From the IMG/VR virus record IMGVR_UViG_3300032007_000015: DNA of 64,000 nt, one strand, 5' to 3'. Made by a program: the position numbers and the translations under genes. The DNA comes from a virus. Taxonomy: Duplodnaviria; Caudoviricetes. Below are positions 1-64,000 of this stretch, one piece after another. Every line of letters starts with the position of its first letter. Position 1 is the first letter of the stretch. Under the pieces are notes generated by a model. That model worked only from the letters and a program-made list of their open reading frames with translations. It was not told the origin of the DNA and ran no database searches.

Positions 1-123
1 CTTTCCCAGTTAGACACATGAATTCTAACTGACGTGGTTTTATTTAGGATTACCACGGAACCTATTTATTATTTTATTCACAAAAATATTATATCAATAT
101 ACACATAGAGTTTACGGATTTTA
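1..123 (-). repeat. Cassette head repeat, copy A1: promoter, pseudoknot leader, hairpin and SD; its gene lies off the left edge
   Basis: Identical to 22706-22828; near-identical to 24983-25108; diverged copy at about 26990-27100. Confidence 0.95.
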
Positions 124-270
124 TTATGTTCCTTAATTGTGTATGTAAAAAACAAACATAATTAACACTGAAAATTAAAGAAATATTGAATAATATTGAT
201 ATATTATTTATGTAGAGAATAAGTTAAAATATTAGCTTATTTTAAAAAAACTAAGAAAGGATATGATTAA

Positions 271-744
271 ATGCTAGTACCGGCGATTTTATTTAAAAAT
301 GAAATTCAAAAAGAATTTCAAAAATATTACTATACACTAGATATGATGTATGAAACTGGGTGTATGAATAATTGGAGTCCTGTAATTGTAGATTGTCCAG
401 ATGAAAGTCAATTTCAATATGCAATTGTAGATAAGGATGAAAAACTAATTGGATACTTATCATATTGCATAAACTGGTATGTATCTAAAGCCTATGACTT
501 CGGATTGTTCTCTTTCGACCGAGGAAATATTTTAGTCGCTAAGGACACATTCGATAAATTAGAAGAGCTTGTCAAAACTCTACATAGGGTTGAATGGAGA
601 GCTGTTAGCGGAAACCCCGCTTGTAGGGGATATGACAGTTTCATTAAGAGACATAATGGAGTAAAGCATGTATTAAGAGACTCTATTAAAGACAAAGACG
701 GGAAATATCATGATGACATTATTTATGAAATTGTGTCATCATAG
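271..744 (+). CDS. GNAT-family (RimL-like) acetyltransferase
   Basis: Size and motifs (LIGYLSY, LHRVEWRAVSGNPA, GKYHDDIIYEI) typical of the GNAT fold; good SD. Confidence 0.6.
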   Translation: MLVPAILFKNEIQKEFQKYYYTLDMMYETGCMNNWSPVIVDCPDESQFQYAIVDKDEKLIGYLSYCINWYVSKAYDFGLFSFDRGNILVAKDTFDKLEELVKTLHRVEWRAVSGNPACRGYDSFIKRHNGVKHVLRDSIKDKDGKYHDDIIYEIVSS

Positions 745-806
745 AAGATTAGTCTTATTTATTTAATGATGCAACGAATTATTGTTGCATCATTAAATAA
801 AATATT

Positions 807-834
807 AGTCCAGTTCATGACTTTAAACCGAGCA
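807..834 (+). promoter_or_regulatory. Pseudoknot leader type B, copy B1
   Basis: AGTC-CA-GTTCA-T-GACT-TTAAACC-GAGC directly before the AAGGAG SD of the ORF at 852. Confidence 0.8.
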
Positions 835-851
835 TTAAGAAAGGAGTTCAT

Positions 852-1322
852 ATGAACAGAAATGAAAAAATTATTTTAACAGTGTTAGGTTCATTTGCAG
901 GAGGATATGTATTAGGAAAAGCATATAAAAAAATTGCAGACCAGTGCAATTCTCCAGAAGCAAAAAGTAGGTTACTTGTTAACAGACTGAATGAAGCAAT
1001 GAAAGAAGGAAATGAAGCTCTTTGTGGTGAATTAGCAAAAGAGTTTCTGGAAGACATTGCGATAAATACTTCATTCGGTATTATAATGAATGAAAAAGAT
1101 TTAACTGTAATAAAAGACTTTTTACAGGAAGCCTTTCACGATAATACAGTTAAATATGAAGTTCATGCAAGAAAATTGCCTATTCCATGTTGCTATGGGC
1201 ATAAAATAGAAATAGTATTCTCTTGCAAGAATGATACATTGGAGTATAAGTTCTTATTCAACTGGAATTCTGATATGAAGCAGGCAGACCGTCTGGTTGA
1301 ATTAGAGATTATATCTAAGTAA
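852..1322 (+). CDS. Hypothetical accessory protein with N-terminal hydrophobic anchor
   Basis: ORF with strong SD; N-terminal IILTVLGSFAGGYVLG. Confidence 0.75.
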   Translation: MNRNEKIILTVLGSFAGGYVLGKAYKKIADQCNSPEAKSRLLVNRLNEAMKEGNEALCGELAKEFLEDIAINTSFGIIMNEKDLTVIKDFLQEAFHDNTVKYEVHARKLPIPCCYGHKIEIVFSCKNDTLEYKFLFNWNSDMKQADRLVELEIISK

Positions 1323-1324
1323 TA

Positions 1325-1362
1325 AGAAAAGAACGGATAGATGATTCTATCCGTTCTTTTCT
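1325..1362. terminator. Bidirectional intrinsic terminator
   Basis: AGAAAAGAACGGATAGA/TCTATCCGTTCTTTTCT inverted repeat between convergent genes. Confidence 0.85.
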
Positions 1363-1365
1363 TTT

Positions 1366-2811
1366 TTAAAACATTCTATATCTTGTAACACTCTTACATT
1401 TTTTTGTAATGACAGGTGTACGTTTTTCTATCATTTTTAATATAGCACCAAAACTTATATCTATTAAATCGTAAAAATAAGTATCTTTATCTGGTGCATA
1501 TTCTCTAAGCCTTCCAATTAACTGTTTAGTTAATGTAGATGATGAATATGGGTCGATATTAATTATAGTTCTTAATTCAGATATATCTGCTCCTGTACCT
1601 AATGATTTAATTGTAGAAGATATAATATTTGCATTCTTTTTATAATAATCATTATCTTCCTTACTATTTTTTGAATGAATTGATCCAACAATTAAATCTG
1701 GATATGATTCAGATAATATAGTTTTTATATAATCAGCTGATTCTATCATAGGACTTGTTATTAATATTTTTCCTTCTTCATTTAATGCTTTCTTTACAAC
1801 TTTTTGTAATGCATAAATAATAGTTTGATCTTTATCCATTTCATAACAATATTTCCAAAATCTATAATTGCTAAAACCATAATTTGTTTGCATACTAACA
1901 TTATCTAATTGGCTTGCATTTGAATTAAAATATACTATATTATAGTTGACATGTTTTCTTCGTTCAATACCTTCACCATATCTTGATAAAGATGCAAATG
2001 CTTTCTTAAATACTGCAGATTCTTTAGGATCCGCACGCTCAAAAGTTGCTGTTAAATAGTAAGTTTGCATAACATCAGTTTGCATATCAATAGAGAGAAT
2101 ACTTCTAAAGCATTTATGTGCTTCATCATATACTTTAATTCCTATACCAGCAATTTCAAATATATTATTAAGATATTCACCACCATATAATTTAATATAT
2201 GAAGTTAAAGTTTGATGATTCACCAAATACACATCACCAGATAATTTTTCTTTTCTTATCTGTTCCATATCTGATGAACCTTCAATATTTATAATTTTTT
2301 CTTCTGGTATATTAGTCATCTCTAATAATGTATTTATCCATTGTGCTTTTATAGTATCCTGATTCGTAATTATCATAGATACTGTTTGCTGTTGCACAAT
2401 AGCATTTATCATACAATACGTTTTTCCATAGCCAGTATCAAGATTAAGACCATATTGACTATTGTATGATGTCTTTGTAAATTCATCTTTATGAACTAAA
2501 AATCTTATTGCTTTTTCTTGTATTTCATCTTTTGGTGGAACTAACATTTTATATTTTTTTGTAGTTCGTTTTACTCTGTTACAACTTGAAATTACATTTG
2601 GAACTGTATTAAATAATCCTTTTAATGTGACTTGAGATATACCTCTTGGTATTATTAGTAATTCTTTTTCTTCGTCATAAATACAACCTATATATACACG
2701 AGAATGTGTGACTGCATCATAATATGAGCACATTTTTTCTAATCTAGGAGAATCACCCATATGATATGGATAAATTTCTGTTCTTGTATGATATATATTG
2801 ATTTGTTTCAT
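1366..2811 (-). CDS. Superfamily 2 (DEAH) helicase
   Basis: Walker A LDTGYGKT, DEAH, motif III LTAT, motif VI QLIGRLR. Confidence 0.9.
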   Translation of the reverse strand: MKQINIYHTRTEIYPYHMGDSPRLEKMCSYYDAVTHSRVYIGCIYDEEKELLIIPRGISQVTLKGLFNTVPNVISSCNRVKRTTKKYKMLVPPKDEIQEKAIRFLVHKDEFTKTSYNSQYGLNLDTGYGKTYCMINAIVQQQTVSMIITNQDTIKAQWINTLLEMTNIPEEKIINIEGSSDMEQIRKEKLSGDVYLVNHQTLTSYIKLYGGEYLNNIFEIAGIGIKVYDEAHKCFRSILSIDMQTDVMQTYYLTATFERADPKESAVFKKAFASLSRYGEGIERRKHVNYNIVYFNSNASQLDNVSMQTNYGFSNYRFWKYCYEMDKDQTIIYALQKVVKKALNEEGKILITSPMIESADYIKTILSESYPDLIVGSIHSKNSKEDNDYYKKNANIISSTIKSLGTGADISELRTIINIDPYSSSTLTKQLIGRLREYAPDKDTYFYDLIDISFGAILKMIEKRTPVITKKCKSVTRYRMF

Positions 2812-2878
2812 TATTATACCCTCTTAAAAAAAGAGGGATAAACCCTCTTTTATAATCATTATTTTTAGTTACAATATA

Positions 2879-3136
2879 TTACATATTTACAACAACTTTA
2901 CCAATTGCTGCAAGTAATACGTCTACTTTTTCTTTATCGCTAAGTCCAGATAAGAGTTTTCCAATATCATTTGATACTGATTTTGCATTTCCTTTTCCAT
3001 CCCTAGCTAATCCAACCATAGCCATTGCAACAGCATTTCCCATCTTAATTGTAATTCCCTGCTGCTGTTCTTTTAATTCCTGAATTGATTCCTGTGCATC
3101 TAAAAATTTGTTTGACATAATTATGTCCTCCTTCAT
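2879..3136 (-). CDS. Hypothetical protein (true start probably MSNKF)
   Basis: ORF in operon; GGAGG SD precedes the internal Met. Confidence 0.65.
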   Translation of the reverse strand: MKEDIIMSNKFLDAQESIQELKEQQQGITIKMGNAVAMAMVGLARDGKGNAKSVSNDIGKLLSGLSDKEKVDVLLAAIGKVVVNM

Positions 3137-3175
3137 ATTTTTTTATTATTTAAAAGTCTACTAGACTATTTAAAC

Positions 3176-5188
3176 TTATTTCTTATTTAATGATTTAAAA
3201 TCATTACAATGTTCAATCATCCATTGATGTGAATCAAAATCTCCATTTACTTTCATAAATTCACCTTTATTATTCATAATAAATGAATTTTTTGTATCTT
3301 TCTTTAAAGCTTCAATTATATACTTTAATTTTTTAATACCATTATTATCTTTAATAGGTAGTAGTATTTCTATTCTTCTATCCAAATTTCTAGTTAATAA
3401 ATCTGCTGAAGATATATAATATTCAGGATTTTTATTATTTTCAAAATAATATATCCTGCTATGCTCTAGAAATCTACCGACAACTGATTTGACAATAATG
3501 TTATCATTTGCAACTATTGAGCAAGCTCCTCTGCATAAAATATATATCTTTACACCTTTAGATGCTGCTTCATATAATTTATTTACCATTATTTTGTCTG
3601 ATAAAGAATTTACTTTCATAAAAATTTCAGCGTGTTTACCTTTCTTTTTATTTTCAATTTCTCTATCAATAGATTTTAATAATGTCTTTCTTAAAGTTAC
3701 TGGTGAATAAGAAATTTTATTCATTTTCTCATCTGGTGTTGAAATACCTGCTAAAATATTAAACACCATTAACAAATCCATACCAACTTTTTGATTAGAT
3801 GTAAGGTATGAAATATCTGTATAAATTTTAGCAGTTTTTTCATTATAATTACCGGTACCAATATGAGAATATATTTTGTTTCCATCGTCAGTTTTCTTAA
3901 TAACAACACACATTTTACAATGTGTTTTTAAATATTCTAAACCCAATAAAACTATAGCACCAGCATTTTGCAATTTAGAAATTAATCTTATATTGTTCTC
4001 TTCATCAAATCTTGCTTTTATTTCAATTAATACTGCAACGTGTTTACCATTTTTAGCAGCATTACATAATGCATTTACTATAGGGCTATCATAACTTGAT
4101 ACTCTATATAAGGTTTGTTTAATTGCTAATACATCAGGATCAAATGCAGCATGTTCTATAAATTTTACTACAGTTTCATATGAATCATAAGGATGATTTA
4201 ACATTATATCTTCTTCATCAAGTGCATCAAATAATGAATAATGTTCACCTTTATTTTCATATTTCATTGGTTTAAAAGGTTTATAACTACATTTATCAGA
4301 TAATATCTTTTCATTAAACCTTGTATAATCAATCATCTCCGTATGAATAACATGAGATTTTGGAACATAGTAAAGATTCATAATTGAATATTTTAAATCT
4401 TCATCGCAATCTTTTCTTATAAATAACATTAATGGTTTTGAAAGATTTCTTTTCATTATAGTATCTTTCATTCTGTCTAATAAGAATCGTGATGTATCGT
4501 GTTCTATTTCAACATTTTCGTCTTTTATTACTTTAAATACGCCTGATGATATAATCTCTTTATTAATAAATATATTATCTAAGAAATTTATTATAACATC
4601 TTCAGTTAATACTACCTTATTATTAACTTTTATTATCTTAGGTATCCTTTTATCAATTGGAATAATATTTAAATAATTAGTTCCATTTTGATTAATTTTA
4701 CAAGCGATACAAAGTTGCCCATTTTCCAAATTTACAATATCATTACTTATACCAACACATATTGGTGTAAGTAACGGAAAAATGTTAGATAAGAAAACAG
4801 ATTTTACTTTAATAATCTCTTTCTTATCTAACTTAGAAATTTTTGTAATTTCAATATTCTCATTTTCCTTTAAATCTTGCTTTATATTATTATAGCATTT
4901 ATATTGTAAACGTATAAACTTCTTTATACTATCTCGGATTTCTTTATATGGCTCTTTCTTTTTATTTTTATATGAATTTGAAAATCTTACTGCAATAAAT
5001 TCATTTAAATTACTATCAGTTATTGACAGAAAATTTAACCTTTCATTCATAAGTTGTTTCTTTGCAGATGCACAATAAAGAACCCTCTTATTAAAATCTA
5101 TCCAGGAAAGTTCACGATTAATGAACTTTCCTTTAGATTTTATTGTTCCTTTTTGTTCCATCTCGTAAAGATCCATATTAAGTTTCAT
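3176..5188 (-). CDS. ppk1: Polyphosphate kinase 1
   Basis: NRELSWIDFNKRV, HPYDSY, IKQTLYR, EIKARFDEENN, KTHCK (phospho-His), HIGTGNYN, GRFLEHSRIYYF, SSADLLTRNLDRRIE. Confidence 0.97.
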   Translation of the reverse strand: MKLNMDLYEMEQKGTIKSKGKFINRELSWIDFNKRVLYCASAKKQLMNERLNFLSITDSNLNEFIAVRFSNSYKNKKKEPYKEIRDSIKKFIRLQYKCYNNIKQDLKENENIEITKISKLDKKEIIKVKSVFLSNIFPLLTPICVGISNDIVNLENGQLCIACKINQNGTNYLNIIPIDKRIPKIIKVNNKVVLTEDVIINFLDNIFINKEIISSGVFKVIKDENVEIEHDTSRFLLDRMKDTIMKRNLSKPLMLFIRKDCDEDLKYSIMNLYYVPKSHVIHTEMIDYTRFNEKILSDKCSYKPFKPMKYENKGEHYSLFDALDEEDIMLNHPYDSYETVVKFIEHAAFDPDVLAIKQTLYRVSSYDSPIVNALCNAAKNGKHVAVLIEIKARFDEENNIRLISKLQNAGAIVLLGLEYLKTHCKMCVVIKKTDDGNKIYSHIGTGNYNEKTAKIYTDISYLTSNQKVGMDLLMVFNILAGISTPDEKMNKISYSPVTLRKTLLKSIDREIENKKKGKHAEIFMKVNSLSDKIMVNKLYEAASKGVKIYILCRGACSIVANDNIIVKSVVGRFLEHSRIYYFENNKNPEYYISSADLLTRNLDRRIEILLPIKDNNGIKKLKYIIEALKKDTKNSFIMNNKGEFMKVNGDFDSHQWMIEHCNDFKSLNKK

Positions 5189-5214
5189 AATATTGTCTCC
5201 TTATTCGATATTGA

Positions 5215-5865
5215 TTAGCTAATTTTTACACCTGTTTGTTCTGCAAAATCCATTTTTTCTTTTGGATCTGGAATAGTAATTCCATCAATGGACTCACTAT
5301 CAGCATGATAAACTACTTTATATCCATCATATCTAGTAACATCTTCTTCATCAAAACAATCAAGTGTATCAGGAATACATATATCTTCAGCATATAGTTT
5401 CTGTAATCTTGAATCAAGCTTTAACATACCAACGATATATGTATAGCAATACTTATGCATATAAGAATCATATTCTGGTAATAAATAATTACCACTACAT
5501 TTTACTGTAATATTTACAATATATTTATGAGTATTTTTACCAATGAATATAAATTCAGATTTACAAGTAATAATGTGCTTATTATCTTTACGATACACAT
5601 CATTTCTGTAAGATAAATTCATTTTATTATCTTCATACGAATCTGGATAAGATTCAATATCTGTTAACTTTGCATCTACAAGTTGTAATGAAAAGTTACT
5701 TATAGATGTATCTTTTAAACTATTGATTATACTCATTAACGGTCCTGCATATATTAATTCATCATTTATATCAATAGTTTTAATATTTTCTTTGCTCTCT
5801 GATTTTAATAATTTCATTTTTATTCCTCCGTTTTTTATTCTCTTATTTTTCTTTTTTCTCATCAA
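5215..5865 (-). CDS. Hypothetical protein
   Basis: Long ORF in operon; likely start at MKLLK after a GGAGG SD. Confidence 0.7.
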   Translation of the reverse strand: MMRKKKNKRIKNGGIKMKLLKSESKENIKTIDINDELIYAGPLMSIINSLKDTSISNFSLQLVDAKLTDIESYPDSYEDNKMNLSYRNDVYRKDNKHIITCKSEFIFIGKNTHKYIVNITVKCSGNYLLPEYDSYMHKYCYTYIVGMLKLDSRLQKLYAEDICIPDTLDCFDEEDVTRYDGYKVVYHADSESIDGITIPDPKEKMDFAEQTGVKIS

Positions 5866-6616
5866 TTTCTGTTAAATTAACTTTATTATTTACTGAAGTA
5901 TATGAAATCTTATGTTTCAATGGTTCAGTCATTCCATTTGACCTGTCAATAATATTGATTTCAAAGTCAAATCCTAATAATTCAGCCCAAGTATTAAATG
6001 TACTCGTAGAAATTTTTGTTTTATTATTTAGGGCTGCTTTTAAGTTACTCATTTGGTATGCTTTATCAACAACATGTTTAATAGCATTAAGATTAGTTCC
6101 TTTATCAATTATGATATTTTTGATTAATAACTTTAAAAAGTCATCATTCTTTTCATCAATAACTGGTATATATTTTTCACCACCAGCATTCATATCATCA
6201 AGCATTTCTTTATTATATAAAGGAACATTTGGGTCTGTTATTTCAGCAATTGAACTTACATCCATTGATGATGTATTTTTTTCGTTGAATAGGGCTTTCG
6301 TTTTTGCATGACATCTTTTATTCCACGTAATAGTTGTTCTTATCTCATCACCTACGATTTCATCATACATATTAAACCAAGGTATTGGCATTGATGCAAT
6401 TCCTGACATACTTGGTAAATTTTTACGATATATCCAAATATCTCCATTCTCATCAATATAACCTTTGTTATCTTGAAATTCATCAGATAATCCATTTTTT
6501 GTTGTAATATCATGCTGAAATACACTTATACCAAAATCAGATAGTCTACCGACAACGCTATATGTTCTGCTTTGCCCAGATTTAAATTTGATATATAAAA
6601 GTTTCTGTTCAGACAT
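5843..6616 (-). CDS. Hypothetical protein with possible C-terminal HTH-like domain
   Basis: ORF with SD; C-terminal SNLKAAL...FNTWAELLG resembles an XRE-type HTH. Confidence 0.6.
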   Translation of the reverse strand: MSEQKLLYIKFKSGQSRTYSVVGRLSDFGISVFQHDITTKNGLSDEFQDNKGYIDENGDIWIYRKNLPSMSGIASMPIPWFNMYDEIVGDEIRTTITWNKRCHAKTKALFNEKNTSSMDVSSIAEITDPNVPLYNKEMLDDMNAGGEKYIPVIDEKNDDFLKLLIKNIIIDKGTNLNAIKHVVDKAYQMSNLKAALNNKTKISTSTFNTWAELLGFDFEINIIDRSNGMTEPLKHKISYTSVNNKVNLTEIDEKKEK

Positions 6617-6676
6617 TTATATCACTTCCTTTCTTTATTATTGTATATCCGTATATATAATATATAAATTCATATA

Positions 6677-7321
6677 TTAGCAGAATACATCATCATCATA
6701 AAAGTTTTCAATACCATTCAAATAAAAGCCAATGTCATCTGCTGTCATTGGATAGAAATTATTACAATCAACTCCGACATTGATACCAAATTTCTTTATT
6801 TTTTGTTTTTCATGAATATGTCCAAATAAACACCATCTATAATGTTTAATATTCGTTTCTTTAAATACTTTTAAAAAATCTAACGGTTTGTGAACCAGTG
6901 TTAACTTTAAAATTTGATCAATACTATCATTAATATTGCAGTCTAGATCCATATTGATACCAGGTCTTACAACATCTTTAAAACCATAGTCATGCATTAA
7001 TTTATATCTAAATAAATTAAATTTCATTTCATCAGTTAAATCATCACCATTAATTTCTTTTATTTCGTTTTCTTCATAATTACCTATTACTAAAATTACT
7101 GGACAATGATACTCTTTTGCAAAATTATAATCACCAAAGTCTCCGAGATGATATAAAATAACATCGTCATTTCCGTCAGTTAATTTAAATTTATCTATTA
7201 TTGCATTTGCTCTAGAAATTATAAATCTATTCATATCATTAATATCTATGAAAGGTCTTCTAGATAATTTTAATGTTCTTTCTGATGAAAAATGTGTATC
7301 GGATGTAAACAGTTTAGTCAT
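6677..7321 (-). CDS. Calcineurin-like metallophosphoesterase
   Basis: SDTHF, HLGDF, GNYE, FGHIH, NVGVD motifs. Confidence 0.9.
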   Translation of the reverse strand: MTKLFTSDTHFSSERTLKLSRRPFIDINDMNRFIISRANAIIDKFKLTDGNDDVILYHLGDFGDYNFAKEYHCPVILVIGNYEENEIKEINGDDLTDEMKFNLFRYKLMHDYGFKDVVRPGINMDLDCNINDSIDQILKLTLVHKPLDFLKVFKETNIKHYRWCLFGHIHEKQKIKKFGINVGVDCNNFYPMTADDIGFYLNGIENFYDDDVFC

Positions 7322-7369
7322 TTTGTTTCCTCCATTTTCTATATTATTTATTCACGTTTATCAAAATAT

Positions 7370-7490
7370 TCAAATAAAATCTAATGTATCTGGTGTCATT
7401 GGATAAAAATTATTATAATCAACTCCGACATTGATACTAGGTCTTACAACATCTTTAAAACCATATTTGTACATTAATTTATATTTAATA
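7370..7490 (-). pseudogene. Internally deleted, decayed duplicate of the 3' part of the phosphoesterase gene
   Basis: Matches 6717-6788 joined to 6952-7012. Confidence 0.85.
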
Positions 7491-7492
7491 CT

Positions 7493-7780
7493 TCACATAC
7501 AAAATTTCTGCCCGCATTGAGGACAATATATATTTGTAGAATATATATTACTACCACAAATCCCACATTGATGTACAATTGTTGATTTTCCAAATAAGTC
7601 AAATCTTCTTTCATTGTTTGTTGGAATTCTCTTTTGTTTTCTCACACATTCTTCTATGGTATCCATATTAGCCATTAGGTCATTAATGTCACCAACTGTA
7701 ATAACTCCATTTTCATTACTATATGCGATTTTAAATTGTTGTATGGAGATTAATGCAGCATTTATTTTTCTTTCATCCAT
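7493..7780 (-). CDS. Zinc-ribbon protein
   Basis: CGIC...CPQCG at the C-terminus. Confidence 0.7.
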   Translation of the reverse strand: MDERKINAALISIQQFKIAYSNENGVITVGDINDLMANMDTIEECVRKQKRIPTNNERRFDLFGKSTIVHQCGICGSNIYSTNIYCPQCGQKFCM

Positions 7781-7997
7781 TTACTATCACCTCTTTATCT
7801 CTGTATTTATCCATTTTAGAATCAATACAAAATAAAAGTTGCTTTACTGCTTCATTAGCTACTTCGTGTTCATCTGCTAAGGTACAAAGTAATAATCTTA
7901 TATCAGATAAATCTGTAATGACTTCATTCTCTCCCATTATAATGCCTCCTTTCTTATTTCCTTTATTCATCGTCTTCCTTTCTAATATATTCACCAA
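7773..7997 (-). CDS. Small hypothetical protein
   Basis: Overlapping operon ORF; internal AAGGAGG before MGENE. Confidence 0.55.
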   Translation of the reverse strand: MVNILERKTMNKGNKKGGIIMGENEVITDLSDIRLLLCTLADEHEVANEAVKQLLFCIDSKMDKYRDKEVIVNG

Positions 7998-8298
7998 GAA
8001 TGCACTTTATTAAATTACGGCATCCTTGTACATCTGTTGTTGCGTCACCTATTCTAGAAGATAATTCATTTGCAAATTCTATAAGTGTTTTTTCACGAAT
8101 AATATTAGATTTTTCTTGATGAAGGTGATTTAAATTATATATTATTTTTTCATTTTCTTCATTTTGTATATGGCAAAATTTATCCCAATTCAGATTTATA
8201 TTCTGAAAAATTTTTTGGTATGCTTTATTCATTTTATAATAAAATAACGACATAATAATTATAATAATTATATTTATAATTAAAATGATTATATACAT
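7963..8298 (-). CDS. Membrane-anchored hypothetical protein
   Basis: N-terminal Ile-rich transmembrane segment; SD. Confidence 0.65.
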   Translation of the reverse strand: MYIIILIINIIIIIIMSLFYYKMNKAYQKIFQNINLNWDKFCHIQNEENEKIIYNLNHLHQEKSNIIREKTLIEFANELSSRIGDATTDVQGCRNLIKCILGEYIRKEDDE

Positions 8299-8313
8299 AT
8301 TATAAATTCTCCT

Positions 8314-8478
8314 TTATTTTTCATCTTTAAAGTCAGCAGGATCTTCTTTGTCCATTTCTGCTAATATATCATCATTAAGTGAATCAATATCACTTAATGA
8401 TGTAATCTCACCATAAAACTTTCCTGCTACAAATCCTACTACTGCACCTACCGTTAATGCTATTAATGATTTTTTCAT
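8314..8478 (-). CDS. 54-aa membrane-anchored protein (not in the ORF track)
   Basis: MKKSLIALTVGAVVGFVAGKFYGE..., GGAGG SD, fills the operon gap. Confidence 0.75.
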   Translation of the reverse strand: MKKSLIALTVGAVVGFVAGKFYGEITSLSDIDSLNDDILAEMDKEDPADFKDEK

Positions 8479-8496
8479 TTTTATTTCCTCCATTTT

Positions 8497-9195
8497 CTAT
8501 ATATTTGGTATAGCATGAACCTCTTCAACCGTAATAACTGGTTTTGAAACAATTGGTTCTTCTATAACTTCACTTACTGTTCTTACTTGAGCTTTAAACT
8601 CTGTCGGTTTAACTGTAACCATTTTTACAGATAAATCCATTAATTGTAGTGATAAAGATTCCATATTTATATTAGATAATAAATAATATAAATATTTTAA
8701 TTCTTCATATGTTAGTTTACAATAATTATCCATTGAATTTATAAATAAAATACAACCTTCATACATTCCTTCTTCATCAGAAATTACAAATGGTTTTATT
8801 TTAATAACTTTATCATTACTTATTCTAATGAGTTGTTCTTCTTTATCAGCAACTTCATTATTGAGATATAATATTTCGTTTTCATAATAGAATAAGTCCT
8901 CAACTTCTATAAATCTATTAATAAATTTATTAAGAACTGTTATCATTCTAAACAAATTAAACTTATTTAAAGTTATAATTCTATTGTTTGACCAGCCTTC
9001 TTTCTTTTCACTTTCATTAGTAATTTCAATTGTGATAAACGGATGTGGATTAAATTTGATATACTCATTACCGTCAATCTTGAATTTACTTACTAATTTA
9101 TTAATTGGTAATTCATTTTCAGATTTAAGTATCAAACTAAATTTAACTTTCATCCATTTATTAACATTGCCAAGCTCCATATTTATTTTATTCAT
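8497..9195 (-). CDS. Hypothetical phage protein
   Basis: 232-aa ORF with GAGGTG SD. Confidence 0.75.
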   Translation of the reverse strand: MNKINMELGNVNKWMKVKFSLILKSENELPINKLVSKFKIDGNEYIKFNPHPFITIEITNESEKKEGWSNNRIITLNKFNLFRMITVLNKFINRFIEVEDLFYYENEILYLNNEVADKEEQLIRISNDKVIKIKPFVISDEEGMYEGCILFINSMDNYCKLTYEELKYLYYLLSNINMESLSLQLMDLSVKMVTVKPTEFKAQVRTVSEVIEEPIVSKPVITVEEVHAIPNI

Positions 9196-9268
9196 GTGGA
9201 GTAGTTCACCTCTTGAATTAGTGATGATGTATAATATAAATTCTATACATCATCACTACAAATTTTAT

Positions 9269-11848
9269 TTAATCAGTAGATTCTTCGTTATTTGAATCTT
9301 CTGTCGTTTTGGTTTCTTTAGATGATTTATTTGATACATTTTCATCTAAATTTTCCATTGTAAGTATAATAGAGTTATCATCATTTATAGTCGAAGCATA
9401 CACATTAATATTTTTTGTATAATTATGAATATCTTCCATTATTCTATAATAGTCTTCTTCATTTTCATAATTTATACCTATATATTCTGTATTTTCTTCT
9501 TTAAGAATTGCTTCAACATCTTTAATGAACTGAAATCTTGCACTTTCTGGTTCATAATTATCATCAAAATATAGACCATTAATTTTTCCAAATGGTATCA
9601 AAATACCACTTGTGCCTGGCGAATAATATAAATATTATCTAGACTATATCTTCAACTCTTACATTCTTTTACCAAATATAAAAGTGCCTCCCGTTTCGGA
9701 TTGCTCCTACATTTCGTCATTATATGACCTACTCGCTTCGTGTAAGTATTTCAACTTACCTTATTTTCAATCTAGCTACTTTAATAAAGTATTTAAGTAT
9801 TTCTACTAACCTAGATGTCTAGCTTTCCCTAGTCGTTGAACTCATATCTTATCTAACTAAGATACTTCGTTGCGTCGATTGGCACTACACATAACTTTTT
9901 TACTATACCTTTGGAGTTGCCCATTGCCATTATTATATCACTATAATAATTTAGTAGTTATGCTTTTATGCTCGTTCCCGCAATTAGAGAGGGACTTATC
10001 ATATATATTTCTATATACGCAGACCACTGTCAATCTGAATTACCACAAACTGTAAGGTCTATATTTCCAATATATGATGGATGTGCTGCACGGTATTTTA
10101 TTCCTATACTATTAGTGTTTTTTCCACCTAATGAATGTGGTCCTTTAGTTGTATATTTAAAGTTTCTAAAGAACGTCATATCATTTATAGTATCATCATA
10201 TCTTAGGATCCCACTTGAATGCATCTTTTGAATTAACAACAAATATTATATTAATAATATTCAGACTATATCTTAATTATTATATTCTTTTACCAAATAT
10301 AATAAAACCTACCGTTTCGGATTTCTCCTACATTTCGTCATTATATGACCTACTTGCTTCGTGTAAGTATTTCAACTTACCTTATTTTCAAACCACCTGA
10401 ATATATATATATTCATTTAAGTATTTCTACTAATATGGTTGTCTAGCTTTCCCTAGTCGTTGAACTCATATCTTATCTAACTAAGATACTTCGCTGCGTC
10501 GATTGGCACTACACATAACCTTTTTACTATACCTTTGGAGTTACCCATTGCCACTAATTTGTCACTAAATTAGTTTAGTAGTTATGCTTTTATGCTCGTT
10601 CCCGCAATTAGATAGGTTTTAGGGCGACATGTGTCTATCGCCCGGAAATTTAAATACTTCTTTATATAAATCCAACGTTGCTTTATTTCCAAATGAAATT
10701 ACTCGATTAAGTTTCTTTGAAAATTCTTGTGTAATTAATGAAGCAACATACTCATTACAACGTATACGTTTATTACATAAATCCATATTATCTTTCTTTC
10801 GTAATTCATTGTATTCCATAGCCATCCATTTAATTATTGTATTTACATCTCGTGTATTTTCTCTATGCAATTTCAATACTCTATTTCTTGTTGTTTCATC
10901 TATAAGACGATTTAAGAAATTAAGTAATTCTTTTCCTTTATCAATATTATTATTACCTAATTTCTTTAACCAAATATCCTCTGAATCTAGTTTTTCATAT
11001 GTCAATCTATTAGTTGATAGAAATAGAAATGATCCAACTATTGATTGAACATATGGATATTTATCAAATATTTTTCGTCTTACTTTCATATATAGATTCT
11101 TAGATATTTGAAAATATATAAACTTTCTTTCATCTGATGGTTTATCGGATTCATCTTTTTCAACGTTATTAACAAAAGTTATTACTGCTGATGCATAATC
11201 AATTGCATATTGTAATGCTGAATAAGCACCATTACATAACCAGAATAATATTATTGGAATATCTGATTTGAATATTTCAATAGTATATACTGGCATCTGA
11301 AAATGCTGATTATATATGTCATCTTTTTCGACAACCTTACGTCTAACAGCAAAAGGCATTAAAGATTTAAGTATTACAGCATTTTTAGATGTATAAGTTG
11401 ATTTTTCAACCAACTGATATATCATATAATACTTTTTACCTTTTAAGAAATAACAACCATCTCGTTCATCTTTTATTGGTACTAAAAGAGATTTTGATAT
11501 TGGACACTTCTTTCTTTCAACCTCTCCAGTAGCTGGATTTACTTCATCAGCTTCTAATAGCATATGAAAAGTTAATAATCCGACTCTATCATCTGAAATA
11601 TATTTATATTTAAACTTTTCTTTTTTCTTTTTATTTTTCTCTCTTTTATAAACATATTTATCTTTATCTACTTCAGATTCCATCTCATTATATTCATAAT
11701 CGATGAATTTAATATTATCAATAATACATAATGATTTTAATGAATCAACGATATAATCAACAAGTGGTTTGTCACATTCTTTATTCATAAGCTTAACATT
11801 CAAATCTCTCTCAAATTCACTTGTTAATTTTCCCAATTGTCGTATCAT
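9269..11848 (-). CDS. Non-virion RNA polymerase beta subunit, N-terminal part; three exons 11848-10637, 10239-10033, 9619-9269 (about 589 aa spliced)
   Basis: YFLKGKKYYMIYQLVE, DLCNKRIRCNE, KYTTKGPHSLG, HPSYIGNIDLTVCGNSD|PGTSG; in-frame after removing two introns. Confidence 0.9.
9620..10032 (-). mobile_element. Group I intron (ORF-less), RNAP beta intron 2, 413 nt
   Basis: 5' exon ends in U with P1 CAGAU/GUCUG; core AAUUGCGGGAA, GUUCAACGACUA, AAGAUAUAGUC; terminal G; restores SD|PG. Confidence 0.93.
10240..10636 (-). mobile_element. Group I intron (ORF-less), RNAP beta intron 1, 397 nt
   Basis: P1 GGGCGAU/GUCGCCC; same core elements; terminal G; restores FPGD|LLIQK (3' site could be 3 nt further). 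Confidence 0.92.
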
Positions 11849-11909
11849 ATATTATTCTCCTTTCACCTAAAAAATAAGGGATGAACTAATAAATTCATCC
11901 CAGTTATTT

Positions 11910-12665
11910 TTATTCATATTTTGATGAAGACTTGATATCTGACTTAGTATCAAGTTTATCTTCAATCATTGGTGAGAACTCTATATCACTACCATTATCG
12001 GTTTTACGACAATATACATCAAAAGCCCCAGCAAAGTTAATCATAATTTCAAATGATTTTGAATCAATTAACTTAAGTTTCATTACATTAACCATAGCTT
12101 CATGAATAGTAACCCAAACAGGAATTATTATTTCAGGATTTCCTATGGTTAAATCTAACTCATCGGAACATACTTTAACTGCATTGACAGAAATCTCATT
12201 TATAATCTTTTTCTGTTCTTTAATATTCTTACTGTTCCACTGAACACATTTTTCTAATGAATTTTCTCCTGGTTCTTCTTCATTATTCGTATGACCGTTT
12301 AATTCCATTATATAAGGAACAAATGAACCCATCTTTTCGAGTTCTTCGTTCTTATCACCATCAGTATAACCAATCTCTACAATATTAGCTATATTAATTC
12401 GATATTCTGAGTTCTTCGCTCTTTTACTTAATAAAGTTTCTTTTATTACTCCATAAACTTTATTATAGTATCCTAATACTAATCTTGGAGATGAAAACTT
12501 AATCTTATACTTTCTATAAACCATATCAATTGCATGATTTGCAATCTCTATGTTTTCATTCACATCCTCATTAAGATTATCAGCTTCAAACTGATCTAAT
12601 TTTGTCATACTTGATTCTTTAGACATTCTAAAATCCTCCTTTAGTTTAGTTATTTTATAGTACAT
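11910..12665 (-). CDS. Hypothetical phage protein (likely start MSKES)
   Basis: Long ORF; AGGAGG SD before the internal Met. Confidence 0.75.
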   Translation of the reverse strand: MYYKITKLKEDFRMSKESSMTKLDQFEADNLNEDVNENIEIANHAIDMVYRKYKIKFSSPRLVLGYYNKVYGVIKETLLSKRAKNSEYRINIANIVEIGYTDGDKNEELEKMGSFVPYIMELNGHTNNEEEPGENSLEKCVQWNSKNIKEQKKIINEISVNAVKVCSDELDLTIGNPEIIIPVWVTIHEAMVNVMKLKLIDSKSFEIMINFAGAFDVYCRKTDNGSDIEFSPMIEDKLDTKSDIKSSSKYE

Positions 12666-12798
12666 TTTAAAGTGAAAAAATATTATTTATTTCTCACTTA
12701 CTATTAAATGATATATAAATATACCAATTAATATAAAAAACCTTTTAATGGTGCCCGTAGGCACCCACACCTTTTTATTAAGAGATGTGAAGGATAAC

Positions 12799-12951
12799 TA
12801 CTAAGATAAAATATTATGTACATACATTATTTATACTCTCACATTTTTAAATAAAATACACTATTTCGATATTCCCTTCAATATCATTAATCTTCAATTT
12901 GTATTTTATTTCCCCTACTCAAATATGTACTTAAATAATTTTATCTTAGTA
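12799..12951 (-). ncRNA. Candidate rod-shaped non-coding RNA
   Basis: 14-bp terminal stem, further nested stems and a central bubble in an intergenic region. Confidence 0.4.
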
Positions 12952-12999
12952 ATATATAAATAAAGCAGCTGAAATTAATCAGCTGCTTTATACCATAAA

Positions 13000-15168
13000 T
13001 TAATAATTGTTATTTATATATTCCTCTATTTCATTTATTGGAATAATTTTTGTTCCGTATTTTTTTGCTTTTTCTACAGAGTTAGATTCAGTATTTAATG
13101 TTGGAACAACTAATATATCAGTTGTTTTAGTCACATTATCATCAACCCTACCATTTTTACTTTTAATAAGATCTTCTATATCCTTTGATCTAATCTTTGT
13201 AAAACAAACAGAAAATCTAACTGGTTCCTGTTGGCTATGAATTACTGTAAGATTTTCTAATAGGAAATCAATAAGTTTAATATTTTCATTAATACCTTCA
13301 ATTATCTTATTTGCACTTGACTCTTCTATTCCCGGACAAGCTTTTAAGATAATAGTATTATGATTTTCACAAGCCTCAAGTAGCTCATTTAAACTAATCA
13401 TATCTAATATCTTTTTAAATTTCTTCTTAGATATTCCGTGTATACCAATAGAACCTAATAAAACATAATCATCAACTGTACTATGATCATCAATTTCTAT
13501 TAAAATATTATCAAGTAATGTTTCACCAAAACCCGGTAAATTTATAATTCCATGACGATTCTTTTCTAGTTTATATAAATCCTTTATAGATTTTAAATAT
13601 CCTGCATTATATAAATCAGATACTATAGCATATGATATGCCATCAATATTCATTTTTCTTAAATAATTTAGTATCTTTCCTTTAATTCTGCATGGACATT
13701 TTGAATTTGAACATTCTAAAATACCTGACTCAGCAGATTCTGATTCAGTAGATTTAATTTTACGATATGTTAATGGTTCACCACAATCTGGACAATTAGA
13801 TATTAATTCGAATGGTTTATTTCCACTTCTTTTACATTCAGGATCATTTTCATCGAATTCAAGATATGGAATAATATCATATCTTATTCTAACTATATCA
13901 TTTTTTGCAAGATTTAAAAACTTGAATCTAGGAATAGAACCTAAAGATATATTTTCAATTGTGTTACCTTTAAGTTTTATTGGTTTAATACAAGCAACTG
14001 GTGCTATAGTTCCAAATAATCCGACATTGAATTTAATATCTTTTATTTTACTATATCCTATCTCTTCAGTGAATTTGTATGCCACTTCATATTTATTTTT
14101 ATGATTCTTTCTTCCAAGAATTTTTTGTAATTCCTTGTTAATAATATAAATGACAGCACCATCACATCTTAAACCTTTTACATTTTTATGTGCTAATGCA
14201 AATGATTTAATTTTATCAGTTTCTTTTAGTTTACATCTAATAAATGGGTCTTTAAATACTTCATCTGCAAGTTCTTGCAATTGTTCATTGCCATTCTCAT
14301 CTATTACTGATGTTCTTAATTTTTGAATTTGCAATAAATTTACTCGATCATCAATTTCTTGAGAATTCAATATTGATATTACAATAGATCTCGTATTTTT
14401 ATAATCAGTATTATATTTCTTATTATAATACTCTAAGTCTTCATCATGACACATAATTTCAGTTTTTAATCCATATGTCACTTTAGATTCACCAGATGTT
14501 GGTATCTTAGATTTTATAGTTTGAAATATATGTGTTATGTTTTCGGCTTCATTTGTTTCTGTATACCCTCTTGTTAATGCCTTCTTCATTACATCATCTT
14601 CAATTTCAAATATACAAGAAACACCGTCCCATTTAGGGAAAACATAAACTTCCTCTTCCCATAAATCAACAGTTTTACCTGTTTTTTCTTTTATTGTATT
14701 CTCACTGGTTTTGACAAAATCTTGTAAGCTTCTTCTGCTAGGATTTGCCATAATTTCGTCTTCATCTAATGCATAAATTTTATCAAGTGTTCCCCTTAAA
14801 GAAGGATACTTATGATAATCTATTTTATTATTAGATAAAACTGGTGTTGAAACAACCTCTATATCGTTATTAGAAATTATTTCATATAATCTATCATAAT
14901 CACTATCAGATACTCCTGTATCAATTGAATCATAATTATAAATAGATTGTAATACCTTTATAATTGAATTTATAAGGTATAAATCTTCTTTATCTATCAT
15001 TTCTCTATTTCGAGATTTAGATAATAGAAATTGAATAGTATGTTGGACGTCATCTTGCTTGATAACTTCAGAACATTCTCTTATATTTTCTTTATTAATA
15101 TTTTCATTTAGAAAATCTATTTTAGAAGATACTGAAGTTAATTTATTTATTTCATCTAATATAGACAA
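13000..15168 (-). CDS. ligA: NAD-dependent DNA ligase
   Basis: KWDG adenylation motif, SDSDYDRL, DGAVI, AYKF, Zn finger CPDC..C..C, HhH, C-terminal BRCT. Confidence 0.95.
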   Translation of the reverse strand: MSILDEINKLTSVSSKIDFLNENINKENIRECSEVIKQDDVQHTIQFLLSKSRNREMIDKEDLYLINSIIKVLQSIYNYDSIDTGVSDSDYDRLYEIISNNDIEVVSTPVLSNNKIDYHKYPSLRGTLDKIYALDEDEIMANPSRRSLQDFVKTSENTIKEKTGKTVDLWEEEVYVFPKWDGVSCIFEIEDDVMKKALTRGYTETNEAENITHIFQTIKSKIPTSGESKVTYGLKTEIMCHDEDLEYYNKKYNTDYKNTRSIVISILNSQEIDDRVNLLQIQKLRTSVIDENGNEQLQELADEVFKDPFIRCKLKETDKIKSFALAHKNVKGLRCDGAVIYIINKELQKILGRKNHKNKYEVAYKFTEEIGYSKIKDIKFNVGLFGTIAPVACIKPIKLKGNTIENISLGSIPRFKFLNLAKNDIVRIRYDIIPYLEFDENDPECKRSGNKPFELISNCPDCGEPLTYRKIKSTESESAESGILECSNSKCPCRIKGKILNYLRKMNIDGISYAIVSDLYNAGYLKSIKDLYKLEKNRHGIINLPGFGETLLDNILIEIDDHSTVDDYVLLGSIGIHGISKKKFKKILDMISLNELLEACENHNTIILKACPGIEESSANKIIEGINENIKLIDFLLENLTVIHSQQEPVRFSVCFTKIRSKDIEDLIKSKNGRVDDNVTKTTDILVVPTLNTESNSVEKAKKYGTKIIPINEIEEYINNNY

Positions 15169-15268
15169 AATAGATACACCACCTTTCTTTTTTATATAAT
15201 AGTCCTTTAGAATATTCTAAAAGATGATATATAAATAAAAGGTAGTGTATCCATAATACTAAAAATTT

Positions 15269-15751
15269 TTAGTGTAGATAAATTATTCTTTGGTTTGATG
15301 AGCCTCTAAATTTTAGTGATATATCTTTAAGTTCCTCTATAAAAGGTCCATCAACCAAAACATCAATATTTTTAAGAATTTCTTCAGTGTCGTCAGTAAA
15401 GCATTTTCCTCCTGGGATTAAATCTTTATCATATAAATATCCAGTATAACACCAAATATTTTTTTCTGGAAATCTATTTTTAATTCTTTTTAAAAATGGA
15501 TTTATAACTTTCTGATTTTCAGGTTCAAACGGATCACCGCCAAGCAATGTTAAACCATCATAACACCAATTTGATAATTCTTCCATTATATTGTTTTCAA
15601 TTTCTTTCGTAAATTCATTTCCATAATTAAAATCCCACGTTTCTGGCTGAAAGCATCCTTTACAATGATTTCTACAACCAGAAACAAAAAGTGTTAATCT
15701 GACACCTTCACCATTAGCAATATCATAATATTTTATATTACAATAATTCAT
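15269..15751 (-). CDS. nrdG: Anaerobic ribonucleotide reductase activase
   Basis: NGEGVR, CRNHCKGC radical SAM motif, FRGSSNQRII. Confidence 0.97.
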   Translation of the reverse strand: MNYCNIKYYDIANGEGVRLTLFVSGCRNHCKGCFQPETWDFNYGNEFTKEIENNIMEELSNWCYDGLTLLGGDPFEPENQKVINPFLKRIKNRFPEKNIWCYTGYLYDKDLIPGGKCFTDDTEEILKNIDVLVDGPFIEELKDISLKFRGSSNQRIIYLH

Positions 15752-15764
15752 ATCATTTCCTTCT

Positions 15765-18282
15765 TTATAAATGTAATACCCTGTCTTTTATTTCCTGTGT
15801 TCTACCTTGATTCCAGAAATTTGTACCTATATCATAATCACCCCTACTTTCGTAGTATTTCAAAGGGATTGGACTATACCATAACTATATTAAATTTATA
15901 ATAATTATATAATGTAACAAAAATATAGATCTACTATTATAGTCTCTGAACGTCCATCCTCTTATATAAGAAATATAAGAGATGTTTCGCTGCGTTTGAT
16001 AGCCCCATTTATATGATGATGTTACCATACCGAAGCCGTTACTCTTCGCCATTATATCGTCACCGAAAATAACTTGGTTATCATATATTTCAGGGTTTCC
16101 CCGCAATTTAAGTAGTTTTACGTGGACTATATGTTTTTGTTAATCCACATGTGCGTCTTGCAACACTCATTTTATTCTGGTCAGTATTTCCACATTTAGG
16201 GCATTTCCAATATAATTTTTCATTTTCATCTTTTTCAATTACAATTTCTCCATCATAACCACAAACCTGACAATAATCTGATTTTGTATTTAATTCGGCA
16301 TACATAATATTTTCATATATGTATTGCATAACTTTTATTACAGCTGGAATATTATCGCTCATATTTGGAACTTCAATGTAACTAATAGCTCCGCCTGGAG
16401 ATAATTCTTGAAATTCACTTTCAAACCTAAGTTTATCAAATGCATTGATATTCTCTGTTACGTGAACGTGGTAAGAATTTGTTATATAATTTTTATCTGT
16501 TATTCCATCAATTATACCAAATCGTTTTTGCAAGCATTTAGCAAATTTATATGTTGTACTCTCGAGAGGTGTACCATATAAGCTAAAACCTATTGTTGTT
16601 TCTTCACGCCATTTTGCACAAGCATCATTCATATGTTGCATAATACTTAATGCAAAAGGTTTTGCATCTTTATCAGTATGTGATTTTCCAGTCATTGCTT
16701 TTACGCATTCATATAAACCAGCATATCCAAGTGAAAGTGTAGAATAATTATTCAATAATAATTTATCTATAGTTTCACCTTTTTTCAATCTTGATAATGC
16801 ACCATACTGCCATAAAATAGGTGCTACATCTGATGGTGTACCAAGTAATCTTTTATGTCTTGTCATAAGTGCTTTATAACATAAATTGAGTCTTTCATCA
16901 AATATGTCCCAGAATTTATCTTCACAACTATGTGTTGATTTATACTCTTCTGTCTCATTATTATATTCATTTTTAGCACTAAGTGCAACATCAACAAGAT
17001 TAATTGTAACTACACCTTGATTAAATCTTGAATAGAATTTATATTCACCATTTTCATCTTTATATGGTGTTAAGAAAGACCTGCATCCCATACAAGGATA
17101 AACATTTCCTTCTTTAAGTTTTTTTATTATTTTAGCAGAAATATAATCAGGTACCATTCTTTTAGCAGTACAAGTAGCTGCTAACTCAGTAATTTCAAAA
17201 TACTTACTATCAGGAGTAATATTATCTTCATCTAAAACATAAATAAGTTTAGGGAATGCTGGTGTGATATATACACCTTTTTCATTCTTAACTCCAAGAA
17301 TACGTTGTTGAAGCATTTCTTTTATAATCAGTACTAAATCATCTCTGGTTTGTCCTTCTGGAACTTCATCTATATACATAAATACTGTAATAAATGGAGC
17401 TTGTCCATTAGTAGTCATTAACGTTATTACTTGATATTGTATCATCTGAACACCACGTTTAACTTCTTCATAAACGTCGATTTCAACTAATTTATTAAGT
17501 TTCTCTTCGTCAATATCAATACCGAGATTTTCAAATTTATTAATTATATTTCTTCTAATTTTTTGTCTTGATACATTAACATATGGGGCTAAATGAGCTA
17601 ATGAAATAGATTGCCCACCATATTGACTGGATGCAACTTGTGCAATAATTTGTGTTGTAATATTACAAGCTGTTGAAAATGATTTCGGTGTATCAATATG
17701 TGTACCAGATATGACGGTACCATTATCAAGCATATCTTTTATATTAACAAGACAGCAATTAGTCATATATTGACTAAAATAATCAGCATCATGAAAATGA
17801 ATTAATCCTTTTTCATGTGCTTCAACTATGTCATTAGGTAATAAAAATCTTTTTGTTATATCTTTACTAACTTCACCAGCCATATAGTCACGTTGGACAC
17901 TATTTATAGTTGGATTTTTATTAGAATTTTCTTGCTTAATTTCTTCATTATTTCTTTCTATTAATGAAAGTATTTGTTTATCTGTGGTATTAGATTTACG
18001 AAGCAACTCGTGCTTATATCTATATAAAATATAAGCTTTTGCTAATTCATAAGATTTAGTCTCATTAATTATGGCTTTTTCAACCATATCCTGTATATCT
18101 TCTACAGTTGGTGAATGCTTTAAATTAAAGCATTCTTTTGTTACATCATTTGAAATAGCACATATTTCATTTTTTGATATTTGTGATTCAGGGTTAATAT
18201 CATTATTAGCTTTACTGATAGCAGTAATAATCTTACTAACATCAAAATCAACTTCAATACCGCTTCTTTTAATAATTTTCAT
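15765..18282 (-). CDS. nrdD: Anaerobic ribonucleotide reductase; exons 18282-16143 and 15832-15765 (about 735 aa)
   Basis: ATP cone, NCCL, MGCRS, TNSYHV; splicing restores RRTCG|YIGTNFWNQGRTQEIKDRVLHL. Confidence 0.97.
15833..16142 (-). mobile_element. Group I intron (ORF-less) in nrdD, 310 nt
   Basis: P1 UGUGGAU/GUCCACG; AAUUGCGGGGAA, GUUCAGAGACUA, GGUAUAGUCC; terminal G. Confidence 0.93.
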
Positions 18283-18344
18283 ATTGATTTACCTCCATTT
18301 TTTTGAATTTAATATATTGTCCATTATGGTAAAAAAATAAAAAA

Positions 18345-18869
18345 TTATTTTCCTGTTGAGCCAAGTCCACCTTCACCACGAACTGTACTTTTAAGTTCAC
18401 CAACTATATTAAACGCTGGTACTTCATATTTGATAAATAACATTTGTGCTATTTTATCACCAATATTAACAGTTTTAGGCTCATTGCTATGATTATGTAA
18501 TGCAACGATTATTTCGCCTCTATAATCTTCATCAATAACACCGATTTTATTTGCCGGTGCTAAACCACTATTAATAGATAATCCACTTCTTGCCGCAATA
18601 ATTCCAACATAACCTGATGGTATTTCCATACATATCCCTGTATGAAATTTTACAGTTTCGTTAGGATAAATATTTTTTTGATCAAGTGATACTAAATCAA
18701 CTCCAGCAGAACCAGAAGTAGCTCTAGTAGGAATTTTGATAACATTAGAATCTAGATATTTATCTAAAAATTTTATATTTATAGGTAAATAATTTTTAAT
18801 TAGGTTTTTAGTTGTTTGTACATTATTAGTTGTTAAGTCATTTGTAATAGTAATATTAGTTTTTTCCAT
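18345..18869 (-). CDS. dut: Trimeric dUTPase
   Basis: SAGVDL, ARSGLS, GVIDEDYRGEI, GDKIAQ, RGEGGLGSTG. Confidence 0.97.
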   Translation of the reverse strand: MEKTNITITNDLTTNNVQTTKNLIKNYLPINIKFLDKYLDSNVIKIPTRATSGSAGVDLVSLDQKNIYPNETVKFHTGICMEIPSGYVGIIAARSGLSINSGLAPANKIGVIDEDYRGEIIVALHNHSNEPKTVNIGDKIAQMLFIKYEVPAFNIVGELKSTVRGEGGLGSTGK

Positions 18870-18895
18870 TTTTTATATTTCCTTTCTTTCTATTT

Positions 18896-18928
18896 TAAAA
18901 AAATGTGAAAATGAATATAAAAAAAGAA
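18896..18928 (-). promoter_or_regulatory. Repeated 33-nt element containing TTTCACA-N6-TA (putative middle promoter); also at 22441-22473 and 24693-24725
   Basis: Near-identical copies upstream of dut, sbcC and the glycosyltransferase; same core upstream of recA. Confidence 0.7.
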
Positions 18929-18978
18929 TGGTATTCTGAAGAATTATTATAACTTCTTCAGAATACCTGTTTGGGAGG

Positions 18979-19218
18979 TTACTCAGAGTAACCTCCCAAA
19001 TAACCATAGACATCATTGACATTCTCATCAATGAATACCTCTTTTATATTGAACGTAATCCGTTCAGGATCACATTTAAACTGTTTTTCGGAAATACTCC
19101 TCCCGAAATTTCTTTACTTCTTCAGCTCTATCTAAAGAGCTGAAGACTCCAAATACGTGAATATAGGATCCATATGCATATGCATACACCATATATAATT
19201 TCGTATTTTTTTCTTCAT
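18979..19218 (-). pseudogene. Small gene with two compensating frameshifts in A-runs
   Basis: SD, ATG and final stop are in one frame, but the middle third is open only in another frame. Confidence 0.55.
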
Positions 19219-19322
19219 AATTTTACCTTTCTTATACAATATGATTTTTAGGTAATTTAAACTTTAATGAAATGTATCAAATACTATAAAAAATAAAAAA
19301 ATAAATTTCAGGGATAACCCTA

Positions 19323-19349
19323 GAGCAGTTTATAGACTTACTCAGGTCT
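19323..19349 (-). promoter_or_regulatory. Pseudoknot trailer type C, copy C1
   Basis: AGAC-CT-GAGTA-A-GTCT-ATAAAC-TGCTC just after the stop codon, followed by an AGGGTTATCCCT hairpin and T-rich tract. Confidence 0.8.
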
Positions 19350-19355
19350 CGAAGA

Positions 19356-19736
19356 CTACTGTGGGATGTAGTCTTCATTTTCTGGTAATTTCCTTAAGTC
19401 TTTCCACTTAACAAATCTCCTTAAGTCTTTCCACTTAACAAAGTGGAATTCTACTATATTACGACACCCAGAAGGATCTGGGTGTAATACACTGTCATTT
19501 ACAGCCATAATGACAGGCTTTTTGTCAGCAATCTTCAGGAACTGAGCCTGAAGATTGGAATTTGAGGGTGCGTCAATCGCAATGATGTCGCACTCATTAA
19601 TTTCGTCTGCGATTTCATACGCAGACGAAATTTTATTAGTTATATTATAAATAATAAAATTTTCCCCTTTTTTAACTAGGGGATTTAGTTGTCCTCTAGT
19701 TAGAGGACTTCTTCCATACCATAATATTTTCTTCAT
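19356..19736 (-). CDS. Accessory hypothetical protein (start MKKILWY), bracketed by B2 and C1
   Basis: SD after the leader; tandem duplication with 27-nt period near the C-terminus. Confidence 0.75.
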   Translation of the reverse strand: MKKILWYGRSPLTRGQLNPLVKKGENFIIYNITNKISSAYEIADEINECDIIAIDAPSNSNLQAQFLKIADKKPVIMAVNDSVLHPDPSGCRNIVEFHFVKWKDLRRFVKWKDLRKLPENEDYIPQ

Positions 19737-19753
19737 AATATCTTCCTTTCTTA

Positions 19754-19781
19754 TGCTCAGTTTAAAGTCATGAGCTGGACA
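19754..19781 (-). promoter_or_regulatory. Pseudoknot leader type B, copy B2
   Basis: GTC-CA-GCTCA-T-GAC-TTTAAAC-TGAGC before the SD; cassette promoter repeat at about 19795-19837. Confidence 0.8.
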
Positions 19782-19849
19782 TTTAATTTTTATTTTATTC
19801 ACAAAAATATTATATCAATATATATATAGAGTTTACGATTATACTTTCA

Positions 19850-22411
19850 TTACTTTTTTACTTTTATCTTTTCATTATTAAATTTAAGATTATCAAAATC
19901 TATAACATCAACTGGATATTGAGAAAACATATCATTATGCGTTATAATAAACATTTGTTCTCCTTTTATTATATCTATAAAATGTTCAATAACATCAATA
20001 AATTTCATTCGTTTTCCTAAATCCAAATTTGAGTCTGCTTCATCTAATAATGCTATATTATAATCTGTTAAGTTTTGGTATGATAATGCAAAACTTATTG
20101 CAATTGATAAGAAACTTGATTCTCCCTGTGATGCATATCTTATATCTGAAATCTCTATTCCTTTATTATAAAAAGGAATATTAAATTCACTTTCAGATAA
20201 TTCGAAATCTTTTATTTCTATATCACCACCATAAACAATATCTAACATTTCATTTGCTAATTCTTTAGTATCTGATAAATACATCTCAATATAATTAAGT
20301 GGTATACCACTTTTAGTCGAGTATGCATTTTTTAGCATTATTAAATCTTGATATATTGATTTTAACTTATTCAATTCTTTTATCATATTATTATACTGAA
20401 TTAAATTATAATTCATTTCATTGTATATTGATGTAAGTTTTTCTATATCTTTACTACATTCAGATGATAAATCATTATATTTTTTATACATAATTTTATT
20501 TTCAGATAATGATGATAAAATACTATCTATTTCGTCAATTCGCTTATCTATTTCTTCATGTTTTTCTGTTACTAATAAAATATCATTATAATAATCTAAT
20601 TTAGTATTTAAATCAGACATATCATATGTTAAAGAAGAAATTTCACTATTCATTTGATTTGATTTTTCTGTTAATTCAGAAACTTTATTTTTTTTATCAG
20701 ATATTTCTTCTTTTAAACTTACTGCTTTAGAAATAGCTTTATTTAACTTAAGTTTTTCTTCTAATTCATTTATAGACATTTGTAGTTTAATTTTATTATC
20801 ATATTCTGTCATATATGACATATATTCATTTATAATCTTATCATCATAAATAAATTCACATTCAGAAATTTTATTATATATAGAAGAAACTGTAAACATA
20901 TCACGAAGTTTATTTGGTAACTTATCTATTAACTCAGAATAATCTGAAAATGGTTTAATTATATTAATTATATTATTATAACATATTTCCACATAATTAT
21001 AAAATTCTTGGTCCTTCTTAACTTCATTCATTCCACGTTTAATTTCAAGTGGTAATAATAAATCAGTTAATACTTGTTTTAATACACAATTTTCGTCACA
21101 ATTGATTTTAACATTCTTATATTTATCTATTAATTTATCTAAATATGTTTTTTCATTATTAGGTTCATTTAATAAATAAGCTTTAACCATATACTTTTCA
21201 ATTGAACGTTTTGATTTGATTAATTCTATTGCTTCTTTAATTGGTTCCTTTCCAAATTCATAAGTTAATAATAACATCTTTTGTGAATTTTTAAGAAAAA
21301 CAACAAAACTATCAAATTCATCTTTACTTATTTCAGATGTAAAATTACCTAAATTATCTGTGATATTATTAACTCGTATTTTCATTTGTGAAATCTGTTT
21401 TTCTAAATCTTCTATAATGGATAAAGATGTATCTTTTTCTAATTCATTTTTTAATATAGATATATCTATATTTAATTTATCAATTTCATCCATATTATTA
21501 GTATACTTATCTTTAAGTATTTCAATCGATATTGTCATTTTTTGTAATTTATTAGTTATATCATTTATTATATTAATTAATTCATCTTTAGTTTTTAAAT
21601 CAGTTTTATTTTTATATTTCTCTGATTTATTAACCAAATTCCTATGTTCCTTGACAATTTCACTGGTGTCACCTATATTATTTATATTTTCACGCAAAAC
21701 TGCTAATTTGTCATTATATGAAGATAATTCAGTATTAAGATTAGAAATCTTATTTTTAATACTATTAATTTCATCTTCATATTTAGATGAATCTTCTATA
21801 TTTAATTTATTAAGTTTATCAGTTATATGACCAATTATATTTTTTAAATCACGTACATCATTATTTATCTTTGTATAACACTTTAAATATATATCAGTTT
21901 CATCTAATATTTTAGACATAAAATTTTTTCTCTCAGTTGATAGTTGTTTAATTAAGTTATTGACATTATCACCAAGTCTTAATAACTTTAGATAATCAAT
22001 ATCTAATCCTAAAAATTGTTTTACTAACTCTTTAAATGACGTAGTATTTCCATTTTCATTTAATTCTTTTCCATTTACCATAAAAAAAGATTTTACTGAA
22101 TGATTTTTATCTTTAACGGGAGTATATATATGATGAATGATAATCTCATTATCTGAATTATCTATTATTATAATTTTTTTATCTCCTATTTTATTCTCTA
22201 AAATTAAATTATGTCTATCTCTAACATCCAAACTTCCCAGAGTTGCAAATGGAGTTAGATAACTAAGAAGGCTGGTTTTTCCTTTTCCATTGTCTCCTTT
22301 TAATACACAAATTTTATGTTGTCTATTTGAAAAATCTATACAAATATAATTTGTATTTAATCCTGTTTTTATATTACTAAAATTTTCAAGTTCTATTTGT
22401 TTTATATACAT
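19850..22411 (-). CDS. sbcC: SbcC/Rad50-like SMC ATPase
   Basis: Walker A GDNGKGKT, long coiled coil with CxxxC, SQGE signature, LLDE, ITH. Confidence 0.9.
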   Translation of the reverse strand: MYIKQIELENFSNIKTGLNTNYICIDFSNRQHKICVLKGDNGKGKTSLLSYLTPFATLGSLDVRDRHNLILENKIGDKKIIIIDNSDNEIIIHHIYTPVKDKNHSVKSFFMVNGKELNENGNTTSFKELVKQFLGLDIDYLKLLRLGDNVNNLIKQLSTERKNFMSKILDETDIYLKCYTKINNDVRDLKNIIGHITDKLNKLNIEDSSKYEDEINSIKNKISNLNTELSSYNDKLAVLRENINNIGDTSEIVKEHRNLVNKSEKYKNKTDLKTKDELINIINDITNKLQKMTISIEILKDKYTNNMDEIDKLNIDISILKNELEKDTSLSIIEDLEKQISQMKIRVNNITDNLGNFTSEISKDEFDSFVVFLKNSQKMLLLTYEFGKEPIKEAIELIKSKRSIEKYMVKAYLLNEPNNEKTYLDKLIDKYKNVKINCDENCVLKQVLTDLLLPLEIKRGMNEVKKDQEFYNYVEICYNNIINIIKPFSDYSELIDKLPNKLRDMFTVSSIYNKISECEFIYDDKIINEYMSYMTEYDNKIKLQMSINELEEKLKLNKAISKAVSLKEEISDKKNKVSELTEKSNQMNSEISSLTYDMSDLNTKLDYYNDILLVTEKHEEIDKRIDEIDSILSSLSENKIMYKKYNDLSSECSKDIEKLTSIYNEMNYNLIQYNNMIKELNKLKSIYQDLIMLKNAYSTKSGIPLNYIEMYLSDTKELANEMLDIVYGGDIEIKDFELSESEFNIPFYNKGIEISDIRYASQGESSFLSIAISFALSYQNLTDYNIALLDEADSNLDLGKRMKFIDVIEHFIDIIKGEQMFIITHNDMFSQYPVDVIDFDNLKFNNEKIKVKK

Positions 22412-22501
22412 AAGAATATTTTTCCTTTCATATGTAGTTTTAAAAAAATGTGAAAATGAATATAAAAAAAGAAAAAAAATATTTTTAGGGGTTTACCCTG
22501 C

Positions 22502-22529
22502 GAGCAGTTTATAGACGTTGCTCAGGTCT
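22502..22529 (-). promoter_or_regulatory. Pseudoknot trailer type C, copy C2
   Basis: AGAC-CT-GAGCA-AC-GTCT-ATAAAC-TGCTC followed by a small AGGG..CCCT hairpin. Confidence 0.8.
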
Positions 22530-22552
22530 GCAATTTTTTAAGTAGCTGTCGA

Positions 22553-22696
22553 CTACTTTTTGATTGCCTTTGAGATGGTCAGCAAGGCACTGCCCACTGA
22601 CCATGCCACAAAGGCATCTTTTGCTTCGTCTTTTATAATGGCTTTGAAACCTGAGACGAAATTGCCAACGAGTTCTTTGTTTAATTTATTTTTCAT
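22553..22696 (-). CDS. 47-aa peptide with hydrophobic C-terminal half (not in the ORF track), bracketed by A2 and C2
   Basis: MKNKLNKELVGNFVSGFKAIIKDEAKDAFVAWSVGSALLTISKAIKK; AAAGGAAG SD. Confidence 0.75.
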   Translation of the reverse strand: MKNKLNKELVGNFVSGFKAIIKDEAKDAFVAWSVGSALLTISKAIKK

Positions 22697-22705
22697 GTTA
22701 ACTTC

Positions 22706-22828
22706 CTTTCCCAGTTAGACACATGAATTCTAACTGACGTGGTTTTATTTAGGATTACCACGGAACCTATTTATTATTTTATTCACAAAAATATTATATC
22801 AATATACACATAGAGTTTACGGATTTTA
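22706..22828 (-). repeat. Cassette head repeat, copy A2 (pseudoknot at 22738-22769)
   Basis: 123-nt exact match to 1-123. Confidence 0.95.
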
Positions 22829-22851
22829 CAAAAAAATTAGGGATAACCCTA

Positions 22852-22878
22852 GAGCAGTTTATAGTCTTGCTCAGGACC
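22852..22878 (-). promoter_or_regulatory. Pseudoknot trailer type C, copy C3
   Basis: GGTC-CT-GAGCA-A-GACT-ATAAAC-TGCTC followed by AGGGTTATCCCT. Confidence 0.8.
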
Positions 22879-22891
22879 TAGAATATCAGCA

Positions 22892-23140
22892 CTATCTAGA
22901 TTTTTTTAAAACCTTTTTTAATATTGATATAAATGTAAGTATTAGTGATACCATGAATATAATATCACATTCAACTCTTATATCGTGAAGAAACTTAATT
23001 CTCCACAATCCCTTATCATTATCATTTTTGCACATGTATTTCCATGTGTAAATTTTTTCTTTAATAGTAAGATGTTTACTATTAATGATTTTTTCTTTGA
23101 TACCTTCCATAATGATTTTTTCTTTACTATTCTTCATCAT
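22892..23140 (-). CDS. Small membrane protein, bracketed by B3 and C3
   Basis: C-terminal hydrophobic segment followed by a basic tail; SD. Confidence 0.7.
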   Translation of the reverse strand: MMKNSKEKIIMEGIKEKIINSKHLTIKEKIYTWKYMCKNDNDKGLWRIKFLHDIRVECDIIFMVSLILTFISILKKVLKKSR

Positions 23141-23157
23141 AATATTTTCCTTTCTAA

Positions 23158-23185
23158 TGCTCGGTTTTAAGTCATGAGCTGGACA
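23158..23185 (-). promoter_or_regulatory. Pseudoknot leader type B, copy B3
   Basis: GTC-CA-GCTCA-T-GAC-TTAAAACC-GAGC before the SD. Confidence 0.8.
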
Positions 23186-23259
23186 TTATTTATTTATTCA
23201 ATAGAATATTATATCAATATTTTTATATTTTATTTTTAATTTTATACTAACATATTATT

Positions 23260-23600
23260 AATCTGCGTTGGCTTTATGCTGATTAACTAAATGTACTCAT
23301 ACTTTACCTGTTTGACAAATTGACATAAACAGTAAAAAATTGCTATTTTTTAATGAAACTCCGTATAAAAAGTAATAACCCGTCCTAAAATAAAAATCAT
23401 ATATATATATATGATTTTTTGATATTATAATGAATGATATTGTCGTTCATTGCCAATGCAGATAATTAATGTTCATAGATAATTGACAGAGTGAAACAAA
23501 TATAAATAAGTTTTGTATGTATTGGTGAATATTATATTTGTTCTGTTCTAGTCTATGTTTAAATAAAGTGAGCTTAGTGATTTTTGTCACTAAGCTCACA
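23260..23600 (+). ncRNA. Candidate structured ncRNA (about 340 nt)
   Basis: AACA-N6-TA promoter at 23249-23260, 11-bp long-range stem, several hairpins, terminator at 23568-23599, no substantial ORF. Confidence 0.5.
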
Positions 23601-23604
23601 TTTT

Positions 23605-24663
23605 TTAACCTTTATCATATTCATTAATTTTATTTTCTATTAAATCTAGAAAATCAGAAAATGACATACTTATTTCGAAGTATCCGCAACTTTCTAAACT
23701 ATCTTTACGCATATTTTCAAACCCTTCTATATCATATTTTTCAAATACTAATAATATATTTTCTTTTTCTTTTTTAAATTCGTTTTTTATTAATCTATAT
23801 AATGAACCAGCATAAACTAAGTTTTTTTGTAAATATGAATCTGGATATAAATACATAAAACTTTGTATATAGAAATAACAATGAGCGAGACATCCAAGTA
23901 GTACTCTATAACAATATGTAGCATCTATTCTGTGTAATTTATATTCTCTAATATGTGGAAATGCAACAGAAACTATATAATCGTTTAAATTCTCTTCAAT
24001 AAAATTTCTTTGTTTATCTCTCTTCATAGTTGTTGAATCTGAGTGTTTATACCATCTATAAGTAAATATGTGAAGTCCTAAACAATTAAAATGTTTTAAT
24101 TCATATAATATACAGTCTGTAAGACAACTAAAATATATGTCTTCGTGAGATGGTAAATCTTTCATATATCTTATATTATATTTCTTTATAAAATTATCTA
24201 AATTATAAAAATTTCCATGTGTCCAACTTCTATTATAAATATGCTCTCTAATTAATGAATTATCACTAGGATTCAACTCTCTAAAATCAGTTACACATTC
24301 ATATTTTTCTCCTGAAGAAATTATAGCATTTTTAATTTTAATAAATACATCAGGTTCAAACATATCATCATGATCAACAAATGTAATCCAATAACCAGTA
24401 GCATTTTCAAGTCCACGTTGTCTTGTATTATTAGTTGAAAAATTATAATCTGTTTTTACTCTCTTTATAAATAATTTATTTTCAAATGGTTTAATTATAT
24501 TATCATATGATTTTGTTGAACAGTCATCAGAAATGACAACTTCAATATCATCAGAACAATTCTGATCAACTATTGATTGTAATAAGATACCTAAACGGTA
24601 ATCACTATTATAACAAGGAATTATAACTGTAAAAAAAGGTCGCTTATGTAATTTAAAACTCAT
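23605..24663 (-). CDS. Glycosyltransferase family 2
   Basis: VIIPCYN, DDCST, TFVDHDD, HED motifs. Confidence 0.9.
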   Translation of the reverse strand: MSFKLHKRPFFTVIIPCYNSDYRLGILLQSIVDQNCSDDIEVVISDDCSTKSYDNIIKPFENKLFIKRVKTDYNFSTNNTRQRGLENATGYWITFVDHDDMFEPDVFIKIKNAIISSGEKYECVTDFRELNPSDNSLIREHIYNRSWTHGNFYNLDNFIKKYNIRYMKDLPSHEDIYFSCLTDCILYELKHFNCLGLHIFTYRWYKHSDSTTMKRDKQRNFIEENLNDYIVSVAFPHIREYKLHRIDATYCYRVLLGCLAHCYFYIQSFMYLYPDSYLQKNLVYAGSLYRLIKNEFKKEKENILLVFEKYDIEGFENMRKDSLESCGYFEISMSFSDFLDLIENKINEYDKG

Positions 24664-24749
24664 AATATTTAATCCTCACTTTTTATATTTATTAAAAAAA
24701 TGTGAAAGGAATATAAAAAAAGAAAAAATAAATTTTAGGGATAACCCTA

Positions 24750-24776
24750 GAGCAGTTTATAGTCTTGCTCAGGACT
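24750..24776 (-). promoter_or_regulatory. Pseudoknot trailer type C, copy C4
   Basis: AGTC-CT-GAGCA-A-GACT-ATAAAC-TGCTC followed by AGGGTTATCCCT. Confidence 0.8.
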
Positions 24777-24793
24777 TGATATACTAAGCCTAT

Positions 24794-24973
24794 CTATTCT
24801 TCGGTTTCTTCATTTTCCTCCTCCTTTCTGCATTTTTTAGCAACAACTGCAATTGGTACAGCCATTGCAGTTGTTGCTAAAATGGAGAACCCGAAGAACT
24901 CTCCATCTAAATATGCTTTTTGTTTTCTCAGCTCAGCAATCTGAGCCAACTCGTTCATCATTTTTTTCTTCAT
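24794..24973 (-). CDS. 59-aa single-pass membrane peptide (not in the ORF track), bracketed by A3 and C4
   Basis: MKKKMMNELAQIAELRKQKAYLDGEFFGFSILATTAMAVPIAVVAKKCRKEEENEETEE; SD. Confidence 0.8.
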   Translation of the reverse strand: MKKKMMNELAQIAELRKQKAYLDGEFFGFSILATTAMAVPIAVVAKKCRKEEENEETEE

Positions 24974-24982
24974 GTTAACTTC

Positions 24983-25108
24983 CTTTCCCAGTTAGACACA
25001 TGAATTCTAACTGACGTGGTTTTATTTAGGATTACCACGGAACCTATTTAATTTTTTATTTTATTCACAAAAATATTATATCAATATATATATAGAGTTT
25101 ACGGATTT
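24983..25108 (-). repeat. Cassette head repeat, copy A3 (pseudoknot at 25015-25046)
   Basis: Near-identical to 1-123. Confidence 0.93.
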
Positions 25109-25156
25109 GTGACAACAAAAAAAGATTGGATAGATTAATCTATCCAATCTTTTATA

Positions 25157-26989
25157 TTATTTTACATCACCAACTTCCATCTCATCTAACATATTTTGCA
25201 CATCAGACTTTCTTTCAGGCCATTTAACGAATCTGAAAGCATATCTATTTTGTCTTACAGCTGCAAGGCAAAGCTCATCCGTAATATTGTCCTCATTTAC
25301 AAACTGAAGAGCTAATCCATCCTGTTTAACTGCAGCCATGCAGATATCATAAGATGGATTGCTAATATATTCAAGAACTCGCCCAACTCGACTTACAGCT
25401 TCTAAAAGTAATTCTTTTGTCCACTGTTTACAATCGAGGATTGCATATGGATCTATCTCAACCGCAGCAAGGCAAACATTTCTTGTTTGCTTTTCACTTG
25501 GAATCACTGTTAATACCTTAGGATTCCTTCTTACTGCTTCGATATAAATCTCTTCGCTTGGATCTGCCATATATTGAACAGAAAATGGATCCTGCTTAAC
25601 AGCAGTCATATACATCCAATATGTTGGATGTTTAATCTCTCCTATCATATAAGGAGAGCATTCCAACATTTCGATGTACATCTCTTCAGTCCTATATATT
25701 TCATCAACATATTGTAATGCTAATGGATCTGACTTAAATGCTTCCATCTGCATTTCATATGTTGGATGTTCAATATACTGAATAGCCATACCACTCTGTC
25801 TTATAGCTTCCATGCAGATTTCATCGGTTAGGTTTTTCACGTACTGTATATTAACCCCACGATGTCTTACTGCTGCAAGACAAATTTCCTCTGTCTGATA
25901 CTCTGCATCAATAAATTCTAATGCTGAAAAATCCTTAGGTCTTAATGCAGCTAAACAGATTTCCTTTGTCTTATTCTTAACAAACTGAAGCGCTAATCCT
26001 TGTTTCTTTACGGCATTCATGCACATTTTTTCTGTTTGGTATTCTGCTTCAACATATCGAAGTATAAATGGATTTTCTTCAACTGCTTCTTCATATAAAT
26101 CCTTATATACTTCATCAATGTTTTTTCGTCTTGACCATGTTGTAATATCTCCTTCCTTTATATGCTTTGGTATCACAACGTTTTTGATATACTCCATAGC
26201 ATATCCATCGCCACGTTCAACAGCATATAAACAAACAACAAAAGAAGGATCAATGATATAATTAATTGAGTATCCATTTTGTTTTACAGCTATTTCGCAT
26301 AGCTCTTCTGTTGGATTCTCAATATATTGTATTAATGTCCCACTTTTTGCGAGAATTTTCTTACATAATTCATACGAAGGATTTTTAATATACATAAAAA
26401 GATCATGATTTGGATAAGATAACACCGACATTATTTCATTTGGAAATTTCTCGTAAATATAATTTACAATGCTTGGATCTTTACGACATGCAAGATCCAT
26501 GAAATTTATATTCGGGTTATCTATTAATTTGATATTTTCAGGTTTCGATTCAATTGCAAGACGACATAAATATTCTGTCTTATTTTTAACGTACTTAAAA
26601 GCATCTGGATTCTGCTTTATTGCAAACATGCAGATTTTTTCAGTCTGTTCATCAATAAGACGAAGTACTGTTCCGTCCTGACGAACAGCTGTTAAATAAA
26701 TTTTACTACTTGGATTTTCAACATACTCTAATGCATATGCATTCTGTCTTACAGCTGCCGTACACATTCTAATGTTTTTGAATGACTTATCTACAAACTG
26801 AAGAGCCATTCCATTCTGTCTTATAGCTTCCATACAGATTTTCCTGTATTGCTCTTTTATATATTGCAAGGCTAAGCCATTCTGTCTTACAGCCGCAAGA
26901 CAAATTTCATAATCTGGATTTTCAATACTTGCTATTGCTAATCCATCTCTTGTTACTTTTTCATAATTATTCATAAATAAATTTTCCAT
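25157..26989 (-). CDS. DUF4116-like repeat protein (start MENLF)
   Basis: Many EICLAAVRQNGLALQYI-type repeats; SD after leader A4. Confidence 0.85.
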   Translation of the reverse strand: MENLFMNNYEKVTRDGLAIASIENPDYEICLAAVRQNGLALQYIKEQYRKICMEAIRQNGMALQFVDKSFKNIRMCTAAVRQNAYALEYVENPSSKIYLTAVRQDGTVLRLIDEQTEKICMFAIKQNPDAFKYVKNKTEYLCRLAIESKPENIKLIDNPNINFMDLACRKDPSIVNYIYEKFPNEIMSVLSYPNHDLFMYIKNPSYELCKKILAKSGTLIQYIENPTEELCEIAVKQNGYSINYIIDPSFVVCLYAVERGDGYAMEYIKNVVIPKHIKEGDITTWSRRKNIDEVYKDLYEEAVEENPFILRYVEAEYQTEKMCMNAVKKQGLALQFVKNKTKEICLAALRPKDFSALEFIDAEYQTEEICLAAVRHRGVNIQYVKNLTDEICMEAIRQSGMAIQYIEHPTYEMQMEAFKSDPLALQYVDEIYRTEEMYIEMLECSPYMIGEIKHPTYWMYMTAVKQDPFSVQYMADPSEEIYIEAVRRNPKVLTVIPSEKQTRNVCLAAVEIDPYAILDCKQWTKELLLEAVSRVGRVLEYISNPSYDICMAAVKQDGLALQFVNEDNITDELCLAAVRQNRYAFRFVKWPERKSDVQNMLDEMEVGDVK

Positions 26990-27058
26990 ATTAACTCCTT
27001 TCCCTGCTAGCATATGGAACTAACAGACATGGTTTTATTTAGGATTACCACGGAACCT
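26990..27058 (-). promoter_or_regulatory. Diverged type A leader, copy A4
   Basis: Same pseudoknot (27028-27058); second hairpin carries compensatory changes. Confidence 0.85.
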
Positions 27059-27217
27059 TTATAATTTTATTATTTTAAACAAAAAAATATTATATAACTA
27101 AATTAATATATTAAATATAAAAATATTAAAGTTTAAAATAAATTATATCATTTATTATAAGCTTATTCAGTATTCTATTCATAAAAAATATTTTTTGTAC
27201 TAGTGATTTCTTCTAAA

Positions 27218-27229
27218 AACAATAAATTA
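27218..27229 (+). promoter_or_regulatory. AR9-like late promoter AACA-N6-TA
   Basis: Same motif at 41057, 44287 (+) and 43208, 50382, 51824 (-), upstream of likely virion genes. Confidence 0.7.
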
Positions 27230-27267
27230 AATTATAACTTATTATAAAAAGAAGGAAGGTGTAATTC

Positions 27268-28137
27268 ATGAACAATTTTGATTCTTCAATGGGGCTTATG
27301 TATATAGCTGAGCAGACAACTCCAGATGATAATGAAATTAAAAATGTTGATGTAGTTAATAAAAATGGCGTATTCTTTGTACGTTTTGAATCATGTTTAC
27401 ATTCTTTTGATGTTATTAATAGAAACCAACGTCAATATCTTGGTGATAATATTTGGGAGTGTTTACAATCTGAAAGAATTCAATCTTATCTTCAAGATAA
27501 TGCATGGTATGGTGAAATGGACCATCCTACTCAAGAAACAGTTAATGATAAATTAACACCAGAAAGAATTCGAGCAATTTGGATGCCTAATCGTTCACAT
27601 AAGATTTTAAATCCTAGACGAAAAGATAATTTATTAATGGCAGATATTGAAACAGCATCTGGAACTGATGCTGGTACTGGTTTCGCTAAAGAAATTATCC
27701 AAGGATTAAAACCAGCATTTAGCTGTCGTGCTATAGCTGGATTAAAACTCATTGATAATAAACCTACAGTTATAGTTAAAAAGGTTATCACATATGATTG
27801 GGTATTATTCCCTTCTCATAAAGAAGCACATATTACATCTAAAGCAAAAGGTATCATTAAAAACATTGGAACATACACTGAAAGTGTTGTTGATGGTATT
27901 AAAAGAAAATCTAAAGATGTATTTATTCCGTTGAAAGAAATCCTTGAATATGTTGGTAACAGGGATGTAAATACTCAAATGATTATGGAATCATTTGATT
28001 TGTCTCAAGAAGATTTACTTGGATTTGATGATTCAATGAATCACGCAATTATTAAGAATGAAAATAATATTATTTATAGTAAGGTATCACCTGAAACTGT
28101 AAAAGAAGTAAAGTCATTCTTTAAATCTTTTGAATAA
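27268..28137 (+). CDS. Prohead (head maturation) protease
   Basis: NRNQRQY, GEMDHP, FSCRA, TYDWVLFPSH as in phiKZ gp175/T4 gp21-like proteases. Confidence 0.88.
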   Translation: MNNFDSSMGLMYIAEQTTPDDNEIKNVDVVNKNGVFFVRFESCLHSFDVINRNQRQYLGDNIWECLQSERIQSYLQDNAWYGEMDHPTQETVNDKLTPERIRAIWMPNRSHKILNPRRKDNLLMADIETASGTDAGTGFAKEIIQGLKPAFSCRAIAGLKLIDNKPTVIVKKVITYDWVLFPSHKEAHITSKAKGIIKNIGTYTESVVDGIKRKSKDVFIPLKEILEYVGNRDVNTQMIMESFDLSQEDLLGFDDSMNHAIIKNENNIIYSKVSPETVKEVKSFFKSFE

Positions 28138-28164
28138 TGGATTGTCAAGAAAGGTGGTGAATCT

Positions 28165-29334
28165 ATGAGTAATGAAATTATAGTAAATGAAGCATATTAT
28201 GGTAAATTACCAGAATTTATAGAAATTGAGAAACTTTTTGAAAGTATGTCAAACAAGATGAAGGTTGACCCTAAGAAATGCAATCCAAATAAATATCCAG
28301 AAAATAAAAAAGTTGAAAAGTTATTCTGTAAAGTGTTTGGATTTAAAAAAACTTATTTATACTGGGAACCTTTTAATCAAGCAAATGGATATACACTTTC
28401 ATTAAATTCTTTAATATTATTTTCAGATAAGAAAAATGCCATAATAAAACGTTCAGATACAGGGTTTTATGATGAAAGTGGAAAATCAATTTTAACTGTA
28501 TATTTATCTAATGGACTTATATTACGAGATGGATTAACGCCACCTGAATTGACTGCAACCATATTACATGAAATTGGACATAACTTTGATATATCTAAAT
28601 TTCATTTAATTGAATATATGATAGATGCTGTTAAAACATTAGGAACATCAGTTAAAGAATATGGTAAATTGGATATTGATAAAGTAAAAGAAGATTATTA
28701 TGATAAAACAAGTGATGAAAATGATTACTATTATAATCATTCTACTAAACGTGATCATTATAATAAAATAACAGATAAAAGATTAGCTAGTATGTATAAA
28801 ATAAATACTTGGTTGTCTGGGATACTTGCTATTCATACTATTAATTTTACTATAGCTTTTTCTCCTTTTTTACAATTTGCTAGATTAGGTAGTAAAAAGA
28901 GTGAAATATTTGCAGATAGTTTTGCATCAGCATATGGATATAGTGTTGATTTAATTTCAGCATTAAAGAAGTTAGATAAAGAAAAAGAATTATACTATAA
29001 ACCGAAAACAGGTTTTACAAGATTTCTATATGATTTAGATAATTTTAATACAGAAGTTTTTCTTGCATTTTCCGATTGTCACGGTATGAATCAAGAAAGA
29101 TGTAAGGATTGTTTAAAAAAATTAAATTGGGATTTAAACCATAATGATTTTCCTCCTGAATTAAAACAGGAGTTGATAAATAAAATAAATGAAACTAAAA
29201 AAATATATGATAGTTTCGTTGATAAATCAGAATATGATAGAATGCCAATTACAAGAGCTTGGCATATTATTGTAAAAACAATATTTGGTGGTAGAGTAGG
29301 ACTTGCTAAATTTTTTCCACGTCATCAGGTATAA
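28165..29334 (+). CDS. Zincin-like metallopeptidase-domain protein, probably virion-associated
   Basis: ATILHEIGH and EIFADSFASAYGY. Confidence 0.75.
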   Translation: MSNEIIVNEAYYGKLPEFIEIEKLFESMSNKMKVDPKKCNPNKYPENKKVEKLFCKVFGFKKTYLYWEPFNQANGYTLSLNSLILFSDKKNAIIKRSDTGFYDESGKSILTVYLSNGLILRDGLTPPELTATILHEIGHNFDISKFHLIEYMIDAVKTLGTSVKEYGKLDIDKVKEDYYDKTSDENDYYYNHSTKRDHYNKITDKRLASMYKINTWLSGILAIHTINFTIAFSPFLQFARLGSKKSEIFADSFASAYGYSVDLISALKKLDKEKELYYKPKTGFTRFLYDLDNFNTEVFLAFSDCHGMNQERCKDCLKKLNWDLNHNDFPPELKQELINKINETKKIYDSFVDKSEYDRMPITRAWHIIVKTIFGGRVGLAKFFPRHQV

Positions 29335-29373
29335 AAAAGAACAAGAATGGAAATCCCATTCTTGTTCTTTTAT

Positions 29374-31056
29374 TTATCCATTTATAAAATCAAATGGTGT
29401 ATTAGTAATTGAATATACTTTATCTTTATTTTTACGTTCTGTTGCATTTTTAATTCCTCGTTTGCTGGTTTCTTCAGCACCAACAAATTGAGTTGCTAAA
29501 CTAATTAATGATAATGGTTTTTCTTCATCAACATCATCAATTAAATGTATTTCATTTTCTGGGTCATAAGGGTGATTAAAATATTCAAGTTTCCTATATT
29601 TTTCATTTTCTTCAACACTCTTATATCTTCTTTTTAATAATTTAAATGTCATATATAACTCATTTGTATCCTGTTTACGTTCTTGGTTTAATACACAAAC
29701 CCAATCTGAATTTTCTTGTATTTCCCAAGCACCAGCAACAGCATCACGACCTATTAATCTTGCCAAATCTTCTTTTTTAGACTGCATAGCCGAATCAACC
29801 ACCGATGCAGCTGTACGGTTTAACTGTTGAGCTGTTATTACAGGTATATCAGCAGATTTTGCTAAATTCTTAAGTTCATTTGTAATATTTTTCAGCTCTT
29901 CCTTTTCACTTGCACCTTTTTCTGCAGGTCTAATTCTTTTTACATAATCTAAAATTAACGCAACAACTTCCTTACCTTCATCTGCTAAATCTTGAATTAT
30001 TGTATATAAATCATTGGTATCTATTTCTCTATTACCATATTCTTGAATAACTAAATCAATACTGTTTTTACTATTTAAAGAGAATTGCCCTTCTCGTTTA
30101 AGCATATCAATAACTTGTCTTGGCGTATAATTTCGTATATCATCATTTGTACAAGTCATATTAAATAATCGCTCGATAGTTTCTTCAATACTGTTTTCAA
30201 GTGTAATGAATAATATACAAGCACGTTTATCAGGGTCTTTAGTTTCTATACGGTTATACTTTCTAATATCTAATGCCGATTTTAATAATATTTGTGATTT
30301 ACCTCCACCTGGAAACGCAAGATACATATACAAACGTTTTGATAAATATCCTGGTGAAAGTATTGCATTTAACAATCGTATACCAGTAGAATATATCCTA
30401 TTTCTATCTTTTAATCGTGTTACAGCATCTGTCACAGTCGGAACAAATACATCATCATCAAGAGAAAATCTTCTATCATTATCTAATGATTTCGTTTTTC
30501 TATGTATATTTACGTATGCAGTAGATATATGATATAAATCTTCATCGATTGATTTAAATGATTTTATATCTTCTGGATCTAATGAATTTAAATAATTTCC
30601 TATCATTGTTTTATATGCAATAGCATATCCATAACGTAATCTATCATCTATCATTTTTATAAGTATTTTACTTTCTTCATAACTTATTTTAGTATTTGAT
30701 AATATTCCTTTTAATATAGAAGCTTTGTAATCATCACATTCCGTATCATCCAATATATAATTAACATACATTTCTTCTGATGTTATTTTTTCAGATATCC
30801 TTGCTTCTATAGTTTTAAATATAATCCAATATCTATTATCTAATTCTGGATCATTTTTATACATTGATTCATCTATATTTTTAAGTAATTTATTTATGTT
30901 AAGTATAGTTTTTCTTGTGCGTAATGCACTAGGTTTAAATAAAAATGCTATAATCATATCTAGCATTTCAATTGAAATTTTTATTTTTAAACTTGTCATT
31001 TTTAGATTATTTAATTCAATAATCTGTTCTTTATTTAAACTCATAAAATTTACCAT
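29374..31056 (-). CDS. dnaB: DnaB-like replicative helicase
   Basis: AFPGGGKS, ITLEN, LDYV, PVITAQQLNR. Confidence 0.92.
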   Translation of the reverse strand: MVNFMSLNKEQIIELNNLKMTSLKIKISIEMLDMIIAFLFKPSALRTRKTILNINKLLKNIDESMYKNDPELDNRYWIIFKTIEARISEKITSEEMYVNYILDDTECDDYKASILKGILSNTKISYEESKILIKMIDDRLRYGYAIAYKTMIGNYLNSLDPEDIKSFKSIDEDLYHISTAYVNIHRKTKSLDNDRRFSLDDDVFVPTVTDAVTRLKDRNRIYSTGIRLLNAILSPGYLSKRLYMYLAFPGGGKSQILLKSALDIRKYNRIETKDPDKRACILFITLENSIEETIERLFNMTCTNDDIRNYTPRQVIDMLKREGQFSLNSKNSIDLVIQEYGNREIDTNDLYTIIQDLADEGKEVVALILDYVKRIRPAEKGASEKEELKNITNELKNLAKSADIPVITAQQLNRTAASVVDSAMQSKKEDLARLIGRDAVAGAWEIQENSDWVCVLNQERKQDTNELYMTFKLLKRRYKSVEENEKYRKLEYFNHPYDPENEIHLIDDVDEEKPLSLISLATQFVGAEETSKRGIKNATERKNKDKVYSITNTPFDFING

Positions 31057-31151
31057 CCTTTTTATAGTTAAATCTATGTCAGTATGGTTATAATTTATAA
31101 TAAAAAAATAATGAATACCTTAATTTATAAGGTATTCATTATTAATAATAT

Positions 31152-33368
31152 TTAATCATTCATGATTTTATACGCTGCTTTCATTTCATCTTCAACAAGT
31201 TTATTTAATTCTGCAGTTTCAATCATTACATTTTGTTCAAGAAATTTCTTTCTTACTTTGTCTTCATATTCAATCATATAGAAATCTTTATTTGAACATA
31301 AATATATTTTTCCATTTAATTCATGCTCTTCTAAGAATCTACTATCAGTTTCGGTTAATATATCATCGCTATCTTCAAATACTAATTCTAAACCTAGAGA
31401 TTTAAATATAACAGTGAATATTTCTGCTACGACAGATTTATATTTTTTAGGTAATTTTATTTTACCATCAGCCGATAACTGTGAGAACAATAAATCTTTT
31501 CTACCTTTTATGCACGTTCTGTATAAAGCATGGAATAATGCTAATTCTTCTGGATACATACCAATCATGAAGTTCAATGATTCAAACTCACCGAATCTAA
31601 TTGGTGTATCTGACTCCCTTTCAAGATTATTACGATTCTTATAACTTCTTTCTGGTAATCCTTTTGTATTAATAGCACCAGTACTTCTTGCAGAGAATCC
31701 TCTAACGTCAGACTGTTTTAATCTAAATAAATACATTTGTCCCATATACATTCTCCTGAGCATTGGTTCTTCTCTTTCATCTTCCCATTTCTTTACATAC
31801 ATTTTATATGGTGTAAGCCAAGGATATTTATTACGTAAATTAACTAGCTTATAAAAGAATGGCATATCTTCTTTTATTGGACTTTGATGAATATATATTC
31901 CATCATTTATACAGTCACTTATAAATACATCTTTCTCTTTGCTATCTAATTCACTATAAATCTTTTTCATTTCCTTTGCTTCATCTTTATTAAAGCATTC
32001 TATTATTTCAAATAAAAGGTTTTCTTTTTCTTTTCTAGTTTTAAAACTAGCCATACGTTCTCTGGTTTTTGTTAATATAAAATTAGTATATAATTCCATA
32101 GGTGCAAAACCAGTTGTTCTATTTATTATAGCAAGAAGATTTAAAATAACGTCACAACGTTTGCCATCTTTTGTATGTGGCATTTTATCATCATCACGAA
32201 CTTCAGATATAACAGATTTATTTCCAAATCTTCCTGTAAATTTATTACCAACAGAAAGTGGGACTTTCTTTGCTATAGTAACCTTTATAATAAGATTTGA
32301 AAATGTACTATCTCCTTCTCTCCATTTACGATCAGTATCAATGAAATCTCTTGATCTCTTATATAAATAATCAACATTTTTTGTATAATCTGAGCCTGAT
32401 TTTTTAATTTCTTTTGTTACATCATGAATCTCTTTCCAAAATTTTGTTTGAGAATCAAGGTATTTGATATATTGCTCATTATAATCAGTATATTCTAAAT
32501 CAGGATTATTACAATAAATATCGTAATCTATAACAGTACCAGTTGATTCGTAATATATTACTTTATCACTATCTTTTATTACTGTTAAATTTTTATCTTT
32601 AAAATCAAATAATAATTGATCATTAAATTGTGGTCTCAATACAGCTGCAACACCACTTATTTTATCTCCTATTTCTGGTATAGCTTTATAATGATTTTTA
32701 TCTCCAAATTTATTTATCGGAATATCGTTATTGTTAACACTATATGTTATAGTCTCTACTTCTAACGAAGACATATCCTGAGCAAATGATTTAGATACAA
32801 TTGCAGCATCCTCAGATGACTTAGGATCTAATAAATAAAGCACATTTGCATTTCTTCCATATCTATAATTTTCATATTCGTCCATTGAAGTTGAATGGTA
32901 TAACATATCACCCTGATGAATTGTATCATCTTCAATTAATTCATCTATTTTATTATTAACATATGGAAATCCAAAATTTTCAGTTAATTTTTCTACAGGC
33001 TTACGAGATATAACATCATATTTATCATTTTTTTCATCATAAATAAATAAATAATAATATTGTGGATTTTCACATATATCTTCATATTTAACAACCTTCT
33101 TATGCACAACATAATTATGCTTAGCTTTATAATAGCAATTACTGTGTTTACCAACAGTATTTTCCATATTAGTAAATATGTATGGAAATGTAGGCTCAAA
33201 TAAGTTTACAAACTGATTTATATGTGAATTAAACATAATCGTTCGAGCACTATTATTATTATTATACATTGTAAGAGCAGATTTACCTGCTATTGCTGTA
33301 GAATTACTATATTCTTCATCAGCTTTTTTGAGTCTTTGTATGAGATTATATTTTTGTATCTCTGGCAT
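31152..33368 (-). CDS. Non-virion RNA polymerase beta subunit, C-terminal part
   Basis: SEDA, GNKFTGRFGNKSVI, FSARSTG, IRFGEFE. Confidence 0.92.
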   Translation of the reverse strand: MPEIQKYNLIQRLKKADEEYSNSTAIAGKSALTMYNNNNSARTIMFNSHINQFVNLFEPTFPYIFTNMENTVGKHSNCYYKAKHNYVVHKKVVKYEDICENPQYYYLFIYDEKNDKYDVISRKPVEKLTENFGFPYVNNKIDELIEDDTIHQGDMLYHSTSMDEYENYRYGRNANVLYLLDPKSSEDAAIVSKSFAQDMSSLEVETITYSVNNNDIPINKFGDKNHYKAIPEIGDKISGVAAVLRPQFNDQLLFDFKDKNLTVIKDSDKVIYYESTGTVIDYDIYCNNPDLEYTDYNEQYIKYLDSQTKFWKEIHDVTKEIKKSGSDYTKNVDYLYKRSRDFIDTDRKWREGDSTFSNLIIKVTIAKKVPLSVGNKFTGRFGNKSVISEVRDDDKMPHTKDGKRCDVILNLLAIINRTTGFAPMELYTNFILTKTRERMASFKTRKEKENLLFEIIECFNKDEAKEMKKIYSELDSKEKDVFISDCINDGIYIHQSPIKEDMPFFYKLVNLRNKYPWLTPYKMYVKKWEDEREEPMLRRMYMGQMYLFRLKQSDVRGFSARSTGAINTKGLPERSYKNRNNLERESDTPIRFGEFESLNFMIGMYPEELALFHALYRTCIKGRKDLLFSQLSADGKIKLPKKYKSVVAEIFTVIFKSLGLELVFEDSDDILTETDSRFLEEHELNGKIYLCSNKDFYMIEYEDKVRKKFLEQNVMIETAELNKLVEDEMKAAYKIMND

Positions 33369-33568
33369 TTTTTCTTCCTCCCTAAAAGTAGTAATTAAAA
33401 TAAAATATATATTATATAAAATTCACATCCTTTCTTTGTTATTCCAAATATATAATATATAATAATTTTTATCTACTAAAAATTATTAAATTGTGATAAT
33501 GAAAATTAAAAAGAAAAAAATAAAAGGATAGAGAATAATAAAATAAATTATTATTCTCTATCATAGTT

Positions 33569-34459
33569 TTATATAGCTACATTTTTCTTTCTCAGTTCAA
33601 TTTCATTTTTTACATTTTTCCTTATATAATTGAGTCTTCTTTCATCACAATTATATTTTTTTGTTAATTCATTATTATTCATTTTAAATGAATCTTTTCT
33701 GAATTCAATTAAATCTCTAACACTCCATTCAGATAATTTATAAGGTTGAGGTTTAGTACTCAGTTCCATAATTGCAGAAGACTTTATACTTTCTTTAGGA
33801 ACTTTCGTTGTTATCTTCTTACTTGAATACACATCAACCTTTTTAGCAGACTTACGAGTTTTAGAATTATTCTCTTTTAATCTTATGTCAAGATTTAATT
33901 TTTTAGGAGGTCTTGGTGCTCTCTTTCTTATTTCAGGATGTTCATTAATAACCATATATGGATTTGTTTTAGTAGTTATATTAACTTTCATATGATTTCC
34001 TTCTAATTCATTTAAATGTAACATAGATGGTTTAAATACCTGATTAGGATTTGATTTTAATACAAATCTGGAATTTTCAAAATATGATATATATTTTTCA
34101 TATTCCATTTTAACTTTTTCATCGTCAACTTTATCAAATCGACTAATAAACATATCAATTGCTAAGTTATAAACCTCCTCACTTACATCTCCCAAATATG
34201 TTCTAAGAGCAATATTTTCTGGTCTTAATTCAATAAGTCCGGTTGTTCTTATGAATGAAACACTTTCATTCAACACTACTGGTAATAATTTAGCTATATT
34301 ACATCTTGAAGTAATTGTCATTGCTAAAATATTTTCACCATAATGTTCAGCCTCACTTATGATGAGGCAAGGTCTACTTTTCATTTCATTATTAAATGAA
34401 ATATAATAGACTCCCCGTTTATTAACTTTATTAACGGAGATTGTGTTAATCTTTGACAT
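33569..34459 (-). CDS. Protein with N-terminal PemK/MazF-like domain and basic C-terminal region
   Basis: RGVYYI..EMKSRPCLIIS..AMTITS matches the PemK/MazF pattern; start MSKIN after AAAGGAG. Confidence 0.6.
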   Translation of the reverse strand: MSKINTISVNKVNKRGVYYISFNNEMKSRPCLIISEAEHYGENILAMTITSRCNIAKLLPVVLNESVSFIRTTGLIELRPENIALRTYLGDVSEEVYNLAIDMFISRFDKVDDEKVKMEYEKYISYFENSRFVLKSNPNQVFKPSMLHLNELEGNHMKVNITTKTNPYMVINEHPEIRKRAPRPPKKLNLDIRLKENNSKTRKSAKKVDVYSSKKITTKVPKESIKSSAIMELSTKPQPYKLSEWSVRDLIEFRKDSFKMNNNELTKKYNCDERRLNYIRKNVKNEIELRKKNVAI

Positions 34460-34568
34460 ATAGTCAACTCCTTTCTTTATTTTTTTGGTTTGAATAAGTG
34501 TTAAGGTAAATTTATTTACTTTAACACTTATTTTTATCATTTAAATAATATATAACTAATAGTATAAA

Positions 34569-35804
34569 TTAGTAATTCATTTCATCTTCAATATATTCCA
34601 TCTCATCAGCATTTACTGATGATAATTTTGATTCTAATATAGGAATAATATTATCATACATTATATTATACATTTCTCTATGTTCTTTAAAATATTCATG
34701 AACATGTGCCATTTCAAACTTATTATCTGGATTAGATATAAATCTAGTATTGTTTTTATTACCTGTTAATAATCCATTTTCTTTTGCAAATAAAAGAGAT
34801 GTTCTCAAACTATCAACACCTCTAACTTTATCATAAACTATTTCAAATGATTTTCCTGCTTGATTCGAACGACATTTAATTATCTCAATTCTAATACCAA
34901 AACCATCAAATCCATCATCTTCTAGCGTAAATTTATCACTGCTGACCGCTACATGTTTTGTTAATATATGAGCTAAATATTGTGGTGATTTTCCGCCCGG
35001 CAAAGCCTCGTCCTGCTTTAAATAGAGTAGTTCAGCTGGTGATTTAACAATTCCCATTCCAGGATTTACTTTGATGTGATTTACAGAAAACACAATAATA
35101 TTAGCTGCTCGTATATATGGAAGCAATTCAGTATAAAATCTTCCTATTTCCGCTGTAAGTCTCATTCTTTCTGTCTGTGATGAAACTTCTTCTAATTTTT
35201 GTACATCTTTTTTATCATTTTCATTAACGGCACTAGATAAAGATGGAATTGAGTCGATTATAACAACAGTTGGTACATATGTTATAATATTCTCACCAAA
35301 TTCATTTTTTTTACCAGTATCATATTGATATTTATCAGGATTATTAGTTTTTTCTAAATATAATTTAATTATTGAACTTTTAATATCTGTAATAGATGTA
35401 TTTTCTTGTCTAATAAGATATTTGTCTCTCATCTCTGTCATTTTAAACTTAGCCATAACCTGTGCTCTTGCATATGTCATAGCTTGCTCTAAATCATAAT
35501 GAATAATAGAACCATTCTCAAATGGTCTTATGATGTTAGCTGCAATACCAACGATTGCTGACGTTTTTGCAGTACTAGACTTACCTATTACAGTTACATA
35601 TGAACCACCAGTAATTCCAAGAGATGGGTACCTATCAATAATATTATTATTTTCATCATATACATTAACCATATATCCTAAATAATAATCAAGTATAGGA
35701 ATACCTGTTTTATATGAAATAGTTGTTGCATTTCGTTCAAATAAATTTTTTCCTTTCGAAACTTCTCCTATTTCTCTTAATGCATCTAATAAAAATTTTC
35801 CCAT
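34569..35804 (-). CDS. recA: RecA/UvsX-like recombinase
   Basis: TGIPILDYYLG, GKSSTAKT, DLEQA, VIIDSI, PGGK. Confidence 0.88.
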   Translation of the reverse strand: MGKFLLDALREIGEVSKGKNLFERNATTISYKTGIPILDYYLGYMVNVYDENNNIIDRYPSLGITGGSYVTVIGKSSTAKTSAIVGIAANIIRPFENGSIIHYDLEQAMTYARAQVMAKFKMTEMRDKYLIRQENTSITDIKSSIIKLYLEKTNNPDKYQYDTGKKNEFGENIITYVPTVVIIDSIPSLSSAVNENDKKDVQKLEEVSSQTERMRLTAEIGRFYTELLPYIRAANIIVFSVNHIKVNPGMGIVKSPAELLYLKQDEALPGGKSPQYLAHILTKHVAVSSDKFTLEDDGFDGFGIRIEIIKCRSNQAGKSFEIVYDKVRGVDSLRTSLLFAKENGLLTGNKNNTRFISNPDNKFEMAHVHEYFKEHREMYNIMYDNIIPILESKLSSVNADEMEYIEDEMNY

Positions 35805-35921
35805 TTTTATCTTCCTTTCATTTAGTATTTTAATCATATGTGAAAACAAAAATTAAAAAAAAGACTGATTAAAATATATGAATAATTATATTTTAATCAG
35901 TCTTAAAAGGAATACAAGAAT

Positions 35922-36071
35922 CTAATTTAATAGATTCTTGTATTCTTTTTCCATTTGATGCAAGAGCTTACGAGCTCTTATGTAAGCTCTTACACATGCT
36001 TGTAACACTATCAGTGTATATAACACCGATAATGTTACAAACATCCTCATTATGAAAAATATTATCATCAT
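35922..36071 (-). CDS. 49-aa membrane peptide (not in the ORF track) behind leader B4
   Basis: MMIIFFIMRMFVTLSVLYTLIVLQACVRAYIRARKLLHQMEKEYKNLLN; AAAGGAGG SD. Confidence 0.75.
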   Translation of the reverse strand: MMIIFFIMRMFVTLSVLYTLIVLQACVRAYIRARKLLHQMEKEYKNLLN

Positions 36072-36104
36072 AATTATTTCCTCCTTTCTTTTTTATTTTT
36101 CTTA

Positions 36105-36133
36105 TGCTCGGTTTTATATCAATGAGCTGGATA
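36105..36133 (-). promoter_or_regulatory. Pseudoknot leader type B, copy B4
   Basis: TATC-CA-GCTCA-TT-GATA-TAAAACC-GAGC; stem 1 covaries relative to the other copies. Confidence 0.8.
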
Positions 36134-36225
36134 AAATGAAAGTATATTAATTATATCTTTCATTCACATAAATATTATATTATTATATTTTTTAAATTTA
36201 CATAAAAAAAGAAAGAGGTAAATAT

Positions 36226-36423
36226 TTACCTCTTTCTTTTATCTCTAATTATATTTGTTATACTTGTGATTATAAATCGAAGTACATCTAATATTCCAAA
36301 TGCTAAATAGATTAGTGCACCTATTATAAATACACAAATTAATTGTATATGAAGTAATAGTATTTTCGCAAATAGTTTTAATAATTGTAATGTATTTTTA
36401 AAGAACTTTATCAAATATAGCAC
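36226..36423 (-). CDS. Small membrane protein
   Basis: Hydrophobic 65-aa ORF in operon. Confidence 0.55.
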   Translation of the reverse strand: MLYLIKFFKNTLQLLKLFAKILLLHIQLICVFIIGALIYLAFGILDVLRFIITSITNIIRDKRKR

Positions 36424-36429
36424 AACCTT

Positions 36430-37068
36430 TCAATTATTATTTTCAATTATTCGTTCAATAATTATTTTATTACTAATATTCAATTTAAATATTTCATCTG
36501 TATCAGATATTGCATATGAAAATATTTTTTTATTAGTATATTTCATTTTATATTTTTCAACTAATCGAATCATATCTGATAATGTTGGTCTATTAAATAC
36601 AAGTATTATATCATTATCTATATTTTTTAACGCGTCATACATATCATCGTTTGTACTACTATACTTTTCTAAACATATATTGATTTTAGAAGCTAATATG
36701 TCAGCTTTTACAATATTTTCAATAATATTAATTTTTTCATTAGTTAAAGTATTATCATTGGTGAAAATAATTGCAGTACAATCATCACAAGATATTAAAG
36801 GAATATTCTTTATTTGTGAAACTAAATTTATATTAAGCATTGTATATTCTTTTGTTAAAATATTAAAATATATATAAAAGCCTATATGTGCATTATATAC
36901 TTGACCTTTCAATTTTTTTATTGGTGTTAATGTATTTTGATCATATGTAGGAAACATTTTTCCTAAAATATCATTAATCTTATTTTCATCACATTCTTCT
37001 AGATTTATTAAACCAATTCTTGTTCGATTATATGGTATAGTAATAGAAAATGCATATAATTCACTCAT
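36430..37068 (-). CDS. Hypothetical protein
   Basis: ORF with AGGAGG SD. Confidence 0.7.
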   Translation of the reverse strand: MSELYAFSITIPYNRTRIGLINLEECDENKINDILGKMFPTYDQNTLTPIKKLKGQVYNAHIGFYIYFNILTKEYTMLNINLVSQIKNIPLISCDDCTAIIFTNDNTLTNEKINIIENIVKADILASKINICLEKYSSTNDDMYDALKNIDNDIILVFNRPTLSDMIRLVEKYKMKYTNKKIFSYAISDTDEIFKLNISNKIIIERIIENNN

Positions 37069-37120
37069 TTTATTTCCTCCTAAAATAGGTGAGATATAAT
37101 ATTATATCTCACCTATTATT

Positions 37121-39196
37121 TTAATCAAGTTCAATATTATCATCCTGATATTTTTTCAATATAGAAGTATTCAATTCTTCTCTATAAAATGCATCCATAT
37201 ATGATGTTCCTGTTCGTTCTTTAAGATTTGGTGACAATAATTGTCTCTTGATGTTTTCAAATCCTAATCCAATAGTTATTGATGGATTGTTTTCAAGTAC
37301 TTTTGTAACAGTATATAATTTATATTTAGGCATTTTATATTTAGAGAAATTTGGTCTTCTCATAACATTATCTGGTTTCTTTACTAGTCTATTTAATATC
37401 AATTCACCTGCAATCATAGATGCACCAATATTAGCATTAATTAATATCTCTAAAAACTTATTAGCATACTGATCAATAGTCTGAAATTCTGGATCATTAT
37501 CACTATTTTTATCTAATAAATCCATTAGCTCATATAATGGTTTTGTTAATTCATTATTCATAATGATAACTTCAAATAACGGTGAATCTTCATCCAAATC
37601 TTTAAATTTAATAATTCCATTATTTGAATATAACATTTCCAAAGTTTCTGACATTATATAAATTTCTTTATTATTTATAATTTTTATTTCTTCTTCATCA
37701 CCAGTTTTAGTATTTCTTACTAAGAATTTTCCTGATGAAATATAAGTATTATATAATGAATCAGCATCCATATTTTCTACTTTTGATATATCATCCATAT
37801 TGACTACTATAACATAGTCATTTATATTTTCAACGCCATCTAATATTGGATTTATATCACCGTTTGAAAATGTAAAATATTTATAAAAGTTAGTATTAAA
37901 TTCAATATTTTCAGATTTAGTTGTAAGTAGATGCTTAGCAGACAAAATTGATTGGTTAACAACCTTATTTACTTCTTCTGATTCAAATCCTGCGAATCCA
38001 TCTGCAATATCCCAGTTAAGATTTATGATACCACCAATACAAGTCGGACAAACATGGTTTTCACCACAAGCACAAGTTATTGGTGAACGTGCATATATAT
38101 ACTTTCCAACTAAATCAGTATCTCTTTGATAATCAAGATATTTTAAATCTTCCTCTTCATCATCTGGGTCTAACACGTAATATTTACCATTTAATTTTTT
38201 AAGGTATCTAGAATCTTTTATAAAATATTTAACATAATGAATTGAACCGCAATTTGATACTTTTTTAGTAACTTTTAATGTCTGAGCCATCTCAAGTACA
38301 GTCTTACCAAAATAACCAGCATTACCCATCATTTTCTTATTCATAATTAATGACTTTGTTCCACCACAAGCATCAATATAATAATCTGACGGATTTCTAA
38401 GACCACCAATCAATGTTGAAGTATTAATTGGTTTAGGAATTACTTCACCCATAATTGTAGGTTTTAATCCTATAGCAATCATAAATTCTGATAACTGTTT
38501 ATGTTTAATACCAGTTCCACTTCTTAAAATAATTCCTATTGGATTATCTTTTTCAGATTTAAGTGTAGATATAAGTTTTGATTGTAATTTAGCTTGTTTT
38601 TCTTCTATTTCTACTGGCTGAGTACAATCATTAAAATCTGATTCCATTATATCACGATACTTCTTATCATTATACATATCAATAAATGTTGTAGCATCAA
38701 ATGATAATGCTAGTATATCTGAAAAATCAATACTTATTGAACGTAATTCATTCATTACAACTGATATTGAATAATTGATAATTATTGATTTTATTTCATA
38801 TTCCTTAAGTACCTTTATAAGTTTTTCATTAATATAATCAGATATATTTGGAATATCTTCAGGGTCTAATAAGTAACTTTTATCCATAACGTGAGCATCT
38901 GGTATTTCACAAAGTGGAAACCATAAATCCAAATATATCAAAAAATGACGTAATTGAACTTTATATTCATCTTTATCTTTATGATAAAATTTTATCGTTA
39001 CAGGGTACTCCCTGCATTTCTTAAGTCGAAAACATCCTTTAACTATATTTTTAATTTCAGTATGAAGTTCTTTATATCGTTTACTAATTGATATAAAATC
39101 TTCCATTACATATATATCTCTTAATAATGGTTTTAAGTCATCTATATTATTAATAATAGGTACGTCACATTTAACTTTATCTTTTAATTCTATCAT
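37121..39196 (-). CDS. Non-virion RNA polymerase beta-prime subunit, C-terminal part (start MIELK)
   Basis: Bridge-helix-like AGYFGK, Zn site RSPITC..VCPTCIG, trigger-loop-like QSILSAKH. Confidence 0.88.
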   Translation of the reverse strand: MIELKDKVKCDVPIINNIDDLKPLLRDIYVMEDFISISKRYKELHTEIKNIVKGCFRLKKCREYPVTIKFYHKDKDEYKVQLRHFLIYLDLWFPLCEIPDAHVMDKSYLLDPEDIPNISDYINEKLIKVLKEYEIKSIIINYSISVVMNELRSISIDFSDILALSFDATTFIDMYNDKKYRDIMESDFNDCTQPVEIEEKQAKLQSKLISTLKSEKDNPIGIILRSGTGIKHKQLSEFMIAIGLKPTIMGEVIPKPINTSTLIGGLRNPSDYYIDACGGTKSLIMNKKMMGNAGYFGKTVLEMAQTLKVTKKVSNCGSIHYVKYFIKDSRYLKKLNGKYYVLDPDDEEEDLKYLDYQRDTDLVGKYIYARSPITCACGENHVCPTCIGGIINLNWDIADGFAGFESEEVNKVVNQSILSAKHLLTTKSENIEFNTNFYKYFTFSNGDINPILDGVENINDYVIVVNMDDISKVENMDADSLYNTYISSGKFLVRNTKTGDEEEIKIINNKEIYIMSETLEMLYSNNGIIKFKDLDEDSPLFEVIIMNNELTKPLYELMDLLDKNSDNDPEFQTIDQYANKFLEILINANIGASMIAGELILNRLVKKPDNVMRRPNFSKYKMPKYKLYTVTKVLENNPSITIGLGFENIKRQLLSPNLKERTGTSYMDAFYREELNTSILKKYQDDNIELD

Positions 39197-39293
39197 GTTT
39201 TCCTCCCATATTTTTAAAGAATAATTTAAAAAAGTGTATTTGAGAATATTAATTCTCAAATACACTTTATAAAAATTACTTTTAATATTAGGA

Positions 39294-40169
39294 TTATTTG
39301 AATCCGTTATTCTGCCAATCTCTGAGTTCTCTTGATGCTGGAATAAAATCTGTATCTTTTTCAAAACTAAAAATTACTTTATTTAAGCATTTTCTAATAT
39401 CTTCTGATAATGCTAACTTCCAATCTTCAATATAATCATGAATATCTGTAATAAACTCATCTGTGCAAACAAGGATATCACATGAAGCGTTTCCAAGTGC
39501 TACTACAGATGTTACTAACTGATTAATATTCTCTTTCTGGACTTTATTAGCTTTTTCGTTGTTCTTCTTTCTCATTTTAGCTAACTCTTTAGATGTGTAA
39601 GGAAGAACCTGAAGTGTTAAATTGTATAATACAGCTGGAGTTGTTTCTTTAGCAACAATATTTCCACTAAAGAATACAATCTTAGGAATATTAATAATAA
39701 ATGATTCGTCAGCATCATTTTCTAACCAACCTGAAAGTCTATTTTTCATCTTTTCAGCTTTCTTGATAATGAGTCCAAGATTTGAACGTTCAAGCAATAC
39801 CGAAATAGTTGGATTAGAACCATATTCAAAAATATCTTCAGCTTCATCTTTTGCAACTGTAACACAAATTGTCTGAATCACATTGATATTTCTCATAGCC
39901 TCTTCATACATTGAGAATACATGTTTAGCAAAACGTGACTCAATTGAAAATGAAACTGCTTCTTTTTTCTCAGCTGCTTCAGAAGCAGAAACAGGAATAA
40001 TACTTGATGTCTCACATGAAGTTGTTCCATCAATTGAATTTTTAATCATATCAGAAAGTGTTGATTTTTCATTTGTTGTAGTATCAAAGACAACAATTTT
40101 ATCTTTACTCTCTTTTAAGATTTGTACTAATGTTCTTTTTTTGTCTTTCTTTTTGTTTTTCTTTGCCAT
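39294..40169 (-). CDS. Hypothetical protein
   Basis: 291-aa ORF, AGGAGG SD. Confidence 0.75.
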   Translation of the reverse strand: MAKKNKKKDKKRTLVQILKESKDKIVVFDTTTNEKSTLSDMIKNSIDGTTSCETSSIIPVSASEAAEKKEAVSFSIESRFAKHVFSMYEEAMRNINVIQTICVTVAKDEAEDIFEYGSNPTISVLLERSNLGLIIKKAEKMKNRLSGWLENDADESFIINIPKIVFFSGNIVAKETTPAVLYNLTLQVLPYTSKELAKMRKKNNEKANKVQKENINQLVTSVVALGNASCDILVCTDEFITDIHDYIEDWKLALSEDIRKCLNKVIFSFEKDTDFIPASRELRDWQNNGFK

Positions 40170-40222
40170 AACTGGACCTCCTGATTTTATTTTTTATTTT
40201 TAAGTTAAATATAAAATTAACT

Positions 40223-40693
40223 TTAAAACCTATCACTAAATATTTTAGTAAAGATTGCAAATGTATCAAAAGTATATAAATTTTCTTTTTTACCATTAAT
40301 ATCTGTAATCTTTGATATTTCTAATATTTCATCTAAAGCTTTTTGGTACTTTTTCTTGAAATAGATATTCTTATGTGTTTTTATCTCATTAGTTATTTTT
40401 GAAATACTTTCGCATCTTTCGTTTAATATATCATCTTCTTCGTAAGTTGTTGGTGTATTAATATATTCACCTTTATGATATAAAGGATTTAAAAATATCA
40501 TCTTAGTATAATATTTGGATTGAAAATATTTGAATTTTTCTTTAGTAATTTCCATATAACCAACTGAATCATAAAAATTAAGATTCCTTGTTAAATCAAA
40601 CTTTATCTTATAATCTTTATTTATTGTAAAAGCTGATATTTCATTTCCTTTTTTCCATAAATATACTTTTACTTTTTTCATTATAGATTCCAT
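40223..40693 (-). CDS. Hypothetical protein (apparent paralog of 59574-60125)
   Basis: ORF in operon. Confidence 0.7.
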   Translation of the reverse strand: MESIMKKVKVYLWKKGNEISAFTINKDYKIKFDLTRNLNFYDSVGYMEITKEKFKYFQSKYYTKMIFLNPLYHKGEYINTPTTYEEDDILNERCESISKITNEIKTHKNIYFKKKYQKALDEILEISKITDINGKKENLYTFDTFAIFTKIFSDRF

Positions 40694-40956
40694 CCATTAT
40701 AAATACAATCTTCTGAACTATTTATAAACAAATTACCCGATTCTTTTAACTTTACATAATTATCATAATTAATTATCTTAAGTCTATCTTCTTCACTACC
40801 TTTCTTTAGTTTCTTAATCATTTTCTTTGCATCCTGAATTGCTTCAGCAGATATACTATTACTATTAACAAATATTTCAATTAAATTCACATATGTCTCA
40901 AGCCTATTAGCTATCTCTTTACAATCCTCTTTAAATTCTTTTCCATACATACTCAT
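40681..40956 (-). CDS. Hypothetical protein
   Basis: ORF with SD. Confidence 0.7.
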   Translation of the reverse strand: MSMYGKEFKEDCKEIANRLETYVNLIEIFVNSNSISAEAIQDAKKMIKKLKKGSEEDRLKIINYDNYVKLKESGNLFINSSEDCIYNGWNL

Positions 40957-41094
40957 ATTAGAATCACTTCCTTTCTTATCTTATAATGTATCAGGTACAG
41001 TAAAATATTATATAAGTAATCAGTACAATATAAATTTGTCTTTATTTTGTACAGAAAACATTAGTTTAATTATATTAAAGGTAGGTGATAATCT

Positions 41095-42297
41095 ATGGCA
41101 ACTATAATAAATGAGAAACGTATGCTTGAAGATAATGTATTTAAATTTGAACAGAGAATAAAATCTCCATTAAATAGATTTAGCGATAAGAAGCCAACAT
41201 TTGTAAATTATTTTCATATCGATAATGAAAATACAACTGTAAATGAAGGATTTGAAGATGTAGAAAACGTATTAGGAGATAACTCTCCAATTAAATATAA
41301 AAAAATATCTGACTTTCCATTATATGGTTTAGAGAATATATTAATACAATTACAAGATAGTGACCAAGGACTTGATGGTAGTTATGATGGTGATGCTATA
41401 ATTCTACCTTCATCTTTAAAACCACTTCAAAATGATTACTTTACAATTCCATATTTAAAAGATAGCTATATATTCAAGGTTACAAATGTATCATATGATA
41501 ATATAATGCCTGATAACTATTATAAAATTGAATTTATGTTAGAATATATTGATAAAGATAAAGAAGATCAATTAGAAAAACAAACAACATCTAAATTCAA
41601 TTGTATCTTTGAAAATATGGGTACAGAAGAAAAGATATTTATTGAAGATGAATATATTGAAGATTTAAAACAAATTGATGATATGTATTCAGATATAGTC
41701 GAATTGTATTTAAATATATATTATAGTGATAGATATAATTGTCTTCTTGCAACTGATGGCTCGTATAAATACTATGATCCTTTGATGTCTGTATTCATAA
41801 ATAAGAATGGATTGTTTAATAGAAAAAATAACTTTGATACAATCATTTTATCTGAAGAATTTACTGACCCTAGAAGAAAGTATAAATATGAAAAATCATT
41901 TTACAGATATGTTGAACGCAGAGATAAGACTTTATTATCAAATTTCAAATATACAGTTTTTCCAGGTATAAATAATATACAAACATCATTTAATAGATGG
42001 GATGATAAATCTATAAAAATTATAGATTTACCTGCAGTAATGGACCCAAAAACAGAATATGAAATTATTCCTGAAATATTCAGACTTGCAATTAGGGATA
42101 ACGGATATGCTGATAATGATTATAAACAATTTTTAATTAAATTTTTAAGAAAAGAAAAAATGACTATAGCAGATATTCCAAAAAATTTAAACGATGAATT
42201 GTTAATATTAAATACGGCTAATATGGAAGTATTCTTCTATACACCAGTAATATTATATGCAATAAAAACTATTGTATCTGAATTTATGAAAAAATAA
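41095..42297 (+). CDS. Probable virion structural protein
   Basis: 400-aa ORF behind a late-type promoter; resembles conserved jumbo-phage structural proteins (recall only). Confidence 0.6.
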   Translation: MATIINEKRMLEDNVFKFEQRIKSPLNRFSDKKPTFVNYFHIDNENTTVNEGFEDVENVLGDNSPIKYKKISDFPLYGLENILIQLQDSDQGLDGSYDGDAIILPSSLKPLQNDYFTIPYLKDSYIFKVTNVSYDNIMPDNYYKIEFMLEYIDKDKEDQLEKQTTSKFNCIFENMGTEEKIFIEDEYIEDLKQIDDMYSDIVELYLNIYYSDRYNCLLATDGSYKYYDPLMSVFINKNGLFNRKNNFDTIILSEEFTDPRRKYKYEKSFYRYVERRDKTLLSNFKYTVFPGINNIQTSFNRWDDKSIKIIDLPAVMDPKTEYEIIPEIFRLAIRDNGYADNDYKQFLIKFLRKEKMTIADIPKNLNDELLILNTANMEVFFYTPVILYAIKTIVSEFMKK

Positions 42298-42349
42298 AAA
42301 AATGACTAGGTATAACTTTTTGTTATACCTAGTCATTTATATAGCAAAA

Positions 42350-43165
42350 TTAGTGTTTAATGCCAATTTTTTTACCAATTGATGAGAGAACAGGAGATTT
42401 ACTTCTCTTTAATCTCATAATATATTTTCTTGTAATAATATCTGCTTTATTACCATATTTAGCTTCAAGCTTAGATCTAATGATTCTTCTAATCTTATAG
42501 CATTTTTCAAGCTTTGGAATAAGAGGATCATTTTTCTTTCTAGCCATTGTTCTAATTACAATCCATCTAATCTGGTTTGTTCTAGCTTTAAGAACTGAAT
42601 CTTTGCTAAATCTCATTGGCTTAATTGATTCTGTATATGTGTCATTAATAACATCATTTACATCTGATTCAAGTAATAATCCTTCATCAACAGCAATATC
42701 AGCATCAACTGATTCGCCAAAATCGGCATATTCTTCAGCTGTTAATTCATCTTTAAGAATGATTGGTGTTGCAATTAATGATGTTTCATCTTCAACTTCC
42801 TTTTCTTCATCAGGTGTGAGTTCGTCACCATTAACTTCATCATCGATTTCATCCATAAGATCAGGATCAATATCATCATCGTCATCATCATCGACTTCAT
42901 CACTAATACTATTAACAAGATCGTCGTCATCTAAATCTTCATCATCATCGTCATCATTGTCATAAGGATAAGATTCATCATCGTCATCATCTTCGTCATC
43001 TGATTCGTAAGAACAACCTTCATCAGTATCATCACCATAATCATATTCTGAATCATCATTTTCATCAAAATCATCTGATTCGTCAAATAAATTATCATAT
43101 TCAGATTCAGCCATATATGAACTTGGAAGTGGATTATTTAATAAGTCTTCAAATTTACTAGACAT
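42350..43165 (-). CDS. Acidic low-complexity protein with basic C-terminus, probable internal head protein
   Basis: Asp/Glu-rich N-terminal half; late-type promoter; repeated xES sites that could be protease targets. Confidence 0.6.
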   Translation of the reverse strand: MSSKFEDLLNNPLPSSYMAESEYDNLFDESDDFDENDDSEYDYGDDTDEGCSYESDDEDDDDDESYPYDNDDDDDEDLDDDDLVNSISDEVDDDDDDDIDPDLMDEIDDEVNGDELTPDEEKEVEDETSLIATPIILKDELTAEEYADFGESVDADIAVDEGLLLESDVNDVINDTYTESIKPMRFSKDSVLKARTNQIRWIVIRTMARKKNDPLIPKLEKCYKIRRIIRSKLEAKYGNKADIITRKYIMRLKRSKSPVLSSIGKKIGIKH

Positions 43166-43239
43166 ATTTTTGCCTCCTTTATTTTTTAATATTTTTTATA
43201 TCATTGTTTTTTAATATTTATTTTAAAACAGCGTAAAAA

Positions 43240-43472
43240 TATAAATAAGTATTATTGGATAGGAAAATTATCAATAATACTTATTTATATTGTAAAGGGG
43301 TTTTCGTTATTAAACCCATAGCTTTGTATGCTAAAGCTATAAAAGTGTACGATTTTCAAAAACCCAGAGAGGCAGGTTTTTAGTAGCTTTTTGTTCGTCC
43401 AGCTCTTTTTTGTTACGACCTACATAACCTTGTAGAAGATAGATAATATATGGAGGAATATATAATCTATCT
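43240..43472 (-). ncRNA. Candidate multi-hairpin small RNA
   Basis: AACA-N6-TA promoter at 43484-43473; series of hairpins; terminal inverted repeat; no substantial ORF. Confidence 0.45.
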
Positions 43473-43564
43473 TATAATAATGTTAAAAATTTTTGTATAT
43501 TTAAATTATAAATTATACAAATAATTAAAGTCATATTTTTATAATAAAAAGGAGGATTTAATTT

Positions 43565-44266
43565 ATGACAAATACAAACGAAGCTAATAATATATCTGAA
43601 GAAAAACCTATTGAAACAACAAAGACAATAGAAGAATTGACAAATGATTTAGTCAATTCTGAGGAAATTGTTGCAGAGCCTGAAGATATCAAACCAGAAA
43701 ATTCTGAATTAGATAATAATAATGATATTGCTAATGATGATGTTAAAATGGAAGAGACAAAAAAATTTACACCAGAAAAACAAAATGAAATTATTGATGG
43801 CTTAATAAAATATTACAAAGATAATATTCTTATAATGTATATTAAAGAAACAACATCAATAGCTACATTTATTTTAGGTTTATTTACAGATGACCAAACT
43901 CCTGTTGATGTATTATATGATCATTTAGGTAAGGAATTCATTTTAAAAGAAGCTGTTATTAGATTTTTAGGTATAAATACTGATACATATGCTTCATCTA
44001 TTGGAGATGCTTTTAATGATTATAATAATATTATTAGTTCAGAGGAAGTACAAAAAGAAATCGCAAGGGTTACTGAATTAATGAATAAACAGAATAAATC
44101 TAAAGAAAACGTTTCAGAACCACCTATTCCATATATATTTGAAAAAGGAGAAAATGGTGAACTGATTACAACAGGATATACAATAGATTCTGCCGCTAAA
44201 ATTAAAGGAATAAAACTTATAATTGAAGATAACCGATATATCAATACAGGTATATCATTAATTTAA
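43565..44266 (+). CDS. Hypothetical protein
   Basis: ORF with AAGGAGG SD. Confidence 0.75.
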   Translation: MTNTNEANNISEEKPIETTKTIEELTNDLVNSEEIVAEPEDIKPENSELDNNNDIANDDVKMEETKKFTPEKQNEIIDGLIKYYKDNILIMYIKETTSIATFILGLFTDDQTPVDVLYDHLGKEFILKEAVIRFLGINTDTYASSIGDAFNDYNNIISSEEVQKEIARVTELMNKQNKSKENVSEPPIPYIFEKGENGELITTGYTIDSAAKIKGIKLIIEDNRYINTGISLI

Positions 44267-44316
44267 TCATCCAAATAGATATTAAAAACAATAATCTAAT
44301 AAATTTAATAGAAAGG

Positions 44317-44631
44317 ATGTGTTTTCTAATGATGACAAATGCAACTAATTCTATTGCTCGTGAAAAAGCAAAACTTTTAAGATCGAGAGAGTATATAGAA
44401 TCAATGGACGATGATGATGTTATTGAAGAGGCATTTTTAAGTTTAGATAGAAAACTGACAAATACGTCTTTCAATCTGATGTGCAATGAAAGTGCAGAAG
44501 AAACAGAAGAAAGACTTACATTAGAGAAATGTATCGATGATATACCTATTGATGATTCTGAAGAAAAAGAAATTGACAAAATTCTTGAATCTACAGAAGA
44601 CCTTACAATAGATCAAATTATAGGTATTTAA
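44317..44631 (+). CDS. Small acidic hypothetical protein
   Basis: ORF behind a late-type promoter. Confidence 0.7.
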   Translation: MCFLMMTNATNSIAREKAKLLRSREYIESMDDDDVIEEAFLSLDRKLTNTSFNLMCNESAEETEERLTLEKCIDDIPIDDSEEKEIDKILESTEDLTIDQIIGI

Positions 44632-44648
44632 AAGAAAGGAATGATAAA

Positions 44649-45080
44649 ATGAAAAGATGTATAATCAACACACCAGGTCCAATTGCTGAACTTGGATTTA
44701 TCTCTGGTCCTATCACAAATCCATGTAAACTTGAAATGGATGTACTGAGAAGATTAGTAAAAAATGGTAGAGAAGTTTATGAAGTTAATCCAGAAAATCC
44801 TGCTCAGAAAGTTTTATTAACAATTGAGAATTATGATGCCGATAATTTTTCAGTTAAAGTAAATCCAACAGCAGATGTAAAAGAAGATGACTGTGAACCT
44901 GTTAAAGTTCCTGTTGAAAATGTTAAAGAAACAATTGAAACAGTAGAACCAAAAGTTGAACCTTCTGTAACTAAAGAAGTCGTAGAAGATGACTGTGAAC
45001 CTGTTAAAGTTCCTGTTGAAAATGTTAAAGAAACAAAATCTTCAAATAACAAAAATCAGAAAAATAAAAAAAATAAATAA
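44649..45080 (+). CDS. Hypothetical protein with an internal 53-nt direct repeat
   Basis: Repeat at 44882-44934 and 44984-45036. Confidence 0.75.
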   Translation: MKRCIINTPGPIAELGFISGPITNPCKLEMDVLRRLVKNGREVYEVNPENPAQKVLLTIENYDADNFSVKVNPTADVKEDDCEPVKVPVENVKETIETVEPKVEPSVTKEVVEDDCEPVKVPVENVKETKSSNNKNQKNKKNK

Positions 45081-45155
45081 TATTTATTTAATACAAAAAA
45101 AGAGATGAAAAGATATTTTAATCTTTTCATCTCTTTTTTAAAACGATGTCTTGGC

Positions 45156-45236
45156 TTATTCTGTAGCCAAGACATCTGACAACCACACTTCGTCATCATC
45201 TGGATGACAAAGTGTCATTATCATATTATCTGACAA
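45156..45236 (-). CDS. Possible 26-aa peptide
   Basis: AAAGGAGG SD, TTG start, own GTAAA-N17-TATAAT promoter. Confidence 0.4.
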   Translation of the reverse strand: MSDNMIMTLCHPDDDEVWLSDVLATE

Positions 45237-45333
45237 TGAAAATACCTCCTTTCATTGTTTTTATAATGAGGTTAATATGAAAATCATATTAACCTCATTA
45301 CATTGAAATATTATATAAATTTATATTTATAGT

Positions 45334-48300
45334 TTACTCATTACGTAATGTAGATGCTAATTTAAGACCTTTAGTTACTAAATCTGTATTTAATCCCATT
45401 CCTAAGAAATAAGTATTTACAGTATTTAATGTCGTCTTATTCTCTATTTTATCGTCAAGTTCACTTAATGATAAATAACCTTTTTCAGATATAGATTTTA
45501 ACATCTGTTGTTTCATTACTAAATCATCTGCTCTAGGACCATTCAATTCTTTTAATGTACTTTCAAGTCCTAATGATATTAACATATTATTTTCCAAATC
45601 AGATTCTCTACCATTTTTATCTGCACCTGTAACCTGACCTGTTATTGCAGAACGTTGATTAATAGATGTACTAATACCATTCTTTTTAGCAACAGTTTGC
45701 TGTGTTCTTTTTATATTAATATATCCAACTGGAACTTTCTGTTTTGTTACAATAATATTATTTTTATCCATTGTAATCCAAGGTAACGCAACATATTCAT
45801 ACAAAGGTATGTTTATAACTTTAGCGGCATCTTCAATATCTTCAAGTTTTATTGTTCTTTCGTAATCAATTATATCAAGAATTAAATATTGTTTTTCATC
45901 ACTAAAGAATTGTCTAAAGAAACTATCAAATGCTACATCACTCATAGGTGTAAACATATCTTTATATTTCTTCGTATTATCACCCGATTTATCGAATGCT
46001 GAAAAGAATTTATATATTAAATTACACATATTAGTTCTTCTCATCTGTTGATTTTGTGTTTTATTCCATATGTCTTGTAAATGTCGTTTAAGTTCAACTA
46101 TACATTTATTACCTAAGGTTGTTAATATAACAGATGGTACCATACGTTTTAAAATTGAGTTTGATGCAATTATTGAACTTACTTCTTCTTCAGGTCTATA
46201 GAATGAATATGGTTCATATCCTTCTTCAATTACTTCACCTATAGTATTTTTAAGTCCAGTGAACATTGCTATTTTTGAACCAACTTCCAAAGGTTCTGAG
46301 TGTTTAATATAAAATTCTATTAATACACCATCTTCAACTTTTTGACCTTTGATTACACCATATCTATTTGGTTCAACTTTACCTGTAGCATCATTTAATA
46401 ATATACCACATTTAACAACTGAACCAGTCTTATCATATTTAGATAATAGAGCATCTTTACGTTTAATTTTATTATAATAAGCTCCAAATATCTTCTGTAA
46501 GCTAGGAGAAAGTTCTTCTAAATCTACAGTTGAATACATCTTAATATCTTCAATAACACCAGAATACTTAGATGGAATAATATTTCTACTTCCATTAAGT
46601 AATTCATTTTTTTCATCTTCATTATCACCAAGATTAGCAAGTAATTTATTTAAATCATTTTCTTCATAAGATTCATCAAAATGAATTAATGAATCGCCAA
46701 CTTTGATTTTATCTCCAACTTTTACCATATAGTATATATTAGAGTTCTTACCTAAAACTGCTTGTTTACAGAAACACATTTCAGTTATAGCATCTTTAGA
46801 TAATTTTTGTGTTATGAATGTACTATCTTCATATGTATCATATGTCGACATTAATGCAACTTTTGCAAGAACACCCATATTCATACGAGTACCTTGTGTT
46901 TTATTATTCGTGAAGAAATTCTTGTGCCAAGCTAAACACTGATTAGCTTTAAATTTATCCCCAACTTTTAAATCTGTTGTTAATGAATTACTTAAGAAGA
47001 ATCCACCACCACCATTTTTAACGATATTTTTACCTAAGTCAATAGCTTGATGAGAACCATCTTTATACTCAACTATCATAATTTTAGTTTTATCATCATA
47101 CTCTTTAACAAAACCATCCATTTTTGCATTTACAACAAATACAGATGATAAATAAAATCTACATATTTCTTCAGCACCATTTGAAATTAATACTGGTGAT
47201 GAATTTACAATTGGAATCATATGCTTAGACTGTTTTATAGCATGTCCTGTTCTTGTAGGGTCATCCCTTGTTACTCCAAGTGGAACTAATAATTCACCCG
47301 GTGAGAATAAATTAATATCTTTAACATCTGTTAAATCGTCTTTAGTATCACTATATCCTCTTACAGATTTTAAATTAGGTTCCATACTTAATGTTCTAGA
47401 AACACCAACGCTTGCGTCAGGAGATGTTGTAGGAGCAATGATTCCTATCATAGACTTATCATAAGATCTATTTGGTACAGTATAAGATCTATCTAAGTTT
47501 ACACCTCTCCATCCTTTAGATGTTACAGCATGCGTTCTCTCTAATTCAAGGATTGGATTAAGGTCAGATACATCTTCAACAGTTTTCTGTGCTAATAATT
47601 CTTTTATTACGCAGTCTTGTGGAACTGATAATTTTTTTCTACCATTAGAGTTCTTAAATACTACATATGCTCTAGCAATTTTTTCATATAAAATTGCAGG
47701 AATAATCTCATTTGATCTAACTCTAGATAAGCTCTGATCTACTTGATATTTATACTGACTATCTGATAACAACATATTTGCATGACACATTAATTCAACT
47801 AAATCCGTAGGTAAATTTAAATCCATTAATACTTCTTTAGTTATATGGTCAATCATAAATTCGTGGCTATTATCAAGAGCATTAAGAATATTAATTTTAC
47901 CATATATCTTTTTGATATAATCAATATAAGTTGTTGGGTCATCAAACGCCGATATTTCATACCCAGTTGTATCTAATGCTCTGAATCCATTCATTAATAA
48001 TTCACTATGAATACTTTGATCATATACTAAAAAGCAGTTTGCAAATTTTATATATGGTTCATTTAATCCAATTTCACTTAATTTTTGGACTAATCTATAT
48101 TCAATTTTTGACTTCTTTAATACTGTACTTAAACCTTCCCATAAACACATTAATGGCATAATAGCTATATCTTTAGCCATTATAGTAACTTTGCTATACA
48201 TTAATCGTCTAGGAGTTTTAATTGATTTATATACAGATTTTTCGTCATCATTGAAGCAAGAAACCATTATATCACATATAGTTCTACCTTTTAAATCTTT

Positions 48301-50349
48301 TCCGGTTTCTGGATCAATAAATAAAGGTTCATAAGCTTCCATACCAATAAATATTTTATTTTTTGGTATTTTTATTTGATTTTTCTCAGCATACATTGTT
48401 GCCTCTTGCTGATTAAACATAATCAATGTATTATGCTCTTTAAACTTACTAACTATCTTAGAAAATTCATCTATTTCAACTGTTGTTAAATATCCTTCGT
48501 TATTACCAATACAATTTATAAATGTAAAACGAGTTTTAATACTATCACTTTTTTCTATAGCTTTAAGTAAAATTTCGATTCCACGTAATGATTTCGTATC
48601 AACACGTTTAATTGTCATTTTATTTGTATTAGTTACAATCTGCACTGTATCAGGAGCAATTTTAACTAATGGTAAAAAGAAGTTTTGATGTAGTATAAGT
48701 TTCTTATTACCACCCAAATAAAGAAATCTATCATCTATAAATTTAGGTATATCAACTGTTATAGTATGTCTATTTCTATTTCCATCTTCAAGATAAAATG
48801 TATAAGTATCTTTATAATTCAATTTATCAGAAGAATCTACAATTTTAACATCTCTAAGAAAACAAGGTATTGATTTATCATTTAATTCAGTAAATGTACC
48901 AATAATATCTTTATTCATCATTGATTCATTATAACTTTTTTCAAAATTATTAAATCTAATATGTTTCATATTCTCGTTAGTAGTTTTTGTTATATTAGAT
49001 ACATCTTTTGTTTCAATAACAACTTCATCTGGTCTTATTTTTTCTAAATCAGCTAATGTAAGTTCTCCAATTTTTATATCCTTTTGTTTTTCACGTAAAA
49101 GTTGATCTCTGGCACTAGAAGCTTGTGACTTAGTAGGAAGAGTATCTTTTTTTAAATTATTATAAATTTCTTCCATCAATTCTTTATCATCTTCAATTTC
49201 AGTTTCAACTTTCTTTTGTATTATATCCTTATTAACAGTTTTAGCGTCTGTTATAGATGCGTCTGGTCCAGCAACACTTTTTATATCTTTATTCATGTCG
49301 CGAACAACTTTATCTACTTTTTTATTAATTTTTTCAGATATATCAGTATTTGTTTTACTTAATATATCATTAGTATTTATAGTATTAGTAATTTTATTTG
49401 ATATATTAGCAACATTAGCAGCAACGTTATATAAGTTTTTTGACATTAAACTGATATTTTGATTGCTTATACCATTAATTTTAGAAGTAATCTTTCTCTG
49501 TTTTTCAACTTTATTAATATCAACTACTTCTGTAGGTGTAATTTTATTTGATATATTTTGTTCTGTTTCTGATTTAATGATTTCACTATCAATTTCATCA
49601 TTACTAATTGTTTCGACATCAAGTGTAGCAACCGAATATATTTTCTTTACTTCACGTAAGAATATCTTATAAGATTTCTCGTCACAAAGTGATGGATTTA
49701 CTTTTAAAACTTTTCCATTGCAATAAATCAAAATATCAATATCTAAATTACTAATTAAATTAAAATATTTATATAAAGTAAAATAAAGCATATATAATGG
49801 ATTATTAATAGTATCTTTTAATTTACCTTTAAAATTTTTAAAATCATTAGCATTTATCAATATATACTTTTTCTCATATTGTCCATAATTCATAAGTATT
49901 ATAGATTTAATATAATCCCAAAATAATGGAATTTTACGAAATGGATTTAAACTATTTGTAATTGAATTATAGATATTTATATGCTGGCATAAGTCATAAT
50001 ACATATTTTTATTTTCGTTTTCTCGTATATGATTTACTAACATATATGGATGAATATTAGTTCTTTTTTCTATTTTTTCATATATTTCTTTACGTCTTTC
50101 TGTGTCTCTTAATCTATATCTTTTATTATATATTTTTCCAACATAGATAAGATTATAGTAATAATAGTAATATCTATTATTCCCGGTAAATGTTGTTTGT
50201 TCATTCATCATTTTTATTGAATTTTCTATAGAGTTTGAATATAAAAAAATCAAATTACCTCTACCAATTGGTTTTCCTATTGGTAAATACACTTTTTTTG
50301 TAAGTGTTTTTAAATAAGGTAAATCATTAGGGTATAACATTATTTTCAC
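45334..50349 (-). CDS. Virion RNA polymerase beta subunit, apparently unsplit
   Basis: LYLGGNKKLILHQ, TSPDASVG, DDPTR..KQSKH, YEDS, GSKI..GLKNTI, RSAITGQVTGADKNGRESDLE, ELNGPRADD. Confidence 0.9.
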   Translation of the reverse strand: MKIMLYPNDLPYLKTLTKKVYLPIGKPIGRGNLIFLYSNSIENSIKMMNEQTTFTGNNRYYYYYYNLIYVGKIYNKRYRLRDTERRKEIYEKIEKRTNIHPYMLVNHIRENENKNMYYDLCQHINIYNSITNSLNPFRKIPLFWDYIKSIILMNYGQYEKKYILINANDFKNFKGKLKDTINNPLYMLYFTLYKYFNLISNLDIDILIYCNGKVLKVNPSLCDEKSYKIFLREVKKIYSVATLDVETISNDEIDSEIIKSETEQNISNKITPTEVVDINKVEKQRKITSKINGISNQNISLMSKNLYNVAANVANISNKITNTINTNDILSKTNTDISEKINKKVDKVVRDMNKDIKSVAGPDASITDAKTVNKDIIQKKVETEIEDDKELMEEIYNNLKKDTLPTKSQASSARDQLLREKQKDIKIGELTLADLEKIRPDEVVIETKDVSNITKTTNENMKHIRFNNFEKSYNESMMNKDIIGTFTELNDKSIPCFLRDVKIVDSSDKLNYKDTYTFYLEDGNRNRHTITVDIPKFIDDRFLYLGGNKKLILHQNFFLPLVKIAPDTVQIVTNTNKMTIKRVDTKSLRGIEILLKAIEKSDSIKTRFTFINCIGNNEGYLTTVEIDEFSKIVSKFKEHNTLIMFNQQEATMYAEKNQIKIPKNKIFIGMEAYEPLFIDPETGKDLKGRTICDIMVSCFNDDEKSVYKSIKTPRRLMYSKVTIMAKDIAIMPLMCLWEGLSTVLKKSKIEYRLVQKLSEIGLNEPYIKFANCFLVYDQSIHSELLMNGFRALDTTGYEISAFDDPTTYIDYIKKIYGKINILNALDNSHEFMIDHITKEVLMDLNLPTDLVELMCHANMLLSDSQYKYQVDQSLSRVRSNEIIPAILYEKIARAYVVFKNSNGRKKLSVPQDCVIKELLAQKTVEDVSDLNPILELERTHAVTSKGWRGVNLDRSYTVPNRSYDKSMIGIIAPTTSPDASVGVSRTLSMEPNLKSVRGYSDTKDDLTDVKDINLFSPGELLVPLGVTRDDPTRTGHAIKQSKHMIPIVNSSPVLISNGAEEICRFYLSSVFVVNAKMDGFVKEYDDKTKIMIVEYKDGSHQAIDLGKNIVKNGGGGFFLSNSLTTDLKVGDKFKANQCLAWHKNFFTNNKTQGTRMNMGVLAKVALMSTYDTYEDSTFITQKLSKDAITEMCFCKQAVLGKNSNIYYMVKVGDKIKVGDSLIHFDESYEENDLNKLLANLGDNEDEKNELLNGSRNIIPSKYSGVIEDIKMYSTVDLEELSPSLQKIFGAYYNKIKRKDALLSKYDKTGSVVKCGILLNDATGKVEPNRYGVIKGQKVEDGVLIEFYIKHSEPLEVGSKIAMFTGLKNTIGEVIEEGYEPYSFYRPEEEVSSIIASNSILKRMVPSVILTTLGNKCIVELKRHLQDIWNKTQNQQMRRTNMCNLIYKFFSAFDKSGDNTKKYKDMFTPMSDVAFDSFFRQFFSDEKQYLILDIIDYERTIKLEDIEDAAKVINIPLYEYVALPWITMDKNNIIVTKQKVPVGYINIKRTQQTVAKKNGISTSINQRSAITGQVTGADKNGRESDLENNMLISLGLESTLKELNGPRADDLVMKQQMLKSISEKGYLSLSELDDKIENKTTLNTVNTYFLGMGLNTDLVTKGLKLASTLRNE

Positions 50350-50519
50350 ATCCTTCTTTTAAGATTCACTTATATTTTTGTTTTTTCGGAGTAAAAGTAT
50401 CGTGCTGAAGAATTAACTTCAGCACGATACTTTTTATTATGAATTCATCAAAAAATATAAAGGGAGAAAATACTAATGTATTAGTATTTAACTATATGTT
50501 ATATGCCTTATTAAAAAAA

Positions 50520-51251
50520 TTACACATATATAAGTTGAGCCAAATCCAAATGGAATTCATTATCCATTTGCTCAATTTTTTCTTTTCTTTCAGAAGCAGC
50601 ATTTTGCCAATCATCAATATTTAAATTAATAGTACCATATGCAGTCTGAATTTCATTATAATGTTTAATTGTAGAATATAAATTCATCTTTACATCAAGT
50701 ACAGCTAATTGATAAAAGCTTTCTTCCGCTGTTGGTGGAATTGACTGTAACGACTGGTCATGTTCAAAAGCCATATCTATAACGACATTATATGATGCCA
50801 TCAAATTATAAATATATAGAGTTCTTGGATGTTCAAACTTAAATGTAAGTTTTGGTATCATTGATGCAACAAGTTGCCCACCAGCGTTTGAAATCATCAT
50901 CTGATTTATTAAACTTCCGTGAAGATATGGAATTCCGCCACCCCAATATCCCATTCCAGATAAACTTCTATCATCATAGTTAATATCTTTTATATAGAGT
51001 AACTTTCTATTAGTAAATTCAGGTAACATAAAACAATCATATGTTGCCATATGTTCTTTGCATTCCCAATTATGCAAATCAACGTACATTTTTTCAGTAT
51101 GTGGATAATACATTGAAAATACTGGTAATGTAATAGTTTTAATTATGTCAACTATAAAGCCATCTATATCATCAATAGGTAATGCAATTGTATATATTCC
51201 TAATTCCATTTTTATACGTTTAACCATTCTAGATATATTCATATTATTCAC
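50520..51251 (-). CDS. Probable virion structural protein
   Basis: Late operon position; 243-aa ORF. Confidence 0.55.
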   Translation of the reverse strand: MNNMNISRMVKRIKMELGIYTIALPIDDIDGFIVDIIKTITLPVFSMYYPHTEKMYVDLHNWECKEHMATYDCFMLPEFTNRKLLYIKDINYDDRSLSGMGYWGGGIPYLHGSLINQMMISNAGGQLVASMIPKLTFKFEHPRTLYIYNLMASYNVVIDMAFEHDQSLQSIPPTAEESFYQLAVLDVKMNLYSTIKHYNEIQTAYGTINLNIDDWQNAASERKEKIEQMDNEFHLDLAQLIYV

Positions 51252-51255
51252 CTTC

Positions 51256-51798
51256 TTAATTTATTTTTTCATTTTTAAGTTCTTGTCTTACAAATCCTAA
51301 GAATTTAATTAAATATGACATATATATTTTACTTTTTAATTGTTTCATATCTATGCAAATCTTTAAATTAGACTTTACATGTGAGTAATTTTCATATCTT
51401 TTATATTTAGATAATTCATTAATCTCATTATAATAATTCATATTACACATTGATTTTAACTCTTTATAAATTGAGATATAATCTTTCACAAATAATGATA
51501 AGTTTTTACTCTCATTTTCTGGGTTTATTTTTTCAGAAACTGGTTTATCATTCAGAGGCAATTCAACATCATTATGAATATCTTCAATGAGCATATCAAC
51601 ATCATCTCCAAATTTAACAATATTAACTTGGGTTACAATCTTATCATATTTTTTAAAATAATAATATAACTTATTTAACAAATCAATATTAATATATTCA
51701 ACATCTTTCTTTAATGATACTATAAATTTATTTGTATTTCTTTTCCACTCATTAGTAGTTTCTCGAACATCTATTTTATTATTCATATCATTCACCAA
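51256..51798 (-). CDS. Hypothetical protein
   Basis: ORF behind a late-type promoter. Confidence 0.65.
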   Translation of the reverse strand: MVNDMNNKIDVRETTNEWKRNTNKFIVSLKKDVEYINIDLLNKLYYYFKKYDKIVTQVNIVKFGDDVDMLIEDIHNDVELPLNDKPVSEKINPENESKNLSLFVKDYISIYKELKSMCNMNYYNEINELSKYKRYENYSHVKSNLKICIDMKQLKSKIYMSYLIKFLGFVRQELKNEKIN

Positions 51799-51908
51799 CT
51801 TTTTTATTAATTTAATTTATTGTTTTTGGTACTTAACATTAGTCATTATTTATATATTATTTATCTGTAATCAAAGATAAAATATTAAGAAAGGACGGTA
51901 ACAATAAG

Positions 51909-52916
51909 ATGAAAAAAATGATTAAACAAAGATTAGATGAATTAAGGTATGAGGTTAATTCATTGGATAATTTGTATAATACTAATTTTAGAAATCCATT
52001 CCCAATAGTAGATCCTAAATTAGCATTTAAAATTACAGTATCAAATTACGAAATATATCTAATTGATTTATTATGTTCGATAAATAATATAGACCCAGCA
52101 AATTATATATTTGTAACCGAACATGGTACATTATGTGCTAATGAATTTAAATTAGATAAAAAATTTAAAGAATTGAGTTGTCTTGGAATGGATGACAAAT
52201 TCAAAGATTCAACAGATAGTTTAGCATTTCATGGAAGATTTATTTCATATATAATTTATCATTATTTATCTGAAATTCGTGAAATGATAAAAGATATCTA
52301 TGATGAAATGGGAGGAAAGAAAGTAACAAAATATGATAATTATCTGATTATATTAAATCAGATAATTAAAAATTTAAATATGTTAGTGATAACCTATTTA
52401 AGTAGTGATGCTTCTTATACTGAATATATGAAAGCATTAATAGATATTCGGCTTGTTAGAGATTGTAACCCAAAGAAAAAGAAATTCGCAGAATGGTATA
52501 ATAATGAAGCTGAATATATTAGAACATCTTGTAAATCTAATATTTTTGGAAAACGTGCAGAAGATGATTCAACATTAATAAATGACATAACAAAAATGGC
52601 ATATATGTTATCAACTGAAAATACAAAATTTAAACATTGTGGAACAGTTGATTCAGAAATCAGATTCTCTAATAAAAAAGAAATAAAAGAAATTTTAGGT
52701 AGATTAGGTTATGCTATATTATTAAACCGAAGTAAAAATAATATAAATCCAATATATAAAGCATATCTAAAATCAAAACCTGAAATAAATACAAATATTA
52801 GAGAGGTAAATAAATATATTGAATTATCAGCTGCACTTGAAGCATTAGAATATGAGAAGATAATAATAGATGATCCAAATGTATCATCTGTTATAGATTC
52901 TCTAATATTGGGATAA
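51909..52916 (+). CDS. Hypothetical protein
   Basis: ORF with SD and upstream TATATTAT motif. Confidence 0.75.
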   Translation: MKKMIKQRLDELRYEVNSLDNLYNTNFRNPFPIVDPKLAFKITVSNYEIYLIDLLCSINNIDPANYIFVTEHGTLCANEFKLDKKFKELSCLGMDDKFKDSTDSLAFHGRFISYIIYHYLSEIREMIKDIYDEMGGKKVTKYDNYLIILNQIIKNLNMLVITYLSSDASYTEYMKALIDIRLVRDCNPKKKKFAEWYNNEAEYIRTSCKSNIFGKRAEDDSTLINDITKMAYMLSTENTKFKHCGTVDSEIRFSNKKEIKEILGRLGYAILLNRSKNNINPIYKAYLKSKPEINTNIREVNKYIELSAALEALEYEKIIIDDPNVSSVIDSLILG

Positions 52917-52953
52917 AAATAACCAGTAACTTAAATAGTTACTGGTTATTTTT

Positions 52954-54273
52954 TTAACTGTTTTCTTGTCTACTTCTTTCAACAAGTTCATTTATAATTT
53001 TATTTTTTATCTTTTCATCAACATCATCAGTTGATTCTTCTTTTTCATCAGTATTTTCAGATGTTTCTACTGAAGTCTCATCTATTGTTTCAGTCTCATT
53101 AACTTCAGCGTATTCAGATTCGACAATGGATTCATCGGTTTCTACTACTTCATCATCTAATTTAAGATCTTGTTCTTCCTTATCTTTATTCAGTTTTTCA
53201 TATATCTCTCTTAATTCATCATTAGATTTATCATCAATATCTATTTTTTCAATATTTAAATCATCTGATAATTTATTGATATTAAATACCAACATGTCAT
53301 GAATTTCCTTATTATGTTCTTTATCCTTTTCAATCCTTCTAGGATGTTTAGGATGAGTAAAATTATTATCTTCAAAATATTTATAATCATCTTTGAAATA
53401 ATCCAAGAAATTATATATAACATTTTTAAAGTTATTTTCATCGTCATCAGATGGAAATTTATGATATATTAAGTTAGCCATATTATTAAATAAAGACTGA
53501 GCATACATTCTTTCTTCTTTATTATATACATCTATGTATGCAATATATCTCATATTAAAGAATAAAAATAAGTTATTATACACGTGATAATCTTCTTCTA
53601 AAAATTTTTCTTCTAAGTTAAAGAAATATTTATATACTTCTGGATTAAAACCAACTTTCTTAGCATTAACTTTGTATCTATTGATAATATAACTGCTTCT
53701 CTTATCATTAAAGAATGCATTAATAATATTATCTTTTTCATCTTTACCTAATTTTTCTAATCGTGTAAATAAAAAAGATAATGTCATTGTAGATTCCATT
53801 GCTCTAACCAATTTCATTACTTTTTCTTTTTCAACTTCATTGGTTTCTGCTTCAGCTTTGTTCTTTAAATCAATAATACGTTGTTTCTTTTTTTCCTGAT
53901 ATTCTGGTGATGTTAAATAATTAACATAATCATTTATTACCTTATCTGCATCGGTTCTAAGTGTATTACTTTCCTCTTTAATTGCAATAAGTTCATAAAT
54001 ACTACGAATGATTGACTTAAACACGCTTTCATTATATTCATCATTACCAGTATAAAATTTATCAGAAATCTTTTTAAGCAATTCATCATCATTCATTAAT
54101 TCATCCTTCTTATCTGGATATTTTAATGAGATGAATGTTATTATTTTTTCATCATACTCTTCTGATATAAGCTGATCTCTAATCATATCAGAATAATATT
54201 CTGTCTGTTCTTCCAGATCAGATATCATATCTAGCATGACTCTATAATCAGTATTTTTTGATTTTTCTTCCAT
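52954..54273 (-). CDS. Hypothetical protein with acidic tail
   Basis: 439-aa ORF with SD. Confidence 0.75.
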   Translation of the reverse strand: MEEKSKNTDYRVMLDMISDLEEQTEYYSDMIRDQLISEEYDEKIITFISLKYPDKKDELMNDDELLKKISDKFYTGNDEYNESVFKSIIRSIYELIAIKEESNTLRTDADKVINDYVNYLTSPEYQEKKKQRIIDLKNKAEAETNEVEKEKVMKLVRAMESTMTLSFLFTRLEKLGKDEKDNIINAFFNDKRSSYIINRYKVNAKKVGFNPEVYKYFFNLEEKFLEEDYHVYNNLFLFFNMRYIAYIDVYNKEERMYAQSLFNNMANLIYHKFPSDDDENNFKNVIYNFLDYFKDDYKYFEDNNFTHPKHPRRIEKDKEHNKEIHDMLVFNINKLSDDLNIEKIDIDDKSNDELREIYEKLNKDKEEQDLKLDDEVVETDESIVESEYAEVNETETIDETSVETSENTDEKEESTDDVDEKIKNKIINELVERSRQENS

Positions 54274-54332
54274 TCTTTTTTCTTCCTTTCTTTTTTAGTT
54301 ATCATAACGTCAAATAAAAAATAATTTGTTAT

Positions 54333-57300
54333 TTAAAATCCATTAATTTCATTAAAAAAGCTATAATCAGATGACGAATCATCATAATCATCTAACATAT
54401 AATCTGGTGTATTTTCAATCAATGTATTATGTGTTAAGCCAGCTTTAACTAATCTCATACTTTCATTTTGAGATTTAATAATGGCTTCTCGCATCATTTG
54501 TTGAAAATCATCTGGTTGATTTTGTTCTTTTTCTAATTGTGTTCTTATAATACGTTTTGTATCTTCATCAAGACTACTAGTACTAATATCTTCTGGTCTA
54601 GTAAGTCCTTTATTTTGTTCTTTTATTTCTTCAGAACCTTTAACAAACCCAAACATTTGCAAATTATTACCATGATAATATACATACATAGCAATTAAAT
54701 AGCTCATAATACTATCATCATGGAAACCAGGTGCAGCTTCGATTCTACCAGAACTTGTTTTTATCAATCTACATATATCACGGATTATATTTTTAGTAAC
54801 AAAGTTATTTTTAAATTCAGCAACGTGTCTAGAAAGAATTGCAAACATATCTTCTCTACTAGCACCATTTGTATATACACCATAAAATGTTTTTTCTTTT
54901 GCTTTTTGTTTCAGAACACTTTCGATTGTTTCATGTTCTGCCATTGTTTTACCTACTAAATCTTTATCCTTATCAAAATAAAGATTATTACGTATAGGCG
55001 AATTTAATAAATGGTCAATAATACCATCACCAACACTATTTCGCTCAATAATAATAATAGCTCTTGGTATTACTTTTTTAACTAATTCAATTATAAGTTT
55101 TTCATATAGAGTTTCACCAATATATGAACATTCAAATTCAGCTACTGGTTTTACTGTATATGGATTTATTATTGTAATTGCATTATTATCACCAACAGTA
55201 CCCGTAGAACAGTCAATACCTACAAGATATGGTGTAGTTCTTTCTAATTCTTCATATACATCAAATTTATAAAAATCTAATAATGTAAACGATAATTCAT
55301 CTTTTGGTACTTCTTGTGTTGAAATAATATATTCAATATCCTCTCTAGAATATGGTGATAAAGATGAGCCGTGCAATCTCTGAAGAAGAATCTCTCTTCG
55401 AGTTGTTAAGTCATCATTAATTTTATCAGCCATCATATTAAACCATTCTTTGGTTTTACCTATCTGATAATACTGGTATTCAATATAAATAATACCATTA
55501 TATCCTCGAGCAGTTGCATATGCCCGTGCTTCTTCTTGCGATTTATCGTATAATTTTTCATCCCATTTTTTAGTTGCGTCTAATAAAATCTGTGCATCTT
55601 TACCAGGTTCTGTATCCAGATCACCCATTTAAAAATATTTATATAAATTCGTTAAATTTATATCCGATTGTTCGGCTTTATGTCTCCATAAAGATTAGAC
55701 TATATCTTCATCCATAAATTCTATCACCAAATTTATGGAGCTTCTCATTTCGAAATCACTTGATTTCTACTCTACTTGGTTATTCATTATAATATTTCTA
55801 TTATAATTATCCTTTCGATAGTCGTTGAATAATACATCACATTTTTTTAGCATGAATTGTATTTCCTAATACACTTGTCCATTCTAAATTATCAATTAAA
55901 TTACAGCACGGAATACCATTTTTATGATTAACAACATTATGATATTCATCTGGAGGTGGACCTAAAAATTCCCAAGCCATTAATCTATGAATTAAATAAT
56001 GTTTTGACTTGTTTCCTCTTTTAGTTTGACTTTTGATATTTGTAACTAATGTTATTTTTTCATAATCATCTTTATCATAATACGTCGTCATAAATTTATG
56101 TAATTTAATATTATATACACGTCCATATGTCGAAATCATATATTTATCTTTTTTTATTCCGGGATATGTAATAACTTTAAATGTTTCCTTATATTCTGGT
56201 TTTAAATATTTATAAGTTAATTTTTTAATATACATATTATCACCTACTTTTATTATAGATGTTTGATCAGTTGTGATATATTACTGCGGATTGTCTCTAT
56301 TCTTAACCTTTTTACTATACCTTTGGAGTTACCCATTGCCACTAATTTATCACTAAATTAGTTTAGTAGTTAAGACCTAACGAGCATAAATAATGACTAT
56401 TCATTATTTATGTCTAAATAAATTAATAAATTTATTTAGAAGTTCCCCGCAATTAAAGAAGTTTTTTCATATATTATTGCTAATATAGCCCCCAGTAATC
56501 TTCTTTTAGGGGTACAGGTAAATATTCTTCCATACATTGCACCATTTTTCTTAGCATTATCAGCAGCTGTCTGAAATGTAGACACTGAGTTTTCCACAAT
56601 GATTTTTATTTTATTTGTGAACTCTGGCTCATCAAAATGTAGTATTGGAGCAGTTAAACCTCTTGCTAATGATAAAGCACTATCTTTAGATGTTGCCTTA
56701 GATTTAATAATTATACTATTATGTGTAACAGGATGTTGCATACGTGTAGCATTGGCAACAGCTTTAACAATTTTTCCATTATCATCAAGAGCTGATTCAA
56801 ATCTTAAATATTGAGGTAAAAGATCTATTTGTGCTTTTATACGACGCAAATTTTCTTTCGCATTATCACCATCTTTATTAATGAAAATAAATTGAGAATT
56901 CGTTGTACCAAATGAATATACCCAAGCAAGCATTGCTAATGCCGATATTGTTTTACCTTGCTGACGAGGTAAACATAACCACGAGTCAATACCATTATTA
57001 AAGCACCACGCTTGTGCTATATTACCTCTATTTGCTTTATATTGAACTCCTCCACCGGATGCACCTGATTCGGGAATTCTACATACTTCACGTAAATAAA
57101 ACCACATATTTCTTGATATTTCAGTCATCAATCTAGAAATTTGATCCCTCGACAAAGTTGAATTTCCATTTTCATCACATTGATAAGGATCTATACCAAT
57201 AACATATGGATCTCTAATTTCCAACATAAAATACCAATTTTTTATTCCTCTTTCTTTTAAATCTCTTGCTACTTGAAGAAATGATTTATTAGGAGTTTGA

Positions 57301-57344
57301 GTATCATAAAATTTACCATTAATTTTTATAATACGTTGTTTCAT
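54333..57344 (-). CDS. terL: Terminase large subunit; exons 57344-56508 and 55625-54333 (about 709 aa)
   Basis: PRQQGKT, ARGLT, FDEPEF, motif III FTCTP|GDLDT restored by splicing; nuclease GIDCSTG, IERNSVG, HDDSIMS. Confidence 0.93.
55626..56507 (-). mobile_element. Group I intron with HNH homing endonuclease in terminase, 882 nt
   Basis: P1 CCCCU/GGGGG; AAUUGCGGGGAA, AAUCCGCAG, UUCAACGACUA, AAGAUAUAGUC; terminal G. Confidence 0.93.
55837..56235 (-). CDS. Intron-encoded NUMOD4/HNH endonuclease
   Basis: YMISTYGRV, HRLMA..F, VNHKNG..N...NLEW...N..HA. Confidence 0.9.
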   Translation of the reverse strand: MYIKKLTYKYLKPEYKETFKVITYPGIKKDKYMISTYGRVYNIKLHKFMTTYYDKDDYEKITLVTNIKSQTKRGNKSKHYLIHRLMAWEFLGPPPDEYHNVVNHKNGIPCCNLIDNLEWTSVLGNTIHAKKM

Positions 57345-57560
57345 TTTTTAAATCACCTCTTTTTAATATTAATAAATGATTTAAAAATATGTAATACGGC
57401 ATTTTTTTTCATCAGTATACTAACTTATTATTAAAGATTTAAATAAAGCTATTTACTTCTTACTCAATTACATGGTGCGAAATTTGTTAAATATAAAAAA
57501 CACTGACTTTATAAAGTAAGTCAGTGTTTTTTATCTATCAATATGAAAGGAAGTACCTAA

Positions 57561-58616
57561 ATGAATAATGAAATAAAAGAAAGATTTTTAGATGCATTGT
57601 ATGCTAATATAAATTTTAATAAGATAAAAAGAGTTCATTCAAATGAATTTAGAATGAGATGTCATTTTTGTGGAGATTCACAAAAAAATTTAGAAGAAAG
57701 ACATTTGTATATATTATGTGATTTAACAAATGATTTACCATTAAAGTATAATTGTTTTAAATGTGGCGAATCTGGATATGTTAATAAAGATTTTTTAGAA
57801 AGAGCAGATATAACTGATAAAAATTTAATATCTGAAATTTATGCATTAAATAAAAAATCCGAAAGATATGATAAAAAAAATATTAATGCAAATGATGAAA
57901 TATACACGTTTAATTTCTGTGTTCCAGAGGTTGTTGTTGGAAAAAAGACAGAATATATAAATAATAGATTTAATATAAATTTTGATATAGATGATTATAA
58001 AGAAATGAAAGTTATAACATCTTTATTTAATTTTTTAAAGATAAATAATATTAAAACTTCTTCATTTCGAAAAGATATATTAAATAAACTTGAAGACCAT
58101 TATGTCGGATTTTTAACAAACGGTTCTTCACATATATTATTCAGAGATATTACTAATACTGAAAATTATAGTTGGATTAAATATCCAATAGTTCCAGAAT
58201 CAGTAAATAATAAAATATTCTATTCAATGGATAATTCAATTGATATATTATCAAAAGAAAAAATAGATATCAATTTAAGTGAAGGGGTATTTGATGCTAT
58301 TGGTATTGCATACCAACTGATTAATAATAAAGATAATTCTATAAATATTGCAGTATCAGGAAAATATTATAATAGAATATTAAATTACTTGATTGGTCTA
58401 GGATTATTTGGTTCAAATATAAATGTAAATATATATAGTGATAACGATAATACATTTAATAAAAAGAAATCAAATGATACAAGTGTTGAACATTATAAAC
58501 AAATGATCAATAAATTTAAACCATTATATGGAACCATAAATTTATATTATAATTTAAAAAATAAAGATTATGGAATACCAAAAAATGAAATTATTACAAA
58601 AAAAATAATATTATAA
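57561..58616 (+). CDS. DNA primase
   Basis: Zn finger RCHFCGDS..NCFKC; TOPRIM EGVFD and DND. Confidence 0.88.
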   Translation: MNNEIKERFLDALYANINFNKIKRVHSNEFRMRCHFCGDSQKNLEERHLYILCDLTNDLPLKYNCFKCGESGYVNKDFLERADITDKNLISEIYALNKKSERYDKKNINANDEIYTFNFCVPEVVVGKKTEYINNRFNINFDIDDYKEMKVITSLFNFLKINNIKTSSFRKDILNKLEDHYVGFLTNGSSHILFRDITNTENYSWIKYPIVPESVNNKIFYSMDNSIDILSKEKIDINLSEGVFDAIGIAYQLINNKDNSINIAVSGKYYNRILNYLIGLGLFGSNINVNIYSDNDNTFNKKKSNDTSVEHYKQMINKFKPLYGTINLYYNLKNKDYGIPKNEIITKKIIL

Positions 58617-58665
58617 AATAGAGAGTAAAGTCAATTCGACTTTACTCTCTATTCTTTTTTAAAAT

Positions 58666-59595
58666 CTAAAATTTAGAATATTCTAACGGAAATTTTGAAT
58701 CTGCTGGAGACTTATGATCTTTAAATGATATAGGCATATCACTATAAAGAGATGTTGACTCATATTTCTTTTTTGTAATATATGGAAATATACATTTCTT
58801 ATAAAATACAATATCACTATATGTTATCCCAACATTATTCATCTCTTTATAATAAGGATTAATTGTGGAATTATCATAATCATGTTTCGATTTTATTAAT
58901 TCTGCAAGATAATACAATAAAGATAAACTGTCAAAGTATTTAACCATAAAGTCTACCAACATATCTTTTGCTTCATCTTTTGTTTTAAATTTATACAATC
59001 GCTTAGTATGATTTATCATTTTATCATTTATTTTTTTATCAATAACGATACTTGTTTTGAGAGCCTTGGACTCTTCTGCAAGTTTCTTTTCATACTCTTT
59101 TCGATAATTATTAATTTTCATCTCTATTATTTTATTCTGAGCACTACATATTCTTTTACGTTTAATCTCAGCTTCTTCTCTTTTCTTATGTATTTCATTT
59201 AATTTTTTATCTGATTCTTTCTGACGAATCAGTAACTCTTTTTTATATTCATCTTTATCTTTCTTATCTTGTAAAGTAATATAAAGCATATTTACAGCAT
59301 AATCAATTTCTTTTGTAAACCAATCAGGATCAATTTCTGAAAGTGATAATTCAGATTGTGATTCTTCATTTTCAACTCCGTCTATCATTGAATATATGCA
59401 TTCTTTAATCACTTTATTAGAAAGACTAAGATGTAATCCTCTACAAATTAATCTATGAATAATTTTTCTATATTCATTTTCATAATATTCTGTATATTCT
59501 TCAAATCCCTCTTTAACATTTATATGTTCTTTAATAATTTCTTCTATTCTCATTGTTTTTCTCCTTTTTTCTTCTATTTTTGTTTTAAACTCCAT
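58666..59595 (-). CDS. Hypothetical coiled-coil protein
   Basis: ORF in operon; likely start MRIEE. Confidence 0.7.
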   Translation of the reverse strand: MEFKTKIEEKRRKTMRIEEIIKEHINVKEGFEEYTEYYENEYRKIIHRLICRGLHLSLSNKVIKECIYSMIDGVENEESQSELSLSEIDPDWFTKEIDYAVNMLYITLQDKKDKDEYKKELLIRQKESDKKLNEIHKKREEAEIKRKRICSAQNKIIEMKINNYRKEYEKKLAEESKALKTSIVIDKKINDKMINHTKRLYKFKTKDEAKDMLVDFMVKYFDSLSLLYYLAELIKSKHDYDNSTINPYYKEMNNVGITYSDIVFYKKCIFPYITKKKYESTSLYSDMPISFKDHKSPADSKFPLEYSKF

Positions 59596-60125
59596 CCATA
59601 TTTAGATATAAACATATTTAGTTCATCTATATCATATATTCCATAATTAAGATATTCATTATTTATACCTTCATACATTGGTGATAAAGGTTCTATTATA
59701 TATTTATAAAATTCCAAATATCCTATTGCATATAAATATTCAATATATTTATCTTGTAATACTTCTGGATTTATTAGATGTTTTTTGATTTCATCTAATA
59801 ATATTTGATCTCCAGCAAGAGCAATTTCTTCTTCTTCTCTTGCAGTACATACAATGTTAACAAAATTTGATTTGTGTTTAAATCCAGCATTTACTAACAT
59901 GTATCCTTTAAATCTATCTACAACATTTAATGATAGTTTTTTATCTTCAGTTGTAACTCTTATATGAAATTTAGACATATCACGTTGTTTTTTAAATTTG
60001 TCTATAATATCTTTATTATTTGTAACTCCATATAAGAGTGGTTCTTTTAAGTTATTATCATCCTCATCTCGAATAACATATACTCGATATAATTTTGATA
60101 ATTCTTTAGTCAATTTCGTTTTCAC
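59574..60125 (-). CDS. Hypothetical protein (apparent paralog of 40223-40693)
   Basis: ORF in operon. Confidence 0.7.
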   Translation of the reverse strand: MKTKLTKELSKLYRVYVIRDEDDNNLKEPLLYGVTNNKDIIDKFKKQRDMSKFHIRVTTEDKKLSLNVVDRFKGYMLVNAGFKHKSNFVNIVCTAREEEEIALAGDQILLDEIKKHLINPEVLQDKYIEYLYAIGYLEFYKYIIEPLSPMYEGINNEYLNYGIYDIDELNMFISKYGWSLKQK

Positions 60126-60131
60126 TCCTTT

Positions 60132-60407
60132 CTATTCAATATATAAATCGTTTGTATGATTAACTTCAAAATAATCATCATCTTCGTCTTCTTCATCATC
60201 CCCAGAAGAAAATAACTCTGGATACCTTGCTTCTATTTCAGCAACACGTATCTCATAACAGTCATTCCTATTAGGTGAAGGATAACCATCATATTCTTCA
60301 TTAAGATCTTCAATTTCACTTAAAAATTGATCATATAATTCCTCTAAATTATTCTCTCTTGCCCATTTTCTCATAGGACTTATATCTTGGTTTTCTTCTT
60401 TACTCAT
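60132..60407 (-). CDS. Small acidic protein behind leader B5 (start MSKEE)
   Basis: AAAGGAG SD after the pseudoknot. Confidence 0.75.
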   Translation of the reverse strand: MSKEENQDISPMRKWARENNLEELYDQFLSEIEDLNEEYDGYPSPNRNDCYEIRVAEIEARYPELFSSGDDEEDEDDDYFEVNHTNDLYIE

Positions 60408-60425
60408 AATAAAACTCCTTTCTAA

Positions 60426-60453
60426 TGCTCGGTTTAAAGTCATGAGCTGGACT
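60426..60453 (-). promoter_or_regulatory. Pseudoknot leader type B, copy B5
   Basis: AGTC-CA-GCTCA-T-GACT-TTAAACC-GAGC between the DHH stop codon and the next SD. Confidence 0.8.
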
Positions 60454-60459
60454 AATTTA

Positions 60460-61671
60460 TTATTTTGCAATCATTGGTGTTATATCAACCAAGAGACTAT
60501 CGTCTATATCAACATAGGTTTTTCCAGCTTCTATATCAATTGTCTTTTCACTTTCATTAACCACTGTATTCATAGATTTTTCGATATAATATGTCTCAAT
60601 TAATGATAACATCGTATGGGTGCTTAACTTACATCCAGCAGCTTTTAGATGTCCACCTCCGTTTCCATCAAAACTTAAATACTTAGCAACTCTACCTAAA
60701 TTTATATCATCTTTATTTGTTCTTAATGAACATTGACATGAATTAGGTATTAATGTAATTACGATATCAACGCCTCCAAATATATCATCTGCGGTTCTTT
60801 CAATATAATCTGATACCATTGATATATAGTCTTCTGATATTAGTAATGCACATCTATATTCACCAAGTCTACATAATACAGTTCTCTTTAAAGCTCGAGA
60901 ACAAGCACAATCTAGTGCATTCTTATAATTATTAATCGTATTTTGATGTTGTTGATAGATGTATGATATAGGTTTTACACCTAATTTTCCATAATCATAC
61001 CAATCATAATCATACCAATGTTCTGTTAATGAAATGATTTCGTCAACAAATTCATTTTTATCTGCATAATCAAGGAAAATTGCATTTAACAGTATTTCAC
61101 TGCCATCTTTGTAATCATCCCTCCAAGCCCAAGTATCATATCTACTTATTGTGGTTATTACATTTTCTAATAGATAAAAATACCTTTTAGGCTTAAGATC
61201 CGAATTATCCTTCTCAACAATAGAACTTATTGATACATATAATAATTCCGTCGCACTTCTCCATGTATTAGGAATAATATGTGCCCATTTATAATCTTTG
61301 AGCTTTTCATAACTTGTATCATGATGATCAATTAAGAACAAGTTTGAATTTTCACATACATTTACATATGTATCAATCATTTTGTTGATATCTTTTGATG
61401 GTGATGACACGTCTGTGATGAAAACGTATTTAGGGCATTTCTGCTCTGTTACTATTTTCGTAAATACATTTACAATTACATCTGTTACATGTTGATAATC
61501 AACATTGTATATTGTTCGTATATTATCACCTGTGTCAACAGATTTCAACACAATATTGCATCCATATCCATCCAAATCTGTATGAGATATTAATACTATC
61601 TCATCTTTTAATTCATACGTCTTTCCTTCTTCTTTTAATTTTTCAATAATTTCTTTTACTTTCATAGTCAT
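60460..61671 (-). CDS. DHH/DHHA1 phosphoesterase
   Basis: SHTDLDG, ITD, IDHH, SLRT, GGGHLKAAG. Confidence 0.92.
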   Translation of the reverse strand: MTMKVKEIIEKLKEEGKTYELKDEIVLISHTDLDGYGCNIVLKSVDTGDNIRTIYNVDYQHVTDVIVNVFTKIVTEQKCPKYVFITDVSSPSKDINKMIDTYVNVCENSNLFLIDHHDTSYEKLKDYKWAHIIPNTWRSATELLYVSISSIVEKDNSDLKPKRYFYLLENVITTISRYDTWAWRDDYKDGSEILLNAIFLDYADKNEFVDEIISLTEHWYDYDWYDYGKLGVKPISYIYQQHQNTINNYKNALDCACSRALKRTVLCRLGEYRCALLISEDYISMVSDYIERTADDIFGGVDIVITLIPNSCQCSLRTNKDDINLGRVAKYLSFDGNGGGHLKAAGCKLSTHTMLSLIETYYIEKSMNTVVNESEKTIDIEAGKTYVDIDDSLLVDITPMIAK

Positions 61672-61692
61672 TTCTCCTTTATATTTTCTATT

Positions 61693-61935
61693 TTATAATC
61701 TTTTTTTATAATCTTTGCATAGTTCACAAACTGATTTTGAAACTAGTACGTTCTCTTTCTCAGGACGTGAACATCCAGGAAATGAGTTATTTCTAATGAT
61801 AACATCATTTCTATATAAGCATGTATTGATATTACTTTCTATTATTTCTTCTAAATTACATGCTAAATTTTCAGGATTTTCAATTTTTGTAAATCCTACA
61901 TTTTCTAATGAATCGATATTAATTGTTTTCATCAT
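61693..61935 (-). CDS. Small Cys-containing hypothetical protein
   Basis: ORF with SD; C..C..CELC. Confidence 0.6.
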   Translation of the reverse strand: MMKTINIDSLENVGFTKIENPENLACNLEEIIESNINTCLYRNDVIIRNNSFPGCSRPEKENVLVSKSVCELCKDYKKRL

Positions 61936-61971
61936 TCTTCTCCTTTCTATAAAAATGATATATAATCATTA

Positions 61972-63162
61972 TTAGTGTTTACAAACAGTTATCGCCTCTC
62001 TTGCACGAGTAATAGCAGTATACTTTAATGCAGTTGAATATTCTATATCAGATGTATTATAATCATCTAAAAATAATACATTCTGATATTGACTACCTTG
62101 AGAAAGATGCACAGTTATTGCATATGCATATTCAAATAATTCAGAGCCAATTTTATATGATAAATTATCTTTATTTCCAGGTTGACTATTTAAACCATCT
62201 AAATCAACAGTTAAATGTTTAAATATCTTTGTAGTAAAGTCTGGCATAAAATCAATATCAATAGTATGCCTCTTTGTATTATATGTGCTCTTATCAACAT
62301 AATCAACAAAACCTGCTGTGCCATTTGTTAAATATATTCCACCGTCTACTGATTTACTCCAATTATTTTTTCTGCATATAATTTTTTCTTTATAATTTGG
62401 AAATTCTAAATGATTTATACCTAAAAAGTTTTCTCTAAATAAATCGTTCACTTGTCCACGTAATCTATTCGTACAAGTTAATATTATATCAGAATGTTCC
62501 ATCTGATATCTAGTGAGGTTTCTTTTTGTTATAACTGAAGATTTACCATACACACCTTCTACTAAATTTCTATGTGCCAGCACCTCTTGTGACAGATAAA
62601 TTATTGGGTCTCCCTCTTTTTGTCTCATTATATGTGATAATCGAACATCAGGACTCTTTAAAAAATATGGTTTACCAAATACTGGTGGCAATTGATTTGG
62701 ATCACCTAAAACAACTGTAGGAATTCCAAAAGATAATAAATCAATTGCATTTTGTTCAGGAACCATATATCCTTCATCTATTACAATAAGTTTAATTCCT
62801 TTACCTATTTTATCTTTTAATTTAAATGCAGGTCTCATTAGAGGTTTGCCTTTATCATTAAAAACTAATCTTCCAGTTTCTTCATCACGAACAAACTCTT
62901 TTTCATAAGTATAGCAAGCTGAATGAATCGTTTTTGCAGGTAAACCATTTTTTATCATTTGACTAACTGCTTTACCCATATATGCTATGAATAATACTTC
63001 ATCTAGCTCTAATCCTAAATTTTGTATAAAATATCTAATTAAGGTTGTTTTTCCAGTTCCAGCTGGTCCAACAATTTCAAATGTCTGATTTGACGATTTA
63101 TGCCACCAATGTTCTAAATCATATTCAGCATAAATCTGTTCTTGGTTTAATTCTATTCCCAT
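61972..63162 (-). CDS. Dda/RecD-like superfamily 1B helicase
   Basis: GPAGTGKT, TIHS, IDE, GDPNQLPPV, YAITVHLSQGS, YTAITRA. Confidence 0.93.
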   Translation of the reverse strand: MGIELNQEQIYAEYDLEHWWHKSSNQTFEIVGPAGTGKTTLIRYFIQNLGLELDEVLFIAYMGKAVSQMIKNGLPAKTIHSACYTYEKEFVRDEETGRLVFNDKGKPLMRPAFKLKDKIGKGIKLIVIDEGYMVPEQNAIDLLSFGIPTVVLGDPNQLPPVFGKPYFLKSPDVRLSHIMRQKEGDPIIYLSQEVLAHRNLVEGVYGKSSVITKRNLTRYQMEHSDIILTCTNRLRGQVNDLFRENFLGINHLEFPNYKEKIICRKNNWSKSVDGGIYLTNGTAGFVDYVDKSTYNTKRHTIDIDFMPDFTTKIFKHLTVDLDGLNSQPGNKDNLSYKIGSELFEYAYAITVHLSQGSQYQNVLFLDDYNTSDIEYSTALKYTAITRAREAITVCKH

Positions 63163-63266
63163 TCTTATTTATCCTTTCTATTTATTAATTAAATTAGTGT
63201 ATTTATTAAGATTTAAAGATATAATTCAAAAACCATAATATAACTATAAAAAGGAGGTATATAGTC

Positions 63267-63608
63267 ATGATATCTCAATTTAATATAAATTTTGAAATAG
63301 ATTCTCCTATAGGATATTCAATTGGTAAACAAAGTATATCCATGAATGAAACTGCAAAATTGTATATTCCATTATTTATGACATTGATAGAGAAAGATGA
63401 TAAACCTATAACTAAAAAAATTTCTATAAATTCATCTAATACGATATTTATAAATGATGAATCATGTAAACCAATAACAAGTAGATTTGTTAATGAGGAT
63501 AACTATATAGAAATAGAAAATAGATCTTTTAATAAAATAAACCTTGAAAATAATGAAAAAGTGTTTTGTTATACACCAATAAATACTTTAAATAATATGT
63601 ATTTTTAA
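63267..63608 (+). CDS. Hypothetical protein, probably late
   Basis: ORF with AGGAGG SD. Confidence 0.65.
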   Translation: MISQFNINFEIDSPIGYSIGKQSISMNETAKLYIPLFMTLIEKDDKPITKKISINSSNTIFINDESCKPITSRFVNEDNYIEIENRSFNKINLENNEKVFCYTPINTLNNMYF

Positions 63609-63630
63609 GATATAAAGGAAGGTGAATATA

Positions 63631-64000
63631 ATGAAAATACCTGCTACAATAGATGAGTTTATAGAAATGAAGGAGAATTTTAAAATTTCACAAGATAAAA
63701 TAAAAAAATTCTTTTATTTTCATAATGAAGAAAACGATGAATATTTAAAAGTTCCATATTCTCCTTTGATAAATAAATATAAAGAATATTTTGATAAAAT
63801 AACAACAACTATTATTCTTAATGAAAAAGAATATAAAAAATATAAATTTTCTCCCAAAAAAATTTCAAATGATATATATGGAACAACCGAATTATGGTCT
63901 ATGATATTATATATTAATAATTGTAAATCGATAACAGATTTTAATTTATATAAAATAAAATTATTTTATCCAGACCAAATAAATGACTTAATTAATGAAA
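63631..64000 (+). CDS. Baseplate wedge (T4 gp53/LysM-like) protein, truncated by the window end
   Basis: PKKISNDIYGTTELWSMILYINN motif; open to the window end. Confidence 0.65.
   Translation, partial: MKIPATIDEFIEMKENFKISQDKIKKFFYFHNEENDEYLKVPYSPLINKYKEYFDKITTTIILNEKEYKKYKFSPKKISNDIYGTTELWSMILYINNCKSITDFNLYKIKLFYPDQINDLINE

Follow-up and report, generated by a model that had tools for sequence, protein, structure and literature searches.

The closest described system to the repeat treated here is the PeSL (promoter-early stem-loop) of T4-type phages, which combines a terminator with an early promoter (Arbiol et al., 2010, PMC2839356; Comeau et al., 2014, PMC4122927). Recombination at PeSLs inserts, deletes and replaces cargo among the non-essential ORFans of close relatives (PMC2839356, PMC4122927). 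The DNA analyzed here, in the following called the window, is a stretch of 64,000 nucleotides from a virus of the Caudoviricetes (IMG/VR record IMGVR_UViG_3300032007_000015). It contains short composite regulatory repeats which resemble PeSLs in several ways: a conserved promoter of the early type lies within the repeat, and the cargos are ORFans which show indels and replacements between relatives, being swapped in some of them and absent from others. A terminator-like trailer precedes two of the four copies, and not the other two. The PeSL, however, has a sigma70-like promoter and is without a folded translated leader, whereas the repeat in the window continues through a 72-nt folded 5' UTR, the SD, the AUG and the first codons. 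The T4-type genome with sigma70-like early promoters which belongs to the PeSL was not found in the window; this phage is a jumbo phage like AR9 and has RNA polymerases of its own.

Other known systems are similar to the leader part of the repeat. The operator of the E. coli rpsO gene (S15) is a pseudoknot acting by "entrapment", a case of single-gene autoregulation in which the operator is bound by the product of its own gene. The likeness to the proposed fold of the window leader is that of an H-type pseudoknot at the initiation region, with the start codon region in a helix and the SD in the connecting segment; in the window leader the start-codon helix is supported by covariation, at two both-sides changes. 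Unlike the rpsO operator the window leader serves many unrelated genes, and it has neither sequence similarity to that operator nor a match in Rfam. In phage T4 the RegA sites are unstructured and A/U-rich, lie over the start codons of early genes and are shared by many of these, and the pseudoknot in the gene 32 leader is located far upstream of the start and serves one gene only. With both T4 operators the window leader would share a phage-encoded point of post-transcriptional control at the 5' leader or the start codon, but it differs from the former by being folded and from the latter by serving several genes. No RNA-binding family and no RegA-like protein was found among the approximately 30 window proteins which were scanned; most of the genome lies beyond the window.

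We consider it rather probable that the repeat is a portable module of promoter and leader, which damps the initiation of translation by a 7-8 bp helix between the start codon and the loop of the second hairpin (loop 2).

Copies of the repeat

The original prediction started from a 123-nt exact repeat with copies about 22.7 kb apart, and this repeat is real: positions 1-123 and 22706-22828 are 100% identical, with a spacing of 22,705 nt. A 30-nt core of the repeat (GGTTCC..GGTAATCCTAAATAAAACC..G) is found in four copies on the minus strand, compared to none expected from shuffled sequence. The copies are named by the position of their AGG on the minus strand, A1 (63), A2 (22768), A3 (25045) and A4 (27058), and the ATGs of the last three are at 22696, 24973 and 26989. 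Every copy is composed of a promoter box, an A/U linker and a leader, and the complete leaders are 69-72 nt long and end in a strong SD and the AUG (Table 1). The leader sequence which had been quoted earlier is right for A2 and A3. The leader of A1 is cut by the start of the window after GGGAAAG, with the end of the SD, the AUG and the cargo gene beyond the window; what is left matches the covariance model R1, which was built from A2 and A3, with 85 bits over model positions 1-63, the 3' end being cut.

Table 1. Positions of the cassette features in the window
Feature	Position	Strand	Remarks
30-nt core	33-62, 22738-22767, 25015-25044, 27028-27057	minus	pattern count
Promoter core, exact copies	79, 19800, 22784, 23199, 25066, 27080, 36165, 40998, 45301, 58357, 62474	minus	
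TAGGGTTATCCCTA trailer hairpins	22838-22851, 24736-24749, 19309-19322	minus	
A1 promoter box and A/U linker	64-123	minus	core TATAATATT-N4-TG at 79-93; 100% identical to 22769-22828
A1 leader, incomplete	1-63	minus	5' pseudoknot region, hairpin 1, hairpin 2, beginning of SD
A2 promoter box and linker	22769-22828	minus	directly downstream of TAGGGTTATCCCTA and T-run trailer
A2 leader	22697-22768	minus	72 nt
A2 candidate 5' pseudoknot stem	22764-22768 with 22751-22756	minus	AGGUU with AAUCCU
A2 hairpin 1	22738-22762	minus	
A2 hairpin 2	22712-22736	minus	
A2 loop-2 segment	22721-22727	minus	UUCAUGU, leader 42-48; complement of ACAUGAA
A2 SD	22702-22711	minus	GGAAAGGAAG
A2 start region	22692-22698	minus	ACAUGAA, leader 71-77; AUG 22694-22696
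A2 cargo	22553-22696	minus	47-aa ORF; no Pfam family
A3 promoter box and linker	25046-25105	minus	linker 5 nt longer than that of A2
A3 leader	24974-25045	minus	72/72 nt identical to A2
A3 cargo	24794-24973	minus	59-aa ORF; one hydrophobic segment, acidic tail
22-codon GUG frames (A2, A3)	22693-22761, 24970-25038	minus	
A4 promoter box and linker	27059-27108	minus	box diverged, core TATAATATT-N4-TG kept
A4 leader	26990-27058	minus	69 nt, divergent copy
A4 loop segment	27012-27019	minus	UUCCAUAU; complement of AUAUGGAA at 26984-26991; AUG 26987-26989
A4 cargo	25157-26989	minus	610-aa DUF4116 repeat protein; Pfam PF13475, E = 1.4e-66, nine repeat matches

Promoter and transcription start

The promoter core TATAATATT-N4-TG is present in 11 exact copies in the window, all of which lie on the minus strand ahead of genes of that strand, and the type A leader stands behind only four of these. 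When one mismatch is allowed the number is 25 compared to 18.9 expected, a total which is not above chance. The promoter box is also kept in L013, a relative whose prohead protease is 80% identical. The phage has genes for a split multisubunit RNA polymerase, with a beta-like subunit approximately 31% identical to that of the Bacillus phages AR9 and PBS1, the jumbo phages to which this gene is closest. The early promoter of AR9 is AAATATATATTAT-(6N)-G+1 (PMC5312081), and the promoter box in the window is of this AR9 early style, having a conserved G six bases past the AT-rich core. A consensus scanner also reports a sigma70-like TTGATA-18-AATAAT in the box; the promoter resembles the early motif of the AR9 virion RNA polymerase more than a spaced -35/-10 pair. 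The core looks like a general early promoter of an AR9-like phage.

Transcription would start either at the conserved G past the promoter core or at a position beside the AGG; with the former start 17-27 A/U-rich nt would be ahead of the pseudoknot. The length of the A/T linker varies, from 7 to 13 nt between TAAAAT and the AGG. The TAGGGTTATCCCTA mini-hairpin and its T-run, which come after a conserved GTCCTGAGCAAGACTATAAACTGCTC block, form a terminator-like trailer of the cassette. It is found directly upstream of the A2 and A3 promoters, and likewise in three related contigs (L019, L020 and L022), and is absent upstream of A1 and A4.

Structured 5' leaders are known to stabilize mRNA, the ompA leader and the ermC and SP82 5' stabilizers being examples. 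With these precedents, and with structures which begin 0-27 nt from either plausible start site, the leader could be seen as a 5' stabilizer and nothing else: the structures would block 5'-end-dependent decay (of the RNase J1 or the RNase Y/E type) and the match between loop 2 and the AUG would be non-regulatory. The varying linker, on the other hand, places the structure at no fixed distance from the 5' end, and the covariation of loop 2 with the start context (see below) would be left unexplained. We find it unlikely that stabilization is all that the leader does; such a role may coexist with a damped initiation rather than replace it.

Structure of the leader

With the leader numbered from the AGG of A2 (AGG = 1), hairpin 1 is formed by 7-12/26-31 (CGUGGU/ACCACG, -6.9 kcal/mol) and hairpin 2 by 33-40/50-57 (-8.5 kcal/mol), the SD GGAAAGGAAG covers 58-67 and the AUG 73-75. 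Pairing of the 5' AGGUU with the AAUCCU of loop 1 is possible and would give a compact pseudoknot of the H type, whose third loop has 7 nt and is A-rich. The pairs of this 5' pseudoknot stem (P1) do not vary in any copy and the stem alone is marginal (-0.5 to +1.1 kcal/mol). The MFE folds with the two hairpins have z-scores of about -1.5 to -3.3 compared to shuffled sequences.

Six copies were aligned with the covariance model, the four of the window and those of L019 and L020. All 26 proposed pairs are 100% paired in these copies, compared to 28-44% in a control in which the 3' partners were slid by 1-3 columns. Both partners have changed in three pairs; one of these belongs to hairpin 2 (A-U to U-A), the other two to the helix between loop 2 and the AUG. 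It should be noted that this covariation amounts to one independent comparison, that with A4, because there are only two truly different leader variants in the data. The original prediction stated that A4 has changed its second hairpin to CUGUUAG/CUAGCAG with every pair retained, and this was borne out. A2 and A4 differ at a single place in their first 32 nt, where a G-C pair of hairpin 1 has become G-U, and at eight places in the 25 columns of hairpin 2; all eight changes fit both hairpin 2 and the helix between loop and start. The nearly invariant first half could reflect a function or a short gene-conversion tract. For hairpin 2 and the start-codon helix the sequence comparison gives real support, from the single independent variant A4. 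The earlier suggestion of a structured 5' leader with a potential for translational control is supported.

A more specific suggestion was that the UCCU of loop 1 and the 5' UUCC, which are complementary to the AGGA/GGAA of the SD, might form an alternative fold occluding the SD. The complementarities are there in all copies, 4 nt each, but the occluding fold is not supported as stated. In such a switch the opening of the 5' pseudoknot would let UCCU or UUCC block the SD, and a pseudoknot stabilized by a ligand or a protein would set it free. The nested MFE structure of A2 and A3 does close a three-way junction with UUCC:GGAA, and in the nested ensemble it costs 2.1 kcal/mol (A2) or 4.8 kcal/mol (A4) to keep the SD unpaired. 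The closure of the junction gains only 1.3 kcal/mol over the two hairpins, however, and the contacts of 4 bp give duplexes of only -2.1 to -2.7 kcal/mol. None of the pairs varies among the copies, hence there is no covariation, and the 5' UUCC of A4 finds its best nested partner in the start codon region instead of the SD. Furthermore, purine-rich SDs and short pyrimidine runs match very often by chance. A switch based on occlusion of the SD seems to us quite unlikely.

Two other candidates were tried and rejected. For an attenuator or terminator, hairpin 2 is followed by GGGAAAGG, which contains no U-run. For a leader peptide, A2 and A3 have a 22-codon frame starting with GUG, whose UGA overlaps the AUG of the cargo gene (AUGA), and the corresponding frame of A4 stops earlier, inside hairpin 2.

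Proposed pairing of loop 2 with the start codon

The contact between loop 2 and the start codon, which was absent from the original prediction, is the best-supported one in the leader. Loop 2 and its own start can form seven contiguous Watson-Crick pairs in the A2/A3 type and eight in A4, and when loops and starts are swapped between the two types only 3 bp can be formed. The helix has changed on both sides at two places: position -1 went from C to U together with a G to A change in the loop, and position +4 from A to G together with U to C. A third substitution in the A4 loop gives the eighth pair. The duplex has a calculated energy of -5.8 kcal/mol in A2 and -7.2 kcal/mol in A4. The probability that a random 9-nt loop has at least seven pairs is ~0.0015-0.002, and that three random substitutions in the A2 loop give eight pairs with the A4 start is ~0.0008. 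Against a looser background, a complement of at least 7 nt anywhere in the region from -60 to -15 is found for 5 of 93 other candidate starts of the window. The helix of 7-8 bp is AU-rich and lies beside a very strong SD, and ribosomes may open it so easily that the braking is small. The palindromes CAUG and CAUAUG in loop 2 could also give loop-loop dimers.

It might be argued that the repeat acts at the DNA level only, for recombination and homogenization, and that gene conversion alone keeps the copies identical with the RNA folds being incidental. A1 and A2 are indeed exactly identical through both promoter and leader, the cargos and their N-termini are mosaic, and assemblies break at the repeat. 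A4, on the other hand, has diverged in the promoter and in the second half of the leader, yet it has kept all pairs of hairpin 2 and its loop has been matched anew to its own start. This pattern is a signature of selection on RNA pairing and not of conversion, and we hold a purely DNA-level repeat to be very unlikely.

Comparison with the preQ1-I riboswitch

The first half of the leader can be drawn as a small H-type pseudoknot with a short P1, like that of the preQ1-I riboswitch (PMC11625349). This agrees with a riboswitch-like reading, which had been part of the original prediction. The first 31-33 nt would be a variant aptamer of the preQ1-I type with U as the specificity base, which binds another purine-like ligand and transmits the signal to the mask over the start codon. 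As in preQ1-I there is a UU after the 5' strand of P1, an A-rich L3 (AAAUAAA) and a P2 made of the loop and the 3' tail (PMC11625349), and the first half of the leader is much more conserved than the second.

The types I-III of preQ1-I (class I) all use a cytosine as specificity base, immediately 5' of the 3' strand of P1 (PMC11625349), whereas all copies of the leader have a U in this place (AAU-CCU). In preQ1-I the C-to-U mutants have a 60-300-fold reduced response (PMC10622847). P2, which is the stem of hairpin 1, is 100% paired with one change between G-C and G-U; it has 6 bp and is G-C-rich, and as hairpin 1 alone has -6.9 kcal/mol it should form without ligand. There are 27 nt between the end of its 3' strand and the SD, which it does not overlap, unlike in preQ1-I. 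The cargos, two ORFs of 47 and 59 aa and a DUF4116 repeat protein, also differ from those of preQ1-I in that none is related to queuosine. A search of Rfam including RF00522, the preQ1-I family, gave no match at the gathering threshold and none at E<=10 on the 96- and 93-nt stretches, and on the 4.7-kb region there was no match to RF00522 at E<=10. A wider family was not seen in scans of IMG/VR, JGI metagenomes and GTDB, where all matches were chance or coding ones. The riboswitch-like reading has thus lost its ground, because there is no Rfam match at E<=10, the specificity base is U, and the cargos are unrelated to each other and without a metabolic link; a metabolite riboswitch is in our opinion highly improbable. 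The same low expectation applies to an extended form of it, in which the first half would be a natural specificity variant of preQ1-I that binds another purine-like compound, made or consumed in the course of jumbo-phage infection, and switches a whole regulon of ten or more accessory cassettes through the start-codon mask.

Distribution and exchange of the cassettes

The leader is carried by four short ENA contigs from related strains (L019-L022). In L021 and L022 it stands ahead of a homolog of the 47-aa gene with 66% identity in protein and 70% in DNA, and is itself identical in 72/72 nt. In L019 and L020 the leaders are 100% and 98.6% identical, and the DNA of the cargo is 76-79% identical. 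Among the related strains the leader is thus 98.6-100% identical compared to 70-79% for the coding sequence of the cargo.

The cargos have moved between the cassettes. A gene of the 59-aa type occupies in L019 and L020 the slot which the 47-aa gene has in the window (that of A2). The N-terminal head MKNKLNK belongs to the 47-aa gene in the window and to the 59-aa-type gene in L020, and the head MKKKM to the 59-aa gene in the window and to the 47-aa-type gene in L021 and L022. Because the first codons are mosaic in this way, the repeat must reach beyond the AUG to take in the first A-rich codons, and it serves as a point of crossover. The exact identity of A1 and A2 had been ascribed to copying or gene conversion, an idea that finds support both in the swapped heads and in the contrast in identity between leader and cargo. 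In L013 the genes for an SMC-like protein, a glycosyltransferase (GT2) and the prohead protease lie next to each other, and neither a leader nor any small gene separates them; the units A3/59-aa and A4/DUF4116 are therefore insertions in the window phage. Contigs of near-identical strains break off within the leader, which a repeat in the genome would lead one to expect, and the contigs matched by an exact look-up of the helicase stop short of A1.

Outside these strains the searches were negative. The covariance model found no copy in 12 related IMG/VR loci, nor in L013 and L016, nor in five whole records of related jumbo phages with 48-65% protease identity. A blastn search with positions 22400-25400 gave no match among the GenBank phages, and tight leader patterns, both exact and degenerate, gave none in IMG/VR, JGI metagenomes and GTDB genomes. 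A looser pattern gave two matches in IMG/VR, an AT-rich look-alike (L024) and a clear chance match (L023), and 31 in the JGI metagenomes, of which approximately 20 belong to a single protein-coding gene of marine origin and the others are due to chance. The leader seems from these searches to be confined to this phage lineage.

The look-alike in L024, a 22-kb contig, is one of the first half of the leader and is located at 6214-6239 on the minus strand (AGGTTC-N7-ATCCTAAATAAAA). Its arms are wholly different and all A-U, yet complementary over 7 bp. As a copy of the leader it was rejected: the region is very AT-rich, there is no SD or gene behind it, and it is indistinguishable from chance.

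A model for the cassette

In the model we propose, the 123-nt repeat is one copy of an expression cassette that is portable and belongs to a jumbo phage of the AR9/PBS1 type; we judge this model, taken as a whole, to be more probable than its alternatives together, with considerable room for doubt. The cassette would consist of a general promoter of the early type, a variable A/U linker and a structured 5' leader of 69-72 nt, and any accessory gene placed behind the leader would receive from it the SD, the AUG and in many cases its first 5-7 codons, which are A-rich. In the transcript hairpin 1, possibly closed by the 5' AGG(UU) into a compact H-type pseudoknot, would be followed by hairpin 2. 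The 9-nt loop of hairpin 2 would then pair with the start codon region 13 nt downstream of the stem, making a second pseudoknot which has the strong SD in its 13-nt connecting loop. Both pseudoknots are postulated to exist in vivo.

The probable effect would be a brake or insulator on the initiation of translation which is uniform and independent of the cargo, and the leader might also be a common handle for a trans-acting factor. Both the direction and the size of this effect are inferred. The conserved first half might additionally protect the 5' end or offer a binding site. At the DNA level, recombination or gene conversion would keep the near-identical copies uniform, and the same copies would double as crossover points for the insertion and exchange of cargo.

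Should the leader act in the proposed way, it would be a plug-and-play module of natural origin, giving newly acquired phage genes a defined level of translation independent of the cargo. The same module would be the recombination site by which the accessory genes are moved, so that the shuffling of accessory genes in giant phages would be tied to the control of translation, two subjects which are usually treated apart. The leader is an RNA motif missing from Rfam, and if the model is true it would also be a compact tandem-pseudoknot element for synthetic 5'-UTR insulation in hosts of low GC content.

Cargo genes

The cargos have no close relatives, or have relatives only within this phage lineage. 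The DUF4116 protein has no relative with more than 38% identity among 5.8 billion protein clusters, and for this reason its homologs gave no leader variants. The only close relative of the 47-aa cargo is the 66% identical one which has the same position, behind an identical leader, in L021 and L022. Exact protein look-ups of the 47-aa cargo and of a 157-aa neighbor gave no record. The 47-aa protein resembles a unit of which some proteins of 515-676 aa in a representative library contain 7-8 repeats, and it may represent a single such module standing on its own.

The homologs of the 59-aa cargo in L019 and L020 are 87% and 75% identical and have the same leader. Within the coding sequence for its hydrophobic segment this ORF contains a perfect 14-bp hairpin (approximately 24835-24875, minus strand), which is followed by AAAGGAGGAGG and an ATG. 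In Rfam the hairpin has a sub-threshold look-alike, SSRC34, with 33.6 bits compared to the 64 needed. The arms of the hairpin are kept in both L019 and L020.
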